Made by a program: the position numbers and the translations under genes. From the NCBI GenBank assembly GCA_028868715.1, contig JAGWUB010000002.1, positions 8,430-72,429 on the forward strand: a DNA stretch of 64,000 nucleotides, read 5' to 3'. Origin of the DNA: Patescibacteria group bacterium. Its GTDB lineage: Bacteria > Patescibacteriota > Minisyncoccia > Phycocordibacterales > UBA9973. The notes beneath the pieces are model-generated. The model was not told where the DNA came from and ran no database searches. It was given only the letters and a program-made list of their open reading frames with translations. Positions 1-64,000 of the stretch are shown here, piece after piece (the stretch's first letter is position 1; every line of letters starts with the position of its first letter).

Positions 1-138
1 AAGATAAACCAAGTCAATGAACTCAAGGAAGAATTTTCTGAATTAGAAGGAGAGAGTAGCCTTCTTACCCATGAATTATTAAAAATTAAATCAGAAGAAG
101 AAAAACTCAAAGAAAAAATAAACACACTGGAACAATAG
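1..138 (+). CDS. 3' end of a coiled-coil protein (partial)
   Basis: Frame 1 is open from base 1 (KINQVNELKEEF...KINTLEQ) to TAG at 136-138; E/K-rich heptads. Confidence 0.6.
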   Translation, partial: KINQVNELKEEFSELEGESSLLTHELLKIKSEEEKLKEKINTLEQ

Positions 139-195
139 AAGCTCCAAATAGTTTGTGTTATAATATATACTGTAGCTTTTTTAAAATTGCATATT

Positions 196-579
196 ATGTC
201 AAACGAAAAAAAAAGTATATTGATAGTTGATGATAAAATTTCCACTATGTCTTCTTTGCTTAACATGCTTACAACTGAAGGCTTTAATGTGATCCAAGCG
301 ACAAATGGTGAGGAGGGCCTAAAAAATGCTTTTCAATTTCATCCTGATATTATTTTACTTGATATAGTGATGCCCATTATGGATGGTTTGACAATGCTTA
401 AAATTCTGAGACGTGATACTTGGGGGCGGAATGTCCCCGTTGTCGTTTTAACAAATTTAGATAATGACAATAGCGCTGTTGCTGCCCTTGATAGTTTAGC
501 TTACGATTACTTAATCAAAAATCAAACCAAGGATGAGGAGATAATGCAGATAATAAAAAATAAAATTAACCAGCAATGA
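196..579 (+). CDS. single-domain response regulator (receiver, CheY-like)
   Basis: ILIVDD...PDIILLDIVMPIMDG...VVLTN...YLIK receiver motifs; ATG at 196 preferred over TTG at 187. Confidence 0.9.
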   Translation: MSNEKKSILIVDDKISTMSSLLNMLTTEGFNVIQATNGEEGLKNAFQFHPDIILLDIVMPIMDGLTMLKILRRDTWGRNVPVVVLTNLDNDNSAVAALDSLAYDYLIKNQTKDEEIMQIIKNKINQQ

Positions 580-1289
580 TTCAATTTTCTAAAAAAATAA
601 TAATTATCTTTCTATTCTTCTTTATTTTTTTAAATTTTTCTCATACTTCTGCCGTAGAAAATATAACTCCAACCATAACATTATTTCCAACGATATATTA
701 TGCTGGGGATGAAGTTTTACATATAGAAGGACGGGCACAACCAAGCTCAAATGTTGAAATTGTTTTTAATTCAATTGACTGGGCGCCAAAAAGTTTTACC
801 GTAGGGAGTGATGCTAGTGGTAAATGGGTTTTTCTTCAGAGATTGTATCTAGAGGAGGGAAGGTGGGAAGTAAAAGCTCGAAATACCATAGACACGACAT
901 CTCAATCCGTTTGGTCTGATTCGGCGGATTTTATTTCTGTACCAACAGTTTTTGTGTTTGCTGGTATAAAAATAAAATTTTCTACGTTAAATGTACTTTT
1001 GATCGCTAGTTTAGCTTCTTTTGTGCTTATTATAATCCTATCAATTTTTAGATTTAAATCAGTTCAAAAAGAAGTCAGGGCTTTTCGCCTCGGATCTACC
1101 GAAAGACTAATAAAAGGAAGAATAGACGATGTGCGCCGAGATATAACCGAGGAATTGTGGCGTTTAGAGAAAAAACTAAAGCAAAGCGGATCTTTTACCC
1201 CAGAAGAGGCTGAGCATCGGGAAAAGCTCCTAGTGGAATTAAGAAAATATGAGAAAGAAATGGAGGAAGACATAATGGGTGTTTTGTAA
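576..1289 (+). CDS. exported/membrane protein with Ig-like domain, TM helix and C-terminal coiled coil
   Basis: Signal peptide, beta-rich segment (G.W...L..G.W.VKAR), TM helix, charged tail. Confidence 0.65.
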   Translation: MIQFSKKIIIIFLFFFIFLNFSHTSAVENITPTITLFPTIYYAGDEVLHIEGRAQPSSNVEIVFNSIDWAPKSFTVGSDASGKWVFLQRLYLEEGRWEVKARNTIDTTSQSVWSDSADFISVPTVFVFAGIKIKFSTLNVLLIASLASFVLIIILSIFRFKSVQKEVRAFRLGSTERLIKGRIDDVRRDITEELWRLEKKLKQSGSFTPEEAEHREKLLVELRKYEKEMEEDIMGVL

Positions 1290-1319
1290 TAATAACCATA
1301 TAAGTGATATAATATAAGC

Positions 1320-2291
1320 ATGAAAAATATTTTCATTACAAGAGAAATACAAGCAGAAACCATAAAAACACTAAGAGACAAAGGATACAATATAACAATT
1401 GGTAAAAAAAAGACTCCTCTAACTCAACAAGAAATAATCAAAGAAATAAAGGGTAAAAACTATGATGCGGTCATTACCTTACTCACTGACAAAATAGACG
1501 GAAAAGTTTTTGACGCCAGCCCAGCTACCAAACTTTTCGCTAATTATGCTGTCGGCTATGACAATATTGACCTAGTCGAAGCTACTAAAAGAGGAATTAG
1601 TGTAACTAACACACCCGGAGATTATGTAGATGGTGTGGCCCAGCATGCGATAGCTCTTTTACTTGCTTTGATGTCTCGGCTCGTAGAAGCAGATACCTTT
1701 GTGCGAAAAGGAAAATATAAGGGATGGGATCCAATGCTTTTCCTGGGATATAAATTAAAAGGTAAAACTGTGGCTGTCATAGGTACCGGCAGAATAGGTG
1801 AACAAGTGGCCTACAAACTTCACTGTGGTTTTGGTACAAAAATAATTTATTACGATACAGTAAAAAATGAAAGAATAGAAAAAGATTGTGATGCGCAATT
1901 AATGACTTCTCTAGATGAAGCACTTTCGGTGGCGGATATAATTTCTATCCATGTTCCACTTTTACCTTCTACCCATCATCTAATAAATAAAGAAAATTTA
2001 AAGAAAATGAAACCTTCTGCATATATTATCAATACTTCCCGTGGCCCAGTGATTGATGAAAATGCTCTAGTCTATGCTCTTAAAAATGGTGAGATACGTG
2101 GTGCAGGTTTGGATGTGTATGAATTTGAACCAAAACTTGCAAAAGGGCTCACGAAATTAAAGAATACAGTACTGTCGCCCCACATCGCCTCAGCACAATT
2201 TGAATCAAGAGAAGAGATGGGAAGAATTTTAGCAGAAAATGTTATAGATTTTTTTGAAGACAGAATACCTAGAAATAAAGTCAATAAATAA
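1320..2291 (+). CDS. D-isomer 2-hydroxyacid dehydrogenase (D-glycerate dehydrogenase/glyoxylate reductase family)
   Basis: AVGYDNID, GTGRIG Rossmann motif, INTSRG, LDVYEFEP, SPHIAS. Confidence 0.92.
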   Translation: MKNIFITREIQAETIKTLRDKGYNITIGKKKTPLTQQEIIKEIKGKNYDAVITLLTDKIDGKVFDASPATKLFANYAVGYDNIDLVEATKRGISVTNTPGDYVDGVAQHAIALLLALMSRLVEADTFVRKGKYKGWDPMLFLGYKLKGKTVAVIGTGRIGEQVAYKLHCGFGTKIIYYDTVKNERIEKDCDAQLMTSLDEALSVADIISIHVPLLPSTHHLINKENLKKMKPSAYIINTSRGPVIDENALVYALKNGEIRGAGLDVYEFEPKLAKGLTKLKNTVLSPHIASAQFESREEMGRILAENVIDFFEDRIPRNKVNK

Positions 2292-2297
2292 AAACTT

Positions 2298-3752
2298 ATG
2301 GAACCGCAGATGGGAAAACTTATAGTGGCTAGGCATGGAGAGTCCGAGTGGAACAAAGCCAATTTATTTACCGGTAAAACTGATGTACATTTGAGCACGA
2401 ATGGATTTAAAGCATCAGAAGAATTGGGTGCTCTAATCAAAGATATTGAAATACATAAAGTTTTTGCTTCCACTCAAGCACGCACTATAGAGACAGAGGT
2501 CTGTATGATGAGTGGAGGAAAACAATGTTGTTCTGAAAATATACACTATTCCAGTGCGCTAAATGAAAGAGATTATGGAGATTATACTGGAAAAAATAAG
2601 CTAGAAAAAGAACATGAATTAGGGAAAGAGGAGTCTGATACACTTCGCCGTGCTTGGAATTATCCCATACCCAACGGGGAAACTTTAAAAATGGTATACG
2701 AGCGGTCAGTTCCTTTTTTTCTGCAAGAAATTTTACCAGTTTTAAGAAATAGCGAGAACGTGCTCATTGTTTCGCACGGAAATACCGTGCGATCTCTTTT
2801 GAAATACATAGAAAAAATTTCAGATATAGATATAGAGAAAGTAGAAATGCCATTTAATGAAATTTTTATTTACGACCTCGATCACGACGGACATTTTATA
2901 AATAAAGAAATAAGGAAAATAGGTGATAAAGTGAAGCCTGTGCAAGAAAGCAGAGTAAGGTCACTGACACAAATTGTAGCTACCATCGGTCCAGCTTCTT
3001 CTGAATACGTTGTGTTAAATGAAATGGTAAAAGCAGGTATGGATATGGCTAGACTAAATTTTTTCTGGCCGGAACCAGAAGAAATAAAAAAAAGAATTGG
3101 ACTGATAAAAAAAACTGCCAAAGAGAACAACACTAATATTAAAATATTAGTAGATTTACCAGGGCCTAGACTACAAGATAAAGACGGGCATATATATGAC
3201 ATCAATGCTTCTAAAGCTATAACCGCCAAAGACAAGGAATTAATAAAATTTGCGATAGAAAATGATGTAGATTACTTATCGGTATCCTTTGTTGGAAATA
3301 AACAAGATATTTTGGACTGTAGGGAGGAAATAAAAAAATGGAATGGTAGACAAAAAATCATCGCTAAAATTGAACGAGCAGTGGCTATAGAAAACATAGA
3401 TGAAATAATAGCAAATGCAGATGCAATCATGATAGCCAGAGGGGATTTGGGAAACGAAATACCCATTGAGAAAATACCATTTGCCCAAGATGATATTATT
3501 AAAAAATGTAAACAAGTTGGTAAACCAGTGATCACCGCAACCCAAATGCTCTATTCTATGAAAGACAACCCATCTCCGACTCGTGCTGAAGCCACCGACG
3601 TGGTCAATGCTGTCATGGAAGGTTCAGATGCTGTTATGCTCTCTGAGGAAACATCTATTGGAAAATATCCCATCAGGGCAGTGTATGTGATGGAGCACTT
3701 GGCGCTTGAAGCAGAATTACATTTAAAAAATCCTAAGTTCAACACTTTTTAA
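2298..3752 (+). CDS. fusion of 2,3-BPG-dependent phosphoglycerate mutase (GpmA-like) and a minimal pyruvate kinase
   Basis: N-terminal RHGESEWN, LNERDYG, VSHGN; C-terminal IVATIGP, AKIE, MIARGDLG, TATQML, PTRAE, AVMLSEET. Confidence 0.9.
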   Translation: MEPQMGKLIVARHGESEWNKANLFTGKTDVHLSTNGFKASEELGALIKDIEIHKVFASTQARTIETEVCMMSGGKQCCSENIHYSSALNERDYGDYTGKNKLEKEHELGKEESDTLRRAWNYPIPNGETLKMVYERSVPFFLQEILPVLRNSENVLIVSHGNTVRSLLKYIEKISDIDIEKVEMPFNEIFIYDLDHDGHFINKEIRKIGDKVKPVQESRVRSLTQIVATIGPASSEYVVLNEMVKAGMDMARLNFFWPEPEEIKKRIGLIKKTAKENNTNIKILVDLPGPRLQDKDGHIYDINASKAITAKDKELIKFAIENDVDYLSVSFVGNKQDILDCREEIKKWNGRQKIIAKIERAVAIENIDEIIANADAIMIARGDLGNEIPIEKIPFAQDDIIKKCKQVGKPVITATQMLYSMKDNPSPTRAEATDVVNAVMEGSDAVMLSEETSIGKYPIRAVYVMEHLALEAELHLKNPKFNTF

Positions 3753-3754
3753 TT

Positions 3755-5002
3755 ATGGCTATTATTTCAAAACTAGAAGCCAAAGAAATTTTAGATTCTA
3801 GGGGGAACCCCACCGTCCAAGCCTCCTGTCGGCTACAAGATGGAACAATAGAAATTGCCTCAGTGCCATCTGGAGTAAGTACCGGTAAATATGAAGCATT
3901 TGAGCTTAGAGATAATGATATGAATAGATATAGAGGCAAAGGGGTAGAGAGGGCTGTGGGAAACATAAATGGAGAAATTTCAGAATTTTTAGTTGGAAAA
4001 GAATTGGACCAGAATACTCTAGATGAGGCTCTGATAAATTTAGATGGTACAAAAAATAAACAAAGACTTGGGGCAAATGCCATACTGGCAGTTTCGCTGG
4101 CTTTTGCGAGAGCCTCAGCTAAAGAGAAGGGAATACCACTTTTTAAGTACCTAGCAAATATATATTTTAAAAATGAAAATGAAAGAATGTATAAAATTCC
4201 ACAACCAGTTTTCAATACCATAGAGGGTGGTAAGCATTCAGATAGCGGACTATCTTTTCAGGAGTTTTTATTAGTTCCACAAGAATTTGAAAATATAAAA
4301 ATAAAATTAGAAGTAATAAAAAAGATATTTATATCCTTAAAAGATCTACTGGTAAAAGATGGGTATGAAGTAAATCTAGGTGATGAAGGTGGATTTTCTC
4401 CAAAGCTTTCATCTGATGAGAAAGTTTTAGAATATTTCAATATGGCTATTTCTTCTGCTGGCTATAATGCAGATCAAGTAAAAATTGGACTAGATGTTGC
4501 TGCCACGACTTTTTTCAAAGATGGCCTTTATCTTATAAAAGAGAATAAATTAAATACGCGAGAAATGATAGAAATGTATAAAAAATTATGTGAGCAATAC
4601 AAAATAATTTCAATTGAAGATGGGCTCAACGAAGAAGATTTTGCTGGGTTTGCGGAAATGAATAAAGCATTAGGTCAGATGATAAATATTGTGGGAGACG
4701 ATATTACTGTCACCAACATTGATCTAATTAAAAACGCAATAAATAATAAATCCATCAACACTCTCCTCATCAAACCAAATCAAATTGGCACACTTTCGGA
4801 AACTATGCAGGCCATCAGATTGGCAAAAGAAAATAATATTAAAACTTTCATATCTCACAGAGGTGGCGAGACAGAGGATACTTTTGTTGCTGATTTGGCA
4901 GTCGCCGTGGGCGCTGATTTTATAAAGGCCGGTGGCCCAACTAAGCCGGAGCGAATAGTAAAATATCATAGACTGATAGAGATAGAAGAGCTTATTAAAT
5001 GA
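3755..5002 (+). CDS. eno: enolase
   Basis: EILDSRGNPTV, VPSG.STG..EA.ELRD, GDEGGF, IKPNQIG, SHRGGETED. Confidence 0.95.
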   Translation: MAIISKLEAKEILDSRGNPTVQASCRLQDGTIEIASVPSGVSTGKYEAFELRDNDMNRYRGKGVERAVGNINGEISEFLVGKELDQNTLDEALINLDGTKNKQRLGANAILAVSLAFARASAKEKGIPLFKYLANIYFKNENERMYKIPQPVFNTIEGGKHSDSGLSFQEFLLVPQEFENIKIKLEVIKKIFISLKDLLVKDGYEVNLGDEGGFSPKLSSDEKVLEYFNMAISSAGYNADQVKIGLDVAATTFFKDGLYLIKENKLNTREMIEMYKKLCEQYKIISIEDGLNEEDFAGFAEMNKALGQMINIVGDDITVTNIDLIKNAINNKSINTLLIKPNQIGTLSETMQAIRLAKENNIKTFISHRGGETEDTFVADLAVAVGADFIKAGGPTKPERIVKYHRLIEIEELIK

Positions 5003-5033
5003 CTTTTTAAGCCTATTCTGTTATATTCTCTCT

Positions 5034-5855
5034 ATGTCTAAATTATCTGTGGGAATTGTTGGCTTGCCAAACGTTGGAAAATCTACGCTTTTTAATGCGC
5101 TTACTAAAAAGGGTGTGCCAGCAGAAAATTATCCTTTTTGTACCATTGATCCATCAGTAGGAATTGTTCCGGTTCCAGATGAAAGGCTAGATAAGCTTTC
5201 AGCTATGAGTAAGTCCAAGAAAACCATACCGGCGGTGGTAGAGTTTGTGGATATCGCAGGTCTGGTTAAAGGAGCTTCTACTGGAGCTGGACTCGGTAAT
5301 AAATTTTTGTCTCACATACGTGAGGTGGACGCTATTATTGAAGTGGTCCGAATTTTTGAGGATAAAGACATGATTCATGTGCACGATAAAGTGGACCCAC
5401 TTTTTGATATTGAAGTTATAAATTTTGAATTAGAACAAGCTGGAATTAAAAAGCCAACACTATATGTATTAAATACATCAGAAGCATCTGACAATGTAAA
5501 AAAAGATTTTATCTCAAGTCTTCCTGGGCCTTACTTAGAAGTAGACCCGATTTTTGGTACAGGATTAGATAATTTAATTAAATCTAGTTACGATTTATTG
5601 AACTTGATTACCTTCTTTACCACTGGAGAGGATGAGTCTAGAGCCTGGACAACCAAGCGGGACGCTAAAGCTCCAGAAGCAGGACGATCTATTCACAACG
5701 ATTTTAAGGAAAAATTTATTCGCGCGGAAGTAATAAACTGGAAAGATTTACTTGATTGTGGGTCTTATGCAGTTGCTCGATCAAAAGGACTAGTACGCAC
5801 CGAAGGCAAGGAGTACGTCGTACAAGACGGCGATGTTATCGAGTTTTTGGTGTAG
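5034..5855 (+). CDS. ychF: Obg-family ATPase YchF, short form
   Basis: GIVGLPNVGKST, NYPFCTIDP, DIAGLVKGAS, C-terminal TGS domain ending EGKEYVVQDGD. Confidence 0.92.
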   Translation: MSKLSVGIVGLPNVGKSTLFNALTKKGVPAENYPFCTIDPSVGIVPVPDERLDKLSAMSKSKKTIPAVVEFVDIAGLVKGASTGAGLGNKFLSHIREVDAIIEVVRIFEDKDMIHVHDKVDPLFDIEVINFELEQAGIKKPTLYVLNTSEASDNVKKDFISSLPGPYLEVDPIFGTGLDNLIKSSYDLLNLITFFTTGEDESRAWTTKRDAKAPEAGRSIHNDFKEKFIRAEVINWKDLLDCGSYAVARSKGLVRTEGKEYVVQDGDVIEFLV

Positions 5856-6378
5856 CTGGTTTCTTCTTCTTATATTTTTTTACTTTCACTGCCACCTTCT
5901 TTATTTTTGGTTGAGCCTTTACTTTTATTGGCTTCTTCAAGCCCTCAATCTCATGCATGAGTAATGTGAGTGTGTTTTCTATATTTTTAAATTTCTCATT
6001 TTCTATTTGTTCATGTCTTTCTTCTTCTTCATCCTCAGAAATTTCTTCCACGTCCTCCTGAATTTCATCCACATCTTTTTGAATTTCATCCACGTCCTCC
6101 TGAATTTCATCCACATCTTTTTGAATTTCTTCAATGTCCTCTGACACTTCCTCCAGTTCCTCACTTTGTCTATTCACAGTGATTTGAATAAAAATTGAAA
6201 GGTAAATCGCTTCCAAGGATACTGCTGTTGTCAAAATTAATAAAATGCTTGAGGTATCAAAACCCAAAAATCGCAATCCAAAAATACCTATAAAAAAGAT
6301 TGTGTGAATTATTAAAGACCCAGTTGACCCGATAGCTGCCGTTAAGTTTTTAGAAAAATCATTAAATTTATCATTCAT
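5836..6378 (-). CDS. DUF1003-like membrane protein with acidic heptad repeat
   Basis: Two TM helices with LTTAVSLEAIYLSIFIQ motif, then (EIQxDVD)n. Confidence 0.75.
   Translation of the reverse strand: MNDKFNDFSKNLTAAIGSTGSLIIHTIFFIGIFGLRFLGFDTSSILLILTTAVSLEAIYLSIFIQITVNRQSEELEEVSEDIEEIQKDVDEIQEDVDEIQKDVDEIQEDVEEISEDEEEERHEQIENEKFKNIENTLTLLMHEIEGLKKPIKVKAQPKIKKVAVKVKKYKKKKPATPKTR
6047..6129. repeat. in-frame tandem repeat, 2 x 42 bp (21-bp subunits)
   Basis: tccacgtcctcctgaatttcatccacatctttttgaatttc occurs twice in tandem. Confidence 0.9.
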
Positions 6379-6425
6379 AATTAGTCTTATTTATTATCTA
6401 ATCCTTATATGATATACTTTTTTAT

Positions 6426-6977
6426 ATGAATGCACAATCAAAAGTTCTTAAATGGTCCCTTATTATTGGTATTGTTATCGTGATTAACTTGTTTTTTAAT
6501 TACTCTCTTTCTTTGGTTTATAAACATCCGGTATACGAAAACTTTTGCCCGAATACAGCTCAAACCATCGAGACTATTAACACAAGAGAGCAGTGTATTC
6601 AGATAGGTGGACAGTGGAATGGCAATGTCTATGCGGTGCCTGCGCCTGTACCAGTAGAAAAAATAGCACAACCACAAGGTTATTGTGACCAGCAATTTAC
6701 TTGCCGAAATACTTTCGAAGCTTCACAAAAAGTATATGATAGAAATGTATTTATTACTCTGGTTCTCTTGGGTGCTATTTGTGTGGCGGTTGGAACTTTT
6801 CTCGGAGTAAATATGCTGATCAGTATTGCACTGTCTATCGCTGGGGTTTTATCATTTGTTATTGCCTCAATGCGATATTGGAGCTCTGCTGATGATCTAA
6901 TAAAAGTTGTTATTTTAGGAATTGCACTCGCTATTTTAGTTTGGGTGGCTATGAAAAAATTTAAAGATAATAAGTAA
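6426..6977 (+). CDS. membrane protein with Cys-containing extracellular loop
   Basis: N-terminal TM, loop with 4 Cys, three C-terminal TM helices. Confidence 0.75.
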   Translation: MNAQSKVLKWSLIIGIVIVINLFFNYSLSLVYKHPVYENFCPNTAQTIETINTREQCIQIGGQWNGNVYAVPAPVPVEKIAQPQGYCDQQFTCRNTFEASQKVYDRNVFITLVLLGAICVAVGTFLGVNMLISIALSIAGVLSFVIASMRYWSSADDLIKVVILGIALAILVWVAMKKFKDNK

Positions 6978-6981
6978 AAAT

Positions 6982-7851
6982 ATGTTTGAAAATTGGAAAA
7001 TATTTGAAGGTACTTACGTCAACCCCATCGTCCTAAAAGACAGAATGACAACGATAGAGGAGGTAAGACAAAGCTCCAAGGACAAAAATAAGGAAGTGAA
7101 TGAAGCTATTTTGGAGCGTTTGAAAATTATTGAAGTAAAATATTTATCAAAAGACAAAAAAGTTTATTTAGGGCAGATAGTCATCGATAAAGATTTGGCT
7201 GACAATATCTTGAAATTGTTTGATTATATTGAAAAAATGAATAACAACACTGATACAGCAGATGATAAGAAATTTTTTATAGAAAAAATAATACCGATAT
7301 CAAATGAAAAATATAAAGACAACGATGCTCTGTCTATGGAAGACAACAATACCTCTGCATTTAATTACAGATTAATAGAAGGAAAAAACAGATTATCTTC
7401 ACACGCCTTTGGTTTTTCTATAGATATAAACCCCAAGGATAATCCGGTTATGATTAATGGAGTAGTAAGTCAACCAAGAAATGGCAAGTATGATGAAAAA
7501 AATTCAAATACCTTAACCCCGCATCATAAGGTGGTAGAATTTTTAAAACAACGAGGATTTGAATGGGGTGGAGACTGGAAGTCTTCAAAAGATTACCATC
7601 ATTTTCAAAAGATCCTTCCCACCAAAGAGTACCTAAAGAATTATATTGATAACGCAATTGATAACACAGAAGAAAATATTTTAGATACACTTGGAAAGTT
7701 ATTTATCAATAGTTACAAATTGGAACATTTTCAGGCACTACTCAATTTTGTTAAAAATGATGTTATTATCAGCAAAATTGGCAAAGAACAATACTTGAAA
7801 TTTTTTAATCTTTTAAACGAGCAAATACATAATGCACAAATACGATCATAA
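6982..7851 (+). CDS. M15 family metallopeptidase (peptidoglycan peptidase)
   Basis: NNTSAFNYR, S.HAFG.SIDINP, WGGDW...DYHHFQ. Confidence 0.88.
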   Translation: MFENWKIFEGTYVNPIVLKDRMTTIEEVRQSSKDKNKEVNEAILERLKIIEVKYLSKDKKVYLGQIVIDKDLADNILKLFDYIEKMNNNTDTADDKKFFIEKIIPISNEKYKDNDALSMEDNNTSAFNYRLIEGKNRLSSHAFGFSIDINPKDNPVMINGVVSQPRNGKYDEKNSNTLTPHHKVVEFLKQRGFEWGGDWKSSKDYHHFQKILPTKEYLKNYIDNAIDNTEENILDTLGKLFINSYKLEHFQALLNFVKNDVIISKIGKEQYLKFFNLLNEQIHNAQIRS

Positions 7852-10663
7852 GAAAATTGAAAAAAAATGGCAAAATATTTGGGAGAAAAAGGGAGTTTAT
7901 CATGCCGATGATAAATCTAAGAAACCCAAGTATTATACTTTAATTGAATTCCCATATCCTTCCGGTGATGGCCTTCATGTAGGACACCCTAGGCCGTACA
8001 TAGGTATGGATGTTATTTCTAGAAAAAGACGAATGCAAGGGTACAACGTACTTTACCCGATAGGTTGGGACGCCTTTGGATTGCCGACAGAAAACTATGC
8101 CATAAAGACTGGTAAGGATCCCAGAGTGGTTACCAAGAAAAATACTGACACTTTTAGAAAACAAATAAAGTCTTTAGGGGTTTCCTTTGATTGGTCACGA
8201 GAAATTAATACCACTGACCCAAAATATTATAAATGGACCCAATGGATATTTTTACAATTTTATAAAAAGGGCTTAGCTTATAAGGCTAAGATGACCATTA
8301 ATTGGTGCCCAAAGGATAAAATAGGTTTAGCCAACGAAGAAGTGATAAATGGGTGTTGCGAGAGGTGTGGCACACCAGTTGAAAAGCGAGAGAAAGAACA
8401 GTGGATGCTGGGCATTACTAAATATGCTGAGAGATTGGATAAAGATTTAGATACCGTTGATTATTTACCACAAATAAAAATAGGGCAGAGGAATTGGATA
8501 GGGAAGTCTGTGGGCGCAGAGATAGAATTTAAAATATCTTCAACCAACGAAAGTATAAAAGTATTCACCACTCGACCAGACACTATTTTCGGCGCTACAT
8601 TTATTGCGTTAGCTCCTGAGGTGGCAAAGAAAATAACAGGTAAAGATTTTGGCATAAAAGTAGATACCGATCGAGAGAATAAAGAAAAAATTGGTATAGA
8701 TACTGGGTTGAAGGCTAAAAATCCTGCGAGCGGTGAACAAATACCCGTATTCGTAGTCAATTATGTATCCGCAGATTATGGCACAGGAGCTATAATGGGA
8801 GTACCGGCGCACGATGAAAGAGATTTTGAATTTGCGAAAAAATATAATTTACCAATTATAGATGTGGTAATACCCATTAGAGTTGATAATACCAATCCTC
8901 ATATTTCTGGTAAAAAAATTGTTGAAAGAAAAGCTGTTCAAGCAATAATTAGAAATCCAAAAAATGGAAAAATTCTTTGTTTAAATTGGAAGGCTCATCC
9001 ATGGACTACGTTTGTGGTTGGTGGAGTGGAAAAAGGAGAAGATATTCTAGAAGCCGCAAGACGAGAAGTGTTAGAAGAAACAGGTTATAAAAATATAAAA
9101 TTTATAAGAGTATTAGGTGGCCAAGTAAGAAGTGAGTTTTTTGCAGCACATAAAGACGAAAATAGAGTTGCATATTTTAATGCTATTTTATTTGAACTAG
9201 AGAACGAAGATAGGATCGAAGTTTCAAGAGAAGAAATTGAAAAACATGAAGTTGTATGGAAGGACCCAAAAGATATTCGTTCTGATACTATGCAATGTGG
9301 AGAGCTAGATATTTGGCTTGAAAGACTAAAAAATGAAAACGCTGTTAATGCAGAGAATGGTATTCTAACTAACTCTGGAAAATTTAATGGCATGGACAGT
9401 GAAAATGCTAAGAAGGAAATCATTAAATTTGTTGGTGTAGAGGAAAAAACAACCTTCAAGCTTCGGGATTGGATATTCTCTAGACAGAGGTACTGGGGTG
9501 AACCAATACCTATTATTCATTGTAGTAAATGTGGTATGGTTCCAGTTCCTGAAAAAGATTTGCCCGTAGAGCTTCCTAAGGTAAAAAATTATCAGCCGAC
9601 GGATAGTGGCGAATCACCACTGGCCAATATTTCTAAATGGGTCAATGTAAAATGTCCAAAGTGTAAAGGGGGAGCATTGAGGGAGACAGATACTATGCCA
9701 AACTGGGCAGGCTCAAGCTGGTATTACCTTAGATATACAGACCCTAAAAATAAAAATGCATTTGCTGACAAGAAAAATTTGAAATACTGGACACCAGTAG
9801 ATTGGTACAACGGTGGCAACGAACACACCACGCTTCATCTTTTATATTCTCGTTTTTGGCACAAATTTCTGTATGATTTAAAGCTCGTACCAACTTCCGA
9901 GCCGTACATGAAGCGTACTTCTCATGGCATGATTCTCGGTGAAGGGGGAGTAAAGATGTCTAAATCAGTCGGCAACGTCATCAACCCAAACGAAATCGTA
10001 AAAATATATGGAGCCGATACAATGCGAGTTTACGAAATGTTTATGGGGCCGTTCGATCAGTCTGTGGCTTGGAGTGACGAAGCGATCATAGGTCCACGAA
10101 GATTTTTAGAAAAAGTTTGGAAGTTGGGGGAGCTGGTAGAGAAAAATTCAGTCCGTGTCGGAGCCCGCTTGCGGGTAAAGCGGCGTGATTTTTCTCTACC
10201 AGATTCCACTATAGCTAAACTCTTAAACAAGACAATAAAAAAAGTTTCTGAAGATATAGAAGCTATGCATTTCAATACCGCCATTTCTGCAATGATGATA
10301 CTTGCTACAGAAATGCAAAAATCAGAATCTGTTTCAGAAAAAGATTTCAAAATGTTTTTACAAATTTTAGCCCCATTCGCACCACACATTACCGAAGATC
10401 TCTGGCAGACACTCGGAGAGAAAAAATCTATCGATCTTTCCGTTTGGCCCAAGTGGGATGAAAATTTAATTCAAGACGAAGAGGTGACCATAATAGTTCA
10501 AGTAAATGGCAAAGTACGCGGACAATTTAAAGCTTCTGTAGACATAAGTGAGGCTGAAGCTAAAAGCAAAGCAGAGAATTTACCAGAAGTTAGGAAATGG
10601 ATAACCACAGGTGTCAAGAGGTTTGTGTTTATCCCCAGAAAACTTATTAACATTGTAGTTTAG
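7832..10663 (+). CDS. leuS: leucine--tRNA ligase with inserted Nudix domain
   Basis: FPYPSGDGLHVGH, FTTRPDT, GTGAIMGVPAHD, KMSKS; Nudix box GGVEKGEDILEAARREVLEETG. Confidence 0.97.
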   Translation: MHKYDHKKIEKKWQNIWEKKGVYHADDKSKKPKYYTLIEFPYPSGDGLHVGHPRPYIGMDVISRKRRMQGYNVLYPIGWDAFGLPTENYAIKTGKDPRVVTKKNTDTFRKQIKSLGVSFDWSREINTTDPKYYKWTQWIFLQFYKKGLAYKAKMTINWCPKDKIGLANEEVINGCCERCGTPVEKREKEQWMLGITKYAERLDKDLDTVDYLPQIKIGQRNWIGKSVGAEIEFKISSTNESIKVFTTRPDTIFGATFIALAPEVAKKITGKDFGIKVDTDRENKEKIGIDTGLKAKNPASGEQIPVFVVNYVSADYGTGAIMGVPAHDERDFEFAKKYNLPIIDVVIPIRVDNTNPHISGKKIVERKAVQAIIRNPKNGKILCLNWKAHPWTTFVVGGVEKGEDILEAARREVLEETGYKNIKFIRVLGGQVRSEFFAAHKDENRVAYFNAILFELENEDRIEVSREEIEKHEVVWKDPKDIRSDTMQCGELDIWLERLKNENAVNAENGILTNSGKFNGMDSENAKKEIIKFVGVEEKTTFKLRDWIFSRQRYWGEPIPIIHCSKCGMVPVPEKDLPVELPKVKNYQPTDSGESPLANISKWVNVKCPKCKGGALRETDTMPNWAGSSWYYLRYTDPKNKNAFADKKNLKYWTPVDWYNGGNEHTTLHLLYSRFWHKFLYDLKLVPTSEPYMKRTSHGMILGEGGVKMSKSVGNVINPNEIVKIYGADTMRVYEMFMGPFDQSVAWSDEAIIGPRRFLEKVWKLGELVEKNSVRVGARLRVKRRDFSLPDSTIAKLLNKTIKKVSEDIEAMHFNTAISAMMILATEMQKSESVSEKDFKMFLQILAPFAPHITEDLWQTLGEKKSIDLSVWPKWDENLIQDEEVTIIVQVNGKVRGQFKASVDISEAEAKSKAENLPEVRKWITTGVKRFVFIPRKLINIVV
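10133..10202. repeat. GC-rich palindromic element within leuS
   Basis: 15-bp perfect inverted repeat ctggtagagaaaaat/atttttctctaccag enclosing tccg-tgt-cgga and cccgc-tt-gcggg hairpins. Confidence 0.8.
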
Positions 10664-10681
10664 GTATAGTACAATAGACCT

Positions 10682-12787
10682 ATGTATTCAAATATATTTC
10701 ATAGGATTTCTTTATTATCACTTTTTGTAGTTGTAGTATTATTACCAATATTTTTCTTGCCTTTTGTTAATGTTTCAATTGAAACTGGCAAAGGACTATT
10801 TTTAGTAGTTGGTCTTCTGGTTTCAGTAATTCTTTGGATAATTGTTAGATTTTCTGACGGAAAAATTGGATTACCAAGGTCTATGGTTCTTGCTGCCGGC
10901 GGAGGCATTGTCTTAGTTTCTCTTTTGTCATCTCTTTTCTCCGGAGCACTCGGTGCAACTCTTTTTGGTACAATGTTTGACGTCGGTACTTTTTGGTTTA
11001 TTTTTGCCTGTTTTCTTTTAATGCTGATATCTTCTATTATTTTCCGCGATCCTAAAAATTCCAGAATAGTTTTATTTGGGACAATACTTTCCTCTGGTGT
11101 ACTTTTAATTTTCCAAGTATTACATTTATTTTTAGCTAAGTTCTTATCTCTAGGAGTTTTAGCAAGTAAAACTGATAATCTTTTAGGTTCTTGGAACGCA
11201 CTTGGTATTTTTGCTGGTTTCTTTGTTGTATCCTCGCTGTTTGCGATTGAGTTTTTCCCGATTGCTAAAAGATTGAAAATAATATTAGGAGCATTGACTA
11301 TATTTTCAACATTATTGATTGCGATTGTTAACTTTGTTTTAGTATGGGAAATTCTAGGTATCTTTGCTTTGCTTATCTTTGTGTACAAGATTTCTATTAA
11401 CGCCAACCAAATGCAAGGTGAGACTAAAGTTCAATTCCCAATCTTTTCTTTTGTGATAGTTTTGTTATCTCTCTTCTTCTTTATGTCATCTAGTTTTATC
11501 GGGGGATTTTTGCCTACAAAATTAGGAGTAATCAACAATGAGGTCAGCCCATCCTTTACATCTACAATGTCTGTAACCAAATCAGTTATTCAAGCAAGCC
11601 CAATTTTTGGTATAGGTCCAAATAGATTTGGAGATGCTTGGGCGCTTTATAAACCCACCATTATAAATTCTAGTCAGTTTTGGGATGTAGCCTTTAATTC
11701 TGGTTCTGGTTTGATACCGACATTGACTGCTACTACCGGAATACTCGGCATTCTTAGTTGGCTTGTTTTTCTCGTACTATTTATTTTTACGGGTGTTAAA
11801 TGGCTATTCTTTAGTATAAAAAATAACGTGAGTCTAGAAACCGTATCCTTCTTCTTCCTATCTCTTTACTTGTTTATTTCTTCTTTCTTTTACTTCACTG
11901 GTACGGTCATATTCCTGCTCGCCTTTGTATTTGCCGGAGTGTTTATCGGGTTAGTTTCTTCAACTCGTAAAAATGGGGAAATCTCTATGTCATTTTTCGA
12001 TGATCATCGAAAGAGTTTTTTCTTCATGCTTTTCCTTATCATATTAATGATTGCTTCCGCTGCAATTGGCTTTAATTATATTCAACGTTTCGTTTCTGTT
12101 CCTTACTTCACAAAAACACTTTCCACAGGAAGTGTACCAGAGGCAGAAACTTCAATAAACAAAGCTTTGTTGTTAAATTCTAATGATTTATACCTTCGAA
12201 CCTATGCGCAAGTATATCTGGCTAAATTAAATGCCATAGTTTCTAAAGGATCAGCTACTTTATCTGACGCAGACAAAGCGGATCTACAAAGTTCTTTTGA
12301 TCAAGCTGTAAATGGTGCACAACTAGCGACAGTCTACGATTCAAAGAATTACCTAAATTTCCAAATGCTAGGATCAGTATTTCAAACCGCGGGTTTGATC
12401 GGAGTGAAAGATGCTTACAGTAAAGCGCTGGATGCGTATAAAAAAGCTTCAGAACTAAATCCAGCTAATCCAAGAATAAAACTTCTTTTGTCCAATGTCT
12501 CTGGCGCCCTTAATCAAACACAAGACGCAAAAACTTACGCCAATCAGGCGCTGACCCTAAAGCCAGACTATATTGATGCCTTGATTACTTTGGCTCAGAT
12601 ATCAAAAAATGAAGGTGATATCACCACAGCAATTTCGTATGCTGAACAAGCCCTTGCAATATCTCCAACCAATAAAGATCTAATAAACTATGTGGATTCT
12701 TTGAAAAACGGAACTTATGCTAACACACCAGCTCCGACAACAGATACTACAACCACAACCCCAACACCTACTCCAAAAAAGAGATAG
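10682..12787 (+). CDS. polytopic membrane protein (O-antigen ligase-like) with C-terminal TPR repeats
   Basis: About 12 TM helices, PIFGIGPNRF motif, TPR helices (ALTLKPDY, ALAISPTN). Confidence 0.75.
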   Translation: MYSNIFHRISLLSLFVVVVLLPIFFLPFVNVSIETGKGLFLVVGLLVSVILWIIVRFSDGKIGLPRSMVLAAGGGIVLVSLLSSLFSGALGATLFGTMFDVGTFWFIFACFLLMLISSIIFRDPKNSRIVLFGTILSSGVLLIFQVLHLFLAKFLSLGVLASKTDNLLGSWNALGIFAGFFVVSSLFAIEFFPIAKRLKIILGALTIFSTLLIAIVNFVLVWEILGIFALLIFVYKISINANQMQGETKVQFPIFSFVIVLLSLFFFMSSSFIGGFLPTKLGVINNEVSPSFTSTMSVTKSVIQASPIFGIGPNRFGDAWALYKPTIINSSQFWDVAFNSGSGLIPTLTATTGILGILSWLVFLVLFIFTGVKWLFFSIKNNVSLETVSFFFLSLYLFISSFFYFTGTVIFLLAFVFAGVFIGLVSSTRKNGEISMSFFDDHRKSFFFMLFLIILMIASAAIGFNYIQRFVSVPYFTKTLSTGSVPEAETSINKALLLNSNDLYLRTYAQVYLAKLNAIVSKGSATLSDADKADLQSSFDQAVNGAQLATVYDSKNYLNFQMLGSVFQTAGLIGVKDAYSKALDAYKKASELNPANPRIKLLLSNVSGALNQTQDAKTYANQALTLKPDYIDALITLAQISKNEGDITTAISYAEQALAISPTNKDLINYVDSLKNGTYANTPAPTTDTTTTTPTPTPKKR

Positions 12788-12790
12788 CAG

Positions 12791-14470
12791 ATGAATAAGA
12801 TACTGAGGATTCTTGGCAAAGAATATGGGAATGTAAACCAGGCAGCACTTCTCTTAGGTATTTTTGCCTTTCTTTCGCAGATTTTAGCACTTTTCCGTGA
12901 TCGGTTCATGGCGCATTTTATTGGTCCTTCACCCACACTGGATGCTTATTATGCTGCTTTTCGTGTCCCAGACTTGATCTTTATCTCCATAGCCTCCCTA
13001 GCTTCTATCACGGTGCTCATCCCTTTTTTGGTGGAAAAAATGGATGATGGAAAAGTAACCCCTAAAGCTCAGAAATTTTTGAATGAAGTTTTCACTATTT
13101 TTTTTCTTACGATGATCTTGGTTTCATTTGTAGTTTTTTTACTTTTACCTATTCTGATACCATTTATCGCGCCAGGGTTTACTCCAGTTATGCAAGGAAA
13201 ATTAATTGTACTTTCACGCATAATGTTACTTTCTCCTATATTGATGGGACTTTCAAATCTCTTTGGCACGGTAACTCAGCTTTTTCGTAAATTTTTTATT
13301 TATTCCTTAAGCCCAATTCTTTATAACATCGGAATTATTATCGGAGTTGTGTTTATCTATCCTATCTTTGGAGTTTATGGTTTAGCCATCGGCGTTGCCC
13401 TCGGAGCCTTGATGCACTTTACTGTGCAAATACTTGCTTCATATAGCTGTGGATTCGTACCCAAGTTCTCAATATCTGTAAATTTTAAGGAAATAAAAAA
13501 AGTTGCGATGATTTCACTTCCACGCACCCTTGGTTTGTCTTTTAACAATATTGCCCTTATTTCCATAATTGCATTCGCGTCTTTTCTAAAGAGTGGTTCA
13601 ATATCTATCTATAATTTTGCGGACAATCTCCAATCTGTACCACTAAACATTATTGGCATATCATATGCTGTAGCTGCTTTTCCAACATTAACTAAATCAA
13701 TTTCTCTAGGAAAAATGGACGACTTTAGAAAACATTTAAAATCTGCCGCTCGGGCTATTACGTTTTGGTCAATCCCGGTTATCTTTCTTTTTATTGTTGT
13801 TCGTGCACAAATCGTGCGTGTGATACTTGGATCGGGATCATTTTCCTGGGACAACACCCGCCTAGTCGCGGCTTGTTTGGCCATCTTTTCAGTATCAATT
13901 TTGGCTCAGGGAATTACTACACTACTTTCTCGTGCCTATTATGCCAATGGCGACACCAAACGTCCCCTTATAGTTAATTTTTCTTGCTCAATATTAATTG
14001 TAATTTTGTCCTATATATTTATTCACTTTTTTGAAACCATGCCAATGTTACGGTACTTTATAGAATCAATGCTAAAAGTTAATGATATTCCGGGTACGGA
14101 AGTATTGATGTTGCCACTCGCATATTCTGCAGGTACTATTTTGAATGCAGTACTACACTGGTATTTTGTTCGTAAAGATTTTATGCACGGTGAATCTTTT
14201 ATTACGACTACTTTCTTTCAGAGCTTGGGAGCATCATTTTTCTTGGGCCTAGTCGCTTACTTGAGTTTAAATATTCTTGCGCCATTTTTTGGCACGACCA
14301 CTTTTTTAGGAGTGTTTTTGCAAGGATTTTTATCTGGACTTTTGGGTATAGCAGCCGCAATTTTAATATTACATTTACTTAAAAATCAGGAGTTAAAGGA
14401 TGTTCTAAAAACTCTTAAAACTAAGTTCTGGGATGTAAAAGTCATAGCACCATCCCAAGAAGAGCTGTAG
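12791..14470 (+). CDS. murJ: lipid II flippase MurJ
   Basis: RDR..A..G....DAYYAAFRVPD, NLQSVPLNIIG, RAYYANGDTKRP. Confidence 0.9.
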   Translation: MNKILRILGKEYGNVNQAALLLGIFAFLSQILALFRDRFMAHFIGPSPTLDAYYAAFRVPDLIFISIASLASITVLIPFLVEKMDDGKVTPKAQKFLNEVFTIFFLTMILVSFVVFLLLPILIPFIAPGFTPVMQGKLIVLSRIMLLSPILMGLSNLFGTVTQLFRKFFIYSLSPILYNIGIIIGVVFIYPIFGVYGLAIGVALGALMHFTVQILASYSCGFVPKFSISVNFKEIKKVAMISLPRTLGLSFNNIALISIIAFASFLKSGSISIYNFADNLQSVPLNIIGISYAVAAFPTLTKSISLGKMDDFRKHLKSAARAITFWSIPVIFLFIVVRAQIVRVILGSGSFSWDNTRLVAACLAIFSVSILAQGITTLLSRAYYANGDTKRPLIVNFSCSILIVILSYIFIHFFETMPMLRYFIESMLKVNDIPGTEVLMLPLAYSAGTILNAVLHWYFVRKDFMHGESFITTTFFQSLGASFFLGLVAYLSLNILAPFFGTTTFLGVFLQGFLSGLLGIAAAILILHLLKNQELKDVLKTLKTKFWDVKVIAPSQEEL

Positions 14471-14528
14471 ATTACTTTTCAGCCTTTGAATTATTGGTTT
14501 TTTCGGCTTTTTCTGCTAGAATTATAAA

Positions 14529-16286
14529 ATGTTTGTAAAAAAGATTTTTCAGCATATTTGGCCACGAATAATGAAATATAAATGGTCATTTTTCCTGACC
14601 TTTGTATTTTATGCATTTAGGGTTTTATTTGATTCAGTCCTAAAGACTCTTTATTTTAAAAAAATCATTGATGTGTTATCAATCCCAGGAATAAACAAAG
14701 CAGCATTTTCAACTGTTCTTATTCATCTCGTAATTATCAACATTTTGATTTTAGTGGGAGGGTATGTTTTTTCACGTCTGGGATCTTGGTGTATAGTTTA
14801 TTTTCAAAATAATGTAATGCGTGAACTTGCCGATTATTCTTTTGGCAAGATGATCAATCATTCATATAATTTTTTCTCAAACCGCTTTACGGGTAGCCTA
14901 GTCACAAAATCAAGGCGCTTTGTTCGTGCCTTTGAAGTGATGCACGATACTCTCATCTTTAATTTTTGGATGACCTTTATTACCTTGCTTGGTATTTTCG
15001 TGGTTTTATTTATCCAGGCTCCCACGATTGCCATTGTCTTTTTCGTTTGGGTTATTTTATATCTGATAATAATTTCTTTCTTTATCAGAAGAAGAATGAG
15101 ATACGATATTATTAAAGCAGAAGCTGATTCTAGGGTGGGGGGAAGATTGGCAGACGTTTTTTCAAACATCTTTGCCCTAAAAGTTTTTTCGGCCAAAGAA
15201 CGTGAAAAAACTTCTTTTGGTAAAGTAACTGAAAACGAACAATATCACCGTGGTAACTCATGGTATTTTGGAAACAAACAAGATGCCTTGCAGGCTGGGT
15301 TGATGACTGCTGTGCAGGCAGTCGTGTTGTATATAATAATAAAATTTTGGTTGGCAGGTACGATGAGTACTGGTACAGTTGTCCTAATTCAGATATATAT
15401 GGTATCTGTGTTTGATAGATTGTGGGACTTGGGTAAGGCGCTGACAAGATTTATGGAATCCGTTGCCGACATGAAAGAAGTTATAGATATTTTTGAAATT
15501 CAACCAGATATTTTAGATCCCCAAAATCCAGAAAAATCAAAAATGACACTAGGGAACATAGAGTTTGATAACATTAATTTTCGCTATGGTTCAGGGAACA
15601 AGGTTTTAAGTAATTTTAATTTGAAAATATCCGCAGGTGAAAAAGTTGGCTTGATCGGACATTCTGGTGCTGGTAAATCAACTATCACTAAACTTCTTTT
15701 AAGGTTTGTGGATGTGTCTTCTGGGAGCATAAAAATTGATAATCAAGATATACGCAATGTAACTCAAGACGACTTACGGAATGCGATTTCCTATGTACCC
15801 CAAGAACCAATGCTTTTTCATCGCACTATTAGCGAAAACATAACTTATGGCAAGCCGGATGCGACAGAGGAAGAAATAATTTCTGCGGCTCGTCGCGCTC
15901 ATGCACATGAATTTATTTCTACACTGCAAAATGGATATGATACGCTCGTAGGGGAGCGAGGCGTGAAGCTCTCTGGCGGAGAACGTCAACGGATTGCCAT
16001 CGCGAGGGTAATGCTTACTCATACACCTATTTTAATTTTAGATGAAGCTACTAGCTCTCTCGATAGTGTTAGTGAATCTTATATTCAAGATGCCTTTAAT
16101 GAACTTATGAAAGGTAAAACTACAATAATCATAGCCCACCGACTTTCCACCATTCAAAAAATGGATAGAATTATTGTTTTAGACAATGGTCACATAGTGG
16201 AAGAGGGAACGCATAAAGAGCTTTTAAAAAAAGGTGGCATATATGCCGATCTTTGGGATCACCAAACCGGTGGATTTTTAGATTAA
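14529..16286 (+). CDS. ABC exporter, fused permease/ATPase
   Basis: N-terminal TMD; GHSGAGKST, LSGGERQR, ILDEATS, IAHRLST. Confidence 0.93.
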   Translation: MFVKKIFQHIWPRIMKYKWSFFLTFVFYAFRVLFDSVLKTLYFKKIIDVLSIPGINKAAFSTVLIHLVIINILILVGGYVFSRLGSWCIVYFQNNVMRELADYSFGKMINHSYNFFSNRFTGSLVTKSRRFVRAFEVMHDTLIFNFWMTFITLLGIFVVLFIQAPTIAIVFFVWVILYLIIISFFIRRRMRYDIIKAEADSRVGGRLADVFSNIFALKVFSAKEREKTSFGKVTENEQYHRGNSWYFGNKQDALQAGLMTAVQAVVLYIIIKFWLAGTMSTGTVVLIQIYMVSVFDRLWDLGKALTRFMESVADMKEVIDIFEIQPDILDPQNPEKSKMTLGNIEFDNINFRYGSGNKVLSNFNLKISAGEKVGLIGHSGAGKSTITKLLLRFVDVSSGSIKIDNQDIRNVTQDDLRNAISYVPQEPMLFHRTISENITYGKPDATEEEIISAARRAHAHEFISTLQNGYDTLVGERGVKLSGGERQRIAIARVMLTHTPILILDEATSSLDSVSESYIQDAFNELMKGKTTIIIAHRLSTIQKMDRIIVLDNGHIVEEGTHKELLKKGGIYADLWDHQTGGFLD

Positions 16287-16359
16287 ACAAACTGGACAAA
16301 ATAGAAAAAAAGTAGTATTGTGACTTTGGAAAAGTATACTCTTTAGGAGGAAGGTGTAT

Positions 16360-16494
16360 ATGTTTTGGATGATAGTTGAAGTTGCGTTAGGTGTTGTCGT
16401 TGCATCTGTAATCTACTTTTTTATCTTCGTTGGGCGGATTGTTAGTCGTGGCACAAGGGCGCAACGATTGATCGACGAACATTTCGACAGATAG
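16360..16494 (+). CDS. 44-aa single-TM orphan protein (not in ORF track)
   Basis: MFWMIVEVALGVVVASVIYFFIFVGRIVSRGTRAQRLIDEHFDR; AGGAGG SD, TGGACA-17-TATTGT promoter, downstream hairpin. Confidence 0.65.
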   Translation: MFWMIVEVALGVVVASVIYFFIFVGRIVSRGTRAQRLIDEHFDR

Positions 16495-16515
16495 ACCGTG
16501 AATCAATCGCGGACA

Positions 16516-16553
16516 AAATGGCTTCTTGAACAATATGTTTCGAGGAGCCATTT
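16516..16553 (+). terminator. hairpin/terminator
   Basis: aaatggcttcttgaa...ttcgaggagccattt. Confidence 0.6.
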
Positions 16554-16599
16554 AAACTTTATGCTGAAATTTTATAGGTTTTCTGTTAATATAGAATAA

Positions 16600-18402
16600 A
16601 TGGATTTAAAACACATACGAAATTTTTCAATTATAGCCCACATAGACCATGGTAAAAGTACCTTGGCTGATAGAATGCTGGAAATTACCCACACAGTGCC
16701 AGAGCGTAAAATGCGTGATCAAATGCTGGATTCCATGGAGCTGGAGCGTGAGCGAGGTATTACTATCAAGATGCAACCAGTTCGCATGGAATACGTTTTA
16801 AACGGTGAAAAATACATTTTAAACCTCATAGACACTCCAGGGCATATAGACTTCTCTTACGAGGTCTCAAGGGCTTTAAAGGCCGTAGAAGGCTCTATTT
16901 TACTGATTGACTCTACGCAGGGTGTACAGGCACAAACGCTTACCACGCTCGCTTTAGCGCGCGAGGGAGGCCTAAAAATAATCCCAGTACTATCCAAAAT
17001 AGATTCTCCACTCGCCAGAACAACTGATATAAAAGAAGAAGTAGTAAAGCTTTTAAATTGTGATCCAAATGAAATTTTATTAGTTTCTGGCCGCACCGGC
17101 GAAGGAGTAGAGAATCTTTTAAAAGAAGTTGTAAAGCAAATACCAGAGCCAAAAGAAACCCATAAAGGGGAGAACGTTTTACGGGCACTTGTTTTTGATT
17201 TTAAATATTCAAATCATCGTGGAGTAATTGTATTTGTGCGAGTACTTGATGGAAAAGTAAGGAAAGGTGATAGCTTACTTTTTGCGGTTTCGGGGGAAAA
17301 GTTTACTGCTCTTGAAGTCGGAACTTTCTCTCCAGAGGAAACTCCACGTGACTATCTCTCTGCTGGAGACACGGGGTATATAGTCACCGGTATCAAGAAA
17401 CCAGGCATAGCATCCGTCGGAGACACAATTACAATTTCTAAAAATCCACTTCCTGCTTTTCCGGGGTATATGCAACCTCTCCCAGTAGTCTGGGCTAGTG
17501 TATTTCCTGAAGATGCAGATGATTTTGCAGAATTAAAACTAGCCTTGGGTAAATTAAAGCTCTCAGACTCGGCTTTTTCATATGAGGAAGAATCTTCAGG
17601 ATCTTTAGGTAAAGGATTTCGCTGTGGATTTTTAGGGATGTTACATTTAGAAATTATTACTGAACGCTTAAAACGCGAGTTTAATCTACAGTTGGTAATT
17701 ACCACACCTTCAATTACTTATGAAGTTTTGATGAAAAACGGCAAACGAGAAAAAGTTTATTCACCCTATCATTTTCCAGATGATAGTAATGTGGAAAAAG
17801 TTTTTGAACCTTGGGTGACGATAAAGATAATAACTCCAGCAAATTATCTAGGGAGTATTATGCAACTCTTATTTGACCATGAATCTGAAATAGGCGAGAC
17901 GGAAAACTTTGGAGACAACCGTTCCTCTGTTTCTGTAAAAATGCCACTCCGCGAGCTGATGCGTAATTTTTTCGATGAGTTAAAAAGCACGTCTTCAGGG
18001 TACGGGTCTATCTCCTATGAAGTAGAGGGAATGCGTGAGGCCAATGTAACTAGGCTGGATATGCTAGTTGCCGATGAAGTAGTGCCAGCTTTCTCTAAAG
18101 TGATTTCTAGAAAAAGAGTAGAGATTGAAGCTGAAAAGGCAGTAGAAAAATTGCAAAAACTTTTGCCGAGGCAGATGTTTTCTTTGAAAATTCAAGGTAA
18201 GGCTCTGGGCCGAATTATTTCCTCACGCTCGCTTTCTGGTATGAAAAAGGACGTCACTCAACACATGTACGGTGGTGATATTACTCGAAAAATGAAACTT
18301 CGCGAGAAACAGAAAAAGGGTAAGAAGAAAATGAAAGAAAGAGGAAGAGTAAATATTCCCCAAGATGTATTCTTGAAGATGATGCGCACTGGCGAGAATT
18401 AA
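16600..18402 (+). CDS. lepA: elongation factor 4
   Basis: IRNFSIIAHIDHGKSTLADR, ERERGITIK, GFLGMLHLEI, YGGDITRK. Confidence 0.98.
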   Translation: MDLKHIRNFSIIAHIDHGKSTLADRMLEITHTVPERKMRDQMLDSMELERERGITIKMQPVRMEYVLNGEKYILNLIDTPGHIDFSYEVSRALKAVEGSILLIDSTQGVQAQTLTTLALAREGGLKIIPVLSKIDSPLARTTDIKEEVVKLLNCDPNEILLVSGRTGEGVENLLKEVVKQIPEPKETHKGENVLRALVFDFKYSNHRGVIVFVRVLDGKVRKGDSLLFAVSGEKFTALEVGTFSPEETPRDYLSAGDTGYIVTGIKKPGIASVGDTITISKNPLPAFPGYMQPLPVVWASVFPEDADDFAELKLALGKLKLSDSAFSYEEESSGSLGKGFRCGFLGMLHLEIITERLKREFNLQLVITTPSITYEVLMKNGKREKVYSPYHFPDDSNVEKVFEPWVTIKIITPANYLGSIMQLLFDHESEIGETENFGDNRSSVSVKMPLRELMRNFFDELKSTSSGYGSISYEVEGMREANVTRLDMLVADEVVPAFSKVISRKRVEIEAEKAVEKLQKLLPRQMFSLKIQGKALGRIISSRSLSGMKKDVTQHMYGGDITRKMKLREKQKKGKKKMKERGRVNIPQDVFLKMMRTGEN

Positions 18403-18547
18403 AACCTACTGTTTTAATCTAAAGATAGGGGAGTAAAGCAATATCATACTTAATATGATTAATATACTGATTACTGCCCAAATAATTTGAATCTTCTTTT
18501 GATGTTTTTTATTGAAAAGCATATAATACAATGTATCATATCACATT

Positions 18548-18931
18548 ATGCGAGATTTTCAACAAAAAAAAAGATGGAGAAGTGTGGTAGAGTCTTGGCC
18601 GGTTTTGACAATTTTGGGCATATTGTTACTGCTTTTTGCTTGGGGGATAATCGGCCTTTGGAGTAAGATGCAAATTACAGCAGAAAACAAGAAAATAGCG
18701 GAAAATCAACTAAAGGAATTAAAGGAAAAACAGGCAATATTCTCAGCAGACGTTGCAAAATTAAATAGTCAAAGTGGTATGGAGGAAACAATTCGGGAAA
18801 GGTTTCCGGTAGTGAAAGAAGGCGAAGGTTTGATAGTAGTGGTGGATGATAAAAATAAAACAGAGGCGCCAAAAACTGAGACTGGAGGATTTTTCTCTTT
18901 CTTATATTTCTGGAAAGGCTGGTTTAAATAA
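18548..18931 (+). CDS. septum formation initiator (FtsB/DivIC-like)
   Basis: TM helix, coiled coil, E..IRE.F..VKEGE motif. Confidence 0.75.
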   Translation: MRDFQQKKRWRSVVESWPVLTILGILLLLFAWGIIGLWSKMQITAENKKIAENQLKELKEKQAIFSADVAKLNSQSGMEETIRERFPVVKEGEGLIVVVDDKNKTEAPKTETGGFFSFLYFWKGWFK

Positions 18932-18933
18932 AG

Positions 18934-19004
18934 TGCGGGATACGAGAATCGAACTCGTGTCTAATCCTTGGGAAGGACTCGTTCTACCACTAGACCAATC
19001 CCGC
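18934..19004 (-). tRNA. tRNA-Gly(CCC)
   Basis: GCGGGAT..TAGTGGTAGA..AGTCC-TTCCCAA-GGATT..GTTCGATTC..ATCCCGC-A cloverleaf. Confidence 0.95.
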
Positions 19005-19089
19005 ATTTTCATAGTCAAATATATTCCAATTTTTATACATTGACAAGTATGCTATAATATAAATATTAGAAGATAAGAATATAAATAAT

Positions 19090-19326
19090 ATGCAAAACGT
19101 AACTATTTACTCAACCCCTACATGCCACTTTTGCCAGATGGCTAAAGAGTTTTTTAAGGCTAATAACGTGGCTTATACCGAATACAATGTCGCTAGCGAC
19201 CTTGAAAAAAGGAAAGAAATGATAGAAAAAAGCCAGCAAATGGGTGTACCCGTCATTATAATTGGAAACGATTTGACTGTTGGTTTTGACAAGCCTAGAA
19301 TATCTAAATTGCTCGGGGTTGCTTAA
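19090..19326 (+). CDS. glutaredoxin-like protein (NrdH/YruB-like)
   Basis: YSTPTCHFC, GVPV, VGFD. Confidence 0.92.
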   Translation: MQNVTIYSTPTCHFCQMAKEFFKANNVAYTEYNVASDLEKRKEMIEKSQQMGVPVIIIGNDLTVGFDKPRISKLLGVA

Positions 19327-19340
19327 TAAAACTTAAACAT

Positions 19341-19373
19341 AAAAAAAGAACCCAATCAAGGGTTCTTTTTTTT
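19341..19373. terminator. bidirectional intrinsic terminator
   Basis: aaaaaaagaaccc-aatcaa-gggttctttttttt between convergent genes. Confidence 0.85.
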
Positions 19374-19384
19374 ATTATATTTAG

Positions 19385-19534
19385 TTAGATAACTTTTTCA
19401 CCTCTCACAAGTCTCAGGACGATTATTATTAGTGCGATTACCAAAAAAATGTGAATGAATCCTCCCAAGGTATACGAGGTTACTACGCCTAGGAGCCACA
19501 AGATGACTAAGATGACGGCTATTGTTGTAAGCAT
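19385..19534 (-). CDS. lmo0937-family (DUF5670-like) small membrane protein, 49 aa (not in ORF track)
   Basis: MLTTIAVILVILWLLGVVTSYTLGGFIHIFLVIALIIIVLRLVRGEKVI matches the family pattern WLLG....GG.IH..LV.A. Confidence 0.85.
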   Translation of the reverse strand: MLTTIAVILVILWLLGVVTSYTLGGFIHIFLVIALIIIVLRLVRGEKVI

Positions 19535-19619
19535 GTTTTTTATTTTATTAATTAATATATTCGACCAAATTATCTATCGGTACTATAGATGACGATTTAG
19601 AAGTAGAAGAATTACATTA

Positions 19620-20771
19620 TCACATAATAGTATTTGTTGGTATAGAGACGCTAAAAACGCTACCTTTTTTTTGTACGCTTTGAACTTTTACTGAACCTCC
19701 ATGAATTTCTGCAACCCATTTTACGATAGCCAGTCCGAGGCCTACGTTATTTTCGTGAGATCTTTGAAATTTATCTGCTCGATAAAATCTTTCAAATACA
19801 TGAGGTAAATCTTCTTCAGATATCCCGATTCCATCGTCAGCCACACTTATGGTGATAAGATTTTTTGATTTTTTAACACTGATTTTTGTATGACCATTTT
19901 TACGTCCATAAATTATAGAATTCTTAACAAGATTTATTATCATCTTGGCCAAGTATCCCTCATCTCCAAGCATTATTATGCGTGGCATTTCCGAGGAGGT
20001 AATTGAAATATTTTTTTTATAGGCGAGGGGCTTACATTGTCCTACAACTTTTTTGACCAAAACCCTTAAGTCTAATTTTTTATAAACAATTCTGTTTTTT
20101 AATTCCCAAGCTTTAGAAGTTATGAGCGACAGATCTGTAAGAATTTTGGCGAGGCGTCCAATCTCATAATTTATATCTTTAAGCGCAGTTCTCATTGGCT
20201 TTGGTTTCTTTGATATGTGTCTCATGGCTAGATCGACATTTCCTTTAATTATTGCGAGTGGAGTGCGAAGCTCATGAGTCGCATCGGCGATTGATTCTAC
20301 TTTCCACCTTTCTACTTCAAGGAGCCTTTTGGATTCCTTAATCTGATCTACCTCTTTACGTTCAGTTATGTCTCTTATATTGCATTGAATAACGAGTTCA
20401 CCACCAGCTAGATAAGAATTGCTCACAAACTCGACAGAAACTAGTTTACCGGCCTTAGTTTCTAGAGGCAAATCTTCGTAACGTACATAACCCTCATTTT
20501 GTAAAATTTTAAAAACATCCTTAGACGCCCTCACATTTCTGAAGGCTCCTACTTCCCACAACTTTTTATTTAAGAATTCTTCTTTAGAATACTCAAGTAA
20601 TTTAATCAAAAATGGATTTACATCGGTAATTTGACCAGTCTCTGAATCGAGCATTAGTATTCCATCGTGAGCTGACTCAAAAAGTCGGCGATATTTTACC
20701 TCCGACGCCAGCAACTTCTTGTTTATATTATTGGAAACTTTTTTTATCTTTTTACCTAACTTTTTTTTCAT
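19620..20771 (-). CDS. cytoplasmic PAS-domain sensor histidine kinase
   Basis: PAS domain (YRRLFESAHDG), HELRTPL, NLVKNS, DDGIG, FERFYR, GLGL; no TM helix. Confidence 0.93.
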   Translation of the reverse strand: MKKKLGKKIKKVSNNINKKLLASEVKYRRLFESAHDGILMLDSETGQITDVNPFLIKLLEYSKEEFLNKKLWEVGAFRNVRASKDVFKILQNEGYVRYEDLPLETKAGKLVSVEFVSNSYLAGGELVIQCNIRDITERKEVDQIKESKRLLEVERWKVESIADATHELRTPLAIIKGNVDLAMRHISKKPKPMRTALKDINYEIGRLAKILTDLSLITSKAWELKNRIVYKKLDLRVLVKKVVGQCKPLAYKKNISITSSEMPRIIMLGDEGYLAKMIINLVKNSIIYGRKNGHTKISVKKSKNLITISVADDGIGISEEDLPHVFERFYRADKFQRSHENNVGLGLAIVKWVAEIHGGSVKVQSVQKKGSVFSVSIPTNTIM

Positions 20772-20780
20772 TGTTTTAGA

Positions 20781-21449
20781 TTATTCTTTTAAAACAAATC
20801 CAACCCCACGCACAGTGTGGATTAATGGCTTTTTGTTGCCTTTGTTTATCTTAGAACGAAGGTATTTTATGTGGACATTTAACTCATTTCCAACCTCTTT
20901 AAACGTTGGCCCCCAAGCATGGTCTATGAGGTCACGTCTTTTGACAGCTTCACCTTTGCGGGAGATAAGAGTATCTAACAGCTTATACTCTTTTGGGGTA
21001 AGGGGAATGACAACTCCTCCTCGAGTCACTTCATGTTTTTTCTTATCCATAACCAAATTAGCAACCTTAAGCATATCTTCATCAGTTGTTTTTCTGCGAC
21101 GCAAAATTGCACGAATTCTAGAAAACAATTCAATCAAACTGAAGGGTTTTATTAGATAATCATCTGCGCCGGCGTCGAGTCCAAAAACTTTATCTTCAAT
21201 GGCACCTCTGGCAGTGAGCATGATTACCGGTGTGTGAATGTGGCGAGCTCTGAGTTCTCTGCAAATGGCAAAACCATCTTTACTCGGAAGCATAACGTCT
21301 AAAAGAATCAAGGAGTAATTATTTCTCATTGCCTTACTCAAACCTTCCTCTCCGTCATAAGCTACATCAACAGAATAGCGCTCTTCCTTCAATGCTTTTT
21401 TAAGTATATTAACTAATTTTTTTTCATCTTCAATTATTAAAATTGCCAT
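20781..21449 (-). CDS. OmpR-family response regulator
   Basis: ILIIEDE, LDVMLP, GADDYLIKPF, LTPKEY, TVRGVGF; start at ATG 21449. Confidence 0.94.
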   Translation of the reverse strand: MAILIIEDEKKLVNILKKALKEERYSVDVAYDGEEGLSKAMRNNYSLILLDVMLPSKDGFAICRELRARHIHTPVIMLTARGAIEDKVFGLDAGADDYLIKPFSLIELFSRIRAILRRRKTTDEDMLKVANLVMDKKKHEVTRGGVVIPLTPKEYKLLDTLISRKGEAVKRRDLIDHAWGPTFKEVGNELNVHIKYLRSKINKGNKKPLIHTVRGVGFVLKE

Positions 21450-21622
21450 GACATTAATTCTATCATTTTCAATATATTTGCGCAATACATAATTAGCCTT
21501 ATTATTAAGTTTATATTAAAGTTATGCACAATGTATTAACAGGTTTTATCACTTTTTTAGTTGGTAATGCTTGACTACGCTTGAATATTAGAATACAATT
21601 ATTAAGATTAGATTAAATTACT

Positions 21623-22135
21623 ATGAACAAAAAGCAAGAGGTAAAATCACAGAAAATATTAACTCAAGCATATACTGACTACAAAGATATGCTTAGTAAG
21701 CGAGCTTTTTTTAAAGTGAACGATCGGGTGGTTAGTGAATACTTGGTACAAGATACTTTTATAAAAACTTGGAAATATCTTATGAAAGGAGGGAAGATAG
21801 AAATAATGGGAGCTTTTCTCTATCACGTTTTGAACAATCTTATCGTAGATGAATATAGAAAACATAAAACAACTTCTCTCGACTCGCTTTTAGAAAAAGG
21901 ATTTGAGCCACGCGCTGAAGATCACGAGCGGATCTTTGATGCCTTGGATGGAAAGACTTCATTTGGGCTAATAGAGCATCTGCCTAGAATATATAAGAAA
22001 GTAATACGTATGAAATATGCCCAAGATTTATCGCTTAAAGAAATGTCTCAAATCACCGGAAAATCAAAAAATGTCATTGCGGTGCAAACTCATAGGGGAT
22101 TAGAGAAACTTAAATTATTGTATAATCCTGCTTAG
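21623..22135 (+). CDS. ECF-type RNA polymerase sigma factor
   Basis: LVQDTFIKTW, AFLYHVLNNLIVDEYRK (region 2); SLKEMSQITGKS...HRGLEKL (region 4). Confidence 0.9.
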   Translation: MNKKQEVKSQKILTQAYTDYKDMLSKRAFFKVNDRVVSEYLVQDTFIKTWKYLMKGGKIEIMGAFLYHVLNNLIVDEYRKHKTTSLDSLLEKGFEPRAEDHERIFDALDGKTSFGLIEHLPRIYKKVIRMKYAQDLSLKEMSQITGKSKNVIAVQTHRGLEKLKLLYNPA

Positions 22136-22140
22136 TCTTT

Positions 22141-22403
22141 TTGTGTCCTCGGCAGGATATCTCGGTTTACCACCGCGGGTGCTTTTCCGTTTAGTTTTAC
22201 TAAACATGGAAAAGCCTTTCGCTTCCTGCCCGAAATAAAGCAGTTTATTTCTCTCGGACACAGTTGTGTCCTCGGCAGGATATCTCGGTTTACCACCGCG
22301 GGTGCTTTTCCGTTTAGTTTTACTAAACAAGGAAAAGCCTTTCGCTTCCTGCACGAAATAAAGCAGTTTATTTCTCTCGGACACACTTGTGTCCTCGGCA
22401 GGA
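22141..22403 (-). repeat. two tandem 123-bp units downstream of tRNA-Arg, each ending in a copy of the tRNA 3' end
   Basis: 22141-22263 and 22264-22386 differ at 3 positions; ttgtgtcctcggcagga occurs at 22141, 22264 and 22387. Confidence 0.95.
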
Positions 22404-22461
22404 ATCGAACCTGCAACTACTCCTTAGGACGGAGTCGTTATATCCATTTAACTACGAAGAC
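22390..22461 (-). tRNA. tRNA-Arg(CCT)
   Basis: GTCTTCGTAGTTAAATGGATATAAC..ACTCC-GTCCTAA-GGAGT..GGTTCGATTCCTGCCGAGGAC-A. Confidence 0.93.
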
Positions 22462-22546
22462 ATTTTAAACTACCTATTTATAAGATAACATATAAAAATC
22501 CATTTGAAAATTTGGTTTTTTTACCTATTTTTGCTAGTATTTATAT

Positions 22547-22795
22547 ATGTCTCCAGAGGAAAGAGAGCTTTTAAATAGAAGCGTAAAGCTTGCCGAAGAG
22601 AATAATGAAATGTTACATTCAATGCATCGCTCTCTGCGCTTACAGCGCATTATGAGTATTGTATATTGGGTGTTTATAATTGGTTCGGCTATCGGTGCAT
22701 ATTATATAATTGCACCATATCTGAATCAGTTAAAGAGCTTATATGAAAGTGGTGCAGGAGATGTTTTGAGAAATATAAATAATATGCCTAGGTAG
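22547..22795 (+). CDS. small membrane protein
   Basis: N-terminal coiled coil (LAEENNEML) plus TM helix; stop codon lies inside tRNA-Phe. Confidence 0.75.
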   Translation: MSPEERELLNRSVKLAEENNEMLHSMHRSLRLQRIMSIVYWVFIIGSAIGAYYIIAPYLNQLKSLYESGAGDVLRNINNMPR

Positions 22796-22857
22796 CTCAG
22801 TGGTAGAGCGCAGCCCTGAAGAGGCTGGCGTCGGGTGTTCAATTCACCCCCTAGGCA
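22786..22857 (+). tRNA. tRNA-Phe(GAA)
   Basis: GCCTAGGTAGCTCAGTGGTAGAGC..CAGCC-CTGAAGA-GGCTG..GTTCAATTC..CCTAGGC-A. Confidence 0.95.
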
Positions 22858-22911
22858 CATAAAGAAGATTTCTAACTATACATTATTAAAAGCACAGAGT
22901 ATAATTAAAAA

Positions 22912-23919
22912 ATGAGCTATTCTGGACTTGTTAAAACCCTAGCAACAATACTAGTGTTATTTGTGGTTGTTGCGGGAGGATATTTATTTTGGGAAAACTC
23001 TAAACTTAACAAAGGGCTTAATAATCAAGCTTTAGATAAAAACACGCTACCGTCTCCAGAAATTTCTAAATTACCACTTGATACTCAGGATAAAAATATT
23101 AAAAATCCCACTGAGATAGGGTCAAACACCACAGTAGTACAAAAAAATACCACGACCAAAAGCACTACTCAGGCAAAAGACTTTTATAAAGTTCCTGAGA
23201 ATCCAGATATTAAGACATTAACTGGGGATCAAGGAATTACAGAAAAACCCTATTATAATATTAAATTTTTGGGATTTAATTCAGCCGTAATTATTGATTC
23301 ATTTGGCAATACACAAGAAATGGTTGCCGACTCATTTTTAGGGACCGTAGATGGCATCTCTGTAAATGGCATGGGGCAAGATGGCGCATCTGTTACTTTC
23401 AGTTCTGAAAATACATATAAGTTTGAGTTTTATCCGAAAGATTATTCATTTATTACAATTAAATATGGATTTGGTAATCGTGCAGGTAATTTAATGACTA
23501 TTCATTACGAAAATAATTATAAGCCATGGGATGGAGTGATTAAGTTCGAGACCAACTCAAAAGGTGTTGTTGCAGCAACTTACACAAAGGAAAATGGAGG
23601 AAAGCCAACTATTATTACTCCCTTCGCAGCTGTTTATGGAAAAATGGCTGCTGACGAGACAGGTCCAGATGTAAAGATTGTTGGCAAAGATCAGGGTGAT
23701 GGAAATGTACTTATAACGATAACAGCAACTGACCCTTCCGGCATACATGATATTTATTATTATTTAGATGAGAAAGTCGGTCCTCCTTTGAGTTATACTG
23801 GACCATTTACTATAAATAAATCTAAGATCACCACAGATTTAAGGGCTTCAGCTGTTGATTTAGTTGGAAATTTAGGGTGGTCAGATTTCTTTGATATAAA
23901 AAATCTTAGATCATTCTAG
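22912..23919 (+). CDS. membrane-anchored exported protein with C-terminal Ig-like domain
   Basis: N-terminal TM, T/K-rich linker, D.TGP...TITATDPSGI...YTGPF...AVDLVGN. Confidence 0.65.
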   Translation: MSYSGLVKTLATILVLFVVVAGGYLFWENSKLNKGLNNQALDKNTLPSPEISKLPLDTQDKNIKNPTEIGSNTTVVQKNTTTKSTTQAKDFYKVPENPDIKTLTGDQGITEKPYYNIKFLGFNSAVIIDSFGNTQEMVADSFLGTVDGISVNGMGQDGASVTFSSENTYKFEFYPKDYSFITIKYGFGNRAGNLMTIHYENNYKPWDGVIKFETNSKGVVAATYTKENGGKPTIITPFAAVYGKMAADETGPDVKIVGKDQGDGNVLITITATDPSGIHDIYYYLDEKVGPPLSYTGPFTINKSKITTDLRASAVDLVGNLGWSDFFDIKNLRSF

Positions 23920-23924
23920 GCAGA

Positions 23925-24401
23925 CTAAATAGAGCGTACTTTTACGCTATTTTTCTTTTCTTTATCTACCTTTTGCATTTTAACGCTCAAGAGTCCATGT
24001 TTTTCTGTCGCTTCAACTTCTTCAGGCTCCACTTCAGCAGGCAGAGATATTGTACGAGAAAATTTACCCCAATATAATTCCTTAGTAAAATAGTCAGATT
24101 CGTCTATAGTTCTGTTTTCTTCACGTTTACCGCGGATGGTTATGATATCTCTGCCAATGGTTAATTCTAAATCTTCCGGTCGAACTCCAGCCACCATTGT
24201 TTGTATTATTATTTCTTTTTCTGTTTGGTAGACGTCTACAGCCAACTCCGCTTCATCTGGTTCTTCTTCAATCCAGTCGTTACTTGATTTTTTGTCGTCC
24301 TTGTTTAATTCGTTTGAATATCTCCTTAGGTCTTCTTGTTCGTCCTTCATGCTTATGCTTCCGGTCAACCTTTCAAAAAAACTCCTTTTTTTATTTTCCA
24401 T
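23925..24401 (-). CDS. small heat-shock protein (Hsp20/alpha-crystallin)
   Basis: VDVYQT, AGVRPEDL, ELYWGKFSRTISLP, HGLL. Confidence 0.92.
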   Translation of the reverse strand: MENKKRSFFERLTGSISMKDEQEDLRRYSNELNKDDKKSSNDWIEEEPDEAELAVDVYQTEKEIIIQTMVAGVRPEDLELTIGRDIITIRGKREENRTIDESDYFTKELYWGKFSRTISLPAEVEPEEVEATEKHGLLSVKMQKVDKEKKNSVKVRSI

Positions 24402-24412
24402 AATTTTTTATT

Positions 24413-24442
24413 TCAGCCCAAGGCTGATCCGCCTTTGGCGGA
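24413..24442. repeat. REP-like twin hairpin
   Basis: tcagcc-caa-ggctga directly followed by tccgcc-ttt-ggcgga. Confidence 0.75.
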
Positions 24443-24456
24443 AATTAATCTACTAA

Positions 24457-25146
24457 TTAACTCATCCTTCTTACTTTTTCAAAAAGTAACATTACGACGA
24501 CAGTGACGACCCACAAGAAAGCAAACACTTTCAGAAAATCGCTTCCGCCATTTCTTATTATAAAAAAATTAAAGATACTATGCAAGGAGATGGCAAAGAA
24601 TAAGCCTACTGCAACATGCCAATATTTTCTCAATCCTTTGTAATGAAATGCAATTCCCAAAGCAATACCAAGAATTCCACTCGAAACGGTGTGTAAAAGA
24701 GTAGAACCCAAGAATCTAAGTTCTCCGGTGAGCAGACTTACGGTAGTCGCACCTATGCTCAAAGAAAGTGGTTTAATTAAAAACAGTGCATTTTCAAGGG
24801 CTGCAAAGCCCAAGGCTGCAGTGATAAGATAAATAGGCCACTCTACTGGTTCATCGATATCATTTGTTCCATAAACCACTACCAATACAGCTATATATTT
24901 TAATATTTCTTCCGCGCTAGCCCAACCAATCAGTCGCCAAGTATTACTACTGACATAAGTTTGGATAAATTTTTCAATTGGCAAAACACAAATGACCGCA
25001 GTCATGCCCAAAATAAAAACTATAGTCAGTAATCCCTTTGGCTGAACTCTTTTTTCTTCTTCTTTAACCCAAAACCACAACCACAAAAGAGAGGGGAGAA
25101 TTCCACCAAAGAATGCTAAAGCTAAAATTTTTGGATCGTTAAACAT
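24457..25146 (-). CDS. PrsW-family intramembrane protease
   Basis: EEILK, ALGFAALEN, H...HSIFN motifs. Confidence 0.88.
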   Translation of the reverse strand: MFNDPKILALAFFGGILPSLLWLWFWVKEEEKRVQPKGLLTIVFILGMTAVICVLPIEKFIQTYVSSNTWRLIGWASAEEILKYIAVLVVVYGTNDIDEPVEWPIYLITAALGFAALENALFLIKPLSLSIGATTVSLLTGELRFLGSTLLHTVSSGILGIALGIAFHYKGLRKYWHVAVGLFFAISLHSIFNFFIIRNGGSDFLKVFAFLWVVTVVVMLLFEKVRRMS

Positions 25147-27283
25147 TTGATTTATCGTGTGCTCCTTTGAGGGGCCATTTTTCTACCATTAAAAAATTCT
25201 TATGGTCTGGTAAAATAGACCAAATTTCTTCAGTCACAAAAGGCATAAATGGATGCAATAATTTTATGGAGTTTTCCAATATATAATAAAGTGTCTCTCC
25301 ATAGCCGTCCTTACCCTTGGATTCTTCGATAATCTCGTCTGCGAATCGGTGCCATATATAAGCATACAACTTTTCTGCTGCTAAATAGAATCGGAAATTG
25401 TCCATATCAAATGTTATATCTTTAGCCATTGTATTCCATTCATCTACCAACTCTTTTTTTAAGCCACCTTCTCTTTTGATCGAGAGAACATAGCGAGTAA
25501 TGTTCCAAATTTTATTAGCAAAATTTTTGTATGCTTTTACTTTTCCTAAATCAAACTTTCCATCTGCGCCAGGTCCAATACCTACAATCATAGACATCCG
25601 TAAGGCATCAGCACCGTATTCATTTATGATTTCAATTGGGTCTATGCCATTACCTTGCGACTTACTAAATTTCTGTCCCTTGGCATCGCGGAGCATCCCA
25701 TGCAAGTAGACGGTTTCAAATGGAATTTCGCCTATTAAATATTGTGACATCAAAATCATTCTAGCAACCCAGAAAAAAAGAATTTCATAGCCGGGGTTTA
25801 TTACACTAGTTGGATGGAAGTTCTTTAAATCTTTAGCACTTATATCTGGCCAGCCAAGAGTAGAAAAAGTCCAAAGTCCAGAAGAAAACCATGTGTCCAA
25901 GGTGTCTTCATCTTGAGTCCAGCCTTCGCCATTAGGAGCTTCGATTCCACAGTAGGTCTCATTTTCTTTATACCAGACTGGAATTCTGTGGCCGTACCAA
26001 ATTTGTCGGCTGATACACCAATCGCGTAAGTTTTCTATCCAATTAAAGTAAACCTTTTCAAAATGGTCAGGGAGTATTTTTATATCCTTATTTCTCACAG
26101 GTTCCAGCATCAATTCTTTTAGTGATTTATTGTCACGGTCAGGAATTTTTTTATTTACATCCACAAACCACTGGAGCATTATTTGTGGTTCGATTATTCC
26201 ACCTGAGCGTTCGGCGGTAGCTACACGATTTATATAATTTTCATCTATGGAAACGAGTAATCCTTTGGCTTTTAATTTTTCAACTATTTTTTCTCGGGCG
26301 TCCAGAATCTTCATCCCAGCAAATTCTTGGGCAACTGGTAAGAGTTTTCCGTATTTATCTATAATTTGTTCTTTGTCTAGTTTGTATTTTTCCGCTAAAG
26401 CGAAGTCTTCGTGTGAGTGCCAAGGAGTGATGGTCATTACCCCTGTGCCAAATTCCATATCAATCATATCATCCTTGATTACAGTGGCTTCTATTGGCCC
26501 ATTTATCCATTCTAGTTGGATCTTTTGTCCATGAGTATACTTTGCATAGCGTTTATCGTCCGGATGCATTACCACATATTTATCACCAAATTTTGTTTCT
26601 GGTCTTGCCGTGGCTATCTCAAAAGGTCCGTATTTAAAGGTATAAAATTTATTTTTCTGTTCCACATAAACTATCTCATCATCCGAGATGACTGTTTGCC
26701 CCTTAGGATCCCAATTCACGATACGATGCCCCCTATAAATTAATCCATCATCATACATTTTTTTAAACGTAGTTCTTACGGCGAGATTTCGCGCTTTGTC
26801 CAAAGTGAAAGCTTCGCGGGACCAATCTAAGGAGGCGCCGATTTTTCGTAGTTGGGTAACTATAGTTTTCCTACTATCAGCGACAAATTCATCTACGCGT
26901 TCTAAAAATTTTTCTCGGCCGATGTCTCTTTTTTTTAAACCCTCCTTCTCAAGAATTTTGGAAACTTTTGAATCAGTGGCTATAGCAGCGTGATCCGTGC
27001 CAGGGAGCCAGAGAGTTCTTTTGCCCAGCATGCGGTTGTAGCGAATCATGGTGTCTTGCATAGAATCCTCCAACACGTGTCCGAGGTGTAGTACGCCGGT
27101 GGCATTTGGGGGAGGCAGAACAATGGAAAAATAAGGTGCATCAGCTTTAGCTATACCTTTTTCTACACATATATCGGGATTAAAAAAACCACTATCTTCC
27201 CATAGTTTGTAAATCCGATCTTCAGTATTTTTCGGATCATAAGGCCTCAGCAGTCTCTCGTCCACCCCGTTAGAGATTTCCAT
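25139..27283 (-). CDS. valS: valine--tRNA ligase (short, lacks C-terminal coiled-coil arm)
   Basis: PPPNATGVLHLGH, WCISRQIWYGH, DTWFSS, KFSKS, LLHPFMPF. Confidence 0.96.
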   Translation of the reverse strand: MEISNGVDERLLRPYDPKNTEDRIYKLWEDSGFFNPDICVEKGIAKADAPYFSIVLPPPNATGVLHLGHVLEDSMQDTMIRYNRMLGKRTLWLPGTDHAAIATDSKVSKILEKEGLKKRDIGREKFLERVDEFVADSRKTIVTQLRKIGASLDWSREAFTLDKARNLAVRTTFKKMYDDGLIYRGHRIVNWDPKGQTVISDDEIVYVEQKNKFYTFKYGPFEIATARPETKFGDKYVVMHPDDKRYAKYTHGQKIQLEWINGPIEATVIKDDMIDMEFGTGVMTITPWHSHEDFALAEKYKLDKEQIIDKYGKLLPVAQEFAGMKILDAREKIVEKLKAKGLLVSIDENYINRVATAERSGGIIEPQIMLQWFVDVNKKIPDRDNKSLKELMLEPVRNKDIKILPDHFEKVYFNWIENLRDWCISRQIWYGHRIPVWYKENETYCGIEAPNGEGWTQDEDTLDTWFSSGLWTFSTLGWPDISAKDLKNFHPTSVINPGYEILFFWVARMILMSQYLIGEIPFETVYLHGMLRDAKGQKFSKSQGNGIDPIEIINEYGADALRMSMIVGIGPGADGKFDLGKVKAYKNFANKIWNITRYVLSIKREGGLKKELVDEWNTMAKDITFDMDNFRFYLAAEKLYAYIWHRFADEIIEESKGKDGYGETLYYILENSIKLLHPFMPFVTEEIWSILPDHKNFLMVEKWPLKGAHDKSNV

Positions 27284-27344
27284 AATATATTAAAATGATT
27301 TAACCAATATAATAAGACTTGAATCTCGTTATCTCTAACGGGGT
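27264..27344. repeat. 81-bp inverted-repeat element overlapping the valS start
   Basis: Perfect 14-bp arms accccgttagagat / atctctaacggggt. Confidence 0.8.
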
Positions 27345-27350
27345 CCATCC

Positions 27351-28538
27351 CTAAATAATATCACATTTAAGCTTTAGATTACCAGTTGCTTTGATAGTAT
27401 CCATTTTAGGTACTTTCTTTTTGTTTTTAATATAATTTAAATACCCAGCAATGCCGATCATCAGTGAATTATCTCCCGTGAGTTCTTTTTGTGGCAGAAG
27501 TAGCTTAATTTTATATTGCTTGGCAAGCTTTTTCATCTCTCTTTGTAGGTGTATGTTGCAAGCCACCCCGCCACCGACGATGATAGTTTTGATTTTATAT
27601 TTCTCAATTGCCTTGGCTGTTTTGTAGATTATTGGTTCAATAGCCGCGTTTTCAAATTCTAGAGCAATTTGCATTTTTGTTTCCTCACTAATCTTGGGTA
27701 ATCCACCAAGGTCTCTAATCAAATAAAGCACCGCGGTTTTCAATCCAGAATAAGAAAATTTAAAATCTTTAGATTTCAGCATTGGGCGGGGAAGAGCGAA
27801 AGAAAAACCAATCTTTTCAGGGTCGCTGTCTCCGCGTGCTCGCGGAGCGCTCCCTCTCGGCTCGACAGCCTGCGAGAGACCCTTCGAAGATTGTTTTTCT
27901 TTTGCTCTTAATTCTTCCGCAAGTTTTGAAATCTGAGGACCGCCTGGGTAGTCCAAGCCTAGCATGCGGGCGACTTTGTCGTAGGCTTCACCGATAGCAT
28001 CGTCTAAGGTTTCACCAATTATTTCATACTGCATCCATTTTTTACTGACGATCAACTGTGTATGTCCACCAGAGACTAAAAGCGAAAGCATAGGTGTTTT
28101 CACTTTTTCAACTTTGAATTTTCCCTTATTAGTTTTTACATTTTTCTTTCCGAACACCGAAAGTATATGCCCCTCCATGTGATTGGTGGGTATCAAAGGC
28201 ACATTCCATTTTTTTGCCAAATCTTTAGCAAATGTAATTCCTTCCCACAGACACATTTCCAAACCGGGGCCGTAAGTCACCGCTACTGCATCTACAGGAG
28301 TCTTTTTTTTACCAAGCTTAGACTCTATCATCACTTGCTCAAATAAAATTGGCAAATTTTTAGCATGTTCTCGCTTGGCGAGGGCAGGGTATACTCCGCC
28401 ATATGGGATATGTTTTGGTATTTGCGAATTGGAAGCATCTGCCAAAATCTTAAAAGAAGCATTTTGAGTGCCTCCACCCACTTCCATTATGGTTATCCCC
28501 GTATCATCGCAAGATGTTTCTATACTTAATATTTTCAT
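27351..28538 (-). CDS. tsaD: tRNA N6-threonylcarbamoyltransferase TsaD with insertion
   Basis: IETSCDDT, NHMEGH, VSGGHT, DDAIGEAYDKVAR, FSYSGLKT, GGGVACN. Confidence 0.96.
   Translation of the reverse strand: MKILSIETSCDDTGITIMEVGGGTQNASFKILADASNSQIPKHIPYGGVYPALAKREHAKNLPILFEQVMIESKLGKKKTPVDAVAVTYGPGLEMCLWEGITFAKDLAKKWNVPLIPTNHMEGHILSVFGKKNVKTNKGKFKVEKVKTPMLSLLVSGGHTQLIVSKKWMQYEIIGETLDDAIGEAYDKVARMLGLDYPGGPQISKLAEELRAKEKQSSKGLSQAVEPRGSAPRARGDSDPEKIGFSFALPRPMLKSKDFKFSYSGLKTAVLYLIRDLGGLPKISEETKMQIALEFENAAIEPIIYKTAKAIEKYKIKTIIVGGGVACNIHLQREMKKLAKQYKIKLLLPQKELTGDNSLMIGIAGYLNYIKNKKKVPKMDTIKATGNLKLKCDII
27792..27909. repeat. GC-rich palindromic element within tsaD
   Basis: Imperfect arms aagagcgaaagaaaaaccaatcttttcagggtc / gacccttcgaagattgtttttcttttgctctt enclosing gctgtc..gacagc and tccgcg-tgct-cgcgga. 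Confidence 0.85.
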
Positions 28539-28623
28539 AAATTGTAGGATGATTATATCCTATTTGTGAGATTTTTTCTAATGAGTTATACTATCGTATT
28601 ATTAGGTATAATAAATACATTTT

Positions 28624-29109
28624 ATGAATACAAAAGAATTTTTTATTAAAACATTGAAAGATGAACAGAAGAAATTTAGAGACGTAATCGAGGCTTTGCC
28701 CGAGGATCAGTTTTCTCACAAGGTTCACGACAGAGCTCGCGAGGCAGGGAATCTAGCAGCTCAGCTTACAGCTCAATGGGAAGCAATTTCTGGAATACTA
28801 ATCAGTGGGGTTCCAGCTTTTAACGCTCATGCAATGAAAGCTAAAACTAGAGCAGAAATGCTTTCAGTTTTTGATACAGGATATAGCTATCTCTTGAAGA
28901 ATGTAGAAAATATTTCTATTGAAGATTGGGAAAATGGCAACGGCGTCCTAGATATGGGCCCAAATGGTAAATGGGAAGACAAAAAATATAATATGTCTTG
29001 GGGTTTTCTTTTTGATGCAATTCATCACCGAGGACAACTCTCTACATACCTTCGTGCGATGGGAGCAAAAGTTCCTTCAATCTACGGCCCTAGCGCAGAT
29101 ACTCAATAA
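28624..29109 (+). CDS. DinB family protein
   Basis: HHRGQLSTYLRAMGAKVPSIYGPS. Confidence 0.88.
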   Translation: MNTKEFFIKTLKDEQKKFRDVIEALPEDQFSHKVHDRAREAGNLAAQLTAQWEAISGILISGVPAFNAHAMKAKTRAEMLSVFDTGYSYLLKNVENISIEDWENGNGVLDMGPNGKWEDKKYNMSWGFLFDAIHHRGQLSTYLRAMGAKVPSIYGPSADTQ

Positions 29110-29121
29110 CTAAATTAATTG

Positions 29122-29193
29122 TGCGCGGTGAGGGGATTGAACCCCCGGCCTACTCTACGTCAAAGAGTCGCTCTACCACTGAGCTAACCGCGC
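29122..29193 (-). tRNA. tRNA-Val(GAC)
   Basis: GCGCGGTTAGCTCAGTGGTAGAGC..ACTCT-TTGACGT-AGAGT..GGTTCAATCC..ACCGCGC-A. Confidence 0.95.
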
Positions 29194-29285
29194 ATGTAGT
29201 GATACTACATTTTTTTGGCAATCCTTTCAAGCCTCAAAATAAAGCCCCCATACGCAACCATTAGCAAGCTCTATAAAAATTAAAT

Positions 29286-30035
29286 TTATGGTGCAAATTT
29301 TTCTAATAGCTTGAGCTCGTCTTTAGTGTTTGGTTGCAGGCCTTCAATCAGGTGAGACACTGGTACTGCTTCTACCTTTTTATTTTGATTACAGGCCAAT
29401 TTGATAAGGTCAGTCAGGTAGTATTCTCCTTGCGCATTTTCATTCTTAAGTTTATCAATATTTTCCCACAGCCAGTCCGCATCAAAGGCATACATTGCCG
29501 GATTTAATTCTTTGATTAATTTTTCTTTTTCTGTGGCATCTTTGAATTCAATTATATCTACAACTTGTTTATCTGGTCCTCGTATTATTCTACCGAAGTG
29601 TCTTAGCCCAGATCTCCACTCTTCAAAATCTGGCACAAGTACTGTAGCTATGGTTATTGTTGGTTTTTTCTCTAGGTGTTTAGAAATTATACGCTCCATG
29701 GTTTCTTTGGAAATAGTTGGTTGATCAGTGGAGATAACCAATATTGTTTTATGAGCTTTGTGTACTGAACTCTTGGCTGACTTTACAGCGTGTCCAGTAC
29801 CGAGCTGTAGAGCTTGTTCAACGTAAATATGATCGCTGCCAAGCACTTCCTTTATTCTTTCTTTTTTATGACCAACGACAATTACGGGTTTAATAGTTAA
29901 ATTTAAACTTGAAACTGCATCCAGGACGTGTTGCAAAAATGGACGCCCCCTAAACATAGCAAGCGCCTTTGGGTCATCAGAATTCATGCGCTTACTTTTT
30001 CCTCCAGCTAAAATTATAATTTGAACATTTTTCAT
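29286..30035 (-). CDS. GlmU-like nucleotidyltransferase domain only
   Basis: ILAGGKSKRM, QLGTGHAV, GRIIR, NAQGEYYLTD; no hexapeptide-repeat acetyltransferase domain. Confidence 0.85.
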   Translation of the reverse strand: MKNVQIIILAGGKSKRMNSDDPKALAMFRGRPFLQHVLDAVSSLNLTIKPVIVVGHKKERIKEVLGSDHIYVEQALQLGTGHAVKSAKSSVHKAHKTILVISTDQPTISKETMERIISKHLEKKPTITIATVLVPDFEEWRSGLRHFGRIIRGPDKQVVDIIEFKDATEKEKLIKELNPAMYAFDADWLWENIDKLKNENAQGEYYLTDLIKLACNQNKKVEAVPVSHLIEGLQPNTKDELKLLEKFAP

Positions 30036-30050
30036 TAATCAAGATTAACA

Positions 30051-30638
30051 TTAACTTTCCCTTTTTTCAATTTCCTTTAGAATTTTCGGAATTTTTTTAA
30101 AGTCTAATATTAAAATTTCTCGCATTGAGCCATCATATAGTGCTGCAGCCGGATGATAAAGAGGTAAGAAATATTTGGTAGACATACCTTTAAATGGCTT
30201 TATCAATAGTTTTCCATGCGCATTTGAAATTTGCAGATCAGGGAAAAAATTATTCATTGCGTGGCGACCGAGAAAAATTATGAGTGCGGGCGAAATTATT
30301 TTTAATTCATCCAAAAGCCATTGTCGGCATGCTGATTTTTCTTCGGGCAGGGGATCACGATTGTTCGGTGGGCGATATTTTACGATATTAGTGATATAGA
30401 TGTCATCCCTTTTGAGATTAATTGTGGATAGCATTTCGTCTAGAAATTTTCCAGCGGCACCGACAAATGGCCGGCCAAGTTCATCTTCTTTTTTGCCTGG
30501 GGCTTCGCCAATAAACATAATTTGGGCAGTGGCACTGCCAAAGCCCGGTACTGCTTGAGTAGCTACTTTCTTTAAGTCACATTCACATTCCTGTATCCAT
30601 TTTTTATGGAGATTTTCTAGTTTTTGTTCCTTATCCAT
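30051..30638 (-). CDS. uracil-DNA glycosylase family 4
   Basis: GEAPG..ED..GRPFVG.AG, RPPNNRDP, YHPAA. Confidence 0.92.
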   Translation of the reverse strand: MDKEQKLENLHKKWIQECECDLKKVATQAVPGFGSATAQIMFIGEAPGKKEDELGRPFVGAAGKFLDEMLSTINLKRDDIYITNIVKYRPPNNRDPLPEEKSACRQWLLDELKIISPALIIFLGRHAMNNFFPDLQISNAHGKLLIKPFKGMSTKYFLPLYHPAAALYDGSMREILILDFKKIPKILKEIEKRES

Positions 30639-30667
30639 TGTTTACAATATATCAGCATAATTTGGAA

Positions 30668-31360
30668 TTACAAACCTTTTATAAATTTTTCTGCAGACTT
30701 TATATCTTCCTGGCAATTTACGGTTTCCCAAAATTTAAAGGTAAATGCTCGAAGGGGATATGTATCAAGATTTTCAAACAGTGTATGGGGTAGCCCTAGC
30801 TCGCCATCTCTGGTGGAGATAGGTAGAAAATCAAAAACTCTGTTATCAAAAATACCAAATCCATTAAAAAATACATCTTCAACATATTTTTCTGCGGTAT
30901 CGTGTCTTGTAAACCCTAAAATATTTTCATTTTCAATTTCAATTCCCAAATAACCCTTCGGCATAATTTTTATTGAGACACCTAACCCGATTGATTTCTT
31001 TTGTATGGCGTTTCTAATTTCAGATTCCATTAATAGATCATCGCCATTGCAGATACAAAAAAGCTCACCTTTTTTTATTAGGTCTTTGCAAGTCATTAGA
31101 GCATCCATGGTACCTTTTTGTTCTTTTTGGATTCGATAAAATACATTATGACCCCGATAATTTTCTTTAAAATACTTTTTGATTTGCATACCGAGCTGGT
31201 CATTTACCACAAAGATGACGTCAGTTACATTTTCTAAATAAGGCTCCACAACGTGTTTCAATAGTGGTTCACCTAAAATCGGAATCATTCCTTTGGGTAT
31301 TTTGTTTGTTGCTGGCAAGAACCTAGTTCCATTACCAGCTGCTAGGATTATGAGTTTCAT
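30668..31360 (-). CDS. sugar-phosphate nucleotidyltransferase
   Basis: ILAAGNGTRFLP...PK, KGTMDAL, NGDD. Confidence 0.85.
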   Translation of the reverse strand: MKLIILAAGNGTRFLPATNKIPKGMIPILGEPLLKHVVEPYLENVTDVIFVVNDQLGMQIKKYFKENYRGHNVFYRIQKEQKGTMDALMTCKDLIKKGELFCICNGDDLLMESEIRNAIQKKSIGLGVSIKIMPKGYLGIEIENENILGFTRHDTAEKYVEDVFFNGFGIFDNRVFDFLPISTRDGELGLPHTLFENLDTYPLRAFTFKFWETVNCQEDIKSAEKFIKGL

Positions 31361-31457
31361 TTGTGGCTAAGTATACAGAATTTAACTTACTTTTTCAATT
31401 GTGATTAAAGATGTGCTATAATGGACGGATTAAAAGTTAGATAATTAAAATTAATTT

Positions 31458-31901
31458 ATGAAAAAAAATTCAATAATTATAATCGTAGTGGTTTTACTAG
31501 CTGTTGTCGTAATGTTTTTTGTTTTAAAAGGTTCTGGTAAAAAGGAAGAAAATAATTTAACAGCTCCAATAACTCAAAACAGCACTGGAGCTCAGCTGTT
31601 TTCTAGTTCACCCATGGCGCAATATGCTTACCTTATTTCTGGTCCTACTCTGGATTCGAAAGCGGAGGAAGCAACAATGGGTTTTACAATTACAAAAAAA
31701 GCTTTGCCAGATGGTTCAATGCAAATTACTCTTAACTCTCAAAACGCAGAATACAAGACTCAAACTTATACCGTAAAGGCAGGGGAGAAGCTTTACTTTG
31801 TAGAGAAATTCCTTGCGGATGATAGTGAAAATGCTGACAAAAATCTCAAAGATGATACCGCTATCCTCGTAGATGCGAACGGTTATATCGTTGCTCAATA
31901 A
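31458..31901 (+). CDS. membrane-anchored exported protein
   Basis: N-terminal K-rich/hydrophobic anchor followed by a soluble domain. Confidence 0.7.
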   Translation: MKKNSIIIIVVVLLAVVVMFFVLKGSGKKEENNLTAPITQNSTGAQLFSSSPMAQYAYLISGPTLDSKAEEATMGFTITKKALPDGSMQITLNSQNAEYKTQTYTVKAGEKLYFVEKFLADDSENADKNLKDDTAILVDANGYIVAQ

Positions 31902-31970
31902 GAAATAAATTAACTACACCATTGACAATAGCATGTAATAATGTTATTAATTTGCTTGGAGGTAGTAATT

Positions 31971-32273
31971 ATGAAACCAACAAGAGATAGTGTGTTGAGT
32001 TTTATAAGCGATTGGTCGGGTAACTCGGTGGAAAGTCTATTACAGAAGGAACAAAATCCATTGGGGACTGCACTTGAGGAGATTTGCACAATGTGCTGTT
32101 TAGAGTTTTCTAGAACTTTCGTTGTGATGAATCCAAAAACATTTACTCTCGGTGAATTGATAAATCAATTGATCGACGATGAGTACTACAGTAGTGCTCA
32201 GCGGTACCGAGAACTCGTTGAAATGGCCAGGTTGGCCGAGGAGAAAGAAATCGAGGAATCATTATGGGTATGA
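31971..32273 (+). CDS. orphan hypothetical protein
   Basis: TTGACA at 31922; GGAGGT SD before ATG 31971. Confidence 0.6.
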   Translation: MKPTRDSVLSFISDWSGNSVESLLQKEQNPLGTALEEICTMCCLEFSRTFVVMNPKTFTLGELINQLIDDEYYSSAQRYRELVEMARLAEEKEIEESLWV

Positions 32274-32494
32274 TAACAAATGATATTGCGGAGCAAGCGG
32301 CTTCGCAAGAGCAGCGTGTTGAGCTCTCACCGCAGGGTGAAGAGTCGGCGCTAGACATTGACCCTTATCTTCTCATCGTTTCCAAAAACGATGAGGAAGA
32401 CTCGTCCTTAGCTATTGCCCAAAGGGCAGCCTTCAAGGCGCGAGGAGGATATAGACCTCGTGGACGCCACGGCCGCAGCGGAGCAATAATTTGA
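32264..32494 (+). CDS. orphan hypothetical protein (acidic N-terminus, R/G-rich C-terminus)
   Basis: GAGGA SD, overlaps upstream ORF, followed by terminator. Confidence 0.5.
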   Translation: MGMITNDIAEQAASQEQRVELSPQGEESALDIDPYLLIVSKNDEEDSSLAIAQRAAFKARGGYRPRGRHGRSGAII

Positions 32495-32512
32495 AATAGT
32501 GATCATCTAAAG

Positions 32513-32542
32513 AAAGCCGGCACCTGGAGGACGCCGGCTTTT
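32513..32542. terminator. bidirectional terminator
   Basis: aaagccggc...gccggctttt. Confidence 0.75.
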
Positions 32543-32547
32543 ATAAT

Positions 32548-32901
32548 TTATATGTGACCCATATGGGTATCTTTAAAACCAGTGTCAAATTTTAGACCAT
32601 AGCCAAGTACTCTATCCATGCTTATATGTGCTATCCAGATAATTAAAATTGGTAAAGTTATGTAAATATGAAATACCAAGAAAATGATGAGCAATAAGAA
32701 AGGGGCGACATAAGTATGTCCAATATTATAAATTAAAGCTCCAATTTTTGAGTCTTTGAAATATCCAATCATAAATAAATCAGGAGTAAAGATAAGTATA
32801 AAAAATAGCCACCAGCTTACACCTATAATTGAGTAAGCCCATATGGCTGTGACCAGAAAGACAAAAGCCTCCAATTTTAATATAAGCGTTATTTTTTTCA
32901 T
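32548..32901 (-). CDS. DUF4260 family membrane protein
   Basis: PDLFMIGY, YNIGH, WIAHISMDRVLGYGLK, FKDTHMG. Confidence 0.85.
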   Translation of the reverse strand: MKKITLILKLEAFVFLVTAIWAYSIIGVSWWLFFILIFTPDLFMIGYFKDSKIGALIYNIGHTYVAPFLLLIIFLVFHIYITLPILIIWIAHISMDRVLGYGLKFDTGFKDTHMGHI

Positions 32902-32929
32902 TTACATTTTTTATTGTAACACAAATCTG

Positions 32930-33001
32930 TGACCCCACAGAGAATCGAACTCTGATTACCGCCTTGAAAAGGCGATGTCCTAACCGTTAGACGATGGGGC
33001 C
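32930..33001 (-). tRNA. tRNA-Glu(TTC)
   Basis: GGCCCCATCGTCTAACGGTTAGGAC..TCGCC-TTTTCAA-GGCGG..GTTCGATTC..TGGGGTC-A. Confidence 0.95.
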
Positions 33002-33046
33002 ATAATTATTTATTTGCCAATGAAACTTACACTTTCTTTAACCTGT

Positions 33047-33100
33047 GCCTTCTAAAAAGGCGATGTCCACTATATTCTAACTTGGTTAGACGATGGTGCC
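33047..33100 (-). pseudogene. degenerate 5' half of tRNA-Glu
   Basis: aaaaggcgatgtcc and gttagacgatgg.gccat shared with the adjacent tRNA-Glu; no T-arm. Confidence 0.7.
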
Positions 33101-33163
33101 ATTAACATAATGTATATTATATTATTTTTGAGAAAATCGCAAAAAGTGTTAGATTAAAGGCGA

Positions 33164-33250
33164 GGAGACGTGGCTGAGTGGTTGAAGGCACCAGTTTCGA
33201 AAACTGGCATCGGGGCAACTCGATCGTGAGTTCAAATCTCACCGTCTCCG
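33164..33250 (+). tRNA. tRNA-Ser(CGA)
   Basis: GGAGACGTGGCTGAGTGG..CCAGT-TTCGAAA-ACTGG, long variable arm, GTTCAAATC..CGTCTCC-G. Confidence 0.95.
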
Positions 33251-33316
33251 CATTGACTTGCAAAATTGCTACAGGGTATAATTGTATATTATAAAGTTTT
33301 TTAATTAAATAAATTT

Positions 33317-33763
33317 ATGAATACTAAAAATCTTATTATATCTATAGTTGTTATTTTGGTTGTAGTCTTAGGTTTCTATATTATTATGCGTAAAAATTCA
33401 GAGGCTCCAATGCCATACTCAACTTATGGCACTACCACTCCTTCGGTAGATAATTCTGTATCAAATAACACAACCCCTAAACCCGCCACAACGACTCCAG
33501 CAATCAAACCAGTTAGTCATAACGTAACTATTCAGAATATGGCTTTCAGTCCATCTTCTTTAACTATAAAAAAAGGGGAAATGGTAGTATGGACTAATAA
33601 GGATTCTGTCCCTCATACAGTAGTTGCAAACGATGGAGGATCAAAAAGTTCCACGTTAAATCCTGGGCAATCTTATGCTTTCACATTCAATAATGCTGGA
33701 AGTTTTGCCTATCACTGCGGTATCCATCCTTCTATGAAGGGTACAGTTGTGATTACTCAATAA
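33317..33763 (+). CDS. membrane-anchored cupredoxin (plastocyanin/amicyanin-like)
   Basis: AFSPSSLTI, N.DSVPHTV, YHCGIHPSMKG copper ligands. Confidence 0.9.
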   Translation: MNTKNLIISIVVILVVVLGFYIIMRKNSEAPMPYSTYGTTTPSVDNSVSNNTTPKPATTTPAIKPVSHNVTIQNMAFSPSSLTIKKGEMVVWTNKDSVPHTVVANDGGSKSSTLNPGQSYAFTFNNAGSFAYHCGIHPSMKGTVVITQ

Positions 33764-33768
33764 AAAAA

Positions 33769-34698
33769 TTATTTAGTGTGTAAAAAAAGATAAATATCTT
33801 CTAGCGCACGGACAGCATCGCCAGCAGCGATGTTGTTTTGATGATAGAGGACGTCGGTGCAATCTCCAGCTGCCCAAACTCCAGAAACTTCAGTTTTTTG
33901 ATTTAATGGATTTATTTTTACGCGTCCGATTTGATCCAGAGGAATCAAAGCTTTTGCAAAATCAGTATTTGGAATTTGTCCCACCTCTACGAAAATACCC
34001 GATACTTTCAGCTCTTTTTGCTCGCCGGTAACTTTATCTTTATAAACCAAACCATCCACAAACTTGTCTCCTTGTATTTCCAAAATATCTACATTTTTGA
34101 TTGCTTTCATTTTTGGATTTTTCAAAACCTTCTCCACCGTAATTTCATCGGCGCGAAAATCTCCTCGAGCAAGCAAAGTCACTGATTTACAGTAGGCGAG
34201 TAGTTGGGCCGCAGTTTCAAATCCAGCATTACCTCCACCGACTACAGCTACATCCATATCTGAGAATAATGGTCCATCACATGAGGCGCAGTAGGTGAGT
34301 CCTTTATGCTCTAGTTGGTCGGCATTTTTGGCTTCTAATTTTCTGCGTCCACTACCACTAGCTATTAAAATTGTTTTTGTTAAAAATTTTTCTCCTGATT
34401 CGCTAGCAACTTCAAAAATGTCCCCATTCTTGGATATGGCAATTGCTTTTTCACCTTCTTTTATTTCCAAGGTTTGACCCTCGCCAGTATTCGCCAGCAC
34501 ATGGGCTTTGAAATTTGCGGCTAAATCGTTCCCAGACAGCGTTGTAGTCCCAATCCAGTTGCTAATTTGTTCTGAGACAATAGATTGTCCACCCCATTCG
34601 TGTATTAGCATAAGGGTTTGCAGTCTTTTGCGCGCAGCGTAAACCGCCGCCGCTGTTCCAGCAGGTCCACCACCAATAATAATTAAATCGTAAGTCAT
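33769..34698 (-). CDS. trxB: thioredoxin reductase/AhpF-like oxidoreductase
   Basis: GGGPAG, YCASCDG, GGGNAG, AAGD. Confidence 0.88.
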   Translation of the reverse strand: MTYDLIIIGGGPAGTAAAVYAARKRLQTLMLIHEWGGQSIVSEQISNWIGTTTLSGNDLAANFKAHVLANTGEGQTLEIKEGEKAIAISKNGDIFEVASESGEKFLTKTILIASGSGRRKLEAKNADQLEHKGLTYCASCDGPLFSDMDVAVVGGGNAGFETAAQLLAYCKSVTLLARGDFRADEITVEKVLKNPKMKAIKNVDILEIQGDKFVDGLVYKDKVTGEQKELKVSGIFVEVGQIPNTDFAKALIPLDQIGRVKINPLNQKTEVSGVWAAGDCTDVLYHQNNIAAGDAVRALEDIYLFLHTK

Positions 34699-34732
34699 AC
34701 CTTACATTATACACTAGGAGTCAAGTTTTTTC

Positions 34733-35914
34733 CTATTTCTTTCTGCGGAGAAATGCTGGAACAGCGCTCCAGTCATCAGCGTCATCATCTATAATGATAT
34801 CTTCTTGAACGTTTGTTTTTCTTACAAAATCATTGTTTGGTTTAGTTGTGGCTTGGATAGTGTTATTTACTTCTTTTTTAATCACGGCTGGAGTTTCATC
34901 TTTTACAAAAGTTTGACTCGTCAGACCGATGCCACCAAAAAGACTTTTCTTTGGCATGTCGGTAGGGAAGCTGGTAGCAATGACGGTAACTTTCAATTCT
35001 CCTTTCTTTAGTTTTTCATCGCGAATAGTACCAAAGATTACTTTAGCATCTTTATCGATTGATTCAGTGATTATCTTTGCTGCTTCTTGGATTTCTTGGA
35101 TTGTTAGGTCATCTCCACCAGAGATAGCAAAGAGAACTCCCTTAGCACCATGGATTGAAATTTCAAGGAGAGGGGAATTGATAGCCGCCACAGCTGCTTT
35201 TTCGGCACGTTTATCGCCGGAAGCAGTACCGATACCCATGAGGGCACTACCAGCGTCAGACATGACAGCTTTAATATCTGCGAAGTCAACATTTATGATT
35301 CCAGGGGTAGTAATCAGATCTGAAATGCCTTCCACGGCCTGACGTAAAATGTCATCGCAACTAGCGAAAGCATCTTTAAAATTAGTACTTTGATCAGCCA
35401 ATTGAAGCAGTTTATCGTTTGGAATTATAATAATTGCATCTACCTCTTTAGATAGTTCCTCAATACCTTTTTCAGCTATTTTCATTCGATGATTTCCTTC
35501 AAAGAAAAAAGGTTTGGTAGTGACAGCAACAGTGAGGATACCTTGCTCTCTGGCTGCACGTGCGACTATAGGAGCTGCACCAGTACCAGTACCTCCTCCC
35601 ATTCCACAGGCAATGAAAATCATGTCTGCTCCCTTGATCACATCTTGAATTTCTGATTTGGTTTCTTCCGCTGCTTTTTTACCAATCTCTGGATCCATTC
35701 CAGCACCGAGACCTTTGGTAAGATTTTTTCCGATATGTATTTTTTTCTCTGCGAGTGAGTGGTGTAGGTCTTGTGTGTCAGTATTCATGCAGATAAAGGT
35801 AATGCCTTTAACCTTGGAATTAATCATATGGTTAACAGCATTTTTACCTGATCCGCCTATTCCGACGACCATTATACGAGCAAAACTCTCTATTTCTTGG
35901 TTTATTTTTGGCAT
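34733..35914 (-). CDS. ftsZ: cell division protein FtsZ
   Basis: [17 protein letters not shown]-terminal VPAFLRR. Confidence 0.98.
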
Positions 35915-35936
35915 AATTTTACTTAATTAACGATTT

Positions 35937-36034
35937 GGTTTATATATGGATGACCATATAACAACGGCACTCGGATATAAAGCAAGTAAACTTGACTCAT
36001 ACTCCTCGCTTGTTGTTATAAAACCATACTACCA
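35937..36034 (-). promoter_or_regulatory. ftsZ promoter and structured 5' leader (candidate)
   Basis: TGG-TAGTAT extended -10; stems tataacaac/gttgttata, tatatgg/ccatata, caagt/acttg. Confidence 0.45.
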
Positions 36035-36063
36035 CTAGGGCAAAAAAAAGCAAACTCTCATAC

Positions 36064-37248
36064 CTAAGGCATTAGTTGTTTTACGCTTGACTTTACTATG
36101 CTTTTTAGGTTTTGGAAAAGACCCGAAAATGAGTTTTCAGAATATCTATCACCACCCTTAGTCGAGGCCAAAAGGCCAATAGCCACAAACCAAGCTGGAT
36201 CACGAAGCTTGGTTTTTGCATTGCCAAAAAGTTCAGTCGTTCCAACAGTCGAAGGAAGTTTCAATATAGACTTTGATAATTCTTCTAGTTTAGAAATATT
36301 TGCACCACCACCGACAAATACCATACCGGCTGGTAAAAGTTCAGACCTCTTAATTTTTTTCAAATTATTTTCTATCGATTCAAAAATATCACACAGCCTT
36401 GCCTCGATAATTTCATCAAGTTTCTTTTTTGAAAATTCTTCTTTGGTGCCTACCTGCAGGGAAGAGTAAGTTCCAAGCTTCAAGCTCTCGGCTTTTTCAA
36501 GTGGAATCTTGAACCCTAGCGCAATATCGTTTGTAATATCACAAGAGCCAATCTGGAAAGTATGGATTGAGATTAATGACCCATTTTCAAAGACTGACAA
36601 TGAAGTCGTCTCTGCACCTATATCTACCAAGGCCACTCCGACGATCTTTTGTTTTTCAGATAAAACAATATTGGACAGAGCTACTGGTGTGGCTATTATG
36701 TTTATGGTTTCTACACCGGCTCTAGCTACAACTTCAAGCAGATCTTCCAAATGTTGCACGGAGTAGGTGACAAAAAGAGCCTTAGCTTCAAGCTTAGTTC
36801 CACGCATTCCCTCCAAGCGACCCAACACTTCCTTTCCATCGAGTCGGAAAGATAGGGGATACATTTGGATGACTTTTTTATTGTTTAAATTTAAATTGTC
36901 TTCGCAGTCTTGCAAAGCTCTGTTTATATCTAGATTTGTTACTTCACCGTTAGCTTTGGAAATGATAGCTTCACCTCCGCTTGTTTCACTTTTTAAACTA
37001 ATACCGCTGACAGATACAAAAGCTCGTTTTATTTTTATTCCCGAAGATTTTTCTGCTTGATTAAGCGCATTTTTTAGAGAGGTTATGGCAGAGTTTGTGT
37101 CTACAATGTAGCCGTGTCTTACTCCGAGGCTTGGAGCTTCGCCCGCGCCAATAATTTTAGGATTTTTTTCTCCCGAAATAAATTCTCCCACTACGACTCT
37201 TGTCATTTGGGATCCTATGTCTATCCCCACCGAAATATTTTTTATCAT
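36064..37248 (-). CDS. ftsA: cell division protein FtsA
   Basis: GIDIGS, VDIGAETT, ITNDIA, AESLK, VGGGA; start MIKNISVG. Confidence 0.95.
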   Translation of the reverse strand: MIKNISVGIDIGSQMTRVVVGEFISGEKNPKIIGAGEAPSLGVRHGYIVDTNSAITSLKNALNQAEKSSGIKIKRAFVSVSGISLKSETSGGEAIISKANGEVTNLDINRALQDCEDNLNLNNKKVIQMYPLSFRLDGKEVLGRLEGMRGTKLEAKALFVTYSVQHLEDLLEVVARAGVETINIIATPVALSNIVLSEKQKIVGVALVDIGAETTSLSVFENGSLISIHTFQIGSCDITNDIALGFKIPLEKAESLKLGTYSSLQVGTKEEFSKKKLDEIIEARLCDIFESIENNLKKIKRSELLPAGMVFVGGGANISKLEELSKSILKLPSTVGTTELFGNAKTKLRDPAWFVAIGLLASTKGGDRYSENSFSGLFQNLKSIVKSSVKQLMP

Positions 37249-37609
37249 ATGCTTGTTCTGCTTTCTCCATTCTAGCACTATGTTTCATTCCTTTCAAATG
37301 AAGCATTCCGTGTATAACTAAAAAACCCAAGAATTGGCTAAAAGTTTTCTCAAAACTTTTAGCTTCACGCCTTATGACAGCATTACACAACACGAGCTCG
37401 CCCTCATTTTTATGTAAAGGAAAAGATAATATATTTGTAGGTTTATTTTTATTCCGGTAAGTGGTATTTATTTTTTTTGATGTTTTTTCATCTACAAAGG
37501 CCACCGACAGGGAATAGTCCTTGCCCAAGATATCGTCCTTAATTTTCACAAAAGGCAAGCTTGGTAGCTTGCCTTTTGTTTGATTTATCATAGAAAAATT
37601 ATTTTGCAT
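37157..37609 (-). CDS. ybeY: rRNA maturation endoribonuclease YbeY
   Basis: YRNKNKPTNILSF, HGMLHLKGMKH zinc motif. Confidence 0.92.
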   Translation of the reverse strand: MQNNFSMINQTKGKLPSLPFVKIKDDILGKDYSLSVAFVDEKTSKKINTTYRNKNKPTNILSFPLHKNEGELVLCNAVIRREAKSFEKTFSQFLGFLVIHGMLHLKGMKHSARMEKAEQAYDKKYFGGDRHRIPNDKSRSGRIYFGRKKS

Positions 37610-37611
37610 GA

Positions 37612-37839
37612 TTACTTCATTTTGCCCATCTTCTTGAGCTTCTCAATTTCCTGCCTTCTGCCCATTCTCTTTAAAGCACTTCTTTTTGTTTTAAGCTTGG
37701 ATTCTTTTCTCAAGTTATAGCGAGACTTCTTCACATGACGCACTATGCCCGATTCTTGCATTTTACGTGTAAAGCGACGCAAAATACTAGAGTTATTTTC
37801 GTTTGGATTTTTCTTCACTTCTATTACTACTTTTGCCAT
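37612..37839 (-). CDS. rpsU: 30S ribosomal protein S21-like
   Basis: IEVKKNPNE...LRRFTRKMQESG; basic, 75 aa. Confidence 0.75.
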   Translation of the reverse strand: MAKVVIEVKKNPNENNSSILRRFTRKMQESGIVRHVKKSRYNLRKESKLKTKRSALKRMGRRQEIEKLKKMGKMK

Positions 37840-37928
37840 ATAGCCATAAGGTTAACATAAAAAAGATTTTTAGCAAGTTCTTATAAGGTATTATTGACTT
37901 TTTCACAAAAAAAGCTAATATACTATAT

Positions 37929-38402
37929 ATGAATCAGACAACCGACTATATCACGGAAGAAAAACGAAAATCACTTGAACTAGAGCTTGCTGACCTGAAG
38001 GGACCTAAAAGAAAGAAAATTTTAGAAAACTTAGAGTACGCTAAGTCTTTGGGAGATTTATCAGAAAACGCAGAATATCATCAAACCCGCGAAGACCAAG
38101 GTAAGCTCGAAGAACGAATTGCTAAAATAGAAAAGATCCTTCAATCTTCAGAGGTAGTATCGGGAAAGGGCTCTGGTGGAGACACGGTTGGAATCGGCTC
38201 TACGGTAGTCGTCCAAAGAGAAAATAGTAAAGAATCTAAGACTTACATCATCGTGGGCTCCGAAGAAGTAAATATGGCCGAAGGCAGAATATCCAACAGA
38301 TCACCCTTTGGCGAGGCACTTTTTGGCAAAAAGAAAGGCGAAAAGGTATCCTTTAGTACTCCAGGTGGAGCGGTAAGCTATAAAATAGTAAATGTTTCCT
38401 AA
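37929..38402 (+). CDS. greA: transcription elongation factor GreA
   Basis: GDLSENAEY, IVGSEE, ISNRSPFG. Confidence 0.96.
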   Translation: MNQTTDYITEEKRKSLELELADLKGPKRKKILENLEYAKSLGDLSENAEYHQTREDQGKLEERIAKIEKILQSSEVVSGKGSGGDTVGIGSTVVVQRENSKESKTYIIVGSEEVNMAEGRISNRSPFGEALFGKKKGEKVSFSTPGGAVSYKIVNVS

Positions 38403-38424
38403 AAATATTTCAGTAAATTAAAAT

Positions 38425-39888
38425 ATGTCTTCAATTGACGAAATTAGAGAGGCTAGAATAAAAAAACTTAACCTTTTAAAAGATAAAGGTGTAAATCCTT
38501 ATCCAGCGGAATCAAAAAGGGAAATCCCACTCAAAGAAGCAGTTGATAATTTTGATACTCTAGAAAAAAATAAAGATACAAAATGGATTGCCGGAAGAAT
38601 TATGTCTATCCGTGGTCAGGGAGCTATTGTTTTTATAACTTTAAATGACGGCACGGGAACTTTTCAAGGTTTACTTAAAAAAGATATTCTTGGCGCTGAC
38701 AAACTGGATTTTTTTAGCGAAGTTGTTGATATCGGAGACTTTGTGGAGATACAAGGAACCTTTTTCAATACCAATAGGGGAGAAAAAACGCTGGAGACCA
38801 AAGACTGGAGGATGCTTAGTAAGAGTTTGAGACCATTGCCAGAAAAGTGGCATGGATTAGTGGACATAGAAGAGAGATTCCGCAAACGCTATTTGGATAT
38901 TTTAATGAATCCAGAGATAAAAGAACTTTTTGAAAAGAAATCAAAGTTTTGGGATGCGACTCGTAATTTTTTGAAAAAGGAAAATTTTCTAGAAGTTGAA
39001 ACTCCGACGATTGAAGTGACCACTGGTGGCGCAGAAGCGCGACCTTTTAAAACTTATCACAACGATTTTGATATAGATGTTTTTATGAGAATTTCAGTCG
39101 GTGAACTTTGGCAGAAGAGATTGCTTGCAGCTGGTTTACCAAGAGTTTTTGAAATTGGCCGAGTGTATAGAAACGAAGGCTCAAGTCCGGAGCACACCCA
39201 AGAATTTACCGGTATGGAATTTTACGCTGGGTACATGGACTATAAAGAGGGAACAGAGTTCACTGAAAAAATGATTAAAGAAGTAGTGATGGAAACATTT
39301 GGCACTCTGCAATTTGAAACTCATGGACACAAGGTTGACTTGTCTCTAAAGTGGGAACGCATTCCTTACGTAGATACAATCAAGAAACTGATAAATATTG
39401 ATGTACTTTCTGCCACCGAGAAAGAAATGATAAAAAAACTGGAGGAGCTAGGAGTAAAATATGAAGGTACCAATAAAGAACGCTTGACTGATTCACTTTG
39501 GAAATATTGCCGAAAACAAATTGTGGGGCCAGCTTGGCTGGTTGATGTTCCAAAACTCGTTTCGCCACTTTCAAAAGCAAAACCAGAAAACCCATTATTG
39601 ACCGAGCGGGTGCAACTCATTTTAGCTGGGGCTGAAATGACAAATGGATTTTCGGAATTAAATGATCCGATAGATCAAAATGAAAGATTTGAAATTCAAA
39701 GAAAACTGATTGAGGGAGGGGACGAAGAGGCAATGATGCCGGATGATGAATTTGTGGAAATGCTCGAGCACGGTATGCCTCCAGCTTTTGGCTTTGCCTA
39801 TGGGGAAAGATTGTTTGCTTTCTTGGTAGATAAACCTCTCCGCGAAATACAGATGTTTCCTCTAATGAGACCTAAAAATAAAGAATAG
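38425..39888 (+). CDS. lysS: lysine--tRNA ligase (class II)
   Basis: GGAEARPF, YRNEG, NGFSELND, GMPP. Confidence 0.96.
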   Translation: MSSIDEIREARIKKLNLLKDKGVNPYPAESKREIPLKEAVDNFDTLEKNKDTKWIAGRIMSIRGQGAIVFITLNDGTGTFQGLLKKDILGADKLDFFSEVVDIGDFVEIQGTFFNTNRGEKTLETKDWRMLSKSLRPLPEKWHGLVDIEERFRKRYLDILMNPEIKELFEKKSKFWDATRNFLKKENFLEVETPTIEVTTGGAEARPFKTYHNDFDIDVFMRISVGELWQKRLLAAGLPRVFEIGRVYRNEGSSPEHTQEFTGMEFYAGYMDYKEGTEFTEKMIKEVVMETFGTLQFETHGHKVDLSLKWERIPYVDTIKKLINIDVLSATEKEMIKKLEELGVKYEGTNKERLTDSLWKYCRKQIVGPAWLVDVPKLVSPLSKAKPENPLLTERVQLILAGAEMTNGFSELNDPIDQNERFEIQRKLIEGGDEEAMMPDDEFVEMLEHGMPPAFGFAYGERLFAFLVDKPLREIQMFPLMRPKNKE

Positions 39889-39911
39889 AAGCCGTTAATA
39901 TTAAAAAAGAA

Positions 39912-40140
39912 AAAAGCCTCACTTTGGCGCGGAACCAAAGCGAGGCTTTTCGGTATCCCGGTTGCGGATAGGATACCTTAAGATAGATAAGATTATATAA
40001 AGAACTAATTTTTTCACCTAGTGGTGAAAAAGTGGGGCTCTACTCGGCGAAGATGCAAGAGCCCCCAAGGAGGGGTGTGTATGACGCTATCAGTCATGCA
40101 ACACCTACTTTAGATATTACAGCTTTTTAAGAGTAAAAGC
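39912..40140. ncRNA. candidate structured RNA(s) in lysS-mraZ intergenic region
   Basis: Six consecutive hairpins, no credible ORF; family not recognised. Confidence 0.35.
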
Positions 40141-40148
40141 ATGCCAAG

Positions 40149-40157
40149 TTATCCACA
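40149..40157 (+). promoter_or_regulatory. DnaA box
   Basis: Exact TTATCCACA upstream of the mraZ promoter (TATAAT at 40190). Confidence 0.6.
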
Positions 40158-40204
40158 GGAGGGGCTTGGCGTTATTTTCCTATGTGGAATATAATATATA
40201 ACAA

Positions 40205-40219
40205 GTGGGAAAAAGTGGG
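40205..40219 (+). promoter_or_regulatory. MraZ-binding direct repeats
   Basis: GTGGG-N5-GTGGG at 10-bp period upstream of mraZ. Confidence 0.75.
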
Positions 40220-40260
40220 AAAAATACCAGTAATGTTTTTTAGTGGAAAATAAGAAATTT

Positions 40261-40707
40261 ATGCTCATCGGCGAATACATACATACAATAGATGCAAAAA
40301 ATAGAATGTCTTTGCCAGCAAAATTTCGCAAGGAGCTCGGAAAGAAAGTAATTATTACCCCCGGGCTAGATCAATGTTTGTTCATTTTTACAAGTAAAGA
40401 ATGGGTGAAGGTAAGTAAAAAACTTTCTGACTCAAATTCAGATTTATCTTTTCTTAAAGCCGACCAGAGAAGTTTTAATAGATATATGTTTGGCCGAGCC
40501 GCAGAAGCAGAAGTGGATTCAATTGGCAGAATACTGATACCAGAATTTTTAAAAGAAAAAATAGGATTGAAAAATACGGCAGCAATCGTGGGAGTAGAGG
40601 ATAGGGTTGAAGTTTGGAGTGAGCAGGCTTGGTCAGCGCAAAAGGAAGTAGTAGAAAAACAAGCCGAGCAATTAGCAGAGAAGTTGGGAGGTGGGGGAGC
40701 AATGTAG
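40261..40707 (+). CDS. mraZ: division/cell wall cluster regulator MraZ
   Basis: GEYIHTIDAKNR.SLPAKFR, DSIGRILIP, RVEVW. Confidence 0.95.
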   Translation: MLIGEYIHTIDAKNRMSLPAKFRKELGKKVIITPGLDQCLFIFTSKEWVKVSKKLSDSNSDLSFLKADQRSFNRYMFGRAAEAEVDSIGRILIPEFLKEKIGLKNTAAIVGVEDRVEVWSEQAWSAQKEVVEKQAEQLAEKLGGGGAM

Positions 40708-40711
40708 CTTT

Positions 40712-41620
40712 ATGCAAAGCATACACAAGACAGTTCTTTTAAATGAAACAATAGAAGGTTTGGATTTAAATAATAAATCAATCGTGTTAGATGCGACTTT
40801 TGGTGGGGGAGGGCACAGCTTGGAGATTTGCAATAGATATCCTGGCATAAAAATAATCGCCCTAGACCAAGACGCTTCGGCTTTCACTAAAGCTAAAAAA
40901 AAGTTTAAGAATGTAAAATGTGAAATTAGTTTTGCAAACGATAACTTTAGAAATTTAGATAAAGTTTTAGGAGAGAAAAAAGTAGACGGCATTATTTTTG
41001 ATTTAGGCTTAAGTTCTGACCAGCTAGAGAATTCTGGACGAGGATTTTCTTTTACCAAGAATGAACCACTCTCGATGCAAATGCAAATGCAAAGCAAAGA
41101 GAATAAAAATTCTAAAGGAGAAGAACTTACGGCAGAAGAAATAGTAAATACTTGGGAAGAGAAGAACTTGGCTGACATTATCTATGGTTATGGTGAAGAA
41201 AAATTTGCCAGAAGAATAGCCAAAGGAATAGTCGAAGCTAGAGCAAAGAAAAAGATTGAAACCACCTTTGACTTAGTGAAAATTATTGAGGATTCGGTTC
41301 CAGCATTTTACAAAAGAGGGAGGTTGCACTTTGCCACCAGAACCTTTCAAGCCCTACGCATAGCAGTCAACGATGAACTTGGTGCCCTAGAAGAAGGGCT
41401 GGCAAAAGGATTCAGTTCACTTTCGGCAGGTGGCAGAATGTCAGTTATCTCATTTCATAGCCTAGAGGACAGGATTGTGAAGAGATTTTTTAAACAAAAA
41501 GAGCGGGATGGTTTGGCAAAATTAATAAATAAAAAGCCAATCACACCCCAAAAAGAAGAAATTATTAATAACAATAGATCTAGAAGTGCGAAGCTAAGAT
41601 CTTTAGAGAAAATAAAATAA
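40712..41620 (+). CDS. rsmH: 16S rRNA m4C1402 methyltransferase
   Basis: DATFGGGGHS, DLGLSS.QL, RTFQALRIAVNDEL, FHSLED, RSRSAKLR. Confidence 0.96.
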   Translation: MQSIHKTVLLNETIEGLDLNNKSIVLDATFGGGGHSLEICNRYPGIKIIALDQDASAFTKAKKKFKNVKCEISFANDNFRNLDKVLGEKKVDGIIFDLGLSSDQLENSGRGFSFTKNEPLSMQMQMQSKENKNSKGEELTAEEIVNTWEEKNLADIIYGYGEEKFARRIAKGIVEARAKKKIETTFDLVKIIEDSVPAFYKRGRLHFATRTFQALRIAVNDELGALEEGLAKGFSSLSAGGRMSVISFHSLEDRIVKRFFKQKERDGLAKLINKKPITPQKEEIINNNRSRSAKLRSLEKIK

Positions 41621-41621
41621 C

Positions 41622-41978
41622 ATGAAAACAATAGGCATAAAAGTAAGAAATTATACAAATGAAGTAAATATCATAAACAACAATGATATTGAAAGACGTG
41701 TACTTAAGATTATGCTTTTAGCCTTTGGAATTCTCTCTATTTTATATGTTGTCTTTTTGGGTAATATGATTTTTAATATTGTAGAACGTCGCAACCTAGA
41801 AGCCGACGCACGGACACTTTCTAATCAAGTAGGGGATCTGGAAGCTAATTATCTATATATGTCAGACAAGGTTGATCTCCCATTTTCATATTCACTAGGG
41901 TTTAAAGAAATAACACCAAGCTTTGCTACTCGCACTTCGCTCGGTCTTGTACCTAAGAGTAACAGTAATGAAATCTAG
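41622..41978 (+). CDS. FtsL-like bitopic protein
   Basis: TM plus coiled coil; position between rsmH and ftsI. Confidence 0.65.
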   Translation: MKTIGIKVRNYTNEVNIINNNDIERRVLKIMLLAFGILSILYVVFLGNMIFNIVERRNLEADARTLSNQVGDLEANYLYMSDKVDLPFSYSLGFKEITPSFATRTSLGLVPKSNSNEI

Positions 41979-43686
41979 TTTTATATTTAGATCTAGAATT
42001 ATTCTCGTCTGTATTATTATCTTTAGTTTAGTGCTTATAACTAAACTTTTTTTAGTGCAAATTGTACACCGGAGCGCTTATGAAGAAGTAGCATTGCGTC
42101 AGTACGCTACTCCGTCGTCTGATATTTTTGAACGCGGTACTATTTATTTTGAACGTAAAGATGGACAGCTCATTTCTGCGGCTACGCAGACACTTGGTTA
42201 CAAACTAGCAATCTATCCTGCCAAGGTTGCTAACGCCGAAGATACTTACCAAAAATTATCCAAAATAATACCAAATACTGATTACACTGCATTTATTGCC
42301 AAAGCCGCAAAGAAGGACGACCCCTATGAAGATATTGTAGGTCATCTTTCCAAAGAACAGGCCGACAACGTATCGCTTCTAAAACTTCCAGGAGTTAATA
42401 TTTTTAAAGAAAAGTGGCGCTTCTATCCCGGTGACCAACTTGCTTCTCATACCTTAGGAATTGTGGCCTACAAGGGGAATGATTTGAGTGGACGCTACGG
42501 TCTCGAACGACAATACGATCCTATTCTCACGAGAGACGCAAACAATCCATATGTGAATTTTTTCGCGGAAGTATTTTCAAATATCAATGATACTTTTTTC
42601 AAAAATAAAACACGAGAAGGGGATGTCGTCAGTACAATAGAACCACTAGTGCAAGAATTTTTAGATAAAAAATTAACTGAGGTAAAAGAAAAATATAACG
42701 TTGATTCTATTGGTGGAATAATCATGAATCCTACTGACGGCTCTATTTATGCCATGGGTGTGAAGCCAGATTTTAACCCAAATGACTTTTCACAAGTTAA
42801 AGATGTTTCTGTTTTTGGCAACCCCTTGATCGAGCATGTTTTAGAATTTGGATCGGTGGTCAAGCCCTTGGTGATGGCTGGAGCCTTGGATGCTGGAGTG
42901 CTTACCGCCAATACAACCTATAACGACAAAGGGGAAGTTACCATTGAAAAACACCAAATATACAATTTCGATAAAAAGGCGCGAGGCCCAGGTACGAGTA
43001 TGCAAGATGTTTTAAATCAATCACTCAATACTGGAATGGTTTTCGTGGAAGAAAAACTAGGTAGAAAAAATCTACGGGATTACTTGCTAGCTTACGGACT
43101 CAAAGACAAGACAGGGATTGATCTGCCGAACGAGACGAGCGGACTAGTTTCCGGCATCTTAAATAGTCCACGTGAAATTGAATATGCCAATGCCGCCTTT
43201 GGTCAGGGAATAGCTTTTACACCGATGGAGCTAATTCGAGCTTTAGCCTCATTATCAAATGGTGGAAATTTAGTAGTGCCACATGTTGTCAAAGAAATAA
43301 GATATGATGATGGAACTACTAAAGAAATGACCTATCCCACTACGCCTACAAAAATTTCTAAAGCAACCTCACAAGAAATTACTCGCATGTTGGTGACCGT
43401 AATGGATAAATCATTAAAAGGGGGTCTGGCAAAAATGGATCATTATAGTGTGGCCGTAAAAACTGGTACGGCGCAAGTTGCAGATAATACCACCGGAGGA
43501 TATTATAAAGACAGGAATAACCATTCTTTCTTTGGATATTTTCCAGCCTATGATCCGAAGTTTATAGTATTTCTCTATGCCATCAATCCCAAAGGCGTTC
43601 CGTATGCGTCACAAACGTGGGCTGATCCATTTTTAGATATCACAAAGTTTTTATTAAATTATTATGAAGTACCACCAGACAGGTAA
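41968..43686 (+). CDS. ftsI: class B penicillin-binding protein (FtsI-like)
   Basis: RGTIY, GLERQY, GSVVK (SxxK), SLN, KTGTAQ. Confidence 0.9.
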   Translation: MKSSFIFRSRIILVCIIIFSLVLITKLFLVQIVHRSAYEEVALRQYATPSSDIFERGTIYFERKDGQLISAATQTLGYKLAIYPAKVANAEDTYQKLSKIIPNTDYTAFIAKAAKKDDPYEDIVGHLSKEQADNVSLLKLPGVNIFKEKWRFYPGDQLASHTLGIVAYKGNDLSGRYGLERQYDPILTRDANNPYVNFFAEVFSNINDTFFKNKTREGDVVSTIEPLVQEFLDKKLTEVKEKYNVDSIGGIIMNPTDGSIYAMGVKPDFNPNDFSQVKDVSVFGNPLIEHVLEFGSVVKPLVMAGALDAGVLTANTTYNDKGEVTIEKHQIYNFDKKARGPGTSMQDVLNQSLNTGMVFVEEKLGRKNLRDYLLAYGLKDKTGIDLPNETSGLVSGILNSPREIEYANAAFGQGIAFTPMELIRALASLSNGGNLVVPHVVKEIRYDDGTTKEMTYPTTPTKISKATSQEITRMLVTVMDKSLKGGLAKMDHYSVAVKTGTAQVADNTTGGYYKDRNNHSFFGYFPAYDPKFIVFLYAINPKGVPYASQTWADPFLDITKFLLNYYEVPPDR

Positions 43687-44782
43687 AAGAATAGATAAGT
43701 TTTTTTTAGTGGTTTTATTTATACTTATTTCTCTCGGGATGGTGATGTTTGTTTCTGCTTCATTAGGACTTTTAGTTAAAAGTCCTAAAATTTTTTATTC
43801 GGTACTTTTTAATCAAATATTTCTCGGTCTTGGTTTGGGTCTTATCGGGATGTATTTTACTTTTAAGTTAAATTATAAATTTTGGCGACAATATTCTTTG
43901 TATATACTAATCGCCACAGTGTTTTTAACCTTAGCCGTTTTTATACCCCACGTTGGCACCAATCAAGGCACTGGAGCAGTCAGATGGATAAGACTTGGTT
44001 TCTTTTCATTTCAGCCGGTAGAATTTTTGAAATTTGGTTTTATAATTTATTTCGCGGCATGGCTGTCTTGGGCTAAAACCAGAGTTCAAGATTTCAAATT
44101 TAGTATGTTGCCCTTGGTGATATTGCTTGGACTTATTGCAGTAATTTTGTTTAAACAACCAGATACTAAAAGTTTTATTTTAATTTCCATAACCGGACTA
44201 TCAATGTTGTTTATTTCTGGAGTGCCAGTTAAATATATTTTAGGTGTCGGCGCTGGCGCTGTTGTGGTGCTTGCACTTCTGGTATACTCTACGCCTTATC
44301 TCCAAGCGCGAGTAAAAACATTTATTGATCCATCCAATGATCCCCGTGGATCTGCTTTTCAAATACAGCAGTCACTTATTGCCTTAGGCGGTGGAGGAAT
44401 TTTTGGGCGAGGGCTTGGTCAAAGTATCCAAAAGTTTAGCTATTTACCGGAACCGCAAGGGGATTCAATTTTTGCAGTTTTAGGGGAGGAGCTTGGCTTT
44501 GTCGGAGTATTCGCGACAATAACTCTCTATATCCTTTTTGCCTTACGAGGGTTTAGGATTGCCAATCATTCTCCAGATTTATTTAGTAGACTTCTAGTCT
44601 CTGGAATTGTTATACTGATTACAATGCAGTCGTTTATGCATATTGCCTCTGTTACCGGAGTCTTTCCACTAACAGGCGTGCCACTGCCTTTTATGAGCCA
44701 TGGAGGTACCTCACTAATGATATACCTCACAGCCATGGGCGTCGTGCTTCAGATATCAAAGTTGCAGCAACATAATACATAA
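43664..44782 (+). CDS. ftsW: SEDS peptidoglycan polymerase FtsW
   Basis: RWI, FQPVEFLK, YLPEPQGDSIF, EELG, PLTGVPLPFMSHGG. Confidence 0.94.
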   Translation: MKYHQTGKRIDKFFLVVLFILISLGMVMFVSASLGLLVKSPKIFYSVLFNQIFLGLGLGLIGMYFTFKLNYKFWRQYSLYILIATVFLTLAVFIPHVGTNQGTGAVRWIRLGFFSFQPVEFLKFGFIIYFAAWLSWAKTRVQDFKFSMLPLVILLGLIAVILFKQPDTKSFILISITGLSMLFISGVPVKYILGVGAGAVVVLALLVYSTPYLQARVKTFIDPSNDPRGSAFQIQQSLIALGGGGIFGRGLGQSIQKFSYLPEPQGDSIFAVLGEELGFVGVFATITLYILFALRGFRIANHSPDLFSRLLVSGIVILITMQSFMHIASVTGVFPLTGVPLPFMSHGGTSLMIYLTAMGVVLQISKLQQHNT

Positions 44783-44797
44783 CAAAATATTAAATTT

Positions 44798-45931
44798 ATG
44801 AAAATTGTTTTTACTGGTGGGGGAACAGGCGGACACTTTTATCCCATTATTGCTATCGTTCAAAAAGTTAATGAAATAATTGATAAGGAGAAAATAATAG
44901 GGGCAAAACTCTATTATATTTCTGACAGTCCTTACGACAAGGAAGTTCTTTTTGAAAACGGACTTTTATACGAGGAGGTATCTGCTGGTAAAATGCGCAG
45001 ATATTTTTCTTGGAAAAACTTCACTGATATTTTTAAAACAGGCTTTGGTATCATTAATGCAGTTTTTAAACTATTTTCAATTTATCCTGATGTTGTCTTT
45101 GGAAAGGGCGGATATGCATCTTTTCCAGTTATTTTCGCTGCTCGCTTGCTAAATATTCCAGTTATAATTCATGAATCAGACTCTGCTCCAGGGCGGGTAA
45201 ATCTTTGGTCTGGTCGTTTTGCAAAAAAAGTAGCAATTTCTTTCCAAGATGCCGCGAATTATTTTCCAAAAAAGACGACAGCTTGGACTGGGCAACCAAT
45301 CAGAACTGAAATTGAGCACCCTGCTCCACAAAAAGAAGCATTTGAATATTTTAAACTGGAATCACAGTTGCCAGTTATTTTAGTTTTGGGAGGCTCTCAA
45401 GGTGCAGAGCTAATAAATAACACTGTGCTTGATGCTCTGCCACGGCTAGTAAAAAATTATCAGATTATTCATCAAACCGGTGTCAGAAATTTTAAAAATG
45501 TTAGTGAGCGCGCGGCAGTTGTCTTGGATGACAATCCAAATAAACTACGATATATATCCATGTCATTTTTAAATCCACTAGCGATGAAGATGGCAGCCAG
45601 TGTGGCAACTATTGTGATTTCCAGAGCTGGCTCCACAATATTTGAAATTGCCTCTTGGGGAGTGCCATCAATTTTGGTTCCATTTACTTCGTCCAACGCC
45701 GATCATTCCAAGAAGAATGCCTTCAATTATGCTCGCGCAGGTGCTTGCAGTGTTATTGAAGAGGCGAATATGACTGCCAATATTTTGAGTTCAGAAATCG
45801 AAAGAATAACTGGAAATAAATCAGAATTAGAGCGAATGACTCAAAGCGCCAAGGATTTCAATAAACCCGGTGCTGCCGAAAAGATTGCTCACGCCATCAT
45901 AGACTTGGCCTTATCTCACGAATCCCGTTAG
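44798..45931 (+). CDS. murG: MurG glycosyltransferase
   Basis: GGGTGGH, GKGGY, LGGSQGA, SRAG. Confidence 0.95.
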   Translation: MKIVFTGGGTGGHFYPIIAIVQKVNEIIDKEKIIGAKLYYISDSPYDKEVLFENGLLYEEVSAGKMRRYFSWKNFTDIFKTGFGIINAVFKLFSIYPDVVFGKGGYASFPVIFAARLLNIPVIIHESDSAPGRVNLWSGRFAKKVAISFQDAANYFPKKTTAWTGQPIRTEIEHPAPQKEAFEYFKLESQLPVILVLGGSQGAELINNTVLDALPRLVKNYQIIHQTGVRNFKNVSERAAVVLDDNPNKLRYISMSFLNPLAMKMAASVATIVISRAGSTIFEIASWGVPSILVPFTSSNADHSKKNAFNYARAGACSVIEEANMTANILSSEIERITGNKSELERMTQSAKDFNKPGAAEKIAHAIIDLALSHESR

Positions 45932-45951
45932 AAGAACTAAGAAACGAAAAA

Positions 45952-45980
45952 GCCACCGGGAGCATAGCTTCTTCGGTGGC
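45952..45980. terminator. hairpin between convergent genes
   Basis: gccaccggga...ttcggtggc with flanking A run. Confidence 0.65.
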
Positions 45981-45988
45981 GACATTAA

Positions 45989-46273
45989 TCAACATCCATT
46001 TTCATTTTTTTCAATGACATGAGCACAAAACACTCTTGTCTTTGAGCCGTATACCATGTAAAACGGCCCGCCACACTTAGAAGGCCCCGTTATTCCCTCT
46101 AGTAAACTTTTGGGAATTTCTGGAATCCATAGAACAACAGATTTTCCACGATTCAGCTCCCAGTAAAGTCGATCTTTTTCCAAAAGGGAGGAAAAGCATC
46201 TTTTGACTTTACTGAATGGTTTATTTTTTAGATAAACTTCATAAGTTCCTAAAGCTTGAAAACTAGGATGCAT
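45989..46273 (-). CDS. orphan hypothetical protein
   Basis: AAGGAGGT SD; TTGACA-17-TACATT promoter; own terminator. Confidence 0.55.
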   Translation of the reverse strand: MHPSFQALGTYEVYLKNKPFSKVKRCFSSLLEKDRLYWELNRGKSVVLWIPEIPKSLLEGITGPSKCGGPFYMVYGSKTRVFCAHVIEKNENGC

Positions 46274-46381
46274 CTAACTTACCTCCTTTATGAACGTATC
46301 TTATTCCTTTGTGAATGTATATTATTCTCATCACAGTGTCAATTGTTAGAAAAATAATGAAATAAATGCTAAAATAGGTAC

Positions 46382-47824
46382 ATGTCAGAAAAAGATACAG
46401 GAAAAAAAAATGCCAGCGTGGTGACTCGTTTTGCCCCTAGCCCAACGGGTTTTATGCACGTTGGTGGCGTACGTACGGCTCTGTTTGCGTGGCTTTGGGC
46501 TAGAAAAAATAATGGCATTTTCATTTTGCGGATTGAAGACACAGACAAGGAGAGGGAAGTAGAGGGCTCCATAGAGCATATAATCGAATCCTTGAAATGG
46601 CTCGGATTAGATTTTGATTATGGCCCCGAAAAAGATGGCCCAAATGCCCCATATATTCAATCAGAAAGATTAGAAATTTATAAAAAGTATGCACAAACTT
46701 TGATTGAAAAAGGTTTTGCTTACGCAGATCCATATACTGGCGACGAAGTAGAAAAATTTAGAAAAGCAGCAGAAGAAAATAAAAAACCTTTTTTGTATCG
46801 CGAACACCGGCCAAAGACTTTTGAAGTTTGGGATGGTGCCAAACCACTTCGTTTCAAAACTCCAGAAATAAAAAGTTATAAATGGAATGACTTGGTGCAA
46901 GGAGATTTGTCTGCTGGGCCTGAAGCGCTAGATGATTTTATCTTGATCAAGAGCGATGGATTTCCGACTTATAATTTTGCGCACATTGTGGATGATATAG
47001 AAATGCAAGTGACGCACGTGGTGCGTGGCCAAGAATTCATTTCCTCCACTCCTAAATATCTCTCTGTGTACGAAGCGCTTGGAGTGACTCCACCGCTTTA
47101 TGCCTCTATGCCCCATATTATGGCCACCGGTGGTAATAAAAAACTCAGCAAACGTGACGGCGCTAAGGATATTTTAGACTACAAAAAAGAAGGTTACTTG
47201 GCTGAAACGATGATAAATTATTTGGCCTTCTTGGGTTTCAATCCAGGTGGTGAGCGAGAAATATTTACCCCAGAGGAACTCATAAAAGTTTTTGAGCTAA
47301 ATAGAATTCAACGCTCTGGCGCCAAATGGAACGATGAAAAATTGGATTGGTTTAACAAAGAACATATAAAATTATTACCAAAAGAAGAAATAGAAAAAAA
47401 TATTTTAGAATGGTTACCGCCTGAAATGAAAAATCCAAAAATTATTCCAGTAATTTTGGAAAGAATTTCAAAGTGGAGCGATATCACCAATATGGTTGGG
47501 GCAGGGGAGCTAGACTTCTTTTTTAAAGCACCCGAATATGCAAAGGAAAAACTTATTTATAAAAATTCTTCGCTAGAAAAAATTACTGGTAATCTAAAAT
47601 CAGCGATTAAAGCCCTAGAAAGTTTATCCGAAAATAATTTTACTGTAGAAAATATTAAAACTGAATTGATGAAAATAGCCGATAGTCTAGACAACAGAGG
47701 TGAACTGTTGCATCCAGTACGTTTTGCGCTTTCTGGGTTAGATAAGTCACCCGATCCGTTTGTTATAGCTTCAATTTTGGGTAAAAATGAAACTTTATCA
47801 CGTTTACAAAAAGCGATTACCTAA
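46382..47824 (+). CDS. gltX: glutamate--tRNA ligase
   Basis: TRFAPSPTG, LRIEDTD, KKLSKR. Confidence 0.97.
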   Translation: MSEKDTGKKNASVVTRFAPSPTGFMHVGGVRTALFAWLWARKNNGIFILRIEDTDKEREVEGSIEHIIESLKWLGLDFDYGPEKDGPNAPYIQSERLEIYKKYAQTLIEKGFAYADPYTGDEVEKFRKAAEENKKPFLYREHRPKTFEVWDGAKPLRFKTPEIKSYKWNDLVQGDLSAGPEALDDFILIKSDGFPTYNFAHIVDDIEMQVTHVVRGQEFISSTPKYLSVYEALGVTPPLYASMPHIMATGGNKKLSKRDGAKDILDYKKEGYLAETMINYLAFLGFNPGGEREIFTPEELIKVFELNRIQRSGAKWNDEKLDWFNKEHIKLLPKEEIEKNILEWLPPEMKNPKIIPVILERISKWSDITNMVGAGELDFFFKAPEYAKEKLIYKNSSLEKITGNLKSAIKALESLSENNFTVENIKTELMKIADSLDNRGELLHPVRFALSGLDKSPDPFVIASILGKNETLSRLQKAIT

Positions 47825-49088
47825 GTCTATATTTCTAGGAATATTGCTAATAATTTTTGTTTTAACACCAATAGTTTTTTCCTATGCCCAAACGGCGCAA
47901 GATATTGCAAATAAAATAACTCAGAAAAATGCTGACATTGCGAAATTGGAGGAAGAATTGAAAGTTTACCAAGGCCAGCTGGATATGCTCGGAAAGCAAA
48001 AAAATTCTTTGAATGTTTCCATAAAAGAGTTGGATCTAACTAGAAAAAAATTAGTTACAGATATTTCGGTGACTCAAGGTAAAATTGATGCAACCAATTT
48101 AGAGATACAATCATTGAGCTCTGATATTGGTGACAAGGAAGGGGCAATATTAAACCATAAAAATTCTACCGCTTTACTTCTGCGAGAGACGAATGAATTT
48201 GAAATAGAAAACATGATTTTTACCGTCCTTTCCAAGAATAATTTTACCGAAGTATGGAATGATATAGACAACAGAGCCTCAGTCAGAGAAAAAATAATAG
48301 AAAATATAGGAATATTAGAGACGACCAAAGGCGCCCTAGAAGATACTAGATCATCTACTATCACTGCCAAAAATGAACTTGTGAGCCTAAAATCAAAGCT
48401 AGCTGACCAGCAAAAAATTGTAGTACAAAATACTAATGAAAAAAATAAACTATTGGCTCAAACAAAAAATAGTGAGGCAAGTTACCAAGCGCTGCTGGCG
48501 GATCGTTTAGCCAAAAAAAATGCTTTCGAGCAAGATTTGCGCAACTATGAATCGCAGCTGAAATATATTTTGGATCCATCTTCATTACCAGGGAGCGGAG
48601 TTTTAAGTTGGCCACTTGATAAAATATTTGTAACCCAAATGTTCGGTCAACCTGGAGCTGATGGTAAACGCCTGTTTGTTAATGGTAGCCATAACGGAGT
48701 TGATTTCAGGGCATCTATTGGAACACCGGTCAAGGCTATGGCCGACGGAGTTGTCGCTGGAACAGGGGATACAGATGTGCAATGTCCGGGAGTTTCTTTT
48801 GGTCGCTTTGTGCTTATCAAATACAACAATGGCTTAGCTAGTACCTATGGGCATTTATCACTTATAAAAGTTAGTGCTGGTGAACAGGTCACTCGAGGTG
48901 AAATAGTTGGTTATAGTGGCAATACGGGCTATTCTACGGGGCCACATCTACATGTCTCGGTATATGCGCGAGATGCGGTTGACCTAAAAACTTTACCAAG
49001 TAAATCTTGTCCAGGCAGAGTTCTTACTCAACCAATTTCTCCGATCAATGCCTATCTTGACCCTCTATACTATTTGCCACCTCTATAA
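47787..49088 (+). CDS. coiled-coil M23 peptidase (EnvC/CwlO-like)
   Basis: Signal peptide, long coiled coil, HNGVD, YGHL, STGPHLH. Confidence 0.9.
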   Translation: MKLYHVYKKRLPKSIFLGILLIIFVLTPIVFSYAQTAQDIANKITQKNADIAKLEEELKVYQGQLDMLGKQKNSLNVSIKELDLTRKKLVTDISVTQGKIDATNLEIQSLSSDIGDKEGAILNHKNSTALLLRETNEFEIENMIFTVLSKNNFTEVWNDIDNRASVREKIIENIGILETTKGALEDTRSSTITAKNELVSLKSKLADQQKIVVQNTNEKNKLLAQTKNSEASYQALLADRLAKKNAFEQDLRNYESQLKYILDPSSLPGSGVLSWPLDKIFVTQMFGQPGADGKRLFVNGSHNGVDFRASIGTPVKAMADGVVAGTGDTDVQCPGVSFGRFVLIKYNNGLASTYGHLSLIKVSAGEQVTRGEIVGYSGNTGYSTGPHLHVSVYARDAVDLKTLPSKSCPGRVLTQPISPINAYLDPLYYLPPL

Positions 49089-49091
49089 CCT

Positions 49092-49298
49092 ATGGTAAAA
49101 TTAAAATGTATGCCAAATAAAATAAAAAATTCTGCCCAGCATGGCAGAAAAAATAGTGGATTCGTTGAGCTAATAGTACTTATCGTAATAGCTCTGCTAT
49201 TAATGAAATATTACAATATAAACGTATCTACGGTATTAGGCTGGGGCAATGCCTTCTTGAAGTGGTTTACCTCATACTTTGGTTCTATTTTAAAATAA
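49092..49298 (+). CDS. small membrane protein with prepilin-like leader
   Basis: Basic leader followed by G|FVELIVLIVIALLL. Confidence 0.55.
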   Translation: MVKLKCMPNKIKNSAQHGRKNSGFVELIVLIVIALLLMKYYNINVSTVLGWGNAFLKWFTSYFGSILK

Positions 49299-49547
49299 AA
49301 AAGCCGGCCACCCTTAATTTAAGCAGTGGCTAGCATTTTATAAACTATAAGTATTTGGTAACGATGATCTCAATATAAATATTAGTCTCGTACTCAATAC
49401 TCACATATATAGAGACGGCACTCATTTAGATTTATTACACAGATATAGGGTCACAAAACATATATTGTGCGACACGCACCCATATTACCAACAAAGCTCT
49501 TTACCCCTATCCCCTCATACCTCAAATCAACAACTTGGACTTTATAA

Positions 49548-49952
49548 TTATTTACACGAACTTGAGAGCGCGTACCCTGCGGCTTCGGCCTCTGATGACG
49601 TACTAAAATAAACTCTATTTTCTGGTTTGATAGTTTTGCCTGCGGAGCAGCCAATTGTATAATACTTGGCTCCCCTACTGGATGCGAAAAAATTTTTGCC
49701 AGATAGGGAATTTGAGCTCTGAATAGTCTGTGAGGTATTACTTATAGGCTCTACGGCTTTAATTACGCCTGCAGTCTGGCTGTCGGCTACCGATAAGGCT
49801 TGATTTGGATACTCAATTTTTATGCCTGAGCCAGAATTGGCCTTAGATAGTCTACCTAGCTCAAATGAGCTGATTCCCACTAAAATTACAATAATTATGA
49901 CTAAAATATTCTTCCCTTTCTCACTCTCAATAAATTGCTTGATTTTTTCCAT
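49548..49952 (-). CDS. membrane-anchored protein with Ada-like metal-binding C-terminus
   Basis: ASSRGAKYY..C......ENRVYF....EAEAAGY...C; start MEKIK at 49952. Confidence 0.75.
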   Translation of the reverse strand: MEKIKQFIESEKGKNILVIIIVILVGISSFELGRLSKANSGSGIKIEYPNQALSVADSQTAGVIKAVEPISNTSQTIQSSNSLSGKNFFASSRGAKYYTIGCSAGKTIKPENRVYFSTSSEAEAAGYALSSSCK

Positions 49953-50009
49953 ACAATTGGTTATAGTGTAGTACAAGTAAATTTTAGCATTAAATAATAT
50001 AACAGCAAT

Positions 50010-50282
50010 ATGGCACATAGAAAAGCCGGCGGTACCGCCAAAAACTTAAGAGATTCAAACCCAAAATACCTAGGTATAAAGCTTGCTGACGGCCAAAAGG
50101 CTCAATCTGGCTCTATTATCGTCCGACAGCGTGGTACAGCTATCATGGCGGGTACAAATGTATCTACAGGCAAAGATCACACTCTTTTCGCTCTAAAGCC
50201 TGGTACAGTTAAATTTGGCTCTAGGCGCAAAGTATCCTTTAATGGCAAGACTGTCGTGAAAAAGATGGTCAATGTAATATAA
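50010..50282 (+). CDS. rpmA: 50S ribosomal protein L27
   Basis: [28 protein letters not shown]. Confidence 0.97.
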
Positions 50283-50296
50283 ATAAAACTATACCT

Positions 50297-50324
50297 AAAA
50301 AAATCCCCTATTTGGGGATTTTTT
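50297..50324 (+). terminator. intrinsic terminator
   Basis: aaaaaatcccc-tattt-ggggatttttt. Confidence 0.85.
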
Positions 50325-50344
50325 ATTTTGTGCTATATTTTTAA

Positions 50345-50505
50345 GTAGCTCACCTTTAGTTTTTTCCTATCGGCTATGGTAAATAAAGAGACGATTTTCT
50401 GTTAGCACACAATTTCATTTGACTTGTTTTTCTCTAAACCCATAGCTACAAAGCCCTTGCCAAAATATAATCATCCATGATTATTGGCAAGGGCCTTTCC
50501 TTTTT
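50345..50505 (+). ncRNA. candidate small RNA between rpmA and rplI
   Basis: TGcTATATT promoter; gctatgg/ccatagc stem; long hairpin gcccttgccaa..ttggcaagggc with pyrimidine tail. Confidence 0.3.
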
Positions 50506-50521
50506 ATATTAAAATTTAGAT

Positions 50522-50959
50522 TTACTCCACGATAAGTTTAAATGAAGATTTTTTGCCGTTAACATCAACCAAGATCTCATATTCTCCTACTTCTTTTATT
50601 GGCTTTTCTAATTTTATTGCGCCCTCATCAATACTGGCGTGGTATTCCTTCTGCATAGCGTCTACGATGTCTCTACGGTGTATTCCAGAAAATAAGTGAC
50701 CTTTATCATCAGTTCTGCCAGACATGTGAAGCACTTTACCTTTCAACTCTTCTAGATTTTTCATTAAAAGGTCTGTCTGCACTTCCCTTTCTATTTCAAT
50801 ATTTTTCTTGCGGAGTTCTAATTCAGCTACAGCTTTTGCGGTGGCCATCTCAACTAATTTTCTAGGCAATAAAAAATTCATCGCATAACCATCATTGACC
50901 TCTTTGATGTCATGTCTTTTCCCTACCCTAGGTACATCTTTTAAGAATATGACCTTCAT
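50522..50959 (-). CDS. rplI: 50S ribosomal protein L9
   Basis: MKVIFLKDV..VG, GYAMNFLLP, LFSGI, PIKEVG. Confidence 0.95.
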   Translation of the reverse strand: MKVIFLKDVPRVGKRHDIKEVNDGYAMNFLLPRKLVEMATAKAVAELELRKKNIEIEREVQTDLLMKNLEELKGKVLHMSGRTDDKGHLFSGIHRRDIVDAMQKEYHASIDEGAIKLEKPIKEVGEYEILVDVNGKKSSFKLIVE

Positions 50960-50965
50960 AAATTA

Positions 50966-52180
50966 TTAATTAGAATTTAATAATTCGACTGCTTTGTCCA
51001 TTTGTGGATCCTTTTTAGCATCTAGGTCTGCCTTGGTGAATTCTACTGGATAATCTGGGGTCAAACCTTTTTCAGAGATAGATACACCATTTGGAGTTAG
51101 CCATTTGGCTACGGTAATTTTTAAAATAGTATTTGGAGTCACATCTACGACTTCCTGTACCGAACCCTTGCCGAAGCTTTGAGCACCCACGAGCTTTGCT
51201 CGGCCATTATCCTGCATAGCCCCAGCTAATATTTCAGACGCTGAAGCAGAACCACCATCTATGAGAATTACAAATTTTAATTTATCGCTAAAGATATTAT
51301 AGCCTCTACTTCTGTATATATTTGGTTTTTTACTGGTGCCATAGTCTTCAGTCACCACAATTTTTCCCTCAGGTAAAAACCAGCTTGCCATGTCCACAGA
51401 AGCATCCAAATATCCGCCGGGATTTCCTCGTAAATCGAGCACGAGCTTATCATCCTTTGACAAAACAAATTCCTTCATGGCGTTTCGGAAAAGGTTTGCG
51501 GAGTTTGCAGAAAAACTATAAAGTTTTATTACAAAAATTCCATCCTTTCTTTGTTCGGTATCAAGAGTTGGAATATTAATAATATCGCGAACAACTTTTA
51601 TTTCCATTGGATCTGGATTTCCTTCGCGTAAAATTGTGAGGGTGACTGTCGTTCCTTTTTCTCCGCGGATTAATTTAATTGCTTCTTCAATAGACAAATT
51701 AGTAGTAACTTTTTTATCTATTTTTAAAATTTTGTCACCAGATTTAATATTGGCGTTATAAGCTGGAGTACCCTTTAGTGGAGCTATCACTGTCAAAACT
51801 TTATCTTTTATCCCGACTTCCATACCGATTCCGCTGAAATTACCAGCTATTTGATCCTCAAATGACTTTGCCTCGTCTGGCTTAAAAAACATGCTGTACG
51901 GGTCATTTAGAGAGCCTATAAGCCCAGAAATCGCTCCATAGACCCTGTCTTGATCACTGGTTTTACTTGCTCCAGGATATTTTTCATTGATTGTATTCCA
52001 AACTTTCCAGAAAGGAGCAAAGTCGGCTTGGGTGGTCACTGCTGTCTCTTTGTTGGTAAGCATTACCTTGTCTATCTCAGGTCTGTGTCCGTAGCCGATA
52101 TAAATACCTAAAACAAAAAATACACCAACTAGAGATATGGTGATAACAATCTGTCTTATTTTAGAAATATTTTGTGGCAT
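50966..52180 (-). CDS. S41 C-terminal processing protease (CtpA/Prc-like)
   Basis: PDZ domain, DLRGNPGG, SASASEI, FGKGSVQ. Confidence 0.95.
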   Translation of the reverse strand: MPQNISKIRQIVITISLVGVFFVLGIYIGYGHRPEIDKVMLTNKETAVTTQADFAPFWKVWNTINEKYPGASKTSDQDRVYGAISGLIGSLNDPYSMFFKPDEAKSFEDQIAGNFSGIGMEVGIKDKVLTVIAPLKGTPAYNANIKSGDKILKIDKKVTTNLSIEEAIKLIRGEKGTTVTLTILREGNPDPMEIKVVRDIINIPTLDTEQRKDGIFVIKLYSFSANSANLFRNAMKEFVLSKDDKLVLDLRGNPGGYLDASVDMASWFLPEGKIVVTEDYGTSKKPNIYRSRGYNIFSDKLKFVILIDGGSASASEILAGAMQDNGRAKLVGAQSFGKGSVQEVVDVTPNTILKITVAKWLTPNGVSISEKGLTPDYPVEFTKADLDAKKDPQMDKAVELLNSN

Positions 52181-52188
52181 TTTGTATT

Positions 52189-52446
52189 TTATATTTTTTC
52201 TTCACTCTGTCCGACTACTTCTTGTGGTGCACTCTCACTAGTATGAAAATCACTATTTTCTCTGAAATTATCAAAAGGTTTGGTGACCTGCGTAGCTTTA
52301 TACTCTTTGTTTAACATATAACTATAATAAATTACTATCAAACCAGACAAGGTGAACAAGACGTTTTTCCAAGAATAAGGAAAACCGAGGTATGGCAGAA
52401 GTGCCACCCAGACGCCTAAAATTAAAAGTATACGTTCTCTACGCAT
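52189..52446 (-). CDS. small membrane protein
   Basis: LGVWVALLPYLGFP, two TM helices. Confidence 0.75.
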   Translation of the reverse strand: MRRERILLILGVWVALLPYLGFPYSWKNVLFTLSGLIVIYYSYMLNKEYKATQVTKPFDNFRENSDFHTSESAPQEVVGQSEEKI

Positions 52447-52470
52447 GGATGTATTGTATCAATAGGAGCA

Positions 52471-53532
52471 TTAATATGCAATAACACTAGCAGAAAGACC
52501 ATCAGTAGGCACTTGGGTTCCTGGCTCGAATATCTTTGTGTTTAGAAGTAATAGGAAAATTATAATTGCGAGAACAGCTAGCCCTCTGCCAATCATGGCT
52601 GGATGCTGAAATTCTTTCTTGATAAATATTACTAGGATTAAGGCGAAGATCATTATCAATGCGATCCCGGAATAGATATAAGCCACATATTCTCGCGGTG
52701 AAGTTAGAATTTTTTGGATAAAAGATTTTATATTAGAAATTGTTAAATCATTTCCGGTTGTTGCGATAGAAGAATTTGTTTCCTCACCCAACACTCGCAC
52801 TGCAGTCGGAGTGGCTGTGATTGCTTTTGGAATTGCAGTCGGAGTATTTGCCACCGCCTTCGGCGGGGTCCCGCCAACGGCGGTGATTTTTGGTTTTGCC
52901 ACAGGAGTGATGATAGTTGTTTTTGTCTCTGTAGGTGTCGTGGTTGGGGCGCTTGGAACGGCTACTGGAGTGCCAAAAAATTGTGCTACAAAAACAGTGT
53001 TTTTGCCCTCATATATGCCATTTGCGACCCCAATACCGATCTCGGTGTAGTTTGGCTTTACTATATTAGCCCGATGAGTTGGTGAGTTCATCCAAGCCTG
53101 AGCCACATCTTGTGATTCAAAGAAATTTACCGCCAAATTCTCCCCTGCCATACTATAATCATAGCCAACTTGATCAAGCCAATACCATGGAGTTTTGCCA
53201 TCAGGACTAGTGTGAGCAAAATATCCACGAGTAGCCATATCGTTTGCTTTTAGTTGTGCTGCTTGAGTAAGTAAACTGTTCTCAGTTAGTGGAGCGAGAT
53301 TATTTTGCGCGCGCTCTTCATTTGTTAGCGTTGTCAGTACTCCTGGTAAAACAGAAGCCAAAAAACTTGTCTTATCAAAGACGACAAATACTTGAATCAG
53401 AAAACCAAGTTCAATCACAATAATTACAAACAAGATCAATATCGTAGACTCACGTCGCAAAAAATGCGGTTTGTAATTATTTTCGCCGTGTGGCACAAAG
53501 TATTTTTTCAGCCACTTAGTAAATTTTTGCAT
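52471..53532 (-). CDS. CAP/SCP-domain membrane protein
   Basis: TNEER, YFAHTSPDG, AGENLA, WMNSPTHRANI. Confidence 0.9.
   Translation of the reverse strand: MQKFTKWLKKYFVPHGENNYKPHFLRRESTILILFVIIVIELGFLIQVFVVFDKTSFLASVLPGVLTTLTNEERAQNNLAPLTENSLLTQAAQLKANDMATRGYFAHTSPDGKTPWYWLDQVGYDYSMAGENLAVNFFESQDVAQAWMNSPTHRANIVKPNYTEIGIGVANGIYEGKNTVFVAQFFGTPVAVPSAPTTTPTETKTTIITPVAKPKITAVGGTPPKAVANTPTAIPKAITATPTAVRVLGEETNSSIATTGNDLTISNIKSFIQKILTSPREYVAYIYSGIALIMIFALILVIFIKKEFQHPAMIGRGLAVLAIIIFLLLLNTKIFEPGTQVPTDGLSASVIAY
52852..52885. repeat. REP-like twin hairpin inside the CAP gene
   Basis: ccgcc-ttc-ggcgg and ccgcc-aac-ggcgg. Confidence 0.65.
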
Positions 53533-53626
53533 TGTGTAAATTATACATTAAAAATCTCTAATGTCAATACTGTGATTACTCGAAATATGTATATGTATTA
53601 TAATACTTTTTCTGCTTTCATCAAAC

Positions 53627-53661
53627 AAAAAAGAACTCCCCTATTATGGGAGTTCTTTTTT
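53627..53661 (-). terminator. intrinsic terminator
   Basis: aaaaaagaactccc-ctattat-gggagttctttttt. Confidence 0.88.
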
Positions 53662-53679
53662 GTTTCTACTTAATTTATC

Positions 53680-56175
53680 TTAGGTCTTTGGGGTGTCTGG
53701 ATGCTTACTGAAAGGAATTAGATTTGTAGGGATAGGTATATTAAGAGAAGGACACATAATGTTGTTTATCTCAGTTGTCGTAGTTAGATAAACTATACCT
53801 GTTGGTATCTTAAGATTCCAAGGAGTAAGAATTTTATCTTTATGCGCTAATTGAAATGCTTTTACATTTTTATCTGTCTGAGCTCCAAAAACTCCATCTT
53901 CTTTGATTCCAGCCTTCAAGAAATCATTCAAGAATTTTTGAACTTTTTTAACCGCAGCAACATTATTATTCTTTTTACCCATCTTTAGATACTTGTCTAA
54001 GTAAATTCCGCAAGAAGTTTCTGCGCCGAGAACTTTACCATCTGTAGAAGCTCCGAGAACTCTACCACCTCCGATGTATCCCCCGCCAAAAGAAGTTCCA
54101 CCAGTATTATCTACGCAGTTGCCACTATTATCTATATGTTTACCAGCTGGAACAGTTGTTTGAGTTCCATCAATATTTGGGCAGACGTCAGGTTGAGTAA
54201 CAGTAATAGATGCATTAGCGGAATTATTCTCTCCATTTGGATCGCGAGTAGAACTGGAAGTGTTTGCTGTGTTTAAAATAACTTGTTCATTTGTAGCACT
54301 GTTTGAAACAGTAGCGGTGATATGAAGTGTTGCACTGCTATCATTTGCTAAGGTGCCAACTGTCCAAACTCCTGTTCCAGAAACGTAAGCTCCAGCACCG
54401 TCATCAGAAACATATGTGACTCCAGCTGGAAGTACATCGTTTACTACCACACTGTTTGCGCTATCAGGACCAGCGTTGTGGACTGTTATCGTGTATACAA
54501 CATTGCTTCCAATGTTTGGAGTCTGATTATCTACTGACTTGGCAATAGAAAGATCTGAACTTGTTCTTACTTCATCAGCAGCAAAACTTGCACTTACTGA
54601 AAGGTTTGCTGTTATATTTGTGTCAGTTCGTGGATTGGTTGTTGAAGTGTCGCTCCAATCTACAAAGTGGTAGCCAAGATTTGGAACTGCTGTGACCGCT
54701 GTGCCGTTTGCACCATAGTTAACTGTTTGTGGTGTAGTGCCAGTGATACTTCCATTAGCATTTGCAGTGTAAGTAAGAGTGAAAGTATCAATAGTAAAGT
54801 TTGCGATACAGGTTGTATCAGCTGTCAAAGTAACTGAACCATCTGTACAATCAGCATCTCCTCCCCAGCCGGTAAAGGTTGATCCCGTACTTGGAGTAGC
54901 ACTAATTGGTACTACTGTTCCCGTGTCGTATGTTCCGCTACCTGAAGTTGTTCCATCTCCAGTTCCAGCCTTATTGATTGTAAGAGTAAATCTGTCAGGA
55001 GCATTAGCAGCAAAGGTCGCAGAAATAGTGTGATTTGCTGTTATGTTTGAAAAGGTATAAGTCGTGACAACTCCTACAGATGAACTATCTACCAAAACAT
55101 CAGCGACGTGAAAACCACTATCAGGAGTTATTGTGTAAACTTGAGATGAACCATAATCTTTCGTTGTTACGCCTGTAGGGGTAACTGTACCATTTGCACC
55201 AGATGATGCGGTGATGGTGAAAGTGTCAATTGCAAAGTTTGCAGTTACACTAATATTTCCTTGAACATTTGAGTCAGTCCGTGGATTAGTTGTTGAAGCA
55301 TCGCTCCAATCTACAAAGTGGTAGCCAAGATTTGGAACCGCTGTGACCGTTGTGCCGTTTGCACCTTGGTTGACAGTCTGTGGCGAGGTACCAGTAATTG
55401 TACCGTTTGCACCAGCTGTGTAAGTCAAAGTGAATTGAGTTATAGGAATAAATGTATTTGTAATTGTACATGTGTATACATGCCCAGCAACGATGGTAAT
55501 ACTTCCATTTGCACAATCAGTGCTGTAGCTTGGAGTATAGCCTGAAGAATTAGATTCAGTTATAGAGTAAGGTCCGGCTACAATATCAGTAGGAGTATCT
55601 AAAGTAACTACAGTATTACCAACTTTAAATGGAGCAAAAGCACTTCCTAGAGCATTACTTCCAGAAACTACTTTGTGAATTACAACTGTACCGTTATTGG
55701 AAGGAGGCACATGTACACAAGTGGCAATAGTTGCGCTTGTATCACCTTGGTTGTCTTTGCCTGGAGGAGTGCTGTGGTAAAGCTTGGCTATAATAGAGAA
55801 ATTACCTGTGGTTGTATAAGTATGCGTACCTGTGAAAGTAAACGTGAAAGGTACATGACCAGAGTTTGGAGTGAAGGTTCCTAACCCATCTGTTACAGTT
55901 GTATCTCCCCAGTCAATCTCTACAGCATATTGACTAGCATCCCCAGGAGGAGCAATACCTGCCCCATTTCCAGAAACAGTTACAGGATTGAAAAGAGGAT
56001 TAGTTGCACAGTTGTTAAAATTAAATGGAGGAGTATGATTTCCACTTATTGGGTCTGAAATACTTGTAATCGCAATCGTTGGACTAGTAGCCGCTAAAAC
56101 TCTAAATACTCCGACCATGCCAAGGATCATTGCGAGCATGATAACTGGAGACAAAAACTTTAATAATTTTTTCAT
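53680..56175 (-). CDS. large surface protein: PKD-like, InlB B-repeat-like repeats, DUF11, C-terminal peptidoglycan-binding-like domain
   Basis: IDWGD, repeats of [39 protein letters not shown] motif, [13 protein letters not shown]. Confidence 0.8.
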
Positions 56176-56426
56176 AATGTTTGGTAAAATTAATTTTTTA
56201 CCTAATTAAATATAATAATAATAACGACTTTTCTTAATAATTTATTAACCAAAATACTATAAATTTAAAACCCAGTCTAACACACCATAAAGAGAGCTGT
56301 CAAATAATTGGGGGATATCCTGTGGATATGAAAATCTATAAAAAAGCACATTAAAATAACCTCACAGACTATGACGCTAGGGTATGTGAATATTTACAAC
56401 TTATTAATAATGTTTAGAAATATGTA

Positions 56427-57650
56427 CTAGAAAGCATTAGTGCCGAGGGGGCTACCCAAGCCAGTCGGACCGTCATACCCTGCCACAGCGGTACAGAGTA
56501 AATTTCCGCAAGATCCATTGCTTCCAGAGATGATGTCATGCAAATTATTTAAAACATTTGCATAAGGGAAACCATTGTTGATTGTGCTAGTGTTGCCAGC
56601 CAAAGCATAAGTCGCAGCGATGATCGGTGAAGCTAGGCTCGTGCCACCCACTTTAAACCAACCAGACCTTCCCTGATAGCGGACACTATCATAAACTGCA
56701 GCTCCAGAATTTGGATCAGCGTCGGCCGAAACATCAGCGACTGCGCGATTGCTACAGATAGATGGATTTAGAAAATTCTGGAAACTTGGTTGAGTTTCAT
56801 ATGCCGAGCAACCACTTCCCGCTCCGCTCCAAGCAGTTTCACCTACATAATTGTTTCCATTCAAAGTCAAAGTCGTACCACCCACTGCAGTGACATATTT
56901 GGAAGCTGCCGGATACTCTACTCCATAACCACTGTCTCCAGAACTAAAAGTTATTGCGATTCCGGGCTTGTTGAAATGGCCGTCATAAGTAGTTGTCGTT
57001 TCACTAGAAAACTCTCCCCCACCCCAAGAATTTGATATGACATTTGCACCCATCGTTTGAGCCCTATCTTCTGCAGCGATTAAATTAGCAAAACTATTTG
57101 AGTCTGCTTCCACTAAAAGTATACTGCAGTTTTGGCAAAGAGCGTGAGCTGTCTCTACATCTAATGCAATTTCCAAAGACCAGCCGGCATTTGTAGATGG
57201 ATAACTTGTATCCCCTCTCTGGCTGACTTTTTGGAAGCATGGAGTCGCACTTGAAACTGCGCAATTGTTCATTGATGGTAAACCAAACTTTGAGCTGTAA
57301 GTATTTAAGTCAGATAAAATATTTGGATCGTTATAAGCATCTACGATTGCGATGATTTGTTTAGTGTTTGCGGTGCCACTCAAATTGTATGCACCACGGA
57401 GTTGCGCAGGGCCAAAACCCGCAGGTAGAGATGTAGCCTTTGGTTGACCATTTGCATCTACTACCACTCGTGAATGGCATCTAGCGCTTACGCCACTCTC
57501 ACCAGGGCTACATACTGGAATATGGTTGACTGCCACAGCAGACATATGATTTTGGGCTGCCTCTGGAAGCGAATTTAATCCACCGGCCATTGCTGGACTG
57601 GTTAATAATATTAAAGATAATACAAGAATAGAAATAAATTTTTTTATCAT
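56427..57650 (-). CDS. secreted S53 (sedolisin-like) serine peptidase
   Basis: EIALD, SNSWG, SSGDSG, GGTSLASP, GYDGPTGLG. Confidence 0.88.
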   Translation of the reverse strand: MIKKFISILVLSLILLTSPAMAGGLNSLPEAAQNHMSAVAVNHIPVCSPGESGVSARCHSRVVVDANGQPKATSLPAGFGPAQLRGAYNLSGTANTKQIIAIVDAYNDPNILSDLNTYSSKFGLPSMNNCAVSSATPCFQKVSQRGDTSYPSTNAGWSLEIALDVETAHALCQNCSILLVEADSNSFANLIAAEDRAQTMGANVISNSWGGGEFSSETTTTYDGHFNKPGIAITFSSGDSGYGVEYPAASKYVTAVGGTTLTLNGNNYVGETAWSGAGSGCSAYETQPSFQNFLNPSICSNRAVADVSADADPNSGAAVYDSVRYQGRSGWFKVGGTSLASPIIAATYALAGNTSTINNGFPYANVLNNLHDIISGSNGSCGNLLCTAVAGYDGPTGLGSPLGTNAF

Positions 57651-57714
57651 AAATTTTTATTAGACTGATAATTAGATATTTATTATAAAACAATCAACAG
57701 GGCGCGCAAACAAG

Positions 57715-57723
57715 TTATCCACA
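57715..57723 (+). promoter_or_regulatory. DnaA box
   Basis: Exact TTATCCACA just upstream of the S53 gene promoter. Confidence 0.5.
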
Positions 57724-57726
57724 TAC

Positions 57727-57755
57727 AAAAAACCACCCAAAATGGGTGGTTTTTT
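57727..57755 (-). terminator. intrinsic terminator
   Basis: aaaaaaccaccc-aaaat-gggtggtttttt. Confidence 0.88.
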
Positions 57756-57778
57756 GAAATAAAGTTATAAAGCTTTAT

Positions 57779-58921
57779 TTAGTCATTTTCTCTTTCTCTT
57801 GTATTTATTCCAAGATTAACTCTGCCAGTTTGAAGATTTAAACTTTGGTTTCCCTTTAGAGAATTGCCATCATTTTCATTTTCATCAGCATCATTGTCAT
57901 CGTGTCCATGTTTTGCAACAGAGCTGACACATTGACCTTGGTTTCGGAAGGTTGGATTAGTAAAAGTCATCCAGCCACCTTTTTTACAATCATCTTTGCT
58001 TTGAGGACCAGTTATTAATACTGGATTTACAATAAAGGATGCAGAGATAGTGTGGTTGGCAGTAACATTACTAAAAGTATATGTTGAAACTGCACCTACT
58101 GAAACACTATCAACGAGAACATCCGCTACCCTAAAACCACTGTTTGCAGTTATGGTGAATATTTGGTTTGATCCACTGTTTATTACGACTGCACCTGTAG
58201 GTGATATTGTACCATCGGCACCAGCTGAAGCTGTGATAGTAAATGTATTAACCACTGGGTTTGCTGCGAAGGATGCTGCGATTGTGTGGTTGGCAATAAC
58301 ATTCGTAAATGTGTATGTGCTAACTGCTCCAACCGAAGTACCATCTACTAAAACATCAGCGACATGAAAGCCACTAACCGCGGCGATCGCAAATGTTTGG
58401 TTTTGCCCATCAGTAACTAATACTGAACCGCTTGGTGTGATAGAGCCATTAGCTCCAGCGGTAGCGGTGATTGTACGCAATGCAATAGCTGCACCACTTA
58501 CTGTGGTAAGGGCACCAGTTCGTGCACCACCTTTATAATTGTCAGACCATGTTCCAGTTATTTTTCCGTCAGTTCCAATTGTACCAGTTACATGAAGGAC
58601 TGTCTGTGGAGTGACCGCATCTGCCGTAGCTGTGTAGTTTGCAAGAAAATCAATTGAGTTTCCTGAAACAGTACCCGATGTGATGACCCATGTATAAACG
58701 TTTGTTCCTGCTGGACTTCCTCCATGACCAGTAAGGTTTCCGGAGCTATCCTGCACTAGAGACAAATCATGAGAATATTGAGTACCTAAGTATTCCATAT
58801 TCACTACATAGTTCCCCGTCGCGTTATATGCTGGAGCTGTAGCTTGAGCTCTTAGCGCGAAAGATGTGACCAATAATGCTAATACGACAAATATACCTCC
58901 AAATATTTTTATTTTTTTCAT
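57779..58921 (-). CDS. secreted protein: beta-rich N-domain, two B-repeat-like domains, CKKGGW..NQGQC tail
   Basis: Signal peptide; TITA.AGA.G.I.P.G...[17 protein letters not shown] occurs twice. Confidence 0.75.
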   Translation of the reverse strand: MKKIKIFGGIFVVLALLVTSFALRAQATAPAYNATGNYVVNMEYLGTQYSHDLSLVQDSSGNLTGHGGSPAGTNVYTWVITSGTVSGNSIDFLANYTATADAVTPQTVLHVTGTIGTDGKITGTWSDNYKGGARTGALTTVSGAAIALRTITATAGANGSITPSGSVLVTDGQNQTFAIAAVSGFHVADVLVDGTSVGAVSTYTFTNVIANHTIAASFAANPVVNTFTITASAGADGTISPTGAVVINSGSNQIFTITANSGFRVADVLVDSVSVGAVSTYTFSNVTANHTISASFIVNPVLITGPQSKDDCKKGGWMTFTNPTFRNQGQCVSSVAKHGHDDNDADENENDGNSLKGNQSLNLQTGRVNLGINTREREND

Positions 58922-59133
58922 AAGATTTAATTAATTAGTAATAATTATTTGATAATAGATTGCAAGTTCACAAAATCGACTCAGGTGAACCTGCAAATAT
59001 ATATACGTATCATCATAGTAAAATCTTTCGTGACTAAATTTTATGAGTGCTTAGAAAATTTTTGTCAAACGAAAAACAGGATCCACTTTTAAAAGTGAAC
59101 CCTGTCTGTTGTTACTATCTTGAAACACGTGAA

Positions 59134-59718
59134 CTAATTCCTCAGCCTAGCCGGATTGCCGAGCTTGTTTTTGTCGATATATTTAAATTCACCAAAGGGG
59201 TCATTTTTAACCTCTTTAGTGATTGCATATAAACTCCATAAGCAAGTTGGAGTACCCGCCTTGCATGCAGTGCCACCGTCGTAGACGATCTTGACGAAGT
59301 ATCTATAGCGATGAGATTTGCCGTCCGAGCCGACATACTCACCCTCAACTTGGTTTGTAAGCCAGCCTTTAGACATATCGGTAAGACCACCATCGCCACC
59401 GCGATCGAGGCGGTAGTCATGGTTGCAGTCTCTCTTACTCAACCAACTGTCGCTCCATCTCATAATTAACTTAATGCTAGCGAAGTCAGTACCCCCACGA
59501 TAAAGGTTGTCACTTATTCTGTCCGAGGTGTCAAATGTTCCCTTGAAGATATGTGACTGGTAGTTGTACCCGAACTGGTCGAAGCCCAAAATGACCTTGT
59601 TTCGAACAGCGTCAATTATGACGCCGTCTTTGATCTTTATGCAGTCTGCCTGAGCCCAGATTGAAGTTGTAAAAAGAACCAAGAGTGCTATTGCACTCAA
59701 AATAATTTTCCCTCTCAT
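59134..59718 (-). CDS. secreted hypothetical protein
   Basis: CAGGAG SD, signal peptide MRGKIILSAIALLVLFTT, GFDQFGYNY motif, 4 Cys. Confidence 0.75.
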   Translation of the reverse strand: MRGKIILSAIALLVLFTTSIWAQADCIKIKDGVIIDAVRNKVILGFDQFGYNYQSHIFKGTFDTSDRISDNLYRGGTDFASIKLIMRWSDSWLSKRDCNHDYRLDRGGDGGLTDMSKGWLTNQVEGEYVGSDGKSHRYRYFVKIVYDGGTACKAGTPTCLWSLYAITKEVKNDPFGEFKYIDKNKLGNPARLRN

Positions 59719-59725
59719 TTTAATT

Positions 59726-59807
59726 CTCCTGGAATTTATTTCAAAAAATACAACCAAAATGGTTGTGTATCCATAAAAATTATACCAAGATTACGTTCTT
59801 CTGTCAA
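59726..59807 (-). promoter_or_regulatory. sigma70 promoter, leader hairpin and SD
   Basis: TTGACA-17-(TGG)TATAAT; cacaacca-ttt-tggttgt hairpin; AGGAG. Confidence 0.8.
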
Positions 59808-59867
59808 TTACAACAAAAAAGCGGACCTCTGTTTAAAGAAGCCCGCGAATGATGTGAAAAAAACGAT

Positions 59868-60905
59868 TTAATTGTTTGCATGAACCTTCGGCCGGTTCGT
59901 GAATGATGTATCAGCGTCAATCGCAGCACCCGAAGGGTTAGATATGGTTTTACACCCAACACCATAGCCAAGACCCGAAATGGCATTGTTGATCATCTTG
60001 TCGTTGTTGCCAACGTCGGAGATGCCAGCCTGGTACGATGAGTTGAAGCATAGGTCGCTGGAGATCGTGTTGTTCACCGCTTTGATATTGGTCGCAGTAT
60101 TTGGAGCTGAATAATCAGCAGCAAGGTTGGTGAGATAAACGCCAACATCATTGTTGACGAGTACATTATCTGTCACCTTGGTATTGACTGTATACGGACA
60201 ATCATTACCATCCGGACACTGACCATACCCAGCACCACCAACCACAATGATTCCACCCGAGGCCGAACCATCGCCTGGAAATCCAATGTAAGAATTTCCC
60301 GAAACCCGATTTTTCATTACTGAAGCACTTGCGCCGTAACCTATCTGTATACCGTTCATGGCAATGAAGTAAACATGTCCGTCGCCGGTAACAGTATTGC
60401 CTTGGATCGTAGCCTGTACTCCAGTACCATTTGTGACTATGCCACTTTTTTGGTAACCAGTTACGGTGTTACCGGCAATTTTACCAGTCACCCCACCACC
60501 AGCGAAAAATCCACGCCAATAGATACCTACGCCATGTTGAGTACCATCGTGCGGTGACTCTCCGATATCGTGAATATTGCTATTCAAAATATCCAGCGTG
60601 ATGTCGCCAGCGTCGCCGTTAGCGACGACACCGAAGTAGTTGGCACCGTAGATCTCAGCACCCTTGATAACTCCGCTTGATCCTGGGCCGTAGTAGACGC
60701 CGATGTTGCAAGTAGTAGCATCCACCGGACCGGTGACCAACGTTGGGTTAATGAGGACCGCCGTCATGTTTATACCGTCGCGAAGGAATCCTGTTGGGCT
60801 ACATTTTGGTTGAGGAGGCAGCGTTGTTTGCGCCGACACTGTCATTGCAAAAGTTGTAAAAAGAACTAAGAGTGCTATTGCACCCAAAACAATTTTAATC
60901 TTCAT
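59868..60905 (-). CDS. secreted right-handed parallel beta-helix protein
   Basis: Signal peptide MKIKIVLGAIALLVLFTT; GNTV.G/NGIQ/NN.I repeats. Confidence 0.8.
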   Translation of the reverse strand: MKIKIVLGAIALLVLFTTFAMTVSAQTTLPPQPKCSPTGFLRDGINMTAVLINPTLVTGPVDATTCNIGVYYGPGSSGVIKGAEIYGANYFGVVANGDAGDITLDILNSNIHDIGESPHDGTQHGVGIYWRGFFAGGGVTGKIAGNTVTGYQKSGIVTNGTGVQATIQGNTVTGDGHVYFIAMNGIQIGYGASASVMKNRVSGNSYIGFPGDGSASGGIIVVGGAGYGQCPDGNDCPYTVNTKVTDNVLVNNDVGVYLTNLAADYSAPNTATNIKAVNNTISSDLCFNSSYQAGISDVGNNDKMINNAISGLGYGVGCKTISNPSGAAIDADTSFTNRPKVHANN

Positions 60906-60912
60906 CTCTAGT

Positions 60913-61007
60913 CTCCTGTTGAAGTTATTGAATTGATTTGAAAAAACACAGCCTGAATTGGCTGTGAATCCGAGAAATAATATACCAAAATTATGTTTGG
61001 TTGTCAA
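60913..61007 (-). promoter_or_regulatory. sigma70 promoter, leader hairpin and SD (paralog of 59726-59807)
   Basis: TTGACA-17-(TGG)TATATT; cacagcc..ggctgtg hairpin; AGGAG. Confidence 0.8.
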
Positions 61008-61062
61008 CAGGGTAAAACAAAAAACCACCTATTTATAGGCGGTTTTTTGTTATGAAGAATTA

Positions 61063-61245
61063 TTATTCGTTTGTGAGCGAGTTCTTAATTTCTTCACGCA
61101 ACTCTGGGGTGTCAGTATGGCCATGATCATTGATGACGTGATGCATCACCAATGGCATTACTTCTGCCTCTGTCCCCGATATCACTACCGAGCAATTTTT
61201 CTCACTCGGCATTTTTCTACAATCCGATACTTTTCTTTGTTCCAT
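61063..61245 (-). CDS. DUF1059 family small protein
   Basis: DCR.MPSE.NC...ISGTE.EV....H....HGH.DTPELRE. Confidence 0.8.
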   Translation of the reverse strand: MEQRKVSDCRKMPSEKNCSVVISGTEAEVMPLVMHHVINDHGHTDTPELREEIKNSLTNE

Positions 61246-61320
61246 AATTTTTATCGTTAATTAATAATTATTTACCTAACCAACCATGAGTATATACTGT
61301 TAACTATATTAATTTATAAT

Positions 61321-62232
61321 TTAGTTGGCAATATCTCCCTCAAACACATCATTAGTTCCATCACTATTTGATTTATCTTGCCAATGGCGATATGTTAAAG
61401 TTTTATTAGAACTATTGTACTCAAAGTTCCAACTAGAATTATTTTCAGTTATTGGAGCTCCAAAAACTGAATGAATGAAGCTACTTCTACTTTTACATGC
61501 ATCTGAGGAAGTAGTGCAAACACTTGGATCAAAAGAAGTGGCAGTAACTGTTTCAGATACAAATCCCTGGAATTTACCTTTTATACCTCCAGTTATTGAC
61601 GTACCATGATGATTGCTTTGTGAACATTTACCAGGGCTTTCTCCATCAATAGTGATAAAGGTGCCGTCCTTATAGGCAGTTCTTACTAAATACGTACCAT
61701 CTCCATTTGCTGTTACTGTAAAAAATAAATTATAAGTATCATTTGCCCACTCAGGACCGCAAGATGAACCATCAGGAGATCCTGAGCTTATTGGTCCAAT
61801 ATGATTTACATATGTAATTGACTTTGCTAGGCCAGAAGTTGTATGCCATTCCCAGGGGAATGTGCCACTTATTGTGCCATCAGAAGCAATCGTTCCTGTA
61901 ATATTCCAAGTTGAACCAACAGCATATGGTCCTGTGTATGTTAAAGTAAATGATATTGTGTTTCCAGAAACAATACCATTTGTAATTAACTCAGCAGTTT
62001 GACCAGCTAATGCATATGGTGAATCACCGGATGGATATCCTCCAGTCCCTGTGAATGTACCATCTGGATTCATCGTAAGCACCATATCGTGTGAGTAAGT
62101 TCCCAAAACTAACCAAGTATAAGTTCCTGTTACATCCCAATTAGGCAATGCTACTGCATGCGCTGGTGAGGCCATTAGAAATGGAGTCAACACAAACGCG
62201 ATGCTAAGAAAAACACTTAATATTTTTTTCAT
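61321..62232 (-). CDS. secreted hypothetical protein; N-domain paralogous to 57779-58921
   Basis: Signal peptide; TG.Y...LGT.YSHD..L, G.VSGN.I.F...YT shared. Confidence 0.75.
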   Translation of the reverse strand: MKKILSVFLSIAFVLTPFLMASPAHAVALPNWDVTGTYTWLVLGTYSHDMVLTMNPDGTFTGTGGYPSGDSPYALAGQTAELITNGIVSGNTISFTLTYTGPYAVGSTWNITGTIASDGTISGTFPWEWHTTSGLAKSITYVNHIGPISSGSPDGSSCGPEWANDTYNLFFTVTANGDGTYLVRTAYKDGTFITIDGESPGKCSQSNHHGTSITGGIKGKFQGFVSETVTATSFDPSVCTTSSDACKSRSSFIHSVFGAPITENNSSWNFEYNSSNKTLTYRHWQDKSNSDGTNDVFEGDIAN

Positions 62233-62471
62233 ATATTTTATAAAAATTAAATTTAATAATTTATTAATAATAAGTCCAAATAATCGCCATACAGGACTAC
62301 TTATAAACTGTGCCGAAGCTAAGTGAATTATATTTCATTTTACAAATATTTATTAACTCAATTTTAATCAAACAAGTGGATATTTAAAACCAGTCCATAT
62401 CTAAAGACCATTTTTTATATTGTCAGAACGAACTTTTTGTAGTATAATTGTTCTTAAACCATTTTGATTGT

Positions 62472-63722
62472 ATGAAGGACATGATAATTAAAAAGAAATC
62501 AGATAAAGTCGAAGAAGAGCTTGCTCGCGGAGCGGAAATTTCTATTATTGCTCTCTTTGATCAGCTCATAGAAAAAGCTTACGCCAGTCGCGCTTCAGAC
62601 ATTCATATTGATCCCCTAGTAAAGTCCGTGCGAGTTCGTTTTCGTATCGACGGAGTTTTGCAAGATGCATACTCATTTCCAAAAGAAATAAATAACGAAA
62701 TAATTTCTCGTATTAAAATTTTATCCAGACTGCGAACTGATGAACATCAAGCCACCCAAGATGGCAGATTTCGCTATGTGCTCTACGAGGAAAATAACAA
62801 GCCAAATAAATTTATAGATTTTCGCGTTTCCATCGTACCTACTTATCATGGCGAAAATGCGGTACTGCGTTTACTTTCTGACAAAAATGAACAAGCTACC
62901 CTAGAAGACCTCGGCTTTAGCGAAAGCGATCAGAAAAAAATAGAGGAAGCAATGAAAAAGACAAATGGGATGATCCTCTCCACGGGTCCGACTGGCTCCG
63001 GTAAGACCACCACCATGTATACCCTGATCAAGATGCTCAATTCTTCTGATGTTTCCATCATTACCATTGAAGACCCGATAGAATACGCTGTGGACGACAT
63101 CGAACAAATCCAAGTCAACTCTCGCTTCGGGCTAACCTTTGCCAACGGCTTGCGCTCCATACTGCGTCAAGATCCAAACATTATTATGGTGGGTGAAATC
63201 CGCGACAAAGAAACAGCCAGCATCGCCGTAAACACTGCCCTGACTGGTCACCTACTACTTTCTACTCTTCACACTAATGATGCGGCCACTACCCTACCTC
63301 GCTTGCTAGACATGGGCATAGAGGAATATCTAGTGGCTTCTACTGTATCCGTAGCCATCGGTCAAAGGCTCGTGCGAAAAATTTGCAAAGACTGCAAAGA
63401 AAAAATCCCAATGACTCATGCCATGAAAGAAGCTTTGGCGCAGACTCCGTATGCCAGCCTTCTGGTAAATAGTGATTTTGTACATAAAGGTAAAGGTTGC
63501 GATGCATGTGATGGCAGTGGCTACCGAGGCAGAATTTGTATCAACGAAGTGCTCGTGGCCGACAGTGAAATCCGTGAAGCCATCTTACGCCGAGCCTCGG
63601 CAAATGAAATAAAAAAAATTGCGGTAAAAAACGGCATGACCACCATGTTTGAAGATGGCTTTCAAAAAGTGATAAAAGGATTAACTACTGTAGAAGAAGT
63701 TTTGCGTGTTATCCATGAGTAA
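62472..63722 (+). CDS. GspE/PilB family ATPase (no N-terminal domain)
   Basis: ASDIHIDP, QDGRF, GPTGSGKTTT, TIEDPIEY, LRQDP, GEIRD, two CxxC. Confidence 0.94.
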   Translation: MKDMIIKKKSDKVEEELARGAEISIIALFDQLIEKAYASRASDIHIDPLVKSVRVRFRIDGVLQDAYSFPKEINNEIISRIKILSRLRTDEHQATQDGRFRYVLYEENNKPNKFIDFRVSIVPTYHGENAVLRLLSDKNEQATLEDLGFSESDQKKIEEAMKKTNGMILSTGPTGSGKTTTMYTLIKMLNSSDVSIITIEDPIEYAVDDIEQIQVNSRFGLTFANGLRSILRQDPNIIMVGEIRDKETASIAVNTALTGHLLLSTLHTNDAATTLPRLLDMGIEEYLVASTVSVAIGQRLVRKICKDCKEKIPMTHAMKEALAQTPYASLLVNSDFVHKGKGCDACDGSGYRGRICINEVLVADSEIREAILRRASANEIKKIAVKNGMTTMFEDGFQKVIKGLTTVEEVLRVIHE

Positions 63723-63754
63723 CCCCGAGTAGTAGAATAAATTCACTACGGGGT
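63722..63754. repeat. short palindrome with ACCCCG/CGGGGT ends
   Basis: accccgagtagt...actacggggt; same termini as the 27264-27344 element. Confidence 0.55.
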
Positions 63755-63765
63755 AAATTTCTAAT

Positions 63766-64000
63766 ATGGAAAAAAATAAAAAAATAAAAAAGAAGTCGCT
63801 AGTCGACCTAGTTAAAGGAATATCGTTCACTCGCCTCTCAATCAAAGATCAAACTTTTTTTGTGAAGCGATTGTCTTTTTTGATCAAGGCTGGCATACCG
63901 ATGCGCGAGAGCTTGGTCATGATCCGAGAACAAACTCGCAAAAAAGGATATGCCCTAATTTTAGATACAGTGATTGACAATGTTTCGAATGGACAAAATC
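63766..64000 (+). CDS. type II secretion F / PilC family protein (5' part)
   Basis: DQTFFVKRLSFLIKAGIPMRESL...VSNGQ, following the ATPase gene. Confidence 0.85.
   Translation, partial: MEKNKKIKKKSLVDLVKGISFTRLSIKDQTFFVKRLSFLIKAGIPMRESLVMIREQTRKKGYALILDTVIDNVSNGQN

Follow-up and report, generated by a model that had tools for sequence, protein, structure and literature searches.

Two tandem 123-bp units stand directly behind a tRNA-Arg(CCT) gene of a Patescibacteria group bacterium, within what we call the window (the whole 64,000-nt stretch of DNA that was analyzed), and they belong to a family of gene-less modules located 3′ of tRNA and tmRNA genes. The family is real, widespread and of the same kind as the tRNA-linked repeats (TLRs) of E. 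coli, whose function is unexplained. Our preferred reading, to which we give an even chance, is that the module inserts as folded single-stranded DNA at the T-loop and that its arms are copied from each target gene. If an element adapts itself to about 40 different targets with neither guide gene nor integrase, that would be a new route to site-specific insertion. The same blueprint is found on up to half of the tRNA genes in rich genomes, numbers that suffice to show target copying of the arms, and the E. coli copies make such copying testable in a laboratory strain. The modules also mislead island and att-site calling in these genomes. The literature that we searched, lying mostly outside subscription journals and with the older TLR papers beyond its coverage, contains no description of these modules in Patescibacteria.

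Two tandem units behind tRNA-Arg(CCT)

A reading of this DNA from its letters alone had described two tandem 123-bp units with 3 differences between them, each rebuilding the tRNA's 3′ end. Tandem Repeats Finder (period 123, 2.1 copies, 97% matches) and an alignment of the units agree with this, placing the differences at unit positions 1, 34 and 57, and the same 17 bp (T60 to the 3′ end) close the tRNA gene and both units. With one inserted base, the closing direct copy of unit 1 extends back to tRNA position 57. All of the stems that had been named (an acceptor-like closing stem, a hairpin with a CTGC loop, a T-stem-like stem and a long arm) are present in the predicted fold, and the complements to the acceptor and T-stem 3′ strands that the unit was said to carry were located as inverted copies in both units. 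The 25-nt insert interrupts the inverted copy between tRNA positions 66 and 65, and the terminal small hairpin has a GTA triloop in most family members.

Features of the tRNA-Arg(CCT) locus, in positions of the window
Feature	Position	Equivalent in unit 2	Strand	Basis or remark
tRNA-Arg(CCT), target gene	22389..22461		-	ARAGORN and Rfam; T-loop 22403-22409; without encoded CCA
Unit 1, 123 bp, tRNA-proximal	22264..22386		-	Repeat finding and unit alignment
Unit 2, 123 bp, 3 differences from unit 1	22141..22263		-	Repeat finding and unit alignment
Inverted copy of acceptor 3′ strand; fold-back turn with tRNA tail	22379..22385	22256-22262	-	
Hairpin 1, CTGC loop, in fixed-length 25-nt insert	22353..22375	22230-22252	-	
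Inverted copy of T-stem 3′ strand and T-loop, 11/12 bases	22341..22352	22218-22229	-	
Long arm of common module, AAA triloop at tip	22304..22338	22181-22215	-	
Terminal small hairpin of module, weak variant here	22285..22301	22162-22178	-	
Direct 17-bp copy of tRNA 3′ end, closes unit 1	22264..22280		-	
Direct 17-bp copy of tRNA 3′ end, closes unit 2	22141..22157		-	
Sigma-70 region 2/4 (ECF-type) gene, convergent, context only	21623..22135		+	Ends 5 bp from array

The two units have predicted folding energies of −45.3 and −48.8 kcal/mol (z −5.75 and −6.54); no shuffle out of 200 reached such stability. The fold of the 106-nt core by itself is weaker (z −3.07). The reverse strand of the units folds equally well (z −6.7 and −7.0), so that folding alone does not name the strand, and each unit contains a terminator-like hairpin on the plus strand, the strand of the sigma-factor gene. 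A two-component pair, the convergent sigma factor and tRNA-Phe are the neighbors of the array. Among 14 neighboring frames scanned there is no integrase gene, as the earlier reading had noted for the vicinity, and the two reading frames that cross the units, 89 and 94 aa long, match nothing in Pfam.

Units 1 and 2 have in common one changed base in the inverted T-loop and one inserted base in the direct copy. Because these derived changes are found in both, the tandem at tRNA-Arg(CCT) most likely arose, to judge from the letters, by later duplication of an existing unit between its 17-bp direct repeats. In a congener, a single unit keeps the left half and has another arm, which still pairs; given this and the changes common to units 1 and 2, the unit predates the source species.

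Whether the repeat is physically present bears on the possibility, raised with the initial description, of an assembly artefact, here extended to a chance duplication at one locus. Contigs were available from four sequencing runs, all of one sample and one study. In three of the four, the unit lies on a contig of 122–153 nt at a depth of 28.8, 15.4 and 19.2, against flank depths of 8.6–14.1, 4.2–8.8 and 7.3–8.0, respectively. The four runs come from what may be the source sample of the assembly itself, and among the pieces listed none spans the whole array, both of which an artefact would allow. Against it stand the 3 positions at which the units differ, the depth of the unit at 2–3 times that of its flanks, homologues in 118 genomes and arrays of at least 2 units in 24 other scored cases. 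As far as contigs tell, the repeat is not an artefact, and we find that explanation scarcely credible. On two 153-nt contigs the letters of unit 1 run across a unit junction, which we read as at least two identical copies of unit 1 in part of the population, or as what may be a circle.

A module family with arms that follow the target gene

The source genome, 600 kb in 2 contigs, contains 4 family sites behind 3 tRNAs, with related units also behind tRNA-Gly(TCC) and tRNA-Gln(TTG) whose arms each fit their own tRNA. An exact-pattern search of 185,579 genomes returned 70 loci, 66 of them under Patescibacteria-group titles, 2 named only "bacterium" and 2 on short contigs under other names. A covariance model of the kind suggested with the initial description was built from 20 units; 19/22 stem pairs have compensatory changes (0/500 shuffles as high). 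The model matches 118/151 genomes of the order, with 18–25 matches in each of five rich genomes, and only 3 of the 120 sampled from other parts of the phylum. In a census made without the model, 21/40 and 17/34 tRNA/tmRNA genes have a module in two rich genomes covered almost whole, as do 4/41 and 0/22 genes in two model-negative genomes. The targets comprise 39 tRNA types and tmRNA. A related module type is also present at a 5S-rRNA-like sequence, where it occurs twice, once per orientation, with a 14-bp direct repeat of the 3′ part, in parallel with E. coli RrA/B/F.

At the orthologous Arg(CCT) gene, 2/18 scored loci are filled (one of the 18 has only 19 nt of flank; one further locus was not parsed). 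In the 24 scored arrays of at least 2 units, the tRNA-proximal arm matches the tRNA better in 9, worse in 2 and equally in 13 (p 0.065), which is only suggestive of the newest unit lying next to the tRNA. The initial description had offered, as one option, a non-autonomous element integrating at tRNA 3′ ends with att duplication. The family, its empty and filled sites and its arrays support such an element; an ordinary att duplication does not account for it, because the arms of one and the same module change with the tRNA gene behind which it lies and none of the integrases searched tracks the module. The other option had been co-transcribed tRNA-like RNAs; each of the two is right in direction and incomplete. 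No match to the modules was found in the phages and plasmids searched, searches of viral contigs gave 0 and 15 chance matches, and there is no replication-strand bias (27/48).

In tRNA numbering, a unit leads from the intact gene through a turn, the reverse complement of positions 73–66, a 25-nt hairpin insert, the reverse complement of positions 65–54 and the module to the direct copy. The turn is an intrinsic-terminator-like hairpin, a mini-hairpin or a few bases, the last of these at tRNA-Arg(CCT). The hairpin insert measures 25 nt in 49/69 units and 23–26 nt in 62/69, and the common module consists of a long arm and a terminal hairpin, in several types that mix. The direct copy starts at position 57, with 0–1 base of homology before it in 73/82 units; it is 8 to more than 40 nt long and ends within 14 nt in 25/82. 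Some units have additional small hairpins at fixed points. The direct copy often stutters where it begins, modules are often mosaic, and their lengths are not biased toward 3n. In many modules (five loci) the loops contain inserted short GC-rich palindromes, which suggests a general hairpin-inserting activity.

Several loci depart from the common form. A second module type, with another arm and another end motif, has its junctions in common with the first type and forms mixed arrays with it. A third type, missed by the model, lies behind two Ser genes and one Met gene in one genome, its inverted T-arm copy only 5–45 nt after the gene. At seven loci, cargo that was inserted later, in the acceptor 3′ strand, separates the module from its tRNA, and several of the cargo ends have a common short motif. 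In the source genome, tRNA-Met on contig C1 (187640–187790) is followed after 12 nt by a partial T-arm copy without a module.

The match between arms and tRNA was scored over loci with 345 distinct tRNA genes, 152 of which have a module anchor within 220 nt. The arm matches its own tRNA at 8–9 of 9 bases in 121/152 anchored units, compared with 7% for other tRNAs, and most of the 21 poor arm matches belong to a neighboring tRNA's module or to a chance anchor. Among 131 units pre-selected at 7/9 matching, rare T-loop bases are mirrored in the arms in 40/42 cases of a non-T at position 59 and in 17/19 cases of an A at position 57. At wobble or mismatch positions of the tRNA stem, the arm has the Watson-Crick partner of the 3′-strand base (T stem 20/21, acceptor 20/22) and never copies the 5′ strand. 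In 17 within-genome pairs of different tRNAs, the modules are 90–100% alike over 50 nt, and the arms have their own tRNA's base at 85/96 diagnostic positions and the partner's at 5; the pairs overlap and are not independent. Since alike modules stand behind different tRNAs with arms that match their own tRNA, the module appears to move or to be converted between genes, with its arms rewritten, and we consider it likely that the inverted arms are copied from the target gene and not inherited with the module. Where the direct copy and the intact tRNA disagree, the arms side with the intact tRNA (15/16 and 11/12). We had considered this as a sign that the intact gene is the older copy; a direct copy that decays would produce the same pattern, which therefore gives no position for the crossover.

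Folded strand, candidate mechanism and alternatives

On the sense strand of 81 distinct modules, GNA triloops occur 63 times against 7.5 expected, and on the other strand 4 times against 4.2; 47 of the 63 represent one conserved terminal hairpin, so they are not independent, and the units at tRNA-Arg(CCT) are without a canonical GNA loop. RNA tetraloops in the same 81 modules number 7 against 4.7 expected for GNRA and 2 against 1.1 for UNCG. The sense strand has the better energy in 72/80 units with DNA parameters and in 67/80 with RNA parameters, and hairpin 1 has 15 G-T pairs against 2 A-C pairs, a bias that fits RNA as well as sense-strand DNA. Given these energies and the excess of G-T over A-C, the sense strand is by all sequence indications the folded one. 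Mini-hairpins of this kind are reported to have a far greater stability as DNA than as RNA and to occur at phage single-stranded DNA priming sites (PMC13037366). The loop chemistry accordingly leans toward single-stranded DNA, with RNA also compatible.

The structure of the product, its match to the target and the precision of its junctions are observed; the chemistry and the order of the steps that follow are conjectural. If the module inserts as folded single-stranded DNA, heavy transcription would expose the sense (non-template) strand, a nick would fall after the TTC of the T-loop, and the freed 3′ end would re-copy the tRNA tail. This strand would then turn at the terminator or mini-hairpin and run back over the tail to give the inverted copy, which might alternatively come from transfer of the target's own bottom strand. 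The 25-nt hairpin would be spliced into the inverted copy at 65/66, and a module strand from another locus would be joined in and sealed by its 3′ end to the displaced position 57. The tRNA gene would be left intact, so the event could recur. Our guess at the enzyme is a hairpin-recognizing strand-transfer activity with HUH-like chemistry, acting with host polymerase, and co-transcription and release of a unit RNA, as in E. coli TLRs, would be an expected by-product. GTTC precedes position 57 in 131/131 units, but it is universal in tRNAs and partly built into the parser; because of this universality, the likeness to the IS91 target proves nothing.

For a partner enzyme, we compared 28 of the 32 genomes with at least 10 matches with the 20 listed of 33 without a model match, a group that is not clean, one "zero" genome having three modules of another type. 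Among these listed genomes none of the families searched tracks the modules: Y1 transposase is present in 20/28 module-rich versus 11/20 model-negative genomes, reverse transcriptase (RVT_1) in 12/28 versus 7/20, serine recombinase (resolvase) in 15/28 versus 12/20, small GIY-YIG in 24/28 versus 12/20, and one XerC/D-like tyrosine recombinase in 48/48 (28/28 versus 20/20). The source genome and two of the richest ones have no Y1, not even by a tailored profile; IS110 and Cas1 were found in 0/5 genomes, as was Y2 in a search run without a positive control. Subtracting one whole and one 60%-covered negative genome from the proteomes of two rich genomes left 38 frames, many of them spurious. Two nuclease-like candidates among them, which we take to be DUF2779-like and DEDDh, were rejected as they do not track the modules (3/28 versus 2/20 and 18/28 versus 9/20), and among the proteins listed of the 301 shared ones there is no evident dedicated enzyme. 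At 22 loci no module was found beside Y1, reverse transcriptase or recombinase genes at E < 0.29, 12 Y1 loci from the order have no module nearby, and none of the 70 loci in genomes and 74 distinct sites in metagenomes has a gene-carrying (autonomous) module. Of 71 left halves, one is without a right half, and one metagenome module is without a tRNA within 230 nt.

Some genes of these kinds do lie near tRNA genes or hairpins. On contig C2 of the source genome (86924–87374), a small GIY-YIG nuclease gene follows within about 100 bp of the tRNA-Gln(TTG) module, and small GIY-YIG genes adjoin tRNA genes at two other loci. The Y1 transposase-like genes of the order (220–250 aa) are flanked by their own short palindromes or by simple repeats, unrelated to the tRNA modules. 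An island on contig C1 (215200–226260) ends in tRNA-Ser(GGA) and contains methyltransferase, restriction-like and Vsr-like genes as well as the genome's one large serine recombinase (586 aa), whose last codons traverse the tRNA gene on the other strand.

The unit could instead, though we think this less likely, be a functional co-transcribed tRNA-trailer RNA, acting as a processing signal, a terminator aid or a small RNA sponge, with its helices under selection and its modules homogenized by gene conversion. The units are always in tRNA sense, the fold has acceptor-like and T-like helices, the module stems covary, and the congener keeps the left half with a different but paired arm; the better folding of the sense strand with RNA energies (67/80 units) and the 15:2 ratio of G-T to A-C in hairpin 1 also fit an RNA. 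For the E. coli TLRs behind 5S rRNA, transcription, processing and binding to Hfq and CsrA are on record (PMC8144298). What makes us doubt this account is that the arms are exact Watson-Crick complements in 40/43 cases where RNA selection would accept wobble, and that they mirror T-loop bases besides. The closing helix is lost in the 25/82 units in which the direct copy ends within 14 nt, 16/18 orthologous Arg(CCT) sites are empty, the loops are GNA triloops and not GNRA or UNCG, and RNase E/G was not found in the source genome. Deletion of three E. coli TLRs that give processed RNAs had modest effects, and the repeats are described as having "no known function" (PMC8144298).

Explanations at the level of DNA other than the one we prefer do without a dedicated enzyme or invoke an integrase. 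Replication or repair template switches at terminator and T-arm hairpins could produce direct-inverted-direct triplications, with the module acquired by recombination through T-loop bases common to the loci; the lack of any enzyme family that tracks the modules would then be expected, as would the common stutters and mosaics, and the E. coli units, which contain an inverted whole T-arm and a second direct T-stem strand with their own tRNA best in 9/9 rows, have the form of such a product. The base-precise recurrent junctions (position 57; 25 nt at 65/66) fit a specific activity better, however, and the near-confinement to one order (118/151 versus 3/120 elsewhere in the phylum) also speaks against template switching, which we regard as unlikely. 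Slightly more unlikely, in our judgment, is that the modules are scars or minimal satellites left by elements with a tyrosine or serine integrase, the tRNA 3′ end being their att core. The tRNA tail is indeed directly repeated, large serine recombinase islands end in tRNA genes here with some modules at their far end, and the unit-to-unit junction contigs could be circles; yet one module occurs with many different tRNA tails (17 pairs) whereas an att core is fixed, att duplication yields no inverted copy, neither serine nor tyrosine recombinases track module number, and there is no cargo between the module ends.

Comparison with E. coli tRNA-linked repeats and other systems

To our knowledge, the E. 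coli tRNA-linked repeats have been unexplained since 1978. The RtT model (Rfam RF00391) gives 17 matches in K-12, 13 of them over the cut-off, behind Tyr, Pro, Lys, Arg and Ser genes. The analogy with the tyrT/rtT repeats drawn in the sequence-only reading holds, the K-12 plan being the same: a terminator turn, an inverted copy of the own T-arm, a module with a GNA triloop and a direct copy from about position 58. At tyrV each unit has an inverted copy of the tRNA-Tyr T-arm (10/12 at three offsets). Over all K-12 inverted copies the own tRNA is best in 11/13 rows, with 2 ties (the Pro row being mislocated), and in 9/9 rows when both T-stem strands are scored, and GNA triloops number 22 against 1.3 expected in 13 segments. 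Three 181-bp units at serX (1097022–1097564), unannotated in the record, each repeat the terminator and contain an inverted whole Ser T-arm. The inverted copy of E. coli TLRs may have been described before, by Rudd 1999.

No match to RF00391 was found in the window, in 4 Patescibacteria genomes or in 101 genomes of the order, and the best E of the Patescibacteria covariance model on the E. coli loci is 2.4; the Patescibacteria unit resembles a TLR in how it works and falls outside RF00391. TLRs are gene-less, stand in 1–5 tandem copies directly behind tRNA or 5S genes and end in a direct copy of the 3′ end; E. coli has 22 copies at ten loci, defined by an 18–19-bp 3′ repeat, and neither a function nor an origin has been known for them in more than 40 years (PMC8144298). 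The words inverted, mobile and duplication are absent from that paper. The array at tRNA-Arg(CCT) is alike in its two copies and in the 17 bp identical to the tRNA 3′ end. The K-12 tyrT-tyrV repeats (RtT RNA, RF00391) measure 178 bp, and the E. coli inverted copy comprises the whole T-arm, whereas in Patescibacteria the 25-nt hairpin divides the inverted copy, which ends at the T-loop and does not track the 5′ T-stem strand; occupancy is far higher in Patescibacteria, at about half of the tRNA genes in rich genomes. We tentatively entertain, at well under an even chance, a wider reading in which both belong to a cross-phylum class of mobile single-stranded DNA modules, whose enzyme would open any tRNA gene at the T-loop, write a mirror copy of its tail and seal in a donor module. 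The E. coli TLRs would then be older products, and Paceibacterales-type Patescibacteria would be where the process is still active.

The att duplications of tRNA-targeting elements resemble the units in the direct repeat of the tRNA 3′ part and in leaving the gene intact, and serine-recombinase islands use the same genes in these genomes; the modules differ in having an inverted copy, many tails for one module, and neither integrase nor cargo. With IS91 and IS200/IS605/REP-RAYT HUH systems the modules have in common strand-specific hairpin ends and, if they move as proposed, single-stranded DNA intermediates. IS91-family enzymes insert after GTTC or CTTG via single-stranded DNA circles (PMC13181058), and REP-RAYT comprises mosaic hairpin arrays moved in trans (PMC3733652). 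We take the IS91-type enzymes as the closest precedent for insertion of single-stranded DNA after GTTC. HUH elements, however, neither duplicate the target nor make an inverted copy of it, whereas the modules have direct copies of 8 to more than 40 nt, and three module-bearing genomes have no Y1 gene. In integron attC cassettes and CTX-type att sites, a single strand folds back to restore a double-stranded site that has a bulged element, and tandem arrays occur. An integron integrase is not indicated in our genomes, most of which have a single XerC/D-like gene. The fold-back strand and the tandem arrays are features that the modules have in common with attC and CTX sites, but the arms of the modules copy the chromosomal target and change with it.

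Follow-up and report, generated by a model that had tools for sequence, protein, structure and literature searches.

In this genome from the ultra-small Patescibacteria, tsaD, an essential gene for tRNA modification, carries, in frame, a 118-base branched palindrome. Relatives have different, often unrelated or flipped hairpins at the same spot, so the loop is likely a reusable slot for small selfish-DNA elements that come and go. With slightly better than even confidence, we read the hairpin as a non-autonomous mobile palindrome that is translated with its host; inside the resident arms of the tsaD slot, its interior would be exchanged, turned round or lost. Coordinates below refer to the window, the 64,000-nucleotide stretch of DNA that was analyzed, unless another sequence is named.

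The host gene (27351..28538, negative strand) encodes 395 amino acids, and its open reading frame (ORF) matches the TIGR03723 profile with 325 bits against a cut-off of 296. The whole hairpin (27792..27909, negative strand) reads in frame as approximately residues 210 to 249. It adds about 28 codons to a surface loop of TsaD, directly behind the helix that goes with the YPGGP motif, and ends in the Leu of LPRPM. The initial annotation had described an in-frame branched palindrome at this place, encoding a peptide between ISKLA and PRPM where TsaD normally has a short loop. Our translation gave the same peptide, and the hairpin was confirmed, with two corrections to its structure that are given below. 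The region 27780-27920 folded with -67 kcal/mol (z = -6.0) on the positive strand and -63 (z = -5.66) on the negative strand, and none of 200 shuffled sequences folded as well. Compared with solved TsaD structures, the window protein has approximately 32 extra residues (210-245 against 190-193 of 4wq5), i.e., 36 residues where the solved proteins have about 4. The commonest short loop among relatives comprises 20 codons, as opposed to 48 in the window tsaD. The named relatives were mostly Candidatus Nomurabacteria or Paceibacterota.

AlphaFold modeling with 61 relatives returned an ordinary TsaD fold (pLDDT 89.9; best PDB match, 3zet). The pLDDT fell below 50 at residues 218-244 and was about 95 elsewhere. 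These residues are predicted to be disordered, in keeping with the surface loop that the initial annotation had supposed, and the insert is probably read as harmless extra protein, a disordered linker. Contigs from runs X1 (27300-28227) and X3 (27300-28498), which come from one sample, possibly the source sample, spanned the element with no differences. Thus, the hairpin is not an assembly artefact.

To describe the site, we read 170 distinct tsaD alleles (166 plus four rescued). The set excludes two duplicates, the unpublished L112, two loci truncated at contig ends and one locus that lacks residues 172-210. All 170 alleles kept the frame and contained no stop, and the other frames of the long inserts had a stop in 441 of 630 cases. 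This count speaks against splicing of the insert, for which the initial annotation had proposed a check. The broader explanation, in which the hairpin acts as an intron or bypass element and is taken out of the RNA or skipped by the ribosome, would make sense of the long closing stem, which draws the flanks together on the mRNA strand. However, the frame is never broken, the hairpin had no Rfam match above chance, splice structure was not found, both orientations occur, and boundaries and lengths vary; we give this explanation almost no credence. One locus, L075, has an apparent frameshift between residues 58 and 73, outside the slot, possibly an assembly error.

Long alleles comprised 126 of the 153 ingroup alleles in this sample, which favors close matches to the query. 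All 17 outgroup alleles, 14 from other families of the order and 3 divergent, were short. In an unbiased draw, 22 of 35 genus genomes had a long tsaD insert and 13 were short. Seven families, which we defined by motif and labeled for this analysis, as were their subtypes, were found in the slot: A in 101 alleles, C in 9, B in 8, and D, E, F and G in 2 each. Superfamily A was represented by seven subtypes, and its single inserts were in the sense orientation in 71 alleles and antisense in 25. Five alleles carried tandem inserts. Other TsaD loops of the ingroup contained short repeats at most. Still smaller repeats, e.g., heptamer runs and short GC-rich palindromes, were seen in short alleles (L059, L085, L221 and L239 among them) and in other TsaD loops.

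On a tsaD tree built without the insert, the type of tenant in the slot, scored for 148 tips, required 101 changes, as opposed to a mean of 109.5 and a minimum of 103 in shuffled data (0 of 500 shuffles were as low). Tenant type therefore barely follows the tsaD tree; the tree signal is small but real. Presence or absence of an insert required 24 changes against 24.2 in shuffled data and is thus random on the tree. Wherever synonymous identity was below 0.7, allele pairs had a tenant in common in 8 to 11% of cases, whatever their distance, and tenants differed in two of the three closest pairs.

Such a pattern might arise if a few ancient insertion alleles were shuffled among species by homologous recombination of tsaD fragments. 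Tenants of the same type with the same arms do occur in distant alleles, and the cores of A1+ tenants share 86% identity in alleles whose synonymous codons share 46%. However, there was no co-conversion of flanks in any of six windows (29 to 264 of 300 permutations reached the observed value). Since same-tenant alleles were no closer in flanking synonymous codons than expected, tsaD tracts are not being exchanged, and their horizontal transfer was rejected. Moreover, a variant of the core goes with the genome, whichever gene it sits in. We regard allele shuffling as very unlikely.

The window copy belongs to subtype A1, and all its parts lie on the negative strand. The core (27820..27882), the part common to the pcrA/uvrD and def copies, is a 63-nt three-way junction with 73% GC. 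It contains inner hairpin 1 (27859..27870), with a 4-bp covarying stem and, in the window copy, a GTCG loop, and inner hairpin 2 (27830..27847), with an AGCA loop and a 7-bp stem, the inner 5 bp of which vary freely and remain Watson-Crick. The 27-nt 5' arm in the sense of the gene (27883..27909) begins at the host Arg codon region and includes the tsaD-specific arm motif GAAAAACAA at 27891-27899. The 28-nt 3' arm (27792..27819) ends in the Leu codon of the conserved LPRPM. An unpaired G at 27809 (27808 is equally good), 11 nt from the core, is conserved across host genes. The imperfect outer arms of roughly 32 bp in the initial annotation thus become arms of 27 and 28 nt, in which a single G is unpaired and which an additional junction stem closes. 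The gctgtc/gacagc inner stem that it listed needs the GTCG loop variant, found in 6 of 159 A1 copies, and is not a conserved structure. In two A-type elements (G000 C2 203589-203745 and L049), a longer stretch rich in A and T takes the place of inner hairpin 1, which hints that cargo can be accommodated there.

We evaluated how widely A1 is spread. The exact pattern was present in 54 of 121 genus genomes, a tally that takes in the unpublished genome G084, and a reversed control gave 0. Among 301 class genomes, it was confined to its own genus. The genome of the window contains two other A1 copies, in pcrA/uvrD and def, related A subtypes in fmt and in intergenic sequence, and other hairpin families in tgt, uvrB, uvrC, polA, mnmA and leuS. 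Ninety-two of the 96 flanked genome copies of A1 were in frame in coding sequence, at about 20 fixed sites. The most frequent were pcrA/uvrD (28 copies), tsaD (18), tgt (17), ileS (5), def (4), recG (3) and fmt (3). One or two copies each were found in leuS, uvrB, a CCA/poly(A)-type polymerase gene, rluA, polA, mnmA, rsmA, metK and a gene for a prenyltransferase-fold protein, and one copy lay in a contig-end ORF without an assigned host. We take the def and rsmA hosts to be such from recognition of their sequences; def had no NCBIfam match at 1e-40. Orientation was nearly even, with 46 sense and 50 antisense copies.

The A1 hosts are almost all DNA or tRNA enzymes. The initial annotation had pointed to tRNA-related hosts, and many are, but DNA helicases, UvrB and PolA are equally common. 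A metagenome scan, in which 80 of at least 124 loci were read, yielded 63 further A1 copies, of which 13 seemed to be non-coding and 4 lay in ORFs without an assignment. Most of the 63 came from higher-GC contigs, where copies were mostly intergenic. Another in-frame family has two copies in mnmA and single copies in uvrC and rsmA (G000 C2 167844-169025, C1 133916-135256 and C1 97588-98415).

The fold of A1 is better conserved than its sequence: across the 159 A1 copies, the inner stems vary, yet both are almost wholly Watson-Crick. Loop 1 was GACG in 142 copies and loop 2 was AGCA in 118. A one-base bulge on the arm after the core was present in 84 of the 96 genome copies, at position 11 in 68 and as a G in 55. 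The metagenome copies had it in 38 of 50 cases, 35 of them at position 11.

Mispairs in the stems distinguish the two strands. Counted as unique events on the element strand of the genome copies, G.T and A.C stood at 28:16 in sense copies (P = 0.10) and 31:11 in antisense copies (P = 0.003). The metagenome copies, which can share sites with the genome set, gave 17:3 and 13:2, respectively. For non-A1 tsaD inserts, the ratios were 59:55 in the sense orientation, i.e., no bias, and 42:20 in the antisense orientation. Since the element strand has the G.T excess even when the element is antisense, the mRNA of antisense copies has poorer pairing, which argues against a role for the mRNA. We infer from these mispairs that the folded element strand, rather than the mRNA, is what is recognized.

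The same counts bear on the possibility that the host selects a long hairpin or linker, with any palindrome being suitable, for instance to signal DNA binding or supercoiling, to pause translation or to tune a repair and modification enzyme. The long inserts of 22 of 35 genomes in the unbiased draw, the strong covariation of the inner stems and the concentration in DNA and tRNA enzymes, as for intragenic REPs described in other phyla (PMC3733652), would all fit with this. High occupancy of one site is also expected under positive selection, which counts against our preferred reading. However, 13 of the 35 genomes are short, both orientations and unrelated peptides occur, the presence of an insert is random on the tree, and the mRNA of antisense copies carries more A.C than G.U (11 versus 31 in element terms). 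Host function therefore seems improbable to us as the main explanation.

The reading phase of A1 is nearly invariant. One phase per orientation was used in 87 of 88 assignable coding copies, at 13 sites for each orientation, and the two phases are those given by inversion about the stem axis, set by the geometry of core and bulge. Antisense frame 1 was open in 70 of the 96 copies with arms and was used 0 times inside host genes. Peptide hydrophobicity is insufficient as the cause of the fixed phase, because the antisense frame in use exceeds an unused open frame in hydrophobicity, even if its Cys residues are fewer. The idea that all outer stems share one third-to-third codon register was also rejected, since registers differ by family (52, 47 and 20).

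Arms and interiors have partly separate histories, and the initial idea of fixed arms with variable interiors is supported at tsaD. The 9-base arm motif was carried there by 27 of 32 alleles with a single A1, by 12 of 23 with A2, by 2 of 5 with A6 and by the only A7 allele; among short alleles, 4 of 27 had it. It was found in 1 of 151 A1 copies outside tsaD and in 1 of the 17 outgroup tsaD alleles; thus, it is not an old host sequence. The motif could be a host E-K-Q codon run. Arm similarity tracked the site (0 of 1,000 permutations) and not the genome (141 of 1,000). Conversely, a diagnostic core base pair tracked the genome (0.954 versus 0.762; 0 of 500) and not the site (276 of 500). Whole-core identity tracked the site too (1 of 1,000), and the hairpin-2 stem tracked both genome and site (site, 0 of 500), so part of the signal is descent. 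Allele L090 kept both arms and no core, and in L025 a family-B-type left arm is joined to an A1-type right arm.

The main rival explains these data by fresh insertion, with no exchange of interiors. The element, arms included, would enter a preferred purine-rich run (E-K-Q) before a pyrimidine-rich run (F-S-L), the far arm being made or perfected by template switching and the insert later lost by imprecise deletion. In 21 of 126 long alleles, pairing extends into the codons of the allele itself that surround the host Arg, as opposed to 5.8 for swapped probes (maximum, 15). In addition, L131 retains the old loop end after its insert, L098 has a bare E-K-Q-S loop, many tenants are without an A1-type arm, and A1 arms share a loose consensus across sites. 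The motif was absent from all A4+ (8), A5+ (8), B (8) and C (9) tenants at tsaD, which indicates that fresh insertion with new arms also happens. As a complete account, however, fresh insertion would require the same codon phase independently at some 20 sites even though other frames are often open, and its motif is present in a single outgroup allele. We consider it possible, though unlikely.

Exchange within resident arms, the reading that we prefer, could proceed as follows. The element's own strand would fold and be recognized as a structure, the bulged stem with its two tetraloops. A resident hairpin that is cut, or that stalls replication, would make the site fragile. Repair via the A/T-rich arms would then copy in another palindrome from the same genome, flip the interior or delete it. 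In an essential gene, only frame-keeping outcomes would survive, and the gene would also shelter the element from loss. The putative enzyme would act in trans. A bolder generalization, which we offer only tentatively and think more doubtful, is that Nomurabacteria-type bacteria have a system of structure-guided cassette exchange. About 20 fixed loops of DNA and tRNA enzymes would hold resident bulged stems. A host enzyme that recognizes the folded strand would exchange their interiors, turn them round or remove them, and no element-encoded transposase would be involved. Such a system would rewrite these loops faster than synonymous drift and draw in passengers from unrelated nuclease-linked elements.

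A second in-frame hairpin of the window, in leuS (10133..10202, positive strand), was identified by a profile match and a genome inverted-repeat scan. The initial annotation had placed it in one family with the tsaD element, an assignment that fails: it matches the profile of family F, built from tsaD alleles L010 and L180, and the two peptides do not align. Family F occupies the tsaD slot in 2 alleles, from two other genomes, and the leuS slot holds A1 in four other genomes. Judged from these occurrences, the tsaD and leuS hairpins are linked by site sharing, not by family. The LeuS protein (7832-10663) also contains a NUDIX domain at residues 365-481.

We searched for an enzyme that might move A1. 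No A1 match was found in 30 Y1-transposase, 30 GIY-YIG and 30 DUF559 loci, and the sole A match in these 90 loci was an A5 that lay roughly 750 nt away from a gene of the DUF559 type. None of 18 extra left-half matches was a half-element with cargo, and scans of viral sequences with four patterns gave 0 matches. The genome of the window had no match to Y1, reverse transcriptase, IS110, TnpB-type, HNH or four-helix-bundle proteins; it encodes one Xer-like (XerC/D-like) recombinase and two small GIY-YIG proteins, with two weak DUF559 matches. By eye, the neighbors of non-coding A1 copies (23 loci) were ordinary genes, with no evident mobilizer.

Other families do border nuclease genes. Family C flanks DUF559 endonuclease genes, with profile matches at 8 of 30 loci and shared exact 16-mers at 4. 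Small GIY-YIG genes have an E-like end beside them at 5 of 22 loci. The slot therefore accepts passengers of different origin. At four loci (L554, L556, L557 and L561), the DUF559 genes are bordered by family C palindromes that match tsaD inserts. Locus L271 (G000 C1, approximately 207240-207570) consists of an 85-amino-acid GIY-YIG gene within 21-bp inverted repeats and is a candidate for the autonomous partner of family E. Family G resembled a Y1-linked REP by eye, but 0 of 23 loci matched the pattern, and this candidate was rejected. Y1 genes are present in 87 of the 121 genus genomes, many of them within inverted repeats of about 20 bp, of two or three types (L478-L504).

In several respects, A1 resembles the Rickettsia palindromic elements (Ogata 2000, 2002), described as palindromes of approximately 100 to 150 bp, of several families, in frame in unrelated housekeeping genes, about half of them coding and read as a constant peptide (PMC10969869). 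The likeness, a repeated palindrome of such length in frame in unrelated genes with constant phase and peptide, is one of description. Unlike the Rickettsia elements in that account, A1 belongs to another phylum and is coding in 92 of 96 genome copies rather than in about half, and a single site, that in tsaD, has served seven families, facing either way, and shows resident arms as well as scars and tandem pairs.

A second comparison is with the intragenic GTAG and CGTC REPs. Di Nocera et al. 2013 (PMC3733652) report that these favor uvrABCD, polA, tRNA synthetases and pseudouridine synthases. According to the same source, different REPs occupy about the same recB site, CGTC repeats are without a linked transposase, and REPs are mostly intergenic single hairpins of 20 to 40 bp with a terminal unpaired tag. 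A1 shares with these intragenic REPs the preference for repair and tRNA genes, and its GACG is the complement of the CGTC tag. Unlike REPs as described there, it forms a three-way junction, carries GACG within a loop, has long arms with a bulge and lies mostly in coding sequence. It has neither the single 5- to 13-bp stem with an unpaired terminal tag nor the RAYT/TIRYT flanking of the GTAG class (0 A-family matches in the 30 Y1 loci). The terminal inverted repeats conserved within a MITE family have no counterpart in A1, whose arms pair but are site specific. No direct target-site duplication was evident by eye in the tsaD alleles, among which clean empty/filled pairs are lacking.

Integron attC sites and the ends of IS200/IS605 elements (IS608) are folded single-strand substrates in which structure matters more than sequence, with strand asymmetry and an unpaired base at a fixed distance. 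The attC sites further have RYYYAAC and GTTRRRY ends, a cassette array and an integron integrase. A1 is attC-like in the extrahelical base at a fixed stem position. Unlike attC, it has no AAC/GTT ends and no cassette array, its copies lie inside housekeeping genes, and a single Xer-like recombinase is at hand. Unlike IS200/IS605 ends, it has no linked Y1 transposase. Our literature search, outside of which most subscription papers lie, found no description of the element or the site for Patescibacteria.

How such palindromes move and gather has been open since the Rickettsia reports, and their movement and the choice of repair and tRNA genes were left as speculation in the REP study (PMC3733652). 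One site with 170 alleles gives testable statements: the unit recognized is a bulged, strand-specific fold, sites are reused, tenants differ between close relatives, and some tenants trace to DUF559 and GIY-YIG genes. The preference for repair and tRNA genes was already reported for intragenic REPs (PMC3733652); slot behavior, the bulge and strand asymmetry are added by this analysis, and the supplements of that study may list further same-site cases. The alleles also show, as a library made by nature, which insertions an essential enzyme tolerates. In this group of bacteria, loops of the kind will lead annotation and phylogeny astray.

Two further repeats of the window deserve mention. A hairpin with ends CCCGTTAGAGA lies between tsaD and valS (27264-27344); it has two more copies in the genome with other interiors, and the same end flanks small GIY-YIG genes at 2 of 22 loci. 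At 22141-22386, two tandem 123-nt copies, 98% identical, lie beside a tRNA-like repeat.

Follow-up and report, generated by a model that had tools for sequence, protein, structure and literature searches.

INTRODUCTION

Arrangements in which a shared leader precedes unrelated protein bodies have been described in bacteria and phages. In Borrelia burgdorferi, the erp genes (ospE/ospF/elp) carry a conserved promoter region and leader-peptide sequence on open reading frames (ORFs) of independent origin (PMC10016077); they specify lipoproteins and represent one allelic locus present on many cp32 prophages, with many recombination partners. Morons of temperate phages are single coding regions with their own promoter and terminator and a deviant composition, inserted between genes (PMC4378225). 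In T4-type phages, PeSL cassettes place a repeated sigma70-like promoter, a stem-loop and a Shine-Dalgarno (SD) sequence before unrelated accessory ORFs, and recombination between the repeats could shuffle the modules (PMC2839356). In Mycoplasma agalactiae (vpma) and M. bovis (vsp), conserved 5′ untranslated and signal-peptide regions are followed by different bodies, with a terminator for each gene (PMC2268961); each locus has one promoter, and an adjacent Xer1 recombinase switches the genes.

The window analysed here, a 64,000-nt stretch of the genome of a member of Patescibacteria, contains two adjacent genes, A and B, that add to these arrangements. No description of such a pair in Patescibacteria was found in the literature covered, which was short on subscription papers. 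Like the erp genes, A and B have promoter region and leader-peptide DNA in common (72% over 174 nt, and 43/46 nt, respectively) ahead of mature regions of independent origin. Unlike erp, they are two chromosomal copies at a CAP-pilB locus, with no lipobox Cys, no prophage and no PHROG match, and their terminator is apparently common too; in place of the many copies and repeated recombination of erp, two copies were found in what was searched. They resemble morons in that, judging from sequence signals, a promoter and a terminator surround one coding region, in that their composition is unlike that of their neighbours, and in that they are missing from the same locus in the (distant) relatives sampled. 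In contrast to morons, they lie in a chromosome between cellular genes, neither a phage setting nor any viral relative was found for them, and the 16S rRNA of the host is without an anti-SD to match their motif. The A/B pair may thus be regarded, by analogy, as working like Borrelia erp genes built on moron-like units.

PeSLs also have a promoter, a stem-loop and an SD motif ahead of accessory ORFs, but number about 50 copies per phage genome, against two in a bacterial genome for A/B, and end at the start codon, whereas the identity of A and B peaks in the signal-peptide coding DNA. Joints between A and B of the kind left by PeSL mini-circles or exchanges were absent from the contigs of four runs from one sample, contigs in which rare variants are dropped. 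With vpma/vsp, A and B have in common the conserved 5′ and signal-peptide regions on different bodies and a terminator per gene; unlike them, each gene has its own promoter-like site and no recombinase lies nearby. The resemblance to PeSL and vpma is therefore one of outline, copy number, phage setting and recombinase all being different.

RESULTS AND DISCUSSION

Two GC3-rich genes between a CAP-domain gene and pilB

The host genome (600,548 nt in two contigs, 38% GC) carries A and B within a run of secreted-protein genes, with a CAP-domain gene on one side and pilB on the other. The features of the locus are as follows.

59074..59107, minus strand: intrinsic-terminator-like hairpin of A (z −4.4); its best match is the terminator of B
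59134..59718, minus strand: gene A, 194 aa, an apparent chimera of a B-type N-terminus and a mature domain from a secreted Cys-containing family (GFDQFGYNY)
59664..59709, minus strand: putatively B-derived signal-peptide DNA in A, with the probable 5′ swap junction directly past codon 18
59726..59731, minus strand: CAGGAG SD-like motif of A, from sequence
59750..59766, minus strand: leader hairpin of A plus T run (weak fold, z −0.8)
59779..59807, minus strand: promoter-like site of gene A, TTGACA-17-TATAAT (12/12) with extended TG, a consensus match only
59821..59846, minus strand: intrinsic-terminator-like hairpin of B (z −4.4), homologous to the one behind the sister gene of B
59868..60905, minus strand: gene B, 345 aa, a predicted secreted right-handed beta-helix
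60851..60896, minus strand: signal-peptide DNA of B, codons 4-18 (43/46 against A), native to the lineage of B
60913..60918, minus strand: CAGGAG SD-like motif of B, from sequence, with a related motif in the sister gene on L052
60947..60966, minus strand: leader hairpin of B plus T run (fold z −2.8)
60979..61007, minus strand: promoter-like site of gene B, TTGACA-17-TATATT (11/12) with extended TG, a consensus match only
61016-61051: bidirectional terminator at the DUF1059 gene
61063..61245, minus strand: DUF1059 gene, 60 aa, GC3 0.46, no SD; upstream neighbour of B

The stretch was spanned with 0 differences by one contig assembled from a run of the possible source sample, which is not an independent source. 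A sequence-only reading of this DNA had described the mature regions as richer in GC than the host, and at third codon positions the two genes are: GC3 was 0.52 (rank 4/575) and 0.46 (rank 20/575) for the A/B pair, against a genome mean of 0.32 and values of 0.25 and 0.22 for the secreted genes on either side. The DUF1059 gene is perhaps part of one islet with A and B. The low-GC3 genes that border the islet (57779-58921 and 61321-62232) are 34% identical over 191 aa, so that A and B, together with the DUF1059 gene, stand between two paralogues. The first of these neighbours (380 aa) has a C-terminal Cys-Gly-Trp tail, and a gene with a similar tail lies just upstream of the B-family gene at L059.

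Among the loci listed from 20 relatives (region around the CAP gene), the content of the CAP-pilB interval varies between genomes. These relatives are distant, their CAP proteins being 38-68% identical. The corresponding locus was without A and B in 19 relatives, apart from an A-family gene with a different front end in one of these, G203. Within the genus, B was found in 0/211 genomes and the A family in 2/211, tallies that may take in three genomes flagged as unpublished (G130, G122 and G060), on which no specific claim depends. No recombinase was found at the A/B locus, the genome's one tyrosine recombinase (a PF00589 match) being on the other contig, and the viral contigs searched contained no relative of A or B. 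Neither gene had a match in PHROG or NCBIfam or a significant one in Pfam, and each of six Rfam matches fell below the gathering score. A separate GC3-rich island (G000 C1:216157-226244) contains serine-recombinase-like and restriction-modification-like genes, as judged by N-terminal sequence only.

The common front end extends from the promoter into codon 18

The front ends of A and B are 72.4% identical over 174 columns (E = 2.8e-21), and no third full copy occurs anywhere in the 600,548-nt genome. The −35 boxes begin at 59807 and 61007 (minus strand), a spacing of 1200; the earlier account of the promoters (TTGACA-17, extended TG, 1200 bp apart) was correct in coordinates and counts. Identity amounted to 22/29 in the promoter, 9/15 in the spacer and 12/16 from SD to start, and to 6/20 (ungapped) in the 20 nt upstream of the −35 box. 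The leader hairpins have the sequences previously given and differ by a compensatory A-T/G-C pair; the fold holds for B (z −2.8), that of A reaching just z −0.8. The CAGGAG described as an SD is likewise present in both genes, but is to be read as a motif only, because the host 16S tail is without CCTCC.

The signal-peptide DNA (59664-59709 and 60851-60896) was identical at 43/46 nt when recounted, as had been reported, codons 4-18 differing at 3 nt, and the identity ends abruptly past codon 18. Third positions were identical in 14/15 cases, against ~70% of non-coding positions (P about 0.035), which hints at later gene conversion or constraint, beyond one event. The shared DNA contains a small hairpin with a T-rich run behind it (59683-59698 and 60870-60885), and one of the three differences makes a stem pair G-U; the hairpin could represent a constraint on DNA or RNA. 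Leaving pilin N-termini aside, A and B were the only pair among 650 called genes to be similar from the promoter into the coding region with unrelated mature parts. The predicted cleavage sites are, by eye, of the Ala type, with no lipobox Cys there, and both proteins have a Cys shortly past the site.

The mature regions belong to separate families

The B family gave 1722 matches among 8000 scored candidates, with identities of up to about 82% (metagenomic proteins); some of these relatives are labelled Pyrinomonadaceae and many carry PF13229. The model of B (pLDDT 93.5) shows the repeated short strands of a parallel beta-helix, and the top Foldseek rows were beta-helix tailspikes and glycan enzymes (E 0.001-0.01, 8-14% identity). 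B is predicted to bind or cleave polysaccharide.

For A, 43 of 120 candidates matched, with 34-58% identity, itself aside; it was 57-58% identical to members that have other signal peptides. Its model (pLDDT 77) has few long strands; Foldseek returned no match at E 0.001 and the Atlas hits were under 0.9. A likeness to a barrel sheet was set aside (best VIA Z 6.5, rmsd 5.4, 90 aligned). The prediction for A is a binding protein with disulfide bonds, located at the surface or secreted. In one relative (P0043), the A-family domain and a C-type lectin domain (PF00059) occur in one protein, a fusion that may point to binding outside the cell as the function of this family.

The mature regions had been called apparently non-homologous; by profile comparison and predicted fold they are indeed unrelated, and lie in separate families. 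The A and B profiles aligned at the signal-peptide end only (probability 56%), and no A-family gene was present in the 56 B-family loci (277,767 nt). A donor genome was sought in the sampled phylum of G609 (Acidobacteriota, according to L022) and was not found there: the A family was present in 1/251 genomes, and B at 1e-60 in 1/251. Of five B-bearing genomes, none had A.

The signal peptide and terminator of B travel with its body

The B-family tree was built from mature regions only by a quick method, with 114/120 rows kept and six dropped (short, or without the first motif). The sister of B was P0046 (SH-aLRT 86, a node under 95), the two falling in a group in which some clusters contain proteins labelled Pyrinomonadaceae. 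P0046 also had the best-matching signal peptide among 119 B relatives, with a score of 50 where the runner-up had 41 and the median was 19; the best among 42 A relatives scored 32-34.

At the P0046-cluster locus (L052; flank 52% GC, DUF4126 neighbour), the SD plus signal-peptide DNA ranked first of 30 scorable B-family loci (40 vs a median of 16) and scored 42 against that of A (median 17.5). Its terminator region ranked first of 50 scorable loci (34 vs a median of 14), a score reached by 0/1000 shuffles, none of which exceeded 28; in total, 56 B-family loci (277,767 nt) were examined. The upstream region of L052 (about 100 nt) was unlike the promoter-leader, 996/1000 shuffles scoring equally. 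The sister gene thus carries an SD motif, a signal peptide and a terminator like those of B. These rankings indicate that the body of B moved jointly with its SD, its signal peptide and its terminator, and that A carries the N-terminus of B and not vice versa. They go against the earlier idea of a conserved front end owned by the host, since the SD and signal peptide belong to the lineage of B.

One duplication and one body replacement as the probable history

The terminators were compared with all 109 terminator-like sites found behind 2277 genes. The two had previously been described as similar and centred on TTTAAA, and their likeness exceeds this background: TTTAAA occurred at the hairpin centre in 2/109 sites, exactly those of A and B. 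The terminator of A ranked that of B first of 108 in all three scoring schemes; that of B ranked A's first by global scoring only, three and five of 108 scoring equally in the two local schemes. Since the best match of A's terminator among 108 others is that of B, the whole unit was probably duplicated once. TTGACA follows close behind the T run of both terminators, as expected for a tandem unit. Taken together, the evidence of the sequences, strong at the 5′ end and moderate at the 3′ end, favours duplication from promoter to terminator. The L052 terminator had that of B as its first match of 109, A's being matched equally by 29/109; it thus resembles B's and not A's, so A has the AT-shifted state of B. 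GC3 over codons 1-19 was 0.21-0.26 in A and B against 0.42 in L052, which suggests that the frame may already have been AT-shifted by the time of copying.

On balance, the probable history is that an imported unit, B, was tandem-duplicated once and that the mature region of the downstream copy was replaced in frame by the domain of another foreign gene. The SD, signal peptide, beta-helix and terminator of B would have arrived jointly from a GC-richer lineage near Pyrinomonadaceae-labelled sequences; for this step the homology was observed, while direction and donor are conjectural. A consensus promoter and leader hairpin would then have been joined ahead of the B unit, and the whole duplicated from promoter to terminator, as the similarity of A and B at both ends suggests. 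Ordinary homeologous or illegitimate recombination may have placed an A-family mature domain in one copy, the join falling at the end of the hydrophobic core of the signal peptide. A and B are predicted to be transcription units of their own, with products exported by Sec, A having moved towards positive charge since then, by drift or by selection. The pair is a real feature, probably produced by a single event. It illustrates cleanly and traceably how a foreign domain placed in a copied promoter-to-terminator frame, the source of which is identified, gives a new exported protein; the mechanism is an ordinary one unless repeated swapping proves true.

A possible though rather doubtful alternative is that A and B were inserted side by side in separate events, that A acquired just the 5′ end of B, from the promoter through codon 18, in a partial duplication or a gene conversion, and that the terminators are alike by chance. 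The 5′ similarity is indeed far above the 3′ similarity, the 46-nt tract exceeds its surroundings in identity as a conversion tract would, and the A-family genes of other Patescibacteria come singly, with their own promoter and terminator. A chance likeness of the terminators is, however, difficult to reconcile with B's terminator being the top match of A's, out of 108, whichever of the three schemes is used, and with a loop common to just 2/109 sites.

Searches for further cargos

The sequence-only reading had proposed a recurring capture or diversification system, in which an expression and export frame is kept and foreign mature domains are swapped in. We consider this unlikely. In its favour, both frame ends seem to be retained around the new body; the signal peptide of B and P0046 is unlike that of their Pyrinomonadaceae-type tree neighbours and may represent an earlier swap; and another genome (G205) contains a further pair of unrelated SD-led ORFs with a common 56-nt structured leader (84%), within a group of three short GC-rich SD-led ORFs (L152:7150-7973). 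However, the search for downstream cargos that had been suggested yielded two copies of the front end only. There was no third cargo in the genome, an extra host match (C1:257740) being antisense within a glycosyltransferase gene. Genomes of the same genus gave weak matches of 18-47 nt only (32/150), with no real copy; the best of them (G063) lies inside a coding region. The signal-peptide DNA pattern had 0 matches in viral and metagenome collections, searched as an exact pattern that sees close kin only.

A survey of front-end pairs in the host genome plus 1.56 Mb from 20 relatives (2277 genes) was no more favourable. Homologous bodies were found in 653/661 pairs, and A/B was the only SD-led pair among the eight others; the remaining seven appear to reflect wrongly called starts, neighbouring genes or weak orthology. 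Within genomes, sharing confined to the upstream region was not enriched in SD-led genes (2/104 vs 26/2116, P = 0.38); with A and B added, both of which the filter had dropped, it became 4/104 (P = 0.049). The only tyrosine recombinase is on another contig, and no junction variant appeared in the contigs of four runs from one sample, in which rare variants are dropped. Of the earlier proposal, the foreign look of the domains and, probably, one in-frame swap stand, but repeated swapping is not supported: no other cargo was found behind the front end in the host, in 150 genomes of the genus or in the viral and metagenome collections, an outcome that the reading itself had named as counting against its idea. 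As the relatives sampled are distant and an exact pattern sees close kin only, recurrence elsewhere in the phylum is conceivable. Nor was the front end seen to be reused, the A-family genes of other Patescibacteria having unrelated front ends and the locus no recombinase.

A broader form of the proposal, which we regard as improbable, is that Patescibacteria without an anti-SD keep a class of SD-led frames for expression and export, which undergo duplication and receive foreign, fast-evolving domains time and again, the SD being kept because it still works, via a non-pairing route or on the ribosomes of another cell. If this were true, A/B would show such a replacement at the moment when both ends of the frame are still in place.

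It is very improbable that the shared parts arose independently, as no more than unspecific signals for strong expression and ordinary hydrophobic signal peptides. AGGAG, hairpins and consensus promoters do recur across the SD-led class, but the similarity (E = 2.8e-21 over 174 nt) includes the spacer (9/15) and third codon positions (14/15), and none of the 105 SD-led genes otherwise matches the A/B front end; identity at synonymous sites rules this origin out. A simple tandem duplication, leaving A and B as distant paralogues with mature parts diverged past recognition, would suit their adjacency, common strand, likeness at both ends and early Cys, but was likewise ruled out, by family membership: each body is in its own conserved family (43 and 1722 matches), A is 57-58% identical to proteins with other signal peptides, no A-family match occurred in 56 B-family loci, and the profile and fold comparison, carried out as earlier advised, showed the mature domains to differ.

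A and B as members of an SD-led gene class

The host 16S tail is without CCTCC after helix 45, and CCTCC is also absent in G203 and G114; of the five genomes probed for their 16S tails, two had the helix 45 motif assembled. This agrees with the anti-SD loss reported for a subgroup of Parcubacteria (PMC9297842). SD-like motifs precede just 27/575 host genes, and in 29/65 consensus promoters the start codon lies 6-10 nt past the −10 box, as in leaderless genes.

In the set of 2277 genes, the GC3 of SD-led genes was 0.10 above the median of their own genome (105 vs 2172 genes), and terminators were commoner behind them (21/105 vs 88/2172). In a partial sample, 7/59 GC3-rich SD-led genes had a homologue elsewhere. 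A and B belong to this moron-like, GC3-rich, SD-led cassette class. A motif of the GTTCTTT(G/A) type, which resembles boxA, occurred in 10/105 SD-led leaders against 20/2172 others; A and B have a degenerate form only. For one cassette at least, the SD motif of a Patescibacterium without anti-SD can thus be inherited from a donor together with a signal peptide and terminator, and such inheritance would explain part of the SD-led class (105/2277, GC3 +0.10). As one leader copied onto two bodies, the A/B pair provides a direct test case for SD-led translation.

Distribution and later evolution of the A family

A-family genes were found elsewhere in 2/211 genomes of the genus and 5/400 of the order. 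They have their own unrelated front ends, some being SD-led and GC3-rich (up to 0.86) and some host-like. The gene in G203 (L051:10328-10939; GC3 0.80, with an SD) lies inside a stretch of 35% GC. It adjoins genes homologous to two at the A/B locus, the large secreted gene and the CAP gene; its orientation is opposite and its front end differs, and it probably reached this locus independently.

The terminal branch of A (0.62) is long compared with those of its three nearest relatives (P0002-P0004; 0.09-0.22), and A is the sole net-basic member of 42 (+3; the others, −5 to −17). At the 109 sites where the three nearest relatives agree, A deviates at 28; ten of these changes are gains of K or R (P = 0.0008 vs the K+R share of the genome). 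Its four Cys and reading frame are intact, the chance of no stop under neutrality being 0.17 to 0.01. Selection for a new surface charge would therefore seem somewhat more likely than decay as the origin of the basic shift. In another genome, tandem A-family genes (L105/L107, G576:C2:11136-14753) have near-duplicate terminators; the downstream copy is diverged, with a net charge of 0 vs −17 and FNG changed to FKG as in gene A, and may thus parallel the basic shift of A.
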